Sequence record: SRR20825006_2320
DNA: 40,830 nt
Strand: one strand, 5' to 3'
Under the pieces are notes generated by a model. The model worked only from the letters and a program-made list of their open reading frames with translations, had not been told where the DNA came from and searched no databases. This document shows positions 1-40,830 of this stretch, piece after piece. A program made the translations under genes and the position numbers. The stretch's first letter is position 1. Every line of letters starts with the position of its first letter.

Positions 1-503
1 TTCGAGGAATTGAACATCATCCCCATGAAGGTGATCGTCGACAACGGCGGGCGCAGGCGTTTGAGGTTGTCCCCCAAGGCGCTGGTGTCATAGGGTGTTG
101 CTGTCAGCGAACGACCCACGTCGGCCCCACCCGGCGCATCCGGGTGATAGTCGGGATAAAGCGAGGGGCTGAATTTGACCTCGGTTTCGCGTTCGAAAAA
201 CGCAAGCATTTCGGCACCGGTGTCGAGATAGGCATTCACCGCGCTTTCATCATAAAAATTTCCGGTCTCGTGTTTCATATATTCGCGCGCCTGTGCGATG
301 TCGTCCGGCGGGCAATTGGGATTGCCGGGTATCCAAACAACGCCACCGGAAAAGGCGGTTGTCCCACCAAAGACCGGGGCTTTTTCGATAATGATGACAT
401 CAAGCCCCTGTTTGGCGGCGGTGATGGCGGTGGCCATCCCACCGGCCCCCGACCCGATGACAAGTACATCGCATTCCGTGCCATCCCTGAGACGCGTTTG
501 CAT
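1..503 (-). CDS. FAD-dependent oxidoreductase (FAD_binding_2 / 3-ketosteroid dehydrogenase-like), 3' end runs off the window
   Basis: Not in the ORF track; translated by hand from ATG 503 (GGAGGAG RBS upstream): MQTRLRDGTECDVLVIGSGAGGMATAITAAKQGLDVIIIEKAPVFGGTTAFSGGVVWIPGN... GxGxxG FAD motif and GGTT..SGG signature; colinear with the 11079..12773 paralog. Confidence 0.88.
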   Translation of the reverse strand, partial: MQTRLRDGTECDVLVIGSGAGGMATAITAAKQGLDVIIIEKAPVFGGTTAFSGGVVWIPGNPNCPPDDIAQAREYMKHETGNFYDESAVNAYLDTGAEMLAFFERETEVKFSPSLYPDYHPDAPGGADVGRSLTATPYDTSALGDNLKRLRPPLSTITFMGMMFNSS

Positions 504-580
504 GATTTCTCCTCCTTTTGTGCGGCGCGGATCAGCCGCCTCCCATGGTTGAGATATGGCAAATGCCCTGTGTCACGCGA

Positions 581-614
581 ATGGACGGACGCCGATATTC
601 ATTGCACTATTCAC
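581..614 (-). promoter_or_regulatory. Putative AraC tandem half-site operator upstream of the flavoprotein gene
   Basis: Minus strand GTGAATA-GTGCAA-N15-GTCCAT; the same 21-bp-period motif recurs at three other promoters of the cluster. Confidence 0.6.
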
Positions 615-661
615 AGGTGCTCCCGGGGGAGGAACTGGGAGCAAAGAGGAGGATACACCCC

Positions 662-1567
662 ATGCTGATCTCAGCAGAGCAACCGATTCCGCGCTACTAT
701 CTCTACGGAGATACCCTTGCGGAGGTGGAGCTTGACTTCATTCACGTTGAACCGATCCGCGATCGGTCCGGCGCCAATGATTGGACAATTCGCGCCCATG
801 CGCATCCAGATCACGTCCAGCTTTTGTTCGTGGAGCGCGGCGGTGGCGAGATCCAGATCGAAGCCCGGACCTATGCAATCCCCGTGCCTGCAATGGTGGT
901 CATCCCAGTGGCAATGGTGCATGAAATCCGGTTTTTGCCGGGCACGGATGGCTTTGTGATCACTGCCGCCTGCACCTACGCCAAGGCAACGACCCAAGGC
1001 GACGCGCGCTTTGCCGACGCTTTGGAGCATCCCGCGGCCTATGCCCTGATTGAGGGTGACCCAAATTGCGGCACCTTGCGCGAGAGTTTTGAGTGGATGC
1101 GGCGCGAATATACGTGGAATGCGCCGGGGCGGCGCTTGGCGATCAAGGCGCAGTTCGAGCGTATTCTCGTGGCGCTGATGCGGTTGCGGCTTGAGGTTGG
1201 GGCAGAGGAAACCCAGCGCGTGGACCGCGATTATGACCTCCTGTGCCGATACCGCGAAATCTTGGAGACCCATTTCAAATCCGAAAAGGGGCTTGAATTT
1301 TATGCTTCCAAACTGGGCGTTTCCATCCAAAGGCTCAATCTGGCCTGCAAGGCACGGGTGGGCAAAACCGCCTCACAGCTTTTGCATGAACGGGTGGTGA
1401 TCGAGGCCAAGCGGTGTTTGATCTATATGACGATGACCGTGGCCGAGGTGGGATATGATCTTGGGTTCGAAGACCCGGCCTATTTTTCGCGCTTCTTTTC
1501 GCAACGTGTGGGTCAACCGCCCGGCGCCTATCGCGAGACCTATCAAACAGAGCGGCAAAAGGCGTGA
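662..1567 (+). CDS. AraC-family transcriptional regulator with N-terminal cupin domain (PobR/HpaA-like)
   Basis: Cupin HAHPDHVQLL; C-terminal VAEVGYDLGFEDPAYFSRFF AraC signature; AGGAGGA RBS before ATG 662 (track start 518 is over-extended). Confidence 0.92.
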   Translation: MLISAEQPIPRYYLYGDTLAEVELDFIHVEPIRDRSGANDWTIRAHAHPDHVQLLFVERGGGEIQIEARTYAIPVPAMVVIPVAMVHEIRFLPGTDGFVITAACTYAKATTQGDARFADALEHPAAYALIEGDPNCGTLRESFEWMRREYTWNAPGRRLAIKAQFERILVALMRLRLEVGAEETQRVDRDYDLLCRYREILETHFKSEKGLEFYASKLGVSIQRLNLACKARVGKTASQLLHERVVIEAKRCLIYMTMTVAEVGYDLGFEDPAYFSRFFSQRVGQPPGAYRETYQTERQKA

Positions 1568-1597
1568 ATCGTCCAAGTCAAACCGCGCTCTCTACAT
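1564..1597 (+). promoter_or_regulatory. Putative AraC operator upstream of the NIPSNAP gene
   Basis: GTGAATC-GTCCAA-N15-CTACAT, with AATTGT (-10-like) 22 nt downstream. Confidence 0.55.
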
Positions 1598-1648
1598 GTT
1601 TTCCCGGTGCCAGCCGTGGAATTGTCCAAGCGCAATGTGGAGGATGAT

Positions 1649-2215
1649 ATGATTTACGAATTGCGGGTCTATGACCTCAAACCCGGAACCGGGTCAGAGT
1701 ATCTGGCGCTGTTGATGCGCACGGGGATGAAGGCGCTGACCTCTCATTTGCCGATGGCGGGATATTGGTTGACCGACACTGGCGCGCTCAACCGGCTCTA
1801 CCATTTGTGGATTTACGAAAGCCTTGAGGAACGCGCCGCAGCGCGGGTTGGGTTTGCGGCGAACCGTGACTGGATCGAGGGGTTCGTGCCATATGGTTTT
1901 CCGCTCATCGTCGCGCAGCGCAATATGATGATGACCCGGATTGAGGGAAGTGTTGCCTTGGACGCGGCGGAGGCGGGACGCAAAACCCAGCACCCGAATG
2001 ACACGATCGGCCCGCTGTTTGCGCCGGGTCTTCAAAGTCTGACCTTTGGCAAAGAGGTGCAAAGCGATGAGCCCTTGGTCGCTCGCTGGCGGGTGATGTC
2101 CGGTGAAACTCCGGGCGAGACCGTCACGCTGTGGGGTGGCGATCCGATGGCCACATCACAAGGCGCGACGCGCCACGAAATCCTGCGTCCGATTGCGGTT
2201 TCTCCGCTGCGTTAA
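1649..2215 (+). CDS. NIPSNAP family protein
   Basis: MIYELRVYDLKPG...G.LNRLYHLWIYESLEERAAAR pattern; GGAGG RBS before ATG 1649. Confidence 0.88.
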   Translation: MIYELRVYDLKPGTGSEYLALLMRTGMKALTSHLPMAGYWLTDTGALNRLYHLWIYESLEERAAARVGFAANRDWIEGFVPYGFPLIVAQRNMMMTRIEGSVALDAAEAGRKTQHPNDTIGPLFAPGLQSLTFGKEVQSDEPLVARWRVMSGETPGETVTLWGGDPMATSQGATRHEILRPIAVSPLR

Positions 2216-2226
2216 AGATCATCGCG

Positions 2227-2988
2227 CTAAAGATCCTCTGCGGCCCCATAGGCCATCCAACCGGCATCGACCGAAAGCACGGTGCCAGTGATGGCAGAGG
2301 CGGCATCGGAGGCGAGAAAGGCAATGGCTTCGCCAATTTCAGACGGGTCGATCATCCTCCCCAATGGGGTCCGTCTGAGGATCTTGTCTTTGGCCAAAAG
2401 CCCATCCCGGATCAGCCCGCGCACAAGATCGGTGGCGACATAGCCGGGGGCCACCGCGTTGACACGAATGCCTTGACGGCCCCATTCGGCGGCCATGGAT
2501 TTTGTCATCGCCACAAGCCCTGCCTTGGCCGCGCCATAGGCATTGCGCCGGGGCAGGCCGGTGAGGGCGGCGATGGAGGCGAGGTTGACAATCGCCCCGC
2601 CACGCCCGCTGCCGATCATGCCGCGTGCAACCTCGCGGCTCATCAAAAAGCTGCCCGCAAGATGGATATCGAGCAAACGCCGGACATGGGCGAGGGTTTG
2701 ATCGACTGTCGGCGTATTGACGTCGCCAAGACCTGCGTTGTTGACCAAAATGTCGACCGGGCCAATCTCATTCAAGGTCGAGATCACCGCCCGCTCGTCG
2801 GTCACATCGACCGCAAGGCCAAGATGATCCGCCCCCAATTCGCCTGCGCGGTGCTGGGCCAGATCGCCGTTTAGATCAAGCAGGGCCACACGGGCACCCC
2901 GCGCGGCGAAAAGGTTGGCAGTGGCCCAGCCGATGCCTGCGGCCCCGCCGGTGATGACAACTGTTTTGCCTTTGAAGTTCATCTGCAT
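2227..2988 (-). CDS. Short-chain dehydrogenase/reductase (SDR)
   Basis: TGGAAGIG, NNAG, YGAAK (YxxxK), IRVNAVAPG motifs. Confidence 0.95.
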   Translation of the reverse strand: MQMNFKGKTVVITGGAAGIGWATANLFAARGARVALLDLNGDLAQHRAGELGADHLGLAVDVTDERAVISTLNEIGPVDILVNNAGLGDVNTPTVDQTLAHVRRLLDIHLAGSFLMSREVARGMIGSGRGGAIVNLASIAALTGLPRRNAYGAAKAGLVAMTKSMAAEWGRQGIRVNAVAPGYVATDLVRGLIRDGLLAKDKILRRTPLGRMIDPSEIGEAIAFLASDAASAITGTVLSVDAGWMAYGAAEDL

Positions 2989-3038
2989 GCCTCCCCTATG
3001 CGACTGCGATACGTTGAGGGAATTTGACGGGTGGCGCG

Positions 3039-3103
3039 ATGCACGAGGCGTGAAAAATCTTGGATATTTACGAAAGGTTTAAGGCTCTTAGGGAAATGTC
3101 CAT
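3039..3103. promoter_or_regulatory. Back-to-back putative AraC operators for the two divergent SDR genes
   Basis: Minus: ATCCAA(3065-3060)-N15-GTGCAT(3044-3039); plus: GTTTAA(3077)-N15-GTCCAT(3098-3103). Confidence 0.55.
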
Positions 3104-3161
3104 TGTTGCCCCTTATGGGGTTTGAAATTCTGTCCTCCAACGCGCGACAGGGAGGACGATC

Positions 3162-3935
3162 ATGCGGATTATGTTGACAGGTGGAAGCGAGGGCATTGGG
3201 GGTGCGACATTGCGCCAGATGGCACGAGAGGCACAGGCTGCGGGCCGCCCTGCAAAAATTGTGACAACCGCATCGGGGCGCAATCCCGTCCCCGCGGCAT
3301 TGATTGCCGATCTTGAACGCTACGGGGCCGAGGTCTTGTTTTTGACGGGAGATTTGGGAGACGCCGAGGTTGCGCGCGATATCGCGGCAAAGGCGCTTGG
3401 GTTTCTGGGCGGGCTGGATGTGTTTGTCTCAAACGCCGGGGCCGGCAAGCCCGCGCCCTTGGCCGAGCAATCGCTTGAGGAATGGGACCGCATGTTCAAT
3501 CTCAATGTGCGCTCAACCTTCGTTCTGGCACAGGCGTTTTATCCCGCGCTCAAGGCGTCCAAGGGCACGATTGTTGTCGTCGCGTCGATGTCGGGGATGC
3601 AAGCGCATCTGGGTCAGGCGGCCTACGCACCTGCCAAGGCTGCGGTGATTTCACTGGTGGAAAATCTGGCGATGGAATGGGCGTCCGATGGCATTCGGGT
3701 CAATGCGGTGGCCCCGGGGATGATCCGCACGCCTCTGACGGCGGCAATCTATGCCAAGGAAGGGTTGGAGCAAGCCCGCGCGCAAAGAGTGCCTTTGGGC
3801 CGGGTGGGGCGGCCTGAAGACATCGCCGCCATCGTCGCCTTTTTGGCCGGGGACGGTGCCGCCTATGTCACGGGCCAGACCCTTTTGGCCGATGGCGGCG
3901 TGTCGGCGACAGGGCTGAACAACCTGCCGAGCTGA
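3162..3935 (+). CDS. Short-chain dehydrogenase/reductase (SDR)
   Basis: TGGSEGIG, SNAG, YAPAK, IRVNAVAPG motifs; GGAGG RBS. Confidence 0.95.
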   Translation: MRIMLTGGSEGIGGATLRQMAREAQAAGRPAKIVTTASGRNPVPAALIADLERYGAEVLFLTGDLGDAEVARDIAAKALGFLGGLDVFVSNAGAGKPAPLAEQSLEEWDRMFNLNVRSTFVLAQAFYPALKASKGTIVVVASMSGMQAHLGQAAYAPAKAAVISLVENLAMEWASDGIRVNAVAPGMIRTPLTAAIYAKEGLEQARAQRVPLGRVGRPEDIAAIVAFLAGDGAAYVTGQTLLADGGVSATGLNNLPS

Positions 3936-3939
3936 TCGG

Positions 3940-5826
3940 TCAGCGCAACGGCATACCTTTTGGGCGCAGGCGCCGTTTTTGGGCGGCAATACGGAACGGC
4001 GCGTTCGGCGCGCCAAATCCCATGTAGCTTCCACGTTGAAGGATTTCAAAGAACAACCCACCGGCGAAACTGCCGGAATAGAGCTGAAAGAACTCGCCTT
4101 TCTCATCGCGATCATAGAGTACATGTGCGGCTTTCATTTTCTCAAGAAGACCCGGCGGGAAATCGAATCGTGCGGCGAGATCGTCGTAATAGTTGGGGGA
4201 AATCGGCAAGGGCGCAAAACCGCGCCCTGCCAATTTTGCGGCGGTGTCAAAAATATCAGCCGTTGCCAGCGCGATGTGTTGCACCGAAGCGCCAAAGGTG
4301 TCGGCCAGAAACTGTCCCGCCAAAGTGCGATGCGTGTCCGCGCCGTTGAGGGTGATGCGAAACGCCCCATCGCGGGTTTCGATCACTTGCGAGCGCACCA
4401 ACCCGTCAGGGTCGATCACATCGACCATCGGGCTTTTCTCGACATCAAAAATGGCGGTGTAGAACAGGGTCCAACTCAGCATATCCTCATAGCTCATCGT
4501 CTGGGCGATATGGTCGATATGCATCAGACCGACCCCGGTCAAATCGGGTGCATCTGCGGCCTTGAATTCCACCTCCCAGACCCGATCCAGACCTGTCTCT
4601 TTGTCGATGAAATGCATCACAGAGCCGCCAAGGCCCCGGATCGCCGGAATGTCCAATTCGCCAATGTCGAGGTCTTGGGAAAAACTCTGTGCCCCCGTGG
4701 CTGTGGCGCGGGTGATCACGTCCTGTGCGGAGTTGACCAGAATGCCAAGATCGCAAACGGTCGTGCCCCGCGCGTTGTAAGCATGGGCGGCGTGGCCGTC
4801 GGTTTCCTCATTGATGACAAGGCGGATGTCGCCCTGTTGCCACAGCGTGACGGCTTTGTTGCGATGGGTGGCGGCGCGGGCAAACCCGAGGGTTTTGAGC
4901 AGTTCGCCCAGGGTTTCGGCCTCTTTGCCGCGGGTGGCAAATTCGACGAAGGACACGCCTTCGGGCTTGACGCGTTGGGGTAGGGTGGGCAGGTCGAGTT
5001 TGAGGCCCGGTTCGGCGCGATGCACATCATCCATCAAGGCGATGAGGGAGCGATACCCATCATTGGCCACTTGTTTGGTGTTGGAGCCACGGAAATGGTC
5101 GTTGAAAATCTCCAACGAAATCGGCCCCGTATATCCCGCCGCCATGACGGCGCGGGTGAATCCCGTCACATCAAGATCGCCCTCGCCGGGCATGTTACGG
5201 AAATGGCGCGACCAATAGAGCAGGTCCATGTCGATCATCGGCGCATCGGCCATTTGGACGAAAAAGATTTTGTCGCCGGGGATCGAGCGGATGCTGTCGG
5301 GCGCGGTTTTGCGCGCCAGTGTGTGAAAACTGTCGAGGATGATGCCGATGTTCGGGTGATCCGCCCGGCGCACGATTTCCCAAGCGTCGCGGTGATCGTT
5401 CACATGTTTGCCCCAACACAGCGCCTCATAGCCCACACGCAGACCGCGTTTTGCGGCCCGATCGCCCAGCTCGCGAAAATCGGCTGTGGCACGGTCAATC
5501 CCGCCCAAAGCCTGTGGATGGCACGACGAACAGACCAACACCAAATCGGTGCCAAGTTCCTGCATGAGATCGAATTTGCGCTCGGCCCGGTCAAAGGCCT
5601 TGGCGCGCAGGGGTTCGGGCAGACCTTCGAAATCGCGGAAGGGTTGGAACAGGGAAATTTCCAACCCGTGATCGCGGATCATATTGCCCACATCACGCGG
5701 GCTGCCGTCAAAGGCGATGAAGTCTTGCTCGAAAATCTCGATCCCATCAAACCCGGCCGCCGCAATGGCGTCGAGTTTTTCGCGCAGATCGCCGGAAACA
5801 GAAACGGTCGCAATCGAGGTTTTCAT
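3940..5826 (-). CDS. quiC: QuiC1-like 3-dehydroshikimate dehydratase (sugar-phosphate-isomerase TIM barrel fused to a 4-hydroxyphenylpyruvate dioxygenase-like domain)
   Basis: MKTSIATVSVSG..., YEALCWG, LDSFH, SRHFRNMPGEG, LEIFND N-domain; HPPD-like C-domain (IDHIAQ, VQHIAL, FFEILQR, GFGAPNA); adjacent to a shikimate dehydrogenase. Confidence 0.85.
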   Translation of the reverse strand: MKTSIATVSVSGDLREKLDAIAAAGFDGIEIFEQDFIAFDGSPRDVGNMIRDHGLEISLFQPFRDFEGLPEPLRAKAFDRAERKFDLMQELGTDLVLVCSSCHPQALGGIDRATADFRELGDRAAKRGLRVGYEALCWGKHVNDHRDAWEIVRRADHPNIGIILDSFHTLARKTAPDSIRSIPGDKIFFVQMADAPMIDMDLLYWSRHFRNMPGEGDLDVTGFTRAVMAAGYTGPISLEIFNDHFRGSNTKQVANDGYRSLIALMDDVHRAEPGLKLDLPTLPQRVKPEGVSFVEFATRGKEAETLGELLKTLGFARAATHRNKAVTLWQQGDIRLVINEETDGHAAHAYNARGTTVCDLGILVNSAQDVITRATATGAQSFSQDLDIGELDIPAIRGLGGSVMHFIDKETGLDRVWEVEFKAADAPDLTGVGLMHIDHIAQTMSYEDMLSWTLFYTAIFDVEKSPMVDVIDPDGLVRSQVIETRDGAFRITLNGADTHRTLAGQFLADTFGASVQHIALATADIFDTAAKLAGRGFAPLPISPNYYDDLAARFDFPPGLLEKMKAAHVLYDRDEKGEFFQLYSGSFAGGLFFEILQRGSYMGFGAPNAPFRIAAQKRRLRPKGMPLR

Positions 5827-5855
5827 GGCAGGCTCCTTGGACAGCTTAAGTGAGC

Positions 5856-6689
5856 TTAGGACAAAAGATCTTGGCGCAGGCGGTCTTGGTCAAGCGGCAG
5901 GTTGGTGAACAGGCCCCAAGCGTGAACGCCTTGGAAAAAGAACAATTCCCAGCCCGAGATGATGTCGAGACCTTGGGCCGCGGCATCGGTCAAAAATTCG
6001 GTCTCGACGGGTGTGTAAACCGCGTCAAAGGCCCATTCTGCCCCCTCCATCGCCGTGGCGGGCAGGGGGGTTCCCTCTTTGCCAACCATACCAACGGGTG
6101 TGCAATTGATCAAACCGGCGGCACCCTTGGCGGCCTCTGCGGCGCTGTCAAAGACCGTGACCGTGGTGTCGGGCGCGGCGTTGCGCAGATCGGCGGCAAG
6201 GGTCTCGGCTTTGGCGCGGTCCATATCGACCAGACGGATTTCAGCCGCACCAAGGGCAATGAGGCCAAAGGCCACAGCGCGGCCCACACCGCCAGTGCCG
6301 ATCATCAGCGTGACGCCCGTTGAGGCCTCGCCGCGCTCGCGTGTATAGGCGGCGACAAAGCCGGAATAGTCGGTGTTAAAGCCTTTGGTGTGGCCGTTCT
6401 CGAAAATAGCGGTGTTGACCGCGCCGATCGCCCGCACCAGAGGATCATCAATCTCGACCTTGGCCACCACTTTTTCCTTGTAAGGGTAAGTCACATTGGT
6501 GCCGCGATAGCCCTTGGCCGCCAGCCCTGCGAAAATCGTGTCCCAGCTTGCACCGATGTCATGCGGGACAAGGCGGTCATAGCGGACATGCTTGCCGTTT
6601 TGTGCGCCGCAGAGCTCATGCAGACGCGGGGAGCGGGAGGCGGCGATATTGTCGCCGATCAGGCCGAGGAGAATGTCGGGAGCACTCAT
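5856..6689 (-). CDS. Shikimate/quinate dehydrogenase family protein (AroE-like)
   Basis: SRSP, NVTYPYK, GAVNT, NTDYSGF, GTGGVGRA, INCTPVGM, DAVYTP motifs. Confidence 0.93.
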   Translation of the reverse strand: MSAPDILLGLIGDNIAASRSPRLHELCGAQNGKHVRYDRLVPHDIGASWDTIFAGLAAKGYRGTNVTYPYKEKVVAKVEIDDPLVRAIGAVNTAIFENGHTKGFNTDYSGFVAAYTRERGEASTGVTLMIGTGGVGRAVAFGLIALGAAEIRLVDMDRAKAETLAADLRNAAPDTTVTVFDSAAEAAKGAAGLINCTPVGMVGKEGTPLPATAMEGAEWAFDAVYTPVETEFLTDAAAQGLDIISGWELFFFQGVHAWGLFTNLPLDQDRLRQDLLS

Positions 6690-8191
6690 TTTGAAGCGGT
6701 CTCTTTCTTGCGGAATTTGGTCCAGAGCGGGGTTTGCGACGCAAAGATCAGGATCACGGCGATAAACAGCACGAGCGACAGCGGGCTGGTCACGATGCCA
6801 TGGAAAAACCGGCCAAGGTCTTCGCGTTCAGAAATGATGGCGCGCCGCCAATTGTCATCCAAAAGGCGCGACAGGATCACACCGAGGATCACGGGACCAA
6901 GCGGATAGCCATAATGGCGCATGAAATAGCCAAAGACGCCAAAGCCAAGCATCCAATAGACATCGGTGATCGAATTGTTCACCGCATAGGCCCCGACGAT
7001 GGACAAGAGCAGGATCAGCGGGATCAACACAGCGCGCGGCATTTCGACGATTTTGGTGAACAGTTTGATGCCGGTGAGGCCAAACAGCAGCATAAAGAAG
7101 TTGGCCATGACCAAAGCGCCGACAATGAACCAGAACATATCGGGTTGCTCGACCATCAACATCGGGCCGGGGTTCAGCCCGTGAATGAACAGCGCGCCGA
7201 TCATGATCGCGGTCACCGCGTCGCCCGGAATGCCCAGCGTCATCATCGGGATAAAGGCCCCGCCCACGGCAGCATTGTTGGCGGTTTCCGGTGCCACAAG
7301 GCCCTCAATCGCGCCTTCGCCAAAGGGACGGGACGGGTTTTTGGTGACGCGTTTGGCGTGATCATAGGCCATCAACGCCGCGATATCGCCGCCGGTGCCG
7401 GGGAGGGCGCCGATCAGAACGCCGATGGTCGAGGTCTGAAGCGACAGCGGCAAGTGTTTGCGGATCGTGCCAAAGGAGGGAACGATGCGGTTGATTTTCT
7501 GACGGATCGCGGGGGTATCGACGTGGTGGAGTTGCATGAGAGCTTCGGAGACGCCAAACATGCCGATCATCACGGCGATAAAGTTGATGCCGCCACGCAT
7601 CAACGGGATGTCAAAGGTGAAGCGTTCGGTAAAGGTCAACGGGTCCATGCCGACTGTGCCAATGGCAATCCCAAGAGCGCCCGCAAAAATACCTTTGACC
7701 AACGACCCAGAGGACAAAGAACCGACAAGCAGGATGCCGAGAACGGCCAAGAGCATATAGTCACGCGGTTGGAATTTAAGCGCGAAATCCGAGACGACCG
7801 GGGCCAGAACGGCCAGCACAACGATCCCGACCAGACCGCCGAAAAACGACATGACGGTGGTGGTGCCGATGGCTTCACCGGCTTCGCCGCGTTGCGCCAT
7901 GGGGTAACCGTCCATCGCGGTGGCGATGGCAGAGGGCGCGCCGGGGATGTTCAAGAGGATCGCCGTGCGCGAGCCACCGTACACGCCGCCCATATAGATG
8001 CCGATCATCAGCGAAATCGCGGGCAAAACATCCCAGGAGAAGGTGAAGGAAATAAGGATCGACACGGCCATGGTCACAGACAGGCCGGGGATCGCGCCGA
8101 CGTAAACGCCCGCAAATGTGCCCACGCCGACAAGTAACAACAATTCAGGATGGGTGAAAATCGTCAGAAATGCCATGAACGCGTCCATCAT
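6686..8191 (-). CDS. tctA: Tripartite tricarboxylate transporter large permease TctA
   Basis: GAIPGL, YGGS..AILLNIPG, APETANNAA, LGIPGDAVTA motifs; ~500 aa, hydrophobic. Confidence 0.93.
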   Translation of the reverse strand: MMDAFMAFLTIFTHPELLLLVGVGTFAGVYVGAIPGLSVTMAVSILISFTFSWDVLPAISLMIGIYMGGVYGGSRTAILLNIPGAPSAIATAMDGYPMAQRGEAGEAIGTTTVMSFFGGLVGIVVLAVLAPVVSDFALKFQPRDYMLLAVLGILLVGSLSSGSLVKGIFAGALGIAIGTVGMDPLTFTERFTFDIPLMRGGINFIAVMIGMFGVSEALMQLHHVDTPAIRQKINRIVPSFGTIRKHLPLSLQTSTIGVLIGALPGTGGDIAALMAYDHAKRVTKNPSRPFGEGAIEGLVAPETANNAAVGGAFIPMMTLGIPGDAVTAIMIGALFIHGLNPGPMLMVEQPDMFWFIVGALVMANFFMLLFGLTGIKLFTKIVEMPRAVLIPLILLLSIVGAYAVNNSITDVYWMLGFGVFGYFMRHYGYPLGPVILGVILSRLLDDNWRRAIISEREDLGRFFHGIVTSPLSLVLFIAVILIFASQTPLWTKFRKKETASK

Positions 8192-8760
8192 GCACCTCCT
8201 TTAAAAAGATTGCGCAACAGCTGAAGGGCCTCAGCCTCGGGAACGATGCCAGCGGGCATCAAGACAGTGAACACGATGCGGAACACCAGATAGATCGCGA
8301 GCAGGCTGCCCAGCGAGACGAGCAGGGTGAAACCCCAACTGCGTTTGGAGAGAAGTTTGATCGACGCAATCAGGAAAAGCGCGGATGTTGGCAAAAATCC
8401 AAGTGGTTTCAAGAGGAGGCCATAGGCGACGAGAAACAGGGCAAGGATAATAACGAGCGGGGGTGTGATGTCTTCCATCACGGTTTCGTCTTCTGTTTTC
8501 GACAGATTCACAGTGCGCCAAAAGACAATCGCCACGCTGATCAGCATCACGGCCGCTGTGGCCATGGGGACAGATCCCGCGCCGGACAGCGCCTCAAACC
8601 CGGAGATTCCATAGGCGTTCCACAGCAGGACACCGCTGAAGATCACGAGACATGCAGTAAAGACAAGCTCGCCAGGGCGACGTTTGTCGACGATGCCACC
8701 AGGGGTAGCGTCCGATGAGCCGTCCCGCGTCGAGTCATGGTGATGAACGTGATCTTGCAT
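8188..8760 (-). CDS. tctB: Tripartite tricarboxylate transporter small permease TctB
   Basis: Several TM segments, LGFL motif, position between tctC and tctA, GGAGAG RBS. Confidence 0.85.
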   Translation of the reverse strand: MQDHVHHHDSTRDGSSDATPGGIVDKRRPGELVFTACLVIFSGVLLWNAYGISGFEALSGAGSVPMATAAVMLISVAIVFWRTVNLSKTEDETVMEDITPPLVIILALFLVAYGLLLKPLGFLPTSALFLIASIKLLSKRSWGFTLLVSLGSLLAIYLVFRIVFTVLMPAGIVPEAEALQLLRNLFKGGA

Positions 8761-8795
8761 CTCTCCTCCAAGAGTTTGTCTGCTGTGAATTGAAA

Positions 8796-8822
8796 CACCG
8801 CCCCTTACCGGAAAGGGCGGTG
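8796..8822 (-). terminator. Stem-loop after tctC (terminator or mRNA stabiliser)
   Basis: Minus strand CACCGCCCTTT-CCGGT-AAGGGGCGGTG (11-bp stem, one G-U) followed by TTTC. Confidence 0.6.
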
Positions 8823-8865
8823 CCAGTGTTCGGCCAAAGCCGAACGCGTTTTGGACGTCTGGTGC

Positions 8866-9870
8866 TTATTCGCCGGGACGCGCGATGCCGAACTCTTCCG
8901 GCGAAGATTTGGTCATGCCAGCGTCTTGGAGCAACCACGTGGTGCCTTGCTGCCATTTGGTCAGGAAGGCCTCGGCTTCGTCGCCCGAAATGCTCATCAA
9001 GGTGAAGCCACGGGTTTCCATCAGGTCGGTAAAGTCCGGATTGGTCGCGGCCACGGCAAAAGCGCCTTCGAGTTTTTTAACGACATCATCCGGTGTGCCT
9101 TTTTTGACGAAAACGCCAAAGAACGGGCCCCAGGGCAGATAGGTCGCAAAGCCTTCGTTGGTTGCTGTCACCGGAGCAACGCCCGGAAGGTATTCGTTTT
9201 CTTGCACATCCACCACGGCGAGGGCTTTGATTTTACCGGCGCGCACGCTTTCGATGGCAGCCCCCAAAACGGCGGGCATGACGTCGATTGCGCCACCTTG
9301 CAGGGCAGTCAATGCCGGGCCGTCACCATCGTAAGGCACAGAAATCACGTCCAGATCGCCTTCGACCGTTTCGATCATCGCAGTGACAACAGAGGGCACA
9401 CCGCCCGGACCTGTGGAACCAAGGCGCACTTCACCCGGATGCTCTTTGATATATGCGATCATGCCAGCGTAATCGTCAAACGGCGCATCCGCACCGGCCA
9501 CAAGAATGGGCGTGCCGCGGGCCAGAATGTTGATCGGGGTAAAGTCGGAGTAATCTTTGTCGCCAAAGCCCATGACTTTATACAACAGCGGGTTTTCAGC
9601 CCCCATCAAGATTTTGTAGCCGTCAGCATCCTCGTTTGCGACATGGTTCAATGCGATGGCGCCAACGCCACCCGTCATGTTCTGCAACACGATCGTGCCA
9701 TCCAAGATGTCTTCGGCATGCGGCGTCACGGCGCGCATCACGGTGTCTGTCGAACCACCGGCACCCCATTGGATGATCCCTTGGATTTCCTTGGCTGGGT
9801 ACTCCTGTGCCACGGCGGCAGCCGACATAAGGCTCAGTGCGGAGACTGCGCCGATCAAGAAACGTTTCAT
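8866..9870 (-). CDS. tctC: Tripartite tricarboxylate transporter substrate-binding protein TctC (Bug family)
   Basis: Signal peptide, YPAKEI..IIQWGAGGSTD, NMTGGVG, DGYKIL, VPYDGDG motifs. Confidence 0.93.
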   Translation of the reverse strand: MKRFLIGAVSALSLMSAAAVAQEYPAKEIQGIIQWGAGGSTDTVMRAVTPHAEDILDGTIVLQNMTGGVGAIALNHVANEDADGYKILMGAENPLLYKVMGFGDKDYSDFTPINILARGTPILVAGADAPFDDYAGMIAYIKEHPGEVRLGSTGPGGVPSVVTAMIETVEGDLDVISVPYDGDGPALTALQGGAIDVMPAVLGAAIESVRAGKIKALAVVDVQENEYLPGVAPVTATNEGFATYLPWGPFFGVFVKKGTPDDVVKKLEGAFAVAATNPDFTDLMETRGFTLMSISGDEAEAFLTKWQQGTTWLLQDAGMTKSSPEEFGIARPGE

Positions 9871-9946
9871 AGATGTCCTCCCATCAATGTTTTGCAGAGC
9901 CTCTGTCCTTGGCTCCCCTATGCATAACAGATATGCAAATTGTGAA

Positions 9947-9990
9947 TAACGTCAAATACCGAAACATTGATATTATTAACTTCACGTTAT
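9947..9990 (-). promoter_or_regulatory. Putative LysR operator/promoter of the tctCBA-dehydrogenase-quiC operon
   Basis: ATAAC-N5-GTTAAT-N19-TTGACGTTA (T-N11-A dyad plus -35-like TTGACG); identical layout at 10990..11033. Confidence 0.7.
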
Positions 9991-10037
9991 TTTACTGTGC
10001 CGCGCCGCCAGATATCGCGTACAAAAGCGATGCCATT

Positions 10038-10952
10038 TTAGGAGCTTAACGGCTCAGTTGCTGCAAGCACCAGTTCTTTGCGAAACTGCGTTATCGCGTA
10101 TTCGGCAAAGCTGGATAAGACGCGCCCCTGTTTTTTGACCACATAGCTGCGGATGCAGCTGGCCTCTTTCAGCGGACGACGCACGATTCCGGGCATGTAC
10201 ACTTCGGCAACGGAAAAGCGGTCGATCAACGCAACGCCAAGACCATGGCGCACGAGGCTGACAACGGTTTGGGCAAAACGACCACGCATACTGTGTTGCA
10301 TGTCTATGCCGTGATCCAGAAACGGTTTGACCAGCAAAGCGCCATAGGGATCATCGGGATCGACCCCGACAAGAGGTTCATTGACCAGATCGTGGACCGA
10401 GATTTCGTCTTTCTCCGCCAAAGGATGCCCCTCTGGCAACACACAGACCAACGTGGTCGCGGCGATCTCTTCGGTTTCGATGCCGGGGTTATCGACCTTG
10501 GAGCTCATGATCACAAATTCGCCCCGTTCCAACAAAAGGTAGTCGACGGTCTCTTCGATCTTGAGAATGTTCAGGTCGATATACAGATCGGGGAAACGGG
10601 AGCGGACATTGCGCAGGGCACGGGCGGCGATGAATTGGGCGACGGAGGGAGCAGAGGCAAAGGCGAGTTGAACGTTTTCGCCTTTTTGCAGGCTCTCAAG
10701 AGACAGTTGGAGGTTTTCAACCCCCTTATAAACGGCGCGGATTTGGTCGAACACGGTTTGCGCCTCGACGGAGGGGACAAAAAGCCCAGAGCGGCGTTCA
10801 AACAGCCGCAGGTTCAGCGTCTCCTCGGTGTGCTTGATCAACCGGCTGACACCCGGCGCAGACACGCCGAGATACTCGGCCGCGCCCATGATCGTGCCGC
10901 GCAACATGACCGCACGAATGACTTCGATTTGTCTCAGGGTGATATCACGCAT
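10038..10952 (-). CDS. LysR-family transcriptional regulator
   Basis: TLRQIEVIRAVM..GTIMGAAEYLGVSAPGVSRLIKHTEETLNLRLFER HTH plus substrate-binding domain; alternative start 10973. Confidence 0.95.
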   Translation of the reverse strand: MRDITLRQIEVIRAVMLRGTIMGAAEYLGVSAPGVSRLIKHTEETLNLRLFERRSGLFVPSVEAQTVFDQIRAVYKGVENLQLSLESLQKGENVQLAFASAPSVAQFIAARALRNVRSRFPDLYIDLNILKIEETVDYLLLERGEFVIMSSKVDNPGIETEEIAATTLVCVLPEGHPLAEKDEISVHDLVNEPLVGVDPDDPYGALLVKPFLDHGIDMQHSMRGRFAQTVVSLVRHGLGVALIDRFSVAEVYMPGIVRRPLKEASCIRSYVVKKQGRVLSSFAEYAITQFRKELVLAATEPLSS

Positions 10953-10989
10953 GGATGGGTCCTCATCGGGCACTGACGCTCGGTTATGA

Positions 10990-11033
10990 ATAACACAATG
11001 TTAATGTAGAAATATACATGATACTTGACGTTA
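10990..11033 (+). promoter_or_regulatory. Putative LysR operator/promoter of the flavoprotein-TIM barrel operon
   Basis: ATAAC-N5-GTTAAT-N19-TTGACGTTA in the divergent lysR intergenic region. Confidence 0.7.
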
Positions 11034-11078
11034 ATTCATGCAAGTATGAAAAGTCTTTCCAATTTGGAGGAAAATATC

Positions 11079-12773
11079 ATGACTGCTCACGCGACCCCTT
11101 CCCAAGAGACCTTTGATCTGATCGTGATCGGGTCTGGTGCGGGCGGGCTGAGTGCCGCCGTGACCGCCGCGCATCTGGGACGCTCTGTTGTCGTGCTTGA
11201 GAAAGAGCCGGTGATGGGAGGGACCTCGGCCTGGTCCGGCGGATGGATTTTTGCGCCCCGCAATCCGGTGGCACAGCGCGCGGGCATCGTCGAGGACATA
11301 GACGCGCCGCGTCAGTATATTAAGGCCGTCACGGGCAACTATTACAAAGAGGAAAAGGTCGAGGCCTTTCTCGATGCCGCCCCGAGAATGGTCGCCTTTT
11401 TCGAAGACAACACCGCCTTGCAATTTGATGGCGGCTTGGTCATTCCAGACACCTACGGCCATCAGCCGGGTGCGGGCATGGGCGGGCGATCGGTGATTGC
11501 CAAACCCTTTGATGCGCGGGCTTTGGGCGCGAGCGTGAAAATCCTGCGCATGCCTCTAAAAGAGACCTCGTTCAAGGGCATGACGATTCAATCCGGTGCC
11601 GATCTCAAGGCCTTTATGACCATGACGCGATCCGTCAAATCCTTTGCCTATGTGACCCGCCGCGTATTGCGACATTTCCGCGATCTTGCGTTTCACAAAC
11701 GGGGCATGGAGCTGCGCAACGGCGCGGCTTTGATTGGACGCTTGATGAAATCGGCCAAGGATGCGGGGGTTGATCTGAGAGTGTCGCAATCCGTTTCTGA
11801 TTTGATTCTTGAGGGAGGGCGCATCACAGGCGTGCGCCTGAAGGATGGGTCAACGCTGATCGGCAAATGTGGCGTTGTTCTGGCCTGTGGCGGCTATGGT
11901 CATGACCTGGCGCGTCGCGCGGAAACCTTTGAACGCAATGACGAAAACCTGACGCTGGCCGTGCCCTCGGCAACGGGCGACGGGCTTCGACTTGGCGAAG
12001 CTGTCGGTGCCGTGATGGATCTCGATCTGGCCAGCGCCACCGCCTATTGTCCGGTGTCGCATGTTGTGTGGCCGGACGGGTCCAAAGGCCCGTTCCCGCA
12101 TATCATTGATCGCGGCAAACCCGGTGTGATCGGGGTGCTTTCGGACGGCAAACGGTTCTGCAATGAGGGGCTTGGCTATCATGATTATGTGACATCCATG
12201 ATGGATGCGGTCGACGCCGATGCTCCGGCGCGCTCCTGGCTGGTTTGTGATCATCGTTTCTTGCGGCGTTTCGGACTTGGCGTCGTGCGGCCTGCGCCGG
12301 TGCCCTTTGGCTACTGGGTCAAGTCCGGCTACCTCAAAACGGGCAAGACGATTGCGGCGCTGGCCAAGGCCTGTGGTATTGATCCGTCCGGGTTGGAGAC
12401 AACGGTGGCTGAGTGGAATGAGGCTGCCCGGCGTGGCGAAGACCCGGCCTTTGAACGCGGCAGCACCGCCTATATGCGGCTTCAGGGCGATCCTGAGTAT
12501 ACCCCAAATCCGAACGTTGCCCCGATTGAGCAGGGGCCGTTTTATGCAGTGGAGGTTGTGCCGGGCAGCTTTGGCACCTTTGCGGGCCTGAGCACCGATG
12601 GATCGGCGCGTGTGCAGGACGGGCAGGGGCACGTCATCGCAGGTCTTTACGCGGCGGGCACGGACAATGCGAATGTGTTTGGTGGGTTTTATCCGGCGGG
12701 TGGGATCAACCTTGGGCCTGCCATGACCTTTGGTTTTGTGGCCGGACGTCATGCCGCCACACTGGAGATTTGA
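11079..12773 (+). CDS. FAD-dependent oxidoreductase (FAD_binding_2 / 3-ketosteroid dehydrogenase-like)
   Basis: GSGAGG, GGTSAWSGG, LACGGY, TGDG, GKRFCNE, GLYAAG, YPAGGINLGPAMTFG motifs; GGAGG RBS before ATG 11079. Confidence 0.92.
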   Translation: MTAHATPSQETFDLIVIGSGAGGLSAAVTAAHLGRSVVVLEKEPVMGGTSAWSGGWIFAPRNPVAQRAGIVEDIDAPRQYIKAVTGNYYKEEKVEAFLDAAPRMVAFFEDNTALQFDGGLVIPDTYGHQPGAGMGGRSVIAKPFDARALGASVKILRMPLKETSFKGMTIQSGADLKAFMTMTRSVKSFAYVTRRVLRHFRDLAFHKRGMELRNGAALIGRLMKSAKDAGVDLRVSQSVSDLILEGGRITGVRLKDGSTLIGKCGVVLACGGYGHDLARRAETFERNDENLTLAVPSATGDGLRLGEAVGAVMDLDLASATAYCPVSHVVWPDGSKGPFPHIIDRGKPGVIGVLSDGKRFCNEGLGYHDYVTSMMDAVDADAPARSWLVCDHRFLRRFGLGVVRPAPVPFGYWVKSGYLKTGKTIAALAKACGIDPSGLETTVAEWNEAARRGEDPAFERGSTAYMRLQGDPEYTPNPNVAPIEQGPFYAVEVVPGSFGTFAGLSTDGSARVQDGQGHVIAGLYAAGTDNANVFGGFYPAGGINLGPAMTFGFVAGRHAATLEI

Positions 12774-12775
12774 TC

Positions 12776-13570
12776 ATGCCCCGTCCCTTGAGTGCCGCCC
12801 ATCTCACCGTCATCGACCTTGACCCGCCGCGTTTCATCGAAGCCGCCGCCAAAGCCGGGTTTGATGGCGTCGGACTGCGGCTTTTGCGCGTGACGGACAC
12901 GTCCCCCGGCTATCCGCTTTATGATGACCCGGCGATGCTACGCGCCACCAAAACGGCGATGGCCGCCACCGGGATCACCGTTGGTGACATCGAGTTTCTC
13001 AAGGTAACGCCCGACACGCGGGTTGCGGACTATGAGTGGCTGTTCGACATGGGGGCGGAGCTTGGGGCGCATCACCTGATCACCGCCCCTTATGACCCTG
13101 ATCTGTCGCGACTGTCCGACACGCTGGCTGCGCTGGCGGAGGCCGGTAAATCGCGCGGCGTGGCGATCATTCACGAGTTTTTCCCTTGGACCGATGTGCC
13201 CGATCTCGACACTGCGTTGCGGGTGGTGGAGGCGGCCGGACCTGAGGTGCATCTCTTGGTCGATAGTTTGCATTTTGATCGCTCGGGGTCCTCGCTTGCC
13301 CAGCTTGCGGCGATTTCGCCCGATCGTCTTCCCTTTGCGCATCTGTGTGACGCGCCTGTGGCCGAGCACTATACAACCGATGAGTTGTTGTTCACCGCGC
13401 GCGAAGCGCGGCTTGCGCCGGGCGAGGGCCAGATTGATCTACGCGCTTTTGTGGCGGCTTTGCCTGACGATCTGCCATTGTCGCTTGAGGTGCCGATGAG
13501 GTCTGCAGAGGGGGCCGAAGCTGTGCTGGCTCATGTGTGCTACATCGCACGGCATTGGCTGGCGCAGTGA
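12776..13570 (+). CDS. Sugar phosphate isomerase/epimerase-family TIM-barrel protein (AP endonuclease 2 fold)
   Basis: EF.PW, LVDSLH, HLCDA, RLAPGEG, LEVP metal-binding pattern; closely follows the upstream gene. Confidence 0.88.
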   Translation: MPRPLSAAHLTVIDLDPPRFIEAAAKAGFDGVGLRLLRVTDTSPGYPLYDDPAMLRATKTAMAATGITVGDIEFLKVTPDTRVADYEWLFDMGAELGAHHLITAPYDPDLSRLSDTLAALAEAGKSRGVAIIHEFFPWTDVPDLDTALRVVEAAGPEVHLLVDSLHFDRSGSSLAQLAAISPDRLPFAHLCDAPVAEHYTTDELLFTAREARLAPGEGQIDLRAFVAALPDDLPLSLEVPMRSAEGAEAVLAHVCYIARHWLAQ

Positions 13571-13577
13571 ATAACAT

Positions 13578-13861
13578 TCATGACACGCCTTCATGACCTC
13601 GGACAGGCCGAAGACGGCTGTCAAAGGCGAGATGCGCTTTGAAAAGGTAGGTTGCGCCTATAACAGCCATTTCGAAGTATCCTGCGTACGTCTTCGGGAC
13701 GGCATCATCAGCCCAGAAGTTCCTTTTGATCTCTCGGCGGGTGGTTGAACGATCTCGATCAAGTGTCATAGAGATCTTTGTCTTGGTGGCCTTCGCCTGA
13801 AGCATCTCGCTAAGATTCTACGTTCATCTAGAGTCAATTTTCGGTAGGGTCGTTTTATCAT
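13578..13861 (-). mobile_element. IS30-family transposase remnant (N-terminal HTH only, frameshifted)
   Basis: AGGAGG RBS then MIKRPYRKLTLDERRILAR, frameshift near 13806, then MLQAKATKTKISMTLDRDRSTTRREIKRN; no DDE domain follows. Confidence 0.75.
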
Positions 13862-13891
13862 ATCCTCCTGATTTACATCGAGGCTTGATCG

Positions 13892-14150
13892 AGGCTGTGG
13901 CCTCAATGGATCCAACATCTGATCGCGAAGCTGTAGACCATTGATAGGAAGTTTCGTTTGAGTTTTTCGCATCTGGTTGTCAGTCTGTGCATGTCCTTCA
14001 CTCTGCAAAAGAACCGTTCGACAAGGTTCGTTTTGCGTAGACATCTGGATCGTGCGGCAACCAATCCCAACGAGCACTTTGCCGGATGGTGGGCGCGCGC
14101 ACGGCCCAACCTCAGCGAATGTTCGAGATCCATATGGCCCAACGCCACAT
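13892..14150 (-). mobile_element. IS5-family (IS427-like) transposase C-terminal remnant
   Basis: PHDPDVYAKR / NLVERFFCRVKDMHRLTTRCEKLKRNFLSMVYSFAIRCWIH* across a frameshift; AGGCTGTGGCCTCA at 13892 resembles a terminal repeat. The 14150 boundary is approximate. Confidence 0.75.
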
Positions 14151-14170
14151 GGGTCACAAACCGGGAATAA

Positions 14171-14950
14171 TTATATTGTAAATGCGGCGCGGAAGGCGGC
14201 GAGCGCGGCATCTGGATCGTTGGCGGCAAAGGCCTCCATGCCAACAGGTCCACGGTATCCCATCTCGTCGAGCGCCCGCGCAACGCCTGTATAGTTGATT
14301 TCGCCCGTGCCCGGCTCGCAGCGGCCCGGATTATCCGCGACTTGCACTTCACCGATCCAGGGCAAGCAAGCGGCGCACCACCGCACCAGATCGCCTTCGC
14401 CAATTTGGGTGTGATATAGGTCCAGATTGATCCGCAGTTGGGGGCGATTGACGGTTGAAACCAGCGCCAAAACATCAGCCGTAGACCCGAAAGGGCACCC
14501 CGGGTGATCCAGCGGATTCAGGTTTTCCAATGTAAACGTTACGCCTTCTTCCTCGGCCATGTCGCAAACGCGGTGCAGCGTATCAATGGCACGCTGCATC
14601 ATGCCGGGGGAAAACACTCCATGACGCGGGATCGGAATTCCGCCATCGCCCAGACCGGTGCCATGCAGATTAAGCCGGGCAACCCCAAGCCGTTTGCCAA
14701 CGTGAGCGGTTTCACGGGCCGAAGCGAGAAGGGTTTGGGCGCCTTCTGCGTCGCTCAAGCGGCCTTGGAGGTAGCCATTCATGATCGTGAAGTTCGCCCC
14801 CGTGGCCTCCAACTTGGCGAGATCATGGTCGGGCCAATTCCATAGGCCAACTCCAAATCCCATCTCTTTGAGGCGCGATGCGCGCCATTCAATCGGCTTG
14901 TCCTGCCACAGCATTTCAGCGCATGCGGCCAGTGCAAAAGGTTGGGTCAT
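14171..14950 (-). CDS. Hydroxypyruvate isomerase (Hyi)-like TIM-barrel protein, probable inosose isomerase
   Basis: LENLN, NLDLYH, VQVADNPGRCEPGTGEINY, GYRGPVGME; last gene of the iol operon. Confidence 0.82.
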   Translation of the reverse strand: MTQPFALAACAEMLWQDKPIEWRASRLKEMGFGVGLWNWPDHDLAKLEATGANFTIMNGYLQGRLSDAEGAQTLLASARETAHVGKRLGVARLNLHGTGLGDGGIPIPRHGVFSPGMMQRAIDTLHRVCDMAEEEGVTFTLENLNPLDHPGCPFGSTADVLALVSTVNRPQLRINLDLYHTQIGEGDLVRWCAACLPWIGEVQVADNPGRCEPGTGEINYTGVARALDEMGYRGPVGMEAFAANDPDAALAAFRAAFTI

Positions 14951-14981
14951 ATTCATATCTCCGGGACCACCCAAAGGCGGA

Positions 14982-15776
14982 TTACATAAGGTGTTCAACT
15001 TCAGGGGCTGCGATAAAACGCCATTTGCGCAGCGGCCCGGCCATGACGTTCAAGTAATACATCTCGAACCCATGCGGCGCACCGCAAGGATGATGGCCAC
15101 GCGGCACGCAAACAACGTCGCCATCATGAACCGCCATGGTCTCATTGAGCTGCAAATCGTCTGTATAGACCCGCTGGATTCCAAAACCATTCGCCGGGTT
15201 GATCCGGTGGTAATAGGTTTCCTCAAGATAGGTGATATTCGGGAAGTCGTCTTCGTCATGGCGATGCGAGGGATATGACGACCAATTGCCCGCTGGGGTG
15301 AAAACCTCGGTCACCAAAAGGCTATCGCAATAATCCTCATTCTCCATTGCGATGTTGTTGATAAATCGGGAATTTGACTCTTCGCCCCGTTGGGTCAGGG
15401 TGATGCCATCGGGACCGATCCGTCGCGCCTTGTGCCCGGAGTGACCGGGCGCCCGACAGACCGCAATCGTGCAGTCCGTCGTGGCCTCTGCCTCCCAGTC
15501 TTCTCCGTTCGGAACATACAGGCAATGCGGCGGGGTCTTCTCAAAGACATTCATGCGATGGCCAAGCTCACCCCATTCCTGATCCGCAGCGGTAAAGCGT
15601 GCCTTCCCCTCAACCATCACGAAGATCACCTCGGTCTTGCCCGTCGCATCCGAAATTTTTTCCCCGGTACGCAATTTGAACAGGTCAAACCCCACATAGC
15701 GCCAGCCCGCCGACATGGGTGTGATCTGATGCACTTTTCCGTGCGTTCCAAAGGGACGTTTCAAAAGATCAGACAT
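14982..15776 (-). CDS. iolB: 5-deoxy-glucuronate isomerase
   Basis: GNWSSYPSHRHD, LEETYYH, VPRGHHP, YYLNVMAGP; start MSDLLKRP after GGAGG. Confidence 0.95.
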   Translation of the reverse strand: MSDLLKRPFGTHGKVHQITPMSAGWRYVGFDLFKLRTGEKISDATGKTEVIFVMVEGKARFTAADQEWGELGHRMNVFEKTPPHCLYVPNGEDWEAEATTDCTIAVCRAPGHSGHKARRIGPDGITLTQRGEESNSRFINNIAMENEDYCDSLLVTEVFTPAGNWSSYPSHRHDEDDFPNITYLEETYYHRINPANGFGIQRVYTDDLQLNETMAVHDGDVVCVPRGHHPCGAPHGFEMYYLNVMAGPLRKWRFIAAPEVEHLM

Positions 15777-16683
15777 GTGCGCCTCCGTCGAAAAAACCGG
15801 CGTCGCGTGCGAGCCGTTTGAGAGTGGCCAGGCCAAGGGTCTGATAGAGAAGCGGATTGCGCTGGTCGGGGTCCTGTTCAGCCTCAATCACGATCCAACC
15901 GTCATAGTTGTTCTCGGCAAGAACCTTCAGAAGCGGAGCAAAATCCACCCCCCCTTCCTGATCGCCTGGCACGGTAAAGACCCCAGCACGCACACCATCC
16001 ATGAACGACAGCGCGTCCCCCTCGACCTTGTCCCGGATCACGGGGCGGACGTTCTTGGCGTGAAAATGGCGGACGCGGCCGATATGCCTGCGCAACACCA
16101 CCTCAGGATCGCCGCCACCAAAAACACAGTGACCGGCATCAAACAGAAGCTTCGTCGCAGGCCCCGTGGCCGCCATGAAAGCGTCGATATCCTCAGGCGA
16201 CTGCACGACAGTGCCCATATGGTGGTGATAGACGAGATCAACCCCTTGATCAGAGCAATATTGCGCAATCTCTTCCACCTTAGCCGCAAACTCGGCCATA
16301 CCGGCACGATCAAGCACCGGGCGATCCGACAGCGGCCTATCCAGCCCCTGAACCGAATTCGACGTTTCGCATGCAATGCAGACCTTGCAGCCGTTGTGCT
16401 TTAGCTTGTCCAAATGCGGCTGGATTGCAGTTTTCTCGTCCTCAATCGAATGCGAAAGCAGGTTGAGCGAGTGCCAGCCCGAGATAAAGGCGAGCCCGTA
16501 TTCGGCCAAAAGCACACGCAGAGCCTCTGGGTCATCCTGCGGCCAGCGGTGGCCATTCTCGATTCCGTCAAAGCCGATCTGCCGACCCGCCTCGTCCAGG
16601 ATACGTGCGGTCGGAATATCGGCGCCAAGGGTCTGGTCGTCGTCGTTTGCCCATGCAATGGGATTTGTCCCGAACTGGATCAT
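15769..16683 (-). CDS. iolE: myo-inosose-2 dehydratase
   Basis: GTNPIAWANDD, YHHHMGT, FDAGH, FTVPGD, IEAEQDP motifs. Confidence 0.95.
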   Translation of the reverse strand: MIQFGTNPIAWANDDDQTLGADIPTARILDEAGRQIGFDGIENGHRWPQDDPEALRVLLAEYGLAFISGWHSLNLLSHSIEDEKTAIQPHLDKLKHNGCKVCIACETSNSVQGLDRPLSDRPVLDRAGMAEFAAKVEEIAQYCSDQGVDLVYHHHMGTVVQSPEDIDAFMAATGPATKLLFDAGHCVFGGGDPEVVLRRHIGRVRHFHAKNVRPVIRDKVEGDALSFMDGVRAGVFTVPGDQEGGVDFAPLLKVLAENNYDGWIVIEAEQDPDQRNPLLYQTLGLATLKRLARDAGFFDGGAHV

Positions 16684-16720
16684 CGGTTGTCTCTCCTATG
16701 GCGGAATGCCCGCCGGGGTG

Positions 16721-18565
16721 TCAGTTTATCAGCCGTTGGCGGGTCAAGTTTTCAAGGTAATCGGCATAGGCGGCGCGCGATTTTTCCGTTTTGCTCACTG
16801 CCGGAACAGCGACATCCCACCAATGCCCCGCAGCGCCGAAGCCCGGACCTTCCTCGGCGGTGGTCTCGATCACGATGACGGTGGGAATGTCGCGACCGCG
16901 GGCATGTGAAATCTGGACTTCCAAATCGGCGATGCCCTCGGCCTTGACCGCATAGGCCCCCATCGAGGCCGCATGGGCAACATAATCAATATCGGGCTGG
17001 GCCTCGACATTGCAATCGGCATACATGTTGTTGAACGGCGCGCCACCGCAGCCGAGCGTTTGCAGGCGGTTGATACAGCCGTAGCCACGGTTGTCTGTCA
17101 AAATCACCGTGAAAGGCACCTTGCGCATCACCGCCGTTGCCAGTTCCGAATTCGCCATCATGTAGGATCCGTCGCCGACAAAACAGATCACGTCGCGTTC
17201 GGGTCGGGCCAATTTGAGCCCCATGGCGCCCGCAATTTCGTAGCCCATGCAAGAATAGCCGTATTCCATGTGATAGCCGCCTTGGGATGGTTGCCACAGC
17301 AGCTTGAGCGCCCCAGGCATGGTGCCCGCGGCACACATCGCGATGGCGTCTTCCCCCGTCGCGCGCTGAACCGCGCCGATCACCTCGGCATCCAGAGGGC
17401 GGCCGTCTTGTGTGGCCTCGCGCGGCAAACAATGGGCCGTGACGGCGGCCAACCACTCCGTCCGACATGCGGCATCGACCGCGGGGGCTCTGTGATTGCC
17501 TAGGGCGGCGGAGATCTTTTCCAGTGCCACTTTGGCGTCCGAGACCATCGGGATCGCGCCATGTTTGACCGCGTCATAGGCCGCCACGTTGATCGACACC
17601 AACCTGCGACCGGGCTTTTCAAACAACGTCCACGACCCGGTTGTAAAGTCCTGAAACCGTGTCCCCACACCGATGACCAGATCGGCATCTTTCGAAACGG
17701 CGTTGGCGGCGGCAGAGCCGTCCACACCGCTCGCGCCAAAATTCATCGGGTGAGCCTGCGCCAACGCCGACTTGCCGGCCTGAGTTTCGACGACAGGGAT
17801 GTTGTGCGTGCTGGCAAACGCGGCGAGTGTGGCCTCCGCATCGGAATAGATCACGCCTCCGCCGCAGACGATAACCGGATTGGAGGCGGATTTGATCATC
17901 GAGACCACTTCGGCGAGTTCGAGACTGTCCGGCTCGGGGCGGCGCACGCGCCAGACTTTGGGGTCAAAGAATTCAACCGGATAGTCGTAGGCCTCGGCTT
18001 GCACATCCTGACAGAAGGCAAGGCAGACAGGCCCACAGTTGGCCGGGTCGGTCATCACCGTCAGGGCGCGCGGCAAGCACGTCAAAAGGTGCTCAGGTCG
18101 GGTGATCCGGTCGAAATAGCGCACCACCGGCTTGAAGCAATCATTGGCCGAAATGGTGCCATCTTCGAAGCTTTCAACCTGTTGCAAAACCGGATCAGGG
18201 CGGCGGTTGGCAAAGACATCGCCGGGTATGAACAACACCGGCAGACGGTTGACATGCGCCAGCGCGGCTGCGGTCACCATGTTGGTGGCACCCGGCCCAA
18301 TGGAAGAGGTCACCGCCTGTGCGCGGTGGCGTTTCAGCCCCTTGGCATAGGCAATGGCCGCATGTGCCATGGTTTGCTCGTTCTGGCCACGCCATGTTGG
18401 GAAACCGTTGCCCGCGTCTTGCAAGGCCTCGCCGAGCCCCGCCACATTGCCGTGGCCGAAAATCCCCCAAATGCCGTCGATAAATCGGTCACCCTCTTTG
18501 GTGAGTTGCACGCTCAGCCATTTTACCATGGCCTGCGCGGCGGTCAGTCGGATTGTTCCGCTCAT
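16721..18565 (-). CDS. iolD: 3D-(3,5/4)-trihydroxycyclohexane-1,2-dione acylhydrolase (TPP-dependent)
   Basis: TIRLTAAQA, GIFGHGNVAG, SIGPGATN, HMEYGYSCMGYE, GDGSY, WWDV motifs. Confidence 0.96.
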   Translation of the reverse strand: MSGTIRLTAAQAMVKWLSVQLTKEGDRFIDGIWGIFGHGNVAGLGEALQDAGNGFPTWRGQNEQTMAHAAIAYAKGLKRHRAQAVTSSIGPGATNMVTAAALAHVNRLPVLFIPGDVFANRRPDPVLQQVESFEDGTISANDCFKPVVRYFDRITRPEHLLTCLPRALTVMTDPANCGPVCLAFCQDVQAEAYDYPVEFFDPKVWRVRRPEPDSLELAEVVSMIKSASNPVIVCGGGVIYSDAEATLAAFASTHNIPVVETQAGKSALAQAHPMNFGASGVDGSAAANAVSKDADLVIGVGTRFQDFTTGSWTLFEKPGRRLVSINVAAYDAVKHGAIPMVSDAKVALEKISAALGNHRAPAVDAACRTEWLAAVTAHCLPREATQDGRPLDAEVIGAVQRATGEDAIAMCAAGTMPGALKLLWQPSQGGYHMEYGYSCMGYEIAGAMGLKLARPERDVICFVGDGSYMMANSELATAVMRKVPFTVILTDNRGYGCINRLQTLGCGGAPFNNMYADCNVEAQPDIDYVAHAASMGAYAVKAEGIADLEVQISHARGRDIPTVIVIETTAEEGPGFGAAGHWWDVAVPAVSKTEKSRAAYADYLENLTRQRLIN

Positions 18566-18569
18566 CAGA

Positions 18570-20480
18570 TCACTCCACATTTAGACGAGCATCTGCCCGT
18601 GCCTTGTCCCACACCGAACACAGAATCTCATAGCGCATCGCCATCTGTGTCACGGCCTCCGTATCGCTCATCTCGCCCTTCATCCAAGCCCGTGCCGCGT
18701 CTCCAAAGATCGTCCGGCCGACGGCAAAACCTTTGACCAGCGGCTGTTTGGCAGCCAACGCAAAGCTCTGCGCAAGATCGGCCTCGGGCGCGTCCAGACC
18801 CAGCACAACGATCCCTCGCGTCCGCGGATCATTGCGTTCGATCGCGGTCACCGCGTTTTGCCACGCAGCGTCCGTCTTAAACGGCTCAAGCTTCCACCAA
18901 TCAGGGTAGACACCCGCATCGTAGAACTGCTGGATCAGGGTCGCGCTTGTGGTGTCGTCCACGGGGGCGACCTTGGAGGGGATCACCTCCAGCAGAAATT
19001 CAAGATTGTTGCGGCGCGCCGCCGTGAACAGCCGCTTGACGCGACCTTCCTGCAACGCGCGGGTTTCGGGCGTGTCGTCTGGGTGGCAAAAAACCAAAAG
19101 CTTTACCACATTCTCGCGCGCCCATTCTTTGAAACGGCCGAGGTCAAGCCCTAGGTCCTCTTCAAACGCGATCGGGCGCGACCCCGGCAGCTCGGTCGGG
19201 CGACCGATCCACAGGCCAGAGCCGGACGCGGCGTGCAGGGTGGACCGTCCAATGCGATTGTCGCATAAGATACCGTACCCGGGCTGACCATTCTGGACCT
19301 TGAGCGCCGCCGCGAGGCAAAGCTCTTTGAACAGGCTGCCTTTGTCTTTCGAGTAGCCGTCCATCTCTTCAAGTTGCAGGCGGTGATCAAAGGCAAAGGT
19401 GCGTATGGTCGACCAGTCGCCATGCCGATTTGTGGCCCAATGCACCTGTTCCAACTCGGTGTCGTTGCGCAGATCTTTGCGCACAATACCGCGATCAAAG
19501 AAAAACTGTAGCTCATCCCAGCTTGGATAGGCCGGGGTACAGCCGTGCCGACTGACCGCAAAAGCCCCACAGGCGTTGGCATATTTCAGAGTGGTCGACC
19601 AATCTTCACCATCAAGCCAGCCTTTGAGCAGACCCGAAAAGAAACCGTCGCCCGCGCCCAGAACATTAAACACCTCAATCGGAAAGCCCGGCCCGGTTTG
19701 GCCATCGTCCAGACTGTCAGGGATATCACCGTCAAACGCCACCGCACCATCCGCTCCGCGCTTGCACACCAGCGTCGCCTTCGAGACCTTGCGCACGGCA
19801 CGCAGCGCTTTGATCGTATCGGTCGAGCCGCCCGCGATATGGAATTCTTCCTCGGTCCCGACAATCAGGTCGAAGTAATGCAGCGTCTCCATCAGCTTGG
19901 CGGTGACCTCAGCGCTTTCGACGAAGCGGCTTTCACCGTCGCCGTGACCGGCCAGTCCCCAAAGGTTTGGGCGATAGTCGATGTCCAGTGCCGTCTTCAA
20001 TCCGTACTGACGGGCCAGTTTCAATGCCTTGATGACGGCGGCCTTAGTGCGCGGGTGGCTCAGATGGGTGCCGGTCGCAAGGACCGATCGCGCTGACGCG
20101 ATGAAAGCCTCGTCGATGTCCTCCTCACACAGCGCCATATCCGCGCAGTTCTCACGGTAGAAGATCAGAGGGAATTGCGTCTCATCACGGATGCCAAGGA
20201 TCACCAACGCAGTCAGACGCTCGCTGTCGGTTTTGACGCCTTGGGTCGAGACGCCATGACGCTCCAACTCTTCACGGATGAAGCGGCCCATATGCTCGTC
20301 ACCAACGCGCGTGATCAGGCCAGACTTCAGGCCCAAACGCGCAGTGCCACAAGCGATGTTGGTTGGAGAGCCCCCGATATACTTGTCAAATGACCCCATA
20401 TCCTCGAGCCGTCCGCCGATTTGAGATCCATATAGGTCTACGCCCGCGCGGCCAATCGTGATTACGTCAAGCTTGGTCAT
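18570..20480 (-). CDS. iolC: 5-dehydro-2-deoxygluconokinase with C-terminal aldolase-like (DUF2090) domain
   Basis: PfkB motifs (GGSPTNIA, VLGAGDGF) plus AFDHR...PDWWKL...GFAVGRTIF domain. Confidence 0.95.
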   Translation of the reverse strand: MTKLDVITIGRAGVDLYGSQIGGRLEDMGSFDKYIGGSPTNIACGTARLGLKSGLITRVGDEHMGRFIREELERHGVSTQGVKTDSERLTALVILGIRDETQFPLIFYRENCADMALCEEDIDEAFIASARSVLATGTHLSHPRTKAAVIKALKLARQYGLKTALDIDYRPNLWGLAGHGDGESRFVESAEVTAKLMETLHYFDLIVGTEEEFHIAGGSTDTIKALRAVRKVSKATLVCKRGADGAVAFDGDIPDSLDDGQTGPGFPIEVFNVLGAGDGFFSGLLKGWLDGEDWSTTLKYANACGAFAVSRHGCTPAYPSWDELQFFFDRGIVRKDLRNDTELEQVHWATNRHGDWSTIRTFAFDHRLQLEEMDGYSKDKGSLFKELCLAAALKVQNGQPGYGILCDNRIGRSTLHAASGSGLWIGRPTELPGSRPIAFEEDLGLDLGRFKEWARENVVKLLVFCHPDDTPETRALQEGRVKRLFTAARRNNLEFLLEVIPSKVAPVDDTTSATLIQQFYDAGVYPDWWKLEPFKTDAAWQNAVTAIERNDPRTRGIVVLGLDAPEADLAQSFALAAKQPLVKGFAVGRTIFGDAARAWMKGEMSDTEAVTQMAMRYEILCSVWDKARADARLNVE

Positions 20481-20492
20481 ATGTCTCTCTCC

Positions 20493-21593
20493 TTAAGGCG
20501 CCACCGGGCGACCGTTCGAGGTCGCCATCGCGTGAATGATTTTCTCGATTTTCAGGCCCTCGGCGAAATCAGGACCGCAGGGCGCATCGCCCGCTATGGC
20601 GCGGATCAAGTCGCGGGCCTCGATCACTTTTTGCTCATTGAAACCGAAATTATGGCCCGGGGCAGGACAGAAGGCCGCGTAATCGGGTTGCTCCGGCCCG
20701 CTCAGGTGGCGAGTGAAGCCCGCGTCATCTGTTCTGTGGAGCCAAAGTTCGTTCATATTCTCTTGATCGAAGATGATCGTGCCATCGGATCCTTGCACTT
20801 CCCATTGCAAGCGACACTTGCGCCCGCGTGCGACCCGAGAGGTCGCAAACACGCCCTGCGCGCCGGAGGCAAAGCGGATCAACGCCAGCGCACTGTCCTC
20901 ATTTTCAACCGCCTTGGGGCCCTCGGGAGAGTGCCGCAGGGGAATGGCGATCTGGGTCTGGGCGGTCAATTCGGACACATCCCCCATCAGTTGGATCATC
21001 ACGCTGACCAAGTGGCACCCAAGATCACCAAGCGCCCCAAGACCGCCCGCTTTTTTGGTCATCCGCCATGACCAAGGCAGGTCCGGATCAGCGCTGTAGT
21101 CCTCGTCATAGACCCCGCGAAAGGTCAGCGGCGCGCCGATCCCTCCCTCCGCCAGTATTTTGCGCGCCATTTGAAAGGCGGGTGAGCGCAGATAATTATA
21201 GCCAAGAAGCGTCACCTGATCGGGATTTCGCGCGGCAAAGGCGGTCATTGCTTCGGCATCTTCCAGCGTCAGTGCCATCGGCTTTTCCAGCCAGACATGC
21301 TTGCCGGCCTTCAGCGCGGCCTCTGCCATCGGTCGGTGCAGACTATTGGGCGTTGTGATCGACACCACGTCGACCGCAGGATCGGTAATGGCGGCCCGCC
21401 AATCATCGGTGCTTCGCTGAAATCCAAACTGGCGAGCAAAACGGACGGCGGAGTCTTTTGTGACATCACTCAGAATTTCCAGTCGGGGCGGCTCGCCCCC
21501 GAACACCGTCGCAACCTGACGCCATGCCAGCGCATGGCACTTTCCCATAAAGCCTGTGCCGATCAGGGCCACACCAAGCGATTTATCCGGCAT
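20493..21593 (-). CDS. Gfo/Idh/MocA oxidoreductase (second inositol-isomer dehydrogenase candidate)
   Basis: [29 protein letters not shown]; start uncertain (21593/21602/21611). Confidence 0.88.
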
Positions 21594-21668
21594 TTTGTAC
21601 ATTTTACACACAATTTCCTAAAGTGCGCTCGGAAGGTCGTTCCGCGCCTTACTGTCCAAGGACCTGCA

Positions 21669-21715
21669 AACTCTCCGGGAATGAGCTGCGCGCGCAGCCC
21701 ATCCCGGGAGGAGTT
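21669..21715. terminator. Long imperfect stem-loop between the ABC ATPase and dehydrogenase genes
   Basis: Arms AACTCTCCGGGAATGAGCTGCG / CGCAGCCCATCCCGGGAGGAGTT; function inferred. Confidence 0.45.
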
Positions 21716-22536
21716 CAGATGGTACCATCAAGCGATCCTTCGAGTGCGGCCATTTCTTGACCGCCCGCCATGAGGTCTTGAAGCTCTTCGGGAGTGATTT
21801 CTCCCCGCTTGGCTGTCCCTAACGTTTTACCTCGATTGAGCACCGTGAACCGGTCGCCAACAGCCAGCGCATGACGCACATTGTGGCTGATAAAGACAAC
21901 GCCGATGCCCTGTTTGCGCACCCTGTCGATGGTTGCCAGAACATTTGACGTCTGGCGCACACCCAGCGCCGAGGTTGGCTCATCAAGGATCAGAACCTTA
22001 GCCCCGAAGTAGACAGCACGCGCGATGGCGACGGTCTGACGTTCACCACCGGACAGTGTGCCGACGGCTTGATCGGGACCGCGCAGGTTGATGCCCATCT
22101 GACGCATTGCTTCAATGGTGACCTCATTGGCTTTGGCCACGTCAAACCGTTTCATCAGCCCCCGTCCTGTCGTTGGCTCGCGTCCCATGAAAAAATTTCG
22201 CGTCACGCTCATCAATGGGATCATCGCCAGATCTTGGAACACGGTCGCAATCCCGGCCTCCATCGCGTCACGCGGGGTGGCGAAATTCAACGGTTTGCCT
22301 TCAAACAGGATTTCGCCCTTTGTCGGTCGGTGTACGCCCGACATTGTTTTGATGAAGGTCGACTTGCCCGCGCCGTTATCACCCAAAAGGCAGTGGCATT
22401 CCCCGGGTCGAACATCAAAGCTGACCCCGGCAAGAGCGATGATATTACCGAAATGCTTTTCAATGTTTTTCATTTCGACAATCGGACTGTCGTTTTGTGT
22501 GGCGTCGCCATGATGGAACTTGGTGTCTTGAGTCAT
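21715..22536 (-). CDS. Sugar (inositol) ABC transporter ATP-binding protein
   Basis: Walker [14 protein letters not shown] signature, ILDEPT. Confidence 0.95.
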
Positions 22537-22537
22537 C

Positions 22538-23644
22538 TCAGCGCTCTCCCGTCACTCGTTTGCGGATGGCATTGTTGAACATCACGGCGATCAACAACAT
22601 TCCGCCGAGAAACACCTGAAACCAGTCCTGATCGAAGTTGGTATAGGTCAGCCCGATGACGACCATGCCGAAAATGATCGAGCCAAAGAACGCGCCGATG
22701 GCCGATCCATACCCGCCAGTCAGCAAACACCCACCAACCACTGCCGCGATAATCGCCTCAAATTCCTTTTGAAATCCGCGCCGTGCGTCTGTGGAGCCCG
22801 CATCCATCACGGTGATGATGGCCACCAATGCTGCACAACATGCGGTCAGCATGAACAACGAAACCTTGACCTTGTTGACCGGAACACCGGAGTTCGAGGC
22901 CGCAGTCCGGTCCCCACCAGCGGCGAAGATCCAGTTTCCGACCGGCATGCGCAAAAGCACATAGGTTGCGATCAGAGCGATAGCGACGAACCAGAGGATT
23001 TCGACTGGGATACCAGGCACTTTTGGCGTGCCATTATTGAAGGTTGCCACAAGGCCCATATCCGCGAGCTTCGCAAACAGCCCCGGAAAGGCGTCCCCGG
23101 AAAAGACCGGTGCCAGCCAATCGTTTTCGACCGCTTCGCGCACACCGCGCAACTGTGTCGAGCCACCTGTGGCCCATTTCAGCCCGACAAGCGACAAGCC
23201 GCGCAGGATGAACAAAAAGGCCAGCGTGACAATGAACGACGGCAAACCCGAGCGAATAACAAGATTTCCGCTCAACGCGCCAACAGCGCCCGCAAAGATA
23301 AATGTCAGCGGAATTGCGGCGACGAGCGGCAAGTGCCATGTGACCGCACAGACACCGAAAAACAAACCCGAAAAGGCCACCATAGAGCCAATTGACAGAT
23401 CGAATTCCCCGCCGATCATCAACAGCGCCGCGCCAATGGCCAGAATGCCCAGTTGGGATGCGGGGGTCATAAAGTTTATGATACCCGACAGGCTGAACAT
23501 TGATCTGTCAGCGGTAATGGAAAAGAAAATTACAACCAGTATGACGCCCGCGACGGCCCCAAGTTCCGGACGTTTGATCAATTGCGCAAATAGCGGTTCG
23601 GCCTTGAGCCGTTCGTCCGCAGCGCCTTGGACGGTATCATTCAT
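22538..23644 (-). CDS. Sugar (inositol) ABC transporter permease (BPD_transp_2)
   Basis: [28 protein letters not shown] motifs. Confidence 0.95.
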
Positions 23645-23665
23645 TCTGACCTCCCTTTTTCAAGT

Positions 23666-23689
23666 GGAGCGGCACTTTTGCGCCGCTCC
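23666..23689 (-). terminator. Stem-loop downstream of the binding-protein gene (likely mRNA stabiliser)
   Basis: Minus strand GGAGCGGCGC-AAAA-GTGCCGCTCC; no U-tract on the coding strand. Confidence 0.55.
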
Positions 23690-23715
23690 GTTCTTGTGCT
23701 TGGTGCCACCCGGAG

Positions 23716-24636
23716 TTAGCGGATGCCTTTAGCCGACAGTTCGATAACCTGAGCAGCCTTGTCAGCCGTAATCAGGTTCGGACCCGAGGGAACATTGCCA
23801 CCGGGCATCAGGCCAAATTTGGCGTGCAGCGCCATGAAGTTGACGGACAGATAGCCCTGCAAGAACTGCTGCTGGTCGATCGCAAAAGCAGCATCGCCAT
23901 CGACGATGGACTGCAGGAAGCTGGCCGACAGATCGAACGAAGCAACGTTTACGTCGCGACCAGATGCTTTGGCCGCGGCAACTGCAGGCTCACCCGCGGT
24001 CGAGGCGCCGAGGGCCATCACCGTGTCAATAGCGGTATCCGAAGATAGAGCTGCGGCCACCTTGGCTTCGATCTCCGCTGGATCATTGCTGGTTGGCAAG
24101 ACGGTCACAGAGCCGCCAAAACCTTCGGCAAAACCGTCGCAGCGCAGGTCAAGCGAGACGTTGCCGACCTCTTGGTTCACACAGATAGCGGTCTTGCCGC
24201 CCATCTCAGCCAGCTTCGCGCCAGCAGATCTCCCCGCATCGAACTCGTCCTGACCCACATGAAGAAGGGCACCAAGGCCCTTGGAGACATCCGAGCCGGA
24301 GTTGATCGAGATGACCGGAATACCAGCCGAAACGGCGCGCTGGATTGACGGTCCAAGCGCATCTGCGTCGGGAATCGACACGATCAGACCAGCCGGTTCC
24401 TGGTTTACGGCAGCGTCGATGAGTTGTGACATGGCGACCATGTCGAATGTTTCCGGCGAGCGGTAGTCGACGTTAACGCCGGCGTCCTTGGCCGCTTGTT
24501 CGGCACCATTTTTTACAACCGACCAAAACGGATCGTTGGCCTGACCATGGGCGACAACAACGATGTCCTGCGCAAGAACTGGCGTTGCGATCGCAAACGC
24601 GCTCGCAGTCAGAGCAGCTTTTACAAATTTTTTCAT
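23716..24636 (-). CDS. Sugar (inositol) ABC transporter periplasmic binding protein
   Basis: Signal peptide, HGQANDPFWSVVKNG, AIDQQQFLQGY; iol context. Confidence 0.93.
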   Translation of the reverse strand: MKKFVKAALTASAFAIATPVLAQDIVVVAHGQANDPFWSVVKNGAEQAAKDAGVNVDYRSPETFDMVAMSQLIDAAVNQEPAGLIVSIPDADALGPSIQRAVSAGIPVISINSGSDVSKGLGALLHVGQDEFDAGRSAGAKLAEMGGKTAICVNQEVGNVSLDLRCDGFAEGFGGSVTVLPTSNDPAEIEAKVAAALSSDTAIDTVMALGASTAGEPAVAAAKASGRDVNVASFDLSASFLQSIVDGDAAFAIDQQQFLQGYLSVNFMALHAKFGLMPGGNVPSGPNLITADKAAQVIELSAKGIR

Positions 24637-24756
24637 GGATCTCCTCCCTTAGGTTCCACTGATTATTTGGGGCGAGGCCCCGCGTTCATCCGGCTGTACC
24701 GGATTTCGTATCCCCGGCCTTTGTCGGTCGGAGAAATCTATTTCGAGCGCTCGCTG

Positions 24757-25767
24757 TTACGCCAAGACTGGCGCAACCTCCTCCAGCAGGACCGCCCGAC
24801 CCAACTCTAACGACCGATTTGCAGCCTCAGCCATTGCCAAAGCCGTCACGCCATCCTCAAGGGTGACAGGGAACGCCGATTTTGTCTCAACAGCTTCGAC
24901 AAATGCGATCCATTCCGCCTCGTATGCCGGCATGTAGCGTTCGAGGAAGAAGTAGGTCGGCTTGGCTCCGGTCACGCCCGCCACTGTGGATTTCACCATG
25001 GTGTTTTCCAGCATGTTTTGCGCCTGAAGCAGCCCTTCCGAGCCCAGCAGTTCAAGACGTTGATCATAGCCATAAACGGCGCGCCGCGAGTTTTTGATCA
25101 CGGCAATTTTGCCGTCGGCATATGTCATCGTCACCACGGCGGTATCAACGTCACCCGCAATCCCGATCTCGGGGTCTACGATAGACGAGCCAACGGCAGA
25201 AATGCTGACAGGTGCCTCCCCCATAATGAAGTTTGCCATGTCGAAATCATGGATCATCATGTCACGAAACAACCCGCCAGACACTTTGATATAAGAAACT
25301 GGTGGCGGGGACGGATCGAACGACGTGATCGACAACAGTTCCGCTTTGCCGATCTCACCGCCAGCCAACGCGGCTTTTACGGCCGAGAAGTTTGGATCAA
25401 AGCGGCGGTTAAAGCCGATCATGACCGGTCGGCCAGACTGTGCGACCGCCGCTTGACACGCGCGGGCCCGCTCAAGGCTGAGATCAACAGGCTTTTCGCA
25501 CAGCACCGCTTTGCCGGCGGCGGTTGCGCGTTCAATCAAATCCGAATGCGTATCGGTCGATGTCGCAATAAGCACCGCATCAATCGTTGGATCGTCGATG
25601 ATTTCGTCCGTGGTGCGCACCTCGCAACCAAAGTTCGCTGCGAGCTGTTTTGCGTTTTCGGCAATCATATCCGAAACCGCCACAAGTGTGCTCTTGCGGT
25701 GTGCGGTGATGGCTTTTGCGTGCACTGTCGCAATCCGTCCCGCACCGAGAAGTCCAACCTTCAACAT
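24757..25767 (-). CDS. iolG: myo-inositol 2-dehydrogenase
   Basis: GAGRIA, CEKP, GFNRRFD, SGGLFRDMMIHDFD, YGYDQR, FFLERY; GGAGG RBS before ATG 25767. Confidence 0.93.
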   Translation of the reverse strand: MLKVGLLGAGRIATVHAKAITAHRKSTLVAVSDMIAENAKQLAANFGCEVRTTDEIIDDPTIDAVLIATSTDTHSDLIERATAAGKAVLCEKPVDLSLERARACQAAVAQSGRPVMIGFNRRFDPNFSAVKAALAGGEIGKAELLSITSFDPSPPPVSYIKVSGGLFRDMMIHDFDMANFIMGEAPVSISAVGSSIVDPEIGIAGDVDTAVVTMTYADGKIAVIKNSRRAVYGYDQRLELLGSEGLLQAQNMLENTMVKSTVAGVTGAKPTYFFLERYMPAYEAEWIAFVEAVETKSAFPVTLEDGVTALAMAEAANRSLELGRAVLLEEVAPVLA

Positions 25768-25818
25768 GCATCCTCCCTTTCCCGAATCTTGGGTATGTAT
25801 GGAGTCATAACGGCAATC

Positions 25819-25856
25819 TGCACGCGCGTGCAAGATTAAATTGCACGCGCGTGCAA
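25819..25856. promoter_or_regulatory. Tandem perfect palindromes, putative LacI operators
   Basis: TGCACGCGCGTGCA at 25819-25832 and TTGCACGCGCGTGCAA at 25841-25856, between divergent iolG and the LacI gene. Confidence 0.75.
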
Positions 25857-25910
25857 ACACATTGTCTTTTTCGGCTCCGTCGCGATACACTCGGATGAAC
25901 GGAGGGCCGA

Positions 25911-26933
25911 ATGAGCCAGATGGAAAACCAGAGGTCGGACGAGACAGTGACCGCAGACGATGTCGCAAAGCTGGCAGGCGTCTCGCGCTGGACGGTCAAT
26001 CGTGCCTTTAAAAAAGACGCCTCGATCTCGAGAAAAAGTCGGGAAAAAGTAATGGGTGCCGCGCAGACGTTAGGCTATGTGCCCGATCTTCTGGCCTCAA
26101 GCCTCGCCTCCGATCGCAGCAATCTTGTCTGTCTGCTGATCGACGATTTTGCCAACCCGCACAAACTTGTCATGTTGGAAAGATTAACCCGAGTTCTGCG
26201 CAAGAACGGATTGGACACGCTTCTGGTGAACACCTCCGATGAAGAGGACACCTCTGCTGCTCTGCTCAACGCCAGCCAAAGACGCGTAGATGCCGCGGTT
26301 CTCATCGGCATACAATTCACGGATCGCAGCCTCGCGACCGCTTTGGGGGCGCGCCGCGTGCGTAAGTTGATCGTCTTCGCACGCAGCTCCGAAAACCCCG
26401 ATACGATTTCGATCTGCTGTGACGACCGTGCGGCAATGAACGAAATCACGGATTACATCGTAGAGAAAGGCTATCGAAAGCCGCTTTTTCTTGCGGGCCC
26501 GCAGTCTACGTCGGCGCATCTGGGGCGCAAGGAGACATTTCTCAAACGCTGGCAGGATGCATTCGGCGCAACGCCGGATTTTGTTTCAGTGGCCCGCTAC
26601 GATCCGCAGTTGGCTTATGATCAGGTTGTGGGTTATTTTGCGGATCACCCGGCCTTGAACAACGTTGATATCATCGTTTGTGAAAACGATGCACTTGCCG
26701 TTGGGGCCGTTGATGCGATCCGCACGAAACTGGGGCTCCGCGTCCCCGAGGATATCGCCGTCATCGGGTTTGATGACATTCCTCAAGCCGATAGCGCGAA
26801 TTACAAATTGACCACATATCGCCAGCCTCTCTCGGCAATGGCCGAAGGATTGGTCGAAGTCCTGAAAGGGACGTCCGAAAATGAGCATCTCCGCCATTTT
26901 CTGGGCAAGCTTGTTGTTCGTGAAAGTGCCTGA
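25911..26933 (+). CDS. LacI-family transcriptional regulator
   Basis: VTADDVAKLAGVSRWTVNRAF HTH, LGYVPD..ASSL hinge, RVPEDIAVIGFDD, LTT.RQP. Confidence 0.95.
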   Translation: MSQMENQRSDETVTADDVAKLAGVSRWTVNRAFKKDASISRKSREKVMGAAQTLGYVPDLLASSLASDRSNLVCLLIDDFANPHKLVMLERLTRVLRKNGLDTLLVNTSDEEDTSAALLNASQRRVDAAVLIGIQFTDRSLATALGARRVRKLIVFARSSENPDTISICCDDRAAMNEITDYIVEKGYRKPLFLAGPQSTSAHLGRKETFLKRWQDAFGATPDFVSVARYDPQLAYDQVVGYFADHPALNNVDIIVCENDALAVGAVDAIRTKLGLRVPEDIAVIGFDDIPQADSANYKLTTYRQPLSAMAEGLVEVLKGTSENEHLRHFLGKLVVRESA

Positions 26934-26968
26934 TGCAGGTCTTGACGGCTTTGTCATGGTGTTCGGCT

Positions 26969-27757
26969 GGCCTTGTTGCATAGATCGACTGCAGCCTGGA
27001 ACGCGCCGTCCCCGAGACGGAATTCAGGCGGTGCGTTCGGCGGTGCGTTCGAAAGTGGGCTGACCAAGTCCGGTCATCCGGTGGAGAATCCGGGCGCCAA
27101 TCTTGGCGTCTGTCTTCTGATTTGCGTAGGAGCGCGCTTTCAGCTTGGTCTCGATGACAGCTTTCCAGCGGCCCATTTGGGTTTCCCCTCGGTTCCGTTG
27201 TTTGTAGCGTGAGATCTTCTGTCAAGCCATCCGCCCGTGGACATGATCTGTGCAATAGCCCGGTCGCGTGGTGTCGGAGGTAGCGCCGCGCTCGGCCTCA
27301 AGGTTGTGTTTTTGGGAGGCAGGAACGCAATCTCGATCAGTCCGCCAAAGTGGTCGACGAGAAGATCACGTGTTAAGCTGCCGCCGTAAGCCCCGTCTGC
27401 GAGGAATAGCTCAACTGGGCCGTCGACTTGATCCAACGGGTCCGGAACGGCGTTGGGACGCCGATGTCGTCCGTGGTCAGATCCAAGCAGACAATCTTGG
27501 CTGACAAGATCACGCCTTGCGTTTGCCGCAGAGGCTGCTTGAGGATCAGGCCCAGCGTCAGACACATCTCTATCGCCAGATCAGAATAGTGTGGCTGCCC
27601 GCCGCGCGTCGTTGTCTTCCGGCCCGTTGATCACCCGGTGCCTTTGTTTCAGGATCTTGTCACAGCGATCAGCGAGGAACGTGTGCGGTATTTATGACAC
27701 CCTGAACGAAACAAACCGCATCAATATCAGCGCAGGACCGATCCATGCAACACGGCT
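26969..27757 (-). mobile_element. Internally deleted IS5-family (IS903-like) element with both terminal inverted repeats
   Basis: IRs GGCCTTGTTGCATAGATC (26969-26986) and GATCCATGCAACACGGCT (27740-27757), 15/18 complementary; transposase fragments PHTFLADRCDKILKQRHRVIN, RGGQPHYSDLAIEMCLTL..QPLRQTQG, FLADGAY, ETQMGRWKAVI..FERTA* in different frames. Confidence 0.85.
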
Positions 27758-27766
27758 CTGTGGCGT

Positions 27767-28687
27767 CTATATGGCGTCGGCCATTGTTTGTACGCTTTCC
27801 AAAACGGCATCTTTGTCTCCGCGCAACAAACCCCGAGCTTCATTGCTATCTTTTGCGACACACAGACCGGTTGAAATGGCATCCGCAAGTGCTGCGTTTT
27901 GGGCACTGACGGAGACCTGCCGGATGTCCGTTTCCAAAATTCCGCCATGGCGCGGGTCAAGGATGTGGCCGATTTGGCCAGTCGCGCTCAAGCGCGTTCC
28001 AAAAGGCGCGGATGTGGCCAAGGCCCGCCCCGTCAAGGCGCGCGTTTTCACTTCGCCCGCGATCGTAACAGGCCAAGCGGCTTGCCCATGCGGCGCGCCC
28101 ATGGCAATGATTTCCCCGGTATCTATCAGCACATCTTCGATCCCCTCGCGGCGCATCAATACCGCGATGCGGTCGGCGATATACCCCTGTGCAATCCCAT
28201 TCAGTGTCAATTGCTGACCCGCTGACATACGAATGCCTTCGCTGTCAAATGACACACGATCAAATCCAATCCGTGCCCGTGCGGCGGATATTTCGGTATC
28301 ATCAGCGGGGCGACCCATACTATAGGCATCGGCCAATACGCGCCAAAGCGGTTGTACGGTCGGGTCAAATCGACCCTCCGTGAGGCGATGCGCGTGGCGG
28401 GCGATGGACAGGCATTCCAGGAGTTCAAACGAGGGGGCCTCCAGATGGCCTGCGGCGTTCAGTTGGACGAGCTCCGAATGGCTGCGATACAGGCTAAAAA
28501 TATCTTCTAGGCGGGAGATTTCTCCAAGCGCACGTTGAGTGATGCCCTTTGCATTCGGATGATCAAGGATGATCCGCGCACGGGCCCCCAATGCGGTGCC
28601 CTGCCATTGAAACGCATGCGCGGACGGGGCGATCAGGCAAGACGCGCAAGCCATTGAAATAAAACGGCGACGGGTCATAAATGTCAT
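27767..28687 (-). CDS. nosX: NosX, ApbE-family FAD:protein FMN transferase
   Basis: Tat motif TRRRFI, FDPTVQPLW, LNGIAQGY, ALATS, GHILDP, ADAIST. Confidence 0.93.
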   Translation of the reverse strand: MTFMTRRRFISMACASCLIAPSAHAFQWQGTALGARARIILDHPNAKGITQRALGEISRLEDIFSLYRSHSELVQLNAAGHLEAPSFELLECLSIARHAHRLTEGRFDPTVQPLWRVLADAYSMGRPADDTEISAARARIGFDRVSFDSEGIRMSAGQQLTLNGIAQGYIADRIAVLMRREGIEDVLIDTGEIIAMGAPHGQAAWPVTIAGEVKTRALTGRALATSAPFGTRLSATGQIGHILDPRHGGILETDIRQVSVSAQNAALADAISTGLCVAKDSNEARGLLRGDKDAVLESVQTMADAI

Positions 28688-28688
28688 A

Positions 28689-29252
28689 TCAGTTTGTCCT
28701 GTCTTTGGGGGCCAATGCGCGCAATCGGTTGGCAATGTCGGATTGATTTGAGGGTGCCGGCTCTACGGCGGCCGCCGCCAATACATCTTGTGCTGTGATG
28801 TCCTCAAACCGGAGCAAAGTACCGCCGTGGCGCTTGGTAAAGGCGACGGCAGCCGCCTTGCTGGAAAAGGGTACGAACTCAGAGGCTTCCATGCCGCCCA
28901 TTTGATCGGAGCCCACCACATAAATAGCTTGGTCCGCGGCGATCCAAGCGCCCGGTTTGGCCCAACTTGCCGCATCTGCCATATCCTGAACATAGGCGAC
29001 CTCTACGGCGTGGCTCTGTTCAGGCATGTGCAGATAGGCGATTGTGTCTCTGACCTGAGAGAAAAAGATCGGGGCAAGCAACCCTGCAAGGTGGATTTGT
29101 CCCTTGGGACCGTCATGTTCCAGCAGGTCCATCTGACAATAGTACCCCACGGCTTCTGCTGACATCTCAACCGGCTGTGGCAATGCGACGGTTTCTGTCT
29201 TGCACGCGCTCAGCGACAGCACCGCCAATGCGATCAAAATACTCCGCGTCAT
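28689..29252 (-). CDS. nosL: NosL copper chaperone lipoprotein
   Basis: Lipobox LSAC, YCQM..HDGPKGQ, MGGM...VPF motifs. Confidence 0.93.
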   Translation of the reverse strand: MTRSILIALAVLSLSACKTETVALPQPVEMSAEAVGYYCQMDLLEHDGPKGQIHLAGLLAPIFFSQVRDTIAYLHMPEQSHAVEVAYVQDMADAASWAKPGAWIAADQAIYVVGSDQMGGMEASEFVPFSSKAAAVAFTKRHGGTLLRFEDITAQDVLAAAAVEPAPSNQSDIANRLRALAPKDRTN

Positions 29253-30079
29253 GGTTCGACCCTTTCAAATGCGCCCCGTGCAAGACCAGCGGCCAGAACC
29301 ACCCAGACCAGCAGCGATGCCAGTGGCTTCCAGAGCGCGATGGATTGCGCCGCTCCCGCGAGGCCGGACGCCGCGCCAACCGCGTCGGATGCGGCCAAGT
29401 TATAAATCCGGAAAGCGTCAGCGGGATTGGCAACCAACAACCATGGGAACACATCTGTGGTGAAACCCCCGCCATCGTCCGCGACAATGGCCGCCAGAAG
29501 TCCCAGATCGTAGAGAACAACCGTTACCAACCATACCCCAATGGCAAGCCCGGCGGCAGCCGAAGGGCGACGCGACAGGCCAGAGATCATCTGTCCGAGC
29601 GATAAAAACACCGCCCCCAGCAACACCGAGGTCCAGATCAATCGCAGCAGGGCTGGCAGCCCGTCCATTGCGTCCCCACCGCTGAACCAAAAGGCGACCA
29701 GCGCTGCTGTGCCATAGCCGAGAGAGACAGCAACGATAATCAGCACCAGTTGCGCAGACAGCTTGCCGACCAGCAATTCGCCCCGGCTGACCGGATAGGC
29801 CAGATACAACGGCAGCGTCCCCCGCTCGATCTCTCCGGCGATGGCGTCGAATGAGATGACCAACGCCATCAACGGCACCAAATAAACCGACAAAGACGTC
29901 AGGCTGGCAACGGTGACGGACAAGCGATCGGCCCCCACCGCGCCAGTTGGGGCCGCTCCGGCAATGGCCAAAACCAGAGAAAACAACACCATCAAGACAA
30001 CCGCGATGCTGAGCCAGCGATTGCGCAGGGCAATGGCAAATTCAATTTGGAAGGTGGAAAGCACGCGCAACAACATCAC
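29249..30079 (-). CDS. nosY: NosY ABC permease
   Basis: RNRW, YLVPL, DAIAGEIERGTL, NPADAFR motifs. Confidence 0.94.
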   Translation of the reverse strand: MMLLRVLSTFQIEFAIALRNRWLSIAVVLMVLFSLVLAIAGAAPTGAVGADRLSVTVASLTSLSVYLVPLMALVISFDAIAGEIERGTLPLYLAYPVSRGELLVGKLSAQLVLIIVAVSLGYGTAALVAFWFSGGDAMDGLPALLRLIWTSVLLGAVFLSLGQMISGLSRRPSAAAGLAIGVWLVTVVLYDLGLLAAIVADDGGGFTTDVFPWLLVANPADAFRIYNLAASDAVGAASGLAGAAQSIALWKPLASLLVWVVLAAGLARGAFERVEP

Positions 30080-30966
30080 GCAGCGCTCCTGCTGATTTGA
30101 ACATAGATGTCGTCAAGACTTGGCGGCAGAATGTCGAAATCCTGTATCATATCGCCCAAGGCCGCGATCCGGGCCAGAATACCCAGCTTGTCGGCCTGCA
30201 TGCAGTCCACTATCAAGATCTCGCCCGCGTGTCGCGCCTCTGGAAAGACGCTGACGATCTGCGGTGAACATCCTTGTCGGGGGTGTATATGTACAGTCAA
30301 AGGCAGGTCTGCGCCGCTGCGCAGCTTGCTGAGCGATCCGTCGGCGACCTTGCGGCCCTTGGACAAGATCGCGATGCGGTCGGTGCGGACCTCCACCTCG
30401 GACAGCGCATGGGACGACATCAATATTGCCGTACCGCGCGAGGCCAATTCATCGAGCAAGGCATAAAATTCCCGGCGCGACACGGGATCAAGCCCCGTTG
30501 TCGGTTCGTCCAGCACCATCAGCGCGGGACTGCCGATTAACGCCTGCGCGAGGCCAACACGTTGTCGCATGCCTTTTGAATATGTCCCGATCCGCCGCCG
30601 GGCTGCATCAGCCAGCCCGACCTTGGCTAGCAATCCGTCCGCTTCTTGTGCCGAACGGCCGCGCAGCCGCAGAAAGTGGTGGATTTGTTCACGCCCTGTC
30701 AGCGCGGGATGAAAGGCGATGTTTTCTGGCAGATAAGCGGTCAGATCACGCGCACTGCGCGACCCCGGTGCGTAGCCCGAGATCGTGAGGGTGCCAGAGG
30801 ACGGCGGCAGCAGGCCCAACACCATTTTCATCAACGTCGATTTGCCTGCGCCATTGTGGCCCAGCAAGGCCACGCGTTCGCCCGGCGCGATGGATAAATC
30901 CACGTTGTCCAATGCGGCTTGGCCGCCGTAGCGCTTAGTCAGGTTGGAAATCTGTAGCATCGTCAT
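30076..30966 (-). CDS. nosF: NosF ABC ATPase
   Basis: GHNGAGKS, YSKGMRQR, LDEPTTGLDP. Confidence 0.94.
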   Translation of the reverse strand: MTMLQISNLTKRYGGQAALDNVDLSIAPGERVALLGHNGAGKSTLMKMVLGLLPPSSGTLTISGYAPGSRSARDLTAYLPENIAFHPALTGREQIHHFLRLRGRSAQEADGLLAKVGLADAARRRIGTYSKGMRQRVGLAQALIGSPALMVLDEPTTGLDPVSRREFYALLDELASRGTAILMSSHALSEVEVRTDRIAILSKGRKVADGSLSKLRSGADLPLTVHIHPRQGCSPQIVSVFPEARHAGEILIVDCMQADKLGILARIAALGDMIQDFDILPPSLDDIYVQISRSAA

Positions 30967-32263
30967 GGCTTGCTCCGGTTGCCCAATGTGGTGTCGATTG
31001 GGCGAGTAACAATAGGTTCTGTGGTATCGTCAGCTTGGGTGCCACAATCAGCGGGTGACTGTCGATCACGCCCCCGATCGCGGTCGCGGGGAACTGTTCT
31101 TGGCTCCAACGGACGAGCTGAACCGCTGGCGACCCGATCAGCAGCTTGGCGGCGGGTTGAGACCACAGGATGTGGTCCATCACATCGTTGGGGCGATAGG
31201 TGCTGTCGGCGCGATCATCTCCGTTCAGGTCGAACGACGGATGATCCGACCAGAAATTCCCACGCCCCTCAAAGCTCCACTCGACATCACTTGCGCCAAC
31301 ATATTTGACCTGTGTGTGGTTGCCGATAAAAGCATTGCCCGTGACGGTGTTGCGCTCAGACCCGGCGGTGAAATGAATCCCGATATCGCAGCCATTAAAG
31401 CTGTTTTCAGCCAGCAGGTTGTTGTGTGAATTATAGACAAAAGCGCATTTTTCCGCGCCGCCGCTTACCTGATTGGCAAAAACATCGGACTTGTTGGTAT
31501 AGTTCAGCATCACGCCATAATCGCGGTCGTTGATCGAGATATTGTCACGCGCCACGATCCGGTCGGAATACATCATGGCAAACCCAAGATGGTTGCCGAT
31601 ACTGACATTGCCCGAGATTTCGCTGTCATTGGTATACATGTAATGCACAGCAAAGCGCAGGTCTCGAAACAGATTGCCGCGATAGATGTTGTGTTTGGAC
31701 ACGTTGGAAAATATCCCATCACGGCCATAGCGAATGTCGTTGTCTTTGACGATCGATCCCGGTGCATTCCAGACATAGACACCGTTTCCACGATCATTCA
31801 TACGCGAGAGTTGCAGGCCCTCGATCCGGTTGCCTTGGACCAGCGCATCACGGGCACCATGAATATCGACACCAATCAAATTGCCCTTGAGATCGTTGTT
31901 CAACACCTGCGCACCGCGTGCCTTTTGGGTCAGCTTGACCCCGGCATCTCCCGGCTCATGAACGCGGCCTGAATTGATCAGCGTCAGCGATTGAATGGTT
32001 ACATCGGGGGCGTCAACCGTAACGACAGATCCCACCCCGCCTGCGTCGATGATAGCCCCTGTCGTGCCAGTCAATGTCAGTGGGATTTCAATATGCACCG
32101 GGCCCGCATAGTGGCCCGATGCGAGAACAATCTCGTCCCCCGCACGTGCCGCCCACAACGCGCGCGCTAGCGCACCGTCACCGGGTTGCACATCAATCCG
32201 GTCCGCCAAAGCAGGCAAGGCGGCACAGATCAACGCAAAGGCAAGAGGGACGAGACGTGTCAT
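30935..32263 (-). CDS. nosD: NosD periplasmic maturation protein
   Basis: RGNGVYVWN, RDGIF, LRFAVHYMY, GIHFTAGSE, GNFWSD; start overlaps the nosZ stop (TGATG). Confidence 0.95.
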   Translation of the reverse strand: MTRLVPLAFALICAALPALADRIDVQPGDGALARALWAARAGDEIVLASGHYAGPVHIEIPLTLTGTTGAIIDAGGVGSVVTVDAPDVTIQSLTLINSGRVHEPGDAGVKLTQKARGAQVLNNDLKGNLIGVDIHGARDALVQGNRIEGLQLSRMNDRGNGVYVWNAPGSIVKDNDIRYGRDGIFSNVSKHNIYRGNLFRDLRFAVHYMYTNDSEISGNVSIGNHLGFAMMYSDRIVARDNISINDRDYGVMLNYTNKSDVFANQVSGGAEKCAFVYNSHNNLLAENSFNGCDIGIHFTAGSERNTVTGNAFIGNHTQVKYVGASDVEWSFEGRGNFWSDHPSFDLNGDDRADSTYRPNDVMDHILWSQPAAKLLIGSPAVQLVRWSQEQFPATAIGGVIDSHPLIVAPKLTIPQNLLLLAQSTPHWATGASHDDATDFQPD

Positions 32264-34203
32264 CAGGCTTTCGGCTCCACAAGCATACGGCCGCGCATTT
32301 CCATGTGCAGGGCATGGCAGAACCACTGGCAATAGTACCAGTACACGCCGGGTTTTGCGGCGATGAAGGTGACCGACGCGGTCGCCTGCGGCCCGATTTC
32401 CATCGCAACGCCGTGATTGCCCAAAGTGAACCCGTGGGTCAGATCGTCGATGTCATCAAGGTTGGTGACATAGACGGTCACCTCGTCTCCCTCTTTGACG
32501 GTAAAGCTCGACAGGCTGAACTCTGGTGCTTGGCTGGACATCCACACCCGAACCTTATTGCCATCGCGGATGACCGTGTCTTGCCAGTCATCAATGTCGA
32601 TGCCATCAATTTCGGCCTGTGCGCGGGCGTCAGCCCACATCGGATCATGGCGATCCCAAACATCCACCGGGTTGACGATATCACGGCGCACAAGGATCAC
32701 ATCATGCGGTTCCGCAAAGGTTGGCCCGTCATGTACCACCTTCATGTCATCGGTCGAAATGTCGATGATCTGCTCGTTTTCGGGCTTCAACGGGCCAACG
32801 TTGATGAACCGGTCCTTGGAGAACTTATTAAGTGAAATCAACCAGTTGCCATCTGCTTCCTTGGTTTCGCCCATGGTGGTATGGTTGTGACCGGGTTGAT
32901 AATGCACATCGACCTTCGAGACGATGGGATCGACATCTGCGCCAGCGTAGGCCTCGACGGCCTTGGCAATGTCCCACTTTACGATCTGACTGTCGAGGAA
33001 CAGCGTCGTATAGGCAAACCCTTTGCCATCAAATGCGGTGTGAAGTGGACCCAGACCCAACTCCGGCTCAGCCACCACAGCCGAGCGCGGATCGGCGTCT
33101 TCCTCGAACAGCGCGTCCAGCTTGGTCACATCCAGCACCGTGCAGGTCGGCGATAGCTTGCCCGCGATCACTACGTGCTTCATGTCTGGTGCCGTGTTGA
33201 TCCCATGCGGGCTGTTGGGCACCGGAATGTACCGGGTGTATTTCTTGTTTTGGCCTTTACGTCCGTCAATCACCTTGACGCCGTTCAGCTCGATGTAATC
33301 CCCTGCCGCGATACCTGCTTCGATCTCCGCGAGGTTGAACACCACCGCGTGGTCGCGTTCGGCTTCCATCATCTCCGGTAGGGTCATGCCCATTTCCGAG
33401 TTATACGAGGTCGAAAAGGCATATTTACCCTGATAGTCGCAATCGGTGTTGTCGAGGTTGCCCGACACCATCACTTGCCACGCGATTTCCATCGTGTCGC
33501 CGTCAAGCGCGGTGAAAAAGTTTACATATTTTTCCGGTTCATCCAGTACAGACCCGTCATTCACCATTGGCGTTTCGTCTTCACCATTGGCAAACACATA
33601 ACCGGTCCGCGGGAATTTCTGTGGACGCAGGCCGTGGATCGCCTTGGCATTGGGGATGTCGACGATCTTGTCGCATTTCATCACATCACAACGCACGCGG
33701 GCCACACGGGTGTTGGCCTTGTCGTTCACGAAAATAAAACGGCCATCATAGGTGCCATCGGTGAAGGACATGTGCGGGTGGTGCAAATCGCCGTTGTCGT
33801 GGACCTTTTTGCCCTGCGCCGCCAGATATTCCTTGGTCTGGGGCATCATGTCTTGGGTCAGGATCTTGAGGCTTTCGTTGGTCTGGCCCCACCCTGTCGC
33901 GGAGCAGCGATTGAACACGGGCACCCGCATCAATTCGCGCATGGACGGGAAGCCAAGGATACGCAATTCGCCGGTTTGGCCCGAGGACCAGAAGCCATAG
34001 TAATCGTCCAACTCACCCGGCACCGGGCTCAGGTGATCGCTGGCCTGTGCCATCGCTGCGCCGGTGCCTGCCGCTGTCGCCGCGACAGCACCACCTGCCA
34101 ACAAGCCCAGCCTGCCACTCGTGCCGCCCAAAAGTGCAGCACCGGTGGCCGAGGCCCCTATAAACCCGCGCCGACTTAGGCCTTTTTTGTCCACATCAGA
34201 CAT
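32263..34203 (-). CDS. nosZ: Tat-dependent (clade I) nitrous oxide reductase
   Basis: SRRGFIG Tat signal; CuZ His motifs DLHHPH, IHG, PHG, GPLH, QPGH, EPHD; Cu[14 protein letters not shown]. Confidence 0.98.
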
Positions 34204-36430
34204 CTTGAAGCTCCTTTCTTGAGTTCTTCACGTTGGGATGATTTGCAATTCGAGCGTCCAAAGCCGCATCAGATGAGCTGGCCTTGGCGCGCCGTTTCAT
34301 TTTCTTAATGACAACGGGGCATTTTGCTTCGGATTGGTACAACACCTGACAGTGCAGGCAGTTGATGCATTCGTTCGGATTGATTTCACCGGTTGGGTGG
34401 ATCGCATCGACGGGGCATTCATGGGCACAGGTTTGGCAGGGGTTGCCGCATTCATGATACCGTTTCAGCCAGTCAAACATCCGCAGTCGTGCCGGGATGG
34501 CCAGCGCCGCGCCCAGCGGGCACAGATAGCGGCAAAAGAACCGTTCGACGAAAAGCCCCGCGATCAGCAAGGCCGCGACATAGGCGACAAAAGGCCAAGC
34601 GCGCATGAATTTCAGAATGATGGCGGTCTTGAACGGTTCGATTTCGGCCAAATGTTCGGCCTGCTCAATGGAGTAGAGCGAGACCCCGAACAGCCCGAGG
34701 AAGATCATGTATTTGATCGGCCAGAGGCGTTCGTGCAGCCCCCACGGCAGTTGCACCTGTGGGATGTGCAGCGCGCGGCCAATGCGATTGGTCAATTCTT
34801 GCAAAGCACCGAAGGGGCAAAGCCAGCCGCAATAAGCGCCACGCCCCCAGAACAGCAACGCTGTGGCGACGGCAAACCACAAAATGAACGTCAGTGGGTC
34901 CAACAGGAACGCTTGCCAGCTAAAATCCGTGACCAACGCGCCGAACAGTGCCATCAGGTTTACGACTGAAAGCTGCGCATTGGCGTACCAGCCCAGAAAC
35001 ACCAGAGTGACAGTCAGGAATGACATCCGGAACCAGAAATAGAACCGCGCCGAGCGTGTCACATATTGCTGGAAAAAGAACACCAGCGTCAGAACCGCCA
35101 GCATCGCCAACAATCCCGCAATTTCGATGGTTTTATCTTCCCAAATCCGCTTCCAAAGTGCGGATTGCGCAGCGGCTTCGACCTGTTCTCCTGACGCCGA
35201 GGCCGTCGATTGTGTGGGCTGTTCAGATACGGTCTTGCGTTGGTATTGTGATGGCAGCTGATAGCTGAGTTCAAACGTGGTAAAAACCTTTTCGATGGCC
35301 GCAACGTCGCGGTGCACCAAGAGCTGAATGCGGAACGGCAACGTTGGATCAAAGCCACTGTCGGCTGGGATTTTGAACAGATCGCGTTCGGTAAACTCTG
35401 GTGCGTCATCGACCGCAATGAGCCCCATCCGACGGTGACCACGATCGCGAAAACGGACGGTCACGTCGTCTTGGATCAGCACGATCCGGTCAAAGATACC
35501 GCCGCGCACATAGCCCGATCCCTTAAAGGAATATAGGCCACGCCCGACGATGACGATGGCGTTTTCACCTGGCTCCAACCAGCCCTGAAGATTGCTGTTT
35601 TCCGCGTCGCCCAAAATGGCTTTACCGATGCTGGGCACGCTGACCAGTGCGGCTTGCATGTCGATAAAAGTGGCCTCTGTCGGCTCTGTCAGGGCCCGTT
35701 TGGCGGTGCGCGGATCGTTCATCGCGGCAAAAGCGGCGTTGATTTGCCCCACGTCCAGCGACAGACGTCTGACAGTGCCATCGCCTTCCATCTCCATCCA
35801 GCTGTCTGGTGCCGTGGCGTCTGGGTCGATCTCAAAACTGTGGTCGGCTGATGTCGTCGCCTGTAACCCACCCAGACCCAACGCCCGGGCCACTTTGAGC
35901 CCCGCGCGGATGATACCGTCGTCAATCACCATAACGGTCACGGTCGCGCCCGAAATAATGTTAAGATCATGGGCAGAGCCACGCGCTTGGGCCTCTGCCA
36001 CAAGATCAATGCCGCGATAATCATGCACCATCGCTTTGATCTTGCTGTCAGGAATGCCGATCAACACGATCGGCTCGGAATGCTTGATCAGTTCGACGCC
36101 CAGAACCCGCGCGTCTTGATCGACGGCCACCATCGTATGGATCGGTTTTCCAGAATAGCCCGTGGTTCCGACGAAATCCGAAGTGATGAAAACATATCCG
36201 ATTTCAGCGCCCTGGCGTAGCAAAGGTGCCACGGGAACATCGTCACGAATCGGACCAAAGGCGTCACTGCCCTCGACAATTTCATTGGGATTTATCTGAG
36301 ATATATACTGTGAAAGCACAGTCGGCGCTGTTTGCGAGAGCGCGGGATTGGCCGAAAGACTCGCCAGCAGCATCAAGGCCAGCGGAGCCAGTAAGCGAAA
36401 GATCGTTAGGTCTCGTGGTGTGGGCAACAT
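34196..36430 (-). CDS. nosR: NosR flavo-iron-sulfur membrane protein
   Basis: [14 protein letters not shown] (FMN-Thr), two CX3CP motifs, two 4Fe-4S motifs; ATG 36430 lies 1 nt after the upstream stop (alternative GTG 36460). Confidence 0.96.
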
Positions 36431-36431
36431 A

Positions 36432-36827
36432 TCAGGAAATGACCTTGCTAGGGGGCGCACGCGGCATTTTTATCGCTTGGCGCGAGATCAAGCGGATTGT
36501 TTCGGCGGCAAGACCCGCAACCAACTGTGTTTGAACAGATTTGCGGGGGAATGCAGCGGCGCTCGGCAAATCGAAACCGTAGATCAGAGTGCCGTGGGTA
36601 CAATGGCCGCAGGTGCTCTCCACAGGATCAACTGGGGTGCCATTTTGATCAAGCGTCACCTCGGCCTGACCGTTTTGGCCGCAGATCACCAATGTGGTCT
36701 GCCCGACGCGCGCAATTTCATGCGCCACCTGAAAATATCCAGCCGCCGACGTTGCGAGCGCAAGGCACACAGTCATTAGACCACCAAACATAAGGCCGCC
36801 AAAGGAAAGAATCAAGGAACGTCTCAT
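36432..36827 (-). CDS. NosC / DUF2946-like small protein with CXXC and C-terminal RAPP motif
   Basis: Hydrophobic N-terminus, LVICG, CGHCTH, ...KMPRAPPSKVIS*; directly upstream of nosR, where Paracoccus has nosC. Family call from motif recall. Confidence 0.72.
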   Translation of the reverse strand: MRRSLILSFGGLMFGGLMTVCLALATSAAGYFQVAHEIARVGQTTLVICGQNGQAEVTLDQNGTPVDPVESTCGHCTHGTLIYGFDLPSAAAFPRKSVQTQLVAGLAAETIRLISRQAIKMPRAPPSKVIS

Positions 36828-36834
36828 GGCGCTA

Positions 36835-36876
36835 ACATTAGGTGCGCCGTGTGACGCCTTATTTGCGCTGGAACAA
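36835..36876 (-). promoter_or_regulatory. Putative FNR/DNR/NnrR-dependent promoter of the nos operon
   Basis: TTGTTCCAGCGCAA (TTG-N8-CAA, 36876-36863) centred 42.5 nt upstream of ATG 36827; TAATGT -10-like hexamer 7 nt upstream of the ATG. Confidence 0.6.
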
Positions 36877-37119
36877 TGTTCGAAGGAAAAGATCCTTGAG
36901 CCGAATGCATGGTGTCATCGGGACCTCGGCGCAGGCGACGGCCGATATCCTCCATTGGACCGATACCAGCCCTTGGAGGGTACACCGCAAATTGACCTTC
37001 TGAATTCACCCCGTACAACGGCGAGGACGTCTACCGCAAAGGCTTGGCGTAGCCCGTCCATGAAGACGACCCAAGATCTCAAATTCCGATGACGTCCGAA
37101 ATAACGAGAGCGTTCTCGC

Positions 37120-37398
37120 GCCCGACAACAGGGCGGGCATGGCGCGGGCGCGGGGGCCGATCTCAAGATACTCCAGCAATTCCTGCACACGGCTTTTACC
37201 CGCCAGTTGCAACACCAAAGCCACGGTATCGGTGGCATTCAGGAAGGGCAGCAGGTTGTGGGCCTGAAAGATAAAACCGATCTTGTCGAGCCGCAGACGG
37301 CGCAGATCACCACGCAGCCAGCGATTGCCATAAACCTGTTCGCCATCAAGGCTGACCTGCCCAATGGATGGATCAACGATGCAACCGATGATGGTCAT
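37120..37398 (-). pseudogene. Fragment of a LolD/MacB-type ABC ATPase
   Basis: IIGCIVDPSIGQV..LRLDKIGFIFQAHNLLPFL..PALLSG; lacks Walker A and Walker B. Confidence 0.75.
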
Positions 37399-37566
37399 GG
37401 CTCGTGCCAGGGTTTCCGCAACGGACAGTCAAGCCGCGTAAGCTGCGGTATCAATGGGCCGTTACAACGTTTCCCGTTTAGATCGCGGCTTTGCGGTGTT
37501 GGTGCAACGCGTCAGAGAGAGCCTCGAGCAACGCAGAGGCGCGGTCAGCCAGCGTGTTCGGATCGA

Positions 37567-38253
37567 TCACTGGATCGCCTCCACCGCATCACGGATCGCA
37601 CGCATGTTTTCGCCATAGACTCCAGGCTGGGAAACAGACCCGCCCCGGAACACGGCCGACCCGGCGACCAGCACATCGGCCCCCGCCTGCGCCATTCCTG
37701 GTGCGGTCGTCGGGTCCATCCCGCCGTCGATCTCGATATGGATTTCACGGTCGCCGATCATCTTGCGCAGGCGTCGCACCTTGTCGGTCATGTCGATGTA
37801 TTTCTGGCCACCAAAACCGGGGTTCACCGTCATGACACAGATCAGGTCTGTCAGGTCCAGCAGATGCGCCACCGCCTCGGCCGGCGTGCCGGGGTTGAGT
37901 GCCACACCCGCTTTCATGCCCGCGCCGCGGATCGCCTGAAGCGTGCGGTGGATGTGCGGGCCCGCCTCGACATGGGCGGTCAGGATATCCGCTCCGGCAT
38001 CCGCGTAGGCGTCGATGTAAGGATCGACCGGCGCAATCATCAAGTGGACGTCCATGACGGTTTTCACATGTGGGCGAAATGCCTTTACCGCCATCGGGCC
38101 AAACGTCAGATTGGGCACGAAATGCCCGTCCATGACATCGACATGAACCCAATCGGCACCCTGTGCCTCAATGGCTTGAATTTCCGCCCCGAAATTCGCG
38201 AAATCGGCGGACAGGATGGATGGTGCGATCTTGATGGATCGGTGGAATGTCAT
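37567..38253 (-). CDS. rpe: Ribulose-phosphate 3-epimerase
   Basis: IAPSILSADF, HVDVMDGHFVPN, DVHLMI, MTVNPGFGGQ, EIDGG. Confidence 0.97.
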   Translation of the reverse strand: MTFHRSIKIAPSILSADFANFGAEIQAIEAQGADWVHVDVMDGHFVPNLTFGPMAVKAFRPHVKTVMDVHLMIAPVDPYIDAYADAGADILTAHVEAGPHIHRTLQAIRGAGMKAGVALNPGTPAEAVAHLLDLTDLICVMTVNPGFGGQKYIDMTDKVRRLRKMIGDREIHIEIDGGMDPTTAPGMAQAGADVLVAGSAVFRGGSVSQPGVYGENMRAIRDAVEAIQ

Positions 38254-38624
38254 GACGTGGCCTCCAGAGTTTGGATGATGGGAACGAATTTTGCCGCTGT
38301 CAGGGATGCACCACCGACCAGACCGCCATCGACATCTGCAAGAGCGAAAATCCCGGCAGCTTTGGACGCGTTCGCCGACTCGCCACAGAGGATCGAAAGC
38401 GAAGGATCGGGCAATTTGGAGCGGATGAAGGCGTGGGTCTGTGCAATCTCGCCGATGCCGGGGGTCCGCCCGGTGCCGATCGCCCAGACGGGTTCGTAGG
38501 CCATGATCGTGTTGCCTGCATTGTCACCTTCGGGTAGGGCCCCTGCGATCTGGTCGACAATTGAGAGGTCGGTCGTCAGACCCTTTATCTTCCAGTTGCC
38601 AATTGCGTTGCTACGTCGGGTCAT
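38250..38624 (-). pseudogene. tpiA: Triosephosphate isomerase pseudogene (large in-frame internal deletion)
   Basis: Only 124 aa: GNWK near the start joins almost directly to AYEPVWAIGTG; the catalytic His region is absent; YGGSV has decayed to CGESA; DGGLVGGASL retained. Confidence 0.87.
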
Positions 38625-38687
38625 TTGTATCCTCGGGTCAGGGAATGTGGGCTGGTGCAGACGCACCGACCCATCGTTGATCTGGAG

Positions 38688-39737
38688 TCAGAGGCTGCCA
38701 TCGGCGTAGCGACGCGCCATATCGTCCATCGGGATGACCTTGATGCTGGCGGCATTGCCCGCCGTGCCAAAGCGTTCAAACCGGTCGCGGCAGAGCTTTT
38801 CCATTTCCGCCATCGCGGGGATCGTGAATTTGCGCGGGTCGAACTCGGTCGGCTTGTCCTTCGCGACCTTGCGGAACTGGCCGGTGATCGCCATGCGGAT
38901 GTCGGTGTCAATGTTGACCTTGCGCACACCCGACTTGATGCCGCGCTCGATTTCTTCGACCGGCACGCCATAGGTCTGGGGCATCTCGCCGCCGCTTTCG
39001 TTGATCAGGTCTTGCAGGTATTGCGGGACCGAGCTTGATCCATGCATGACCAGATGCACGTCGGGGATCTTGGCGTGGATGTCCTCGATCCGCTGGATTG
39101 CCAGCGTCTCGCCGGTCGGCTTGGAACTGAATTTGTAAGCACCGTGGCTGGTACCGCAGGCAATGGCCAGTGCGTCCACCTTGGTCAGCTTGACGAAGTC
39201 GAGCGATTCATCCGGGTCCGTGAGCAATTGCTCCTTGCTCAGCTTGCCCTCCGCGCCGGAACCGTCTTCTTTTGCCGCTTCGCCGGTTTCCAGGCTGCCC
39301 AGAACACCCAGTTCGCCTTCGACCGAGGCCCCGACCCAATGCGCCATCCGGGCCACGCGTTCGGTGATGGCAATGTTGTAATCCCAGTCAGCGGGGGTCT
39401 TCATGTCTTCCATGAGTGAGCCATCCATCATCACCGAGGTGAACCCGTGGCGGATTGCGGACAGGCAGGTCGCTTCGTTGTTGCCGTGATCCTGGTGCAT
39501 GCAGATCGGAATATCGGGATACATCTCGGACAATGCCTGGATCATGTGGCGCAGCATGATATCGCCCGCATAGGACCGCGCGCCGCGGCTGGCCTGCATG
39601 ATGACAGGCGCATCGCAGGCGGCGGCGGCCTTCATGATCGCCAGACCCTGTTCCATGTTGTTGATGTTGAAGGCGGGAACGCCGTAGCCCTTTTCGGCGG
39701 CGTGATCGAGCAGTTGACGAAGTGTAATCAAAGCCAT
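38688..39737 (-). CDS. fba: Class II fructose-bisphosphate aldolase (CbbA-type)
   Basis: [50 protein letters not shown]. Confidence 0.96.
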
Positions 39738-39748
39738 TTTGAATCCTT

Positions 39749-39838
39749 TCAGGCCGCTTTCGCGGCGTCTTGCAATGCGGCGATACCGGGCAGCGTCTTG
39801 CCGCAACCCCCCACATCCATGATTGAAGGTATCGTCAT
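39749..39838 (-). pseudogene. pgk: Phosphoglycerate kinase scar (N- and C-termini fused, 29 aa)
   Basis: ATG overlaps the gap stop (TGATG): [39 protein letters not shown] matches the Pgk C-terminal motif; position between gap and fba. Confidence 0.8.
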
Positions 39839-40830
39839 CAGATGAGCGCCCCCATCGCCACCGCCGTATCGGACATTCGGTTGGAGAACCCCCATTCGTT
39901 GTCGTACCAGGACAGGATGCGGACCATGCGACCCTCCATCACTTTGGTCTGGTCCATGTGAAAGACCGACGAATGGGGGTCGTGATTGAAATCGGCGGAC
40001 ACGTTGGGATGGTCGGTAAAACCCAGCACGCCCTTCATCGGCCCATTGGCAGCGGCGCGGATGGCGGTGTTGACCTCTTCGACCGTGGTATCACGAGCGG
40101 CTTCGAAGACCAGATCGACAACCGAGACGTTTGGCGTCGGGACGCGGATCGCCACGCCATCCAGCTTGCCCGCCAGTTCCGGCAGCACAAGCCCCACCGC
40201 CTTGGCCGCCCCGGTCGAGGTCGGGATCATCGACAGTGCCGCGGCGCGGGCGCGGTAGAGATCGCCACGCATGTAATCCAGTGTCGGCTGGTCGCCGGTA
40301 TAGCTGTGGATCGTGGTCATGAAACCCTTGGAGATCCCGATGGCGTCATTCAGGGCTTTGGCGACCGGCGACAGGCAGTTGGTGGTGCAGGACGCGTTGG
40401 AAACAACCATGTCAGCAGCCGTCAGCGTTTTGTGATTGACCCCGTAGACGATGGTTTTGTCGGCACCGGACGCAGGGGCAGACACCAGCACGCGTTTGGA
40501 TCCGTTTTCAAGATGCAAGGCAGCTTTGTCGCGGTCGGTGAAAAGGCCGGTGCATTCCATTGCGATGTCGACGCCACTCCAAGGCAGGTCTTTCGGATCG
40601 CGGATTGACGTGACCTTGATCCGGCCACGGCCCACGTCGATCCAGTCTTCGCCCGTCGTGACCTCTCCGGGGAAACGCCCGTGCACGCTGTCGAACCGCA
40701 ACAGATGGGCGTTGGTTTCTACCGGACCAAGGTCATTGATGGCGACAACTTCGATATCGGTGCGACCGGATTCAACGATCGCGCGAAGCACATTCCGTCC
40801 GATACGGCCAAAGCCGTTGATGGCAACTTT
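39838..40830 (-). CDS. gap: Type I glyceraldehyde-3-phosphate dehydrogenase; first codons lie beyond the window edge
   Basis: [12 protein letters not shown] at the window end, [10 protein letters not shown] active site, SWYDNEWGF. Confidence 0.98.

Follow-up and report, generated by a model that had tools for sequence, protein, structure and literature searches.

The window, by which we mean the whole 40,830-nt stretch of DNA analysed here, carries a nitrous oxide reductase cluster on its minus strand. The gene order assigned with Pfam is nosC-R-Z-D-F-Y-L-X, which corresponds to nosCRZDFYLX in the Paracoccus nomenclature. A previous reading of the sequence alone (the sequence-only reading) had placed a short ORF at the head of the N2O reductase operon, and this ORF is indeed the first gene of the cluster, directly upstream of nosR.

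36432–36827, minus strand: ORF in the nosC position (131 aa, ATG to TGA), a divergent DUF2946 (CruR/CutF-type) putative exported leader
34196–36430, minus strand: nosR (744 aa), with FMN_bind and Fer4_5 domains (Pfam)
32263–34203, minus strand: nosZ of clade I type; the translation shows a twin-arginine leader
27767–32332, minus strand: nosD, nosF, nosY, nosL and nosX (ApbE), from Pfam

An 8-nt overlap (34196–34203) joins the end of nosR to the beginning of nosZ, and tight junctions continue along the cluster. The 740-nt gap between rpe and nosC contains a 130-aa ORF (37006–37398, minus strand), which by eye is partly ABC ATPase-like and had no Pfam match at E ≤ 1e-3; it could be what is left of a gene, or have arisen by chance.

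The nosC ORF and its junction with nosR comprise the following elements.

36741–36827, minus strand: predicted export signal, residues 1–29, with MRR, a hydrophobic core and ATSA/AG (by inspection only)
36678–36689, minus strand: VICG, residues 47–50, with I48 and C49 invariant in 61 homologues
36600–36611, minus strand: CGHC (C73, C76), putative metal site, from the sequence
36462–36599, minus strand: linker, residues 77–122, conserved in length and poorly conserved in sequence
36450–36461, minus strand: RAPP, putative arrest motif, R123–P126, with the P- and A-site assignment taken from ApdA/ApdP (PMC10951233) and the CruR toeprint (PMC12992588)
36435–36449, minus strand: five-codon tail SKVIS, which includes AAGG
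36443–36446, minus strand: AAGG, the sole SD-like element for nosR, 12 nt upstream of the nosR ATG
36428–36434, minus strand: junction TGA-T-ATG, with the nosC stop (36434–36432), one base and the nosR start (36430–36428)

The signal-like N-terminus, VICG, CGHC, RAPP, AAGG and 1-nt gap, from which the sequence-only reading had proposed a copper-sensing ribosome-arrest leader, are all present at these positions. By eye, the N-terminus consists of MRR, about 22 hydrophobic residues and ATSAAG, which would fit either a cleaved signal or a membrane anchor. Within it lies a tandem five-residue repeat, GGLMF-GGLMT (36771–36800, minus strand), a five-residue insertion as compared to all four close homologues. 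The intervening segment between CGHC and RAPP is 46 residues long. In full, the metal motif reads CGHCTHG (36591–36611, minus strand), as compared to CxHCxDC in most relatives; the replacement of the third Cys by Gly and of the Asp by His is shared only with a 96%-identical relative (P0001). Judged from these substitutions, the ligand set, or metal binding itself, may be altered at this site relative to the subfamily.

Family membership and motif conservation

The assignment of the ORF to the DUF2946/CruR/CutF class had been proposed without a database search. Against the DUF2946 profile (PF11162), the ORF itself scored 16.7 bits (E 0.012), below the Pfam gathering cut-off of 23.7, although the alignment covers profile positions 7–117 of 117. 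A word-indexed protein search yielded four relatives at 54–96% identity, all of which carry KMPRAPPSK at the C-terminus. The profile of these five sequences was then run exhaustively over 1.84 billion representatives, and retrieved 122 proteins at E ≤ 1e-3. From the short hits we assembled a 61-row alignment, consisting of the nosC ORF and 60 of the best-scoring proteins; long multidomain hits, two truncated proteins and the weaker end of the list were left out. When scanned singly, 44 of these 61 homologues matched PF11162 at E ≤ 0.01. The HMM comparison thus fails for the ORF on its own and succeeds for most of its homologues.

In the ESM Atlas, the named clusters closest to the protein are those of DUF2946 (feature score 0.96), and 18 of 30 matches belong to the DUF2946 set; the Atlas model of the protein is poorly ordered (pLDDT 0.58, pTM 0.29). 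The only NCBIfam hit was at noise level (FraI, E 0.059, 13 bits where the cut-off is 225), and tblastn of the ORF against the PLSDB plasmids gave no match. The homologues are named 'hypothetical protein' or 'DUF2946 family protein' in the databases, and a search of the loci with the five-row alignment provided two relatives with organism names, from Rhodobacteraceae bacterium KMM 6894 and Vannielia sp. Homology and sequence hallmarks agree, and by transitive homology the nosC ORF can soundly be assigned to the CruR/CutF (DUF2946) class, as a true though divergent member.

The two protein searches together collected 124 proteins, 119 of which are short (≤300 aa). R[AG]PP is the last R.PP motif in 112 of these 119 short relatives (RGPP in 72, RAPP in 40), with RDPP in two, RPPP in one and no such motif in four. 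CxxC is absent from four of the 115 relatives bearing R.PP; in 110 of the 111 having both motifs, it lies 42–48 residues upstream of the Arg. RAPP and CxxC are therefore conserved in kind and in spacing. In the 61-row alignment, I48, C49, C76, P125 and P126 are invariant, and conservation reaches 90% or more at L59, G63, C73, R123 and the third Cys (position 79). The N-terminal half contains further conserved motifs, TLD..G.PV.P and CxHCxDC. Residues 80–118, on the other hand, have a mean top-residue frequency of 0.25 with a gap frequency of 0.02, and CxxC and the Arg are 43–47 residues apart here. A linker fixed in length and free in sequence is unlike a folded domain, and fits a molecular ruler that spans the distance from a sensing site to the peptidyl-transferase centre. 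The possibility of a chance ORF was ruled out by this conservation.

The closest characterized counterpart is CruR (Bp2923) of Bordetella pertussis, the DUF2946 prototype, which likewise has an export signal, a semiconserved upstream Cys and a CxxC (PMC9426467). Both proteins carry RAPP close to the C-terminus, with only a few residues left before the stop, and both are first in a copper-related operon, with a TonB-dependent transporter downstream of CruR and nosR downstream of the nosC ORF. The spacer between CxxC and RAPP is 45 residues in CruR, where it is functionally required (PMC9426467), and 46 here. CutF of Rhodobacter capsulatus is also alphaproteobacterial; it has a Sec signal and a Cys motif, and its C-terminus bears a proline-rich stalling sequence (PMC9973294); like the nosC ORF, it stands upstream of a periplasmic cuproenzyme system. 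CutF acts in cis only, and its stalling is EF-P sensitive and copper-induced (bioRxiv 10.1101/2025.02.05.636593). With NosC of Paracoccus denitrificans (Pden_4221), the first gene of nosCRZDFYLX, the likeness is one of gene position. ApdA, ApdP and SecM monitor protein export and precede sec/yidC genes, whereas the nosC ORF precedes nosR, and no homology to them was seen outside the motif.

Putative leaders and candidate promoters upstream of nosR

To avoid counting only loci that had been found through the leader, we used the NosR of the window as the query in 301 genomes sampled from the same bacterial family. A NosR match at E ≤ 1e-30 was present in 120 of the 301. Retaining rows with at least 51% identity and the N-terminus on the contig left 63 loci in 61 genomes. 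All of the rows at or below 45% identity, which are NirI-like and other paralogues, were dropped, as were four fragments lacking the N-terminus (G152:C18, G160:C55, G134:C331 and G197:C135) and the second piece of one gene (G172:C627).

With a local HMM built from the 61-row alignment (E < 1e-3), a family member was detected directly upstream of nosR in 39 of the 63 loci. The same HMM detected no family ORF upstream of nosR in the other 24, showing that NosR can be made without it. The nosR-linked leaders carry R[AG]PP in 38 of 39 cases, and RGSP in one. The distance from the leader stop to the nosR start is between −10 and +4 nt in all 39, with an ATGA overlap in 20; since at each locus we assigned nosR the in-frame start closest to the upstream stop, these distances are biased toward small values. 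The chosen starts stand just before the signal-like N-terminus of NosR.

The tail between RxPP and the stop, in contrast, ranges from 3 to 49 codons over the 39 loci.

3–9 codons: 14 loci (5 codons in the window)
12–14 codons: 2 loci
25–27 codons: 12 loci
32–37 codons: 6 loci
39–49 codons: 5 loci

Thus, the alignment of nosR-upstream ORFs upholds the conservation of RAPP and CxxC, but not that of the RAPP-to-nosR spacing. In terms of sequence, the conserved trait across the loci is the stop–start junction, rather than a fixed distance from the stall to nosR. In 25 of the 39 loci, RxPP lies 12–49 codons before the stop, so that hiding of the nosR ribosome-binding site by the stalled ribosome cannot serve as a general mechanism.

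One locus without a family member (L042, G112:C1) has an ORF of about 80 aa with a signal-like N-terminus that overlaps the nosR start (ATGA). This ORF has no match to the family HMM and lacks VIC, CxxC and RxPP, and it may be a degenerate or replaced leader. The nearest genome has at least two further DUF2946-like ORFs (G001:C3:211067-211453, at L001, and G001:C9:118658-118978). The former is a DUF2946 paralogue above the Pfam cut-off that ends in IRAPPLLA and follows a GGDEF-EAL gene; no recognisable copper gene was found within the 1.5 kb covered.

Upstream of the nosC ORF, two candidate promoter elements were identified.

36863–36876, minus strand: candidate FNR/NNR-type box TTGTTCCAGCGCAA (TTG-N8-CAA), matching 7 of 10 consensus positions
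36835–36840, minus strand: possible −10 hexamer TAATGT, at −13 to −8, by inspection

The box is centred 42.5 nt upstream of the nosC ATG, and a better box, 41.5–43.5 nt from centre to ATG, occurs in seven further loci (L006, L007, L009, L023, L041, L048 and L074). In class II FNR/NNR-type promoters, the box is centred at −41.5. Together, the box, the possible hexamer and this geometry predict a transcript start at the nosC ATG or 1 nt before it, and hence a leaderless mRNA. No SD is found upstream of nosC, which fits the leaderless reading. In a subset of the loci including this one, nosC may therefore be translated from a leaderless, NNR/FNR-dependent transcript.

RNA-library contigs from two studies span the nosC/nosR junction at 95–99% identity (X15, 36347–36758; X16, 35900–36724). 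They are compatible with co-transcription of nosC and nosR, with DNA carry-over as another possible source. These contigs stop short of the region upstream of about 36760, a gap that is no evidence for a transcription start.

Among the leaders with long tails, variants such as P0055, P0056, P0097, P0110 and P0124 have LEF[GSR]Q in common, about 20 residues before the end. It is encoded by TTGAGTTTGGTCAA in L013, with TTGATTTTTATCAA at the same place in L023; both are FNR/NNR-type boxes, about 71–74 nt before the nosR start. The conservation of LEF[GSR]Q may reflect an internal nosR promoter within the leader tail.

Proposed arrest geometry and output on nosR

RAPP and RGPP each cause ribosome arrest across many sequence contexts, and motifs of this type are strongly avoided in proteomes (PMC12992588). 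CruR arrests in vitro in the PURE system with one Pro in the P site and another in the A site (PMC12992588), and the stalled state of ApdA and ApdP is the basis for the P- and A-site assignment at RAPP (PMC10951233). With this assignment, the predicted P-site codon in the nosC ORF is that of the first Pro (36455–36453), which places the nosR AUG at +25 and AAGG 9–12 nt after the first base of the codon. A ribosome covers roughly 15 nt ahead of its P site. AAGG is thus inside the covered stretch, and an arrested ribosome would block independent initiation at nosR. The sequence-only reading had predicted a stall about 20 nt before nosR; this geometry fits at the present locus, where the distance is 25 nt and AAGG is covered, but it is not general, as only 14 of the 39 leaders have a short tail. 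An AAGG/GAGG-type element occurs at the same tail position in L012, L018 and L030, and its presence in the first tail codons may explain the S-K/E tail of this subgroup.

On balance, we slightly favour a cis-acting role for the nosC ORF, as a leader that senses metal and controls nosR through ribosome arrest. That the ribosome arrests, that nosR translation is coupled to this ORF, that the signal is copper and which way the response runs are all inferred. The leader would probably gate NosR synthesis, and the output conserved across the loci is probably stall-gated translational coupling, rather than a fixed stall position.

The arrest might instead act on transcription or on the fate of the mRNA, either through Rho-dependent polarity into nosR and nosZ or through stabilization of the nosCR mRNA by the stalled ribosome. 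Rho is used by CruR (PMC9426467), and nosCR transcripts are elevated under copper limitation in P. denitrificans (PMC7660919). However, CruR is followed by a 162-bp intergenic region, in which Rho terminates transcription when copper releases the arrest (PMC9426467), whereas the nosC loci have no such Rho-loading region: stop and start are separated by 1 nt here and lie −10 to +4 nt apart throughout the 39 linked loci. A stop–start junction that is universally tight is a signature of translational coupling, and we regard an effect on transcription or mRNA fate as rather unlikely.

Alternatively, a mature NosC, either exported or anchored in the membrane, could bind copper and function in trans, as a chaperone or as a partner of NosR or NosZ in sensing; its RAPP tail would then be a family relic or no more than a translational pause. 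The well conserved N-terminal half (VICG, TLD..G.PV.P and CxHCxDC) would suit such a protein; moreover, nosC and nosR have been described as acting in the control of how nosZ is transcribed (PMC7660919), and a chaperone role was proposed early for CutF (PMC8456105). Against it stand the residues between the Cys motif and RxPP, which are fixed in length and unconserved in sequence, the retention of R[AG]PP in 112 of 119 relatives despite the strong avoidance of such motifs in proteomes (PMC12992588), and the poorly ordered Atlas model. We therefore consider a function in trans quite improbable.

The established mechanism of CutF, which has CxxxC rather than CxxC, in which a stalled ribosome melts a stem-loop masking the ribosome-binding site, there that of cutO, gains something from the loci with 25–49-codon tails, which lean toward extra structure between RxPP and nosR (z < −2 in 5 of 22), yet it is very improbable for nosR, as the 110 nt around the junction (36391–36500) fold no better than shuffled sequence (z 0.07), the z values of the 14 short-tail loci scatter around 0, and Öztürk et al. 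themselves anticipated that the nos genes with overlaps would work in another way (PMC9973294). At the present locus, we reject a CutF-type hairpin over the nosR ribosome-binding site on the z of 0.07.

For the favoured cis-acting leader, the sequence of events would be as follows. The N-terminal signal would bring the nascent chain to the Sec translocon. At arrest, the C73/H75/C76/H78 site, 46 residues back, would be located just past the exit tunnel, at the membrane. The arrested ribosome would hide AAGG, leaving free 30S subunits unable to start nosR. After release, the ribosome would translate five more codons, terminate at UGA and re-initiate 1 nt further on, at the nosR AUG. The output of NosR would thus be set by the rate of arrest release, which would depend on periplasmic copper at the Cys/His site. 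The two characterized relatives respond to copper with opposite signs, as the arrest is released in CruR and stalling is induced in CutF (bioRxiv 10.1101/2025.02.05.636593). By analogy with CruR, we lean marginally toward copper relieving the arrest.

We tentatively propose, with somewhat less than even confidence, that these leaders represent a third output mode of RAPP, in which the arrest meters the terminating ribosomes that re-initiate at the abutting or overlapping nosR. Periplasmic copper would thus set the level of NosR and, via NosR, both the activity and the expression of N2O reductase. Such a mode would differ from those of SecM and CutF in that no hairpin is melted, and from that of CruR in that the mRNA is not shielded from Rho.

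Relation to previous work and significance

The link between DUF2946 proteins and NosR/N2O reductase has already been published, in the form of a remark from bioinformatics (PMC9973294). Öztürk et al. found N2O reductase among the neighbours of CutF-like genes in 2021 (PMC8456105), and reported in 2023 that, among CutF-like genes with a gap of less than 10 nt or an overlap, nearly 60% lie upstream of N2O reductase/NosR, suggesting that N2OR might be regulated by cotranslational copper sensing of a distinct kind (PMC9973294). These nos-overlapping genes are the same locus class as ours; the available text of the 2023 paper does not analyse their motifs or geometry, count them in a census or set out a mechanism for them. 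We found no paper whose main text joins the name NosC to DUF2946, CruR or CutF, though supplementary lists may name such loci. The word nosC is absent from the available text of the Öztürk papers and of the CruR paper, and neither nosR nor nitrous occurs in the main text, as available, of the 2025 EMBO J survey of RAPP/RGPP uORFs (PMC12992588). The mechanism proposed here is thus plausible from the sequence comparisons and partly anticipated in print.

In P. denitrificans, both nosC and nosR have been reported to take part in the copper response of nosZ transcription, and NosC has been described as copper-responsive and acting in nosZ regulation (PMC7660919, PMC5387054); it has also been called 'putative heme-containing' (PMC9409073). 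A role of nosC in the copper response of nosZ would follow if nosC were needed in cis for NosR synthesis. If the re-initiation mode is true, it would explain why the nosC and nosR mutants of Paracoccus are both reported to affect this response.

The function of NosC is unassigned in the denitrification literature, while its relatives are nascent-chain copper sensors in the copper-homeostasis literature. N2O reductase expression drops when copper is scarce, and to our knowledge this enzyme is the only biological sink for nitrous oxide, a greenhouse gas. Joining the two literatures yields a concrete, testable model of how the copper supply reaches NosR, and the census separates what is conserved (the motifs, the spacer length and the stop–start junction) from what varies (the distance from the stall to nosR). 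Translational coupling as the output of an arrest peptide is, if true, possibly a distinct way of controlling a neighbouring gene, and would, if shown, be a new variant.
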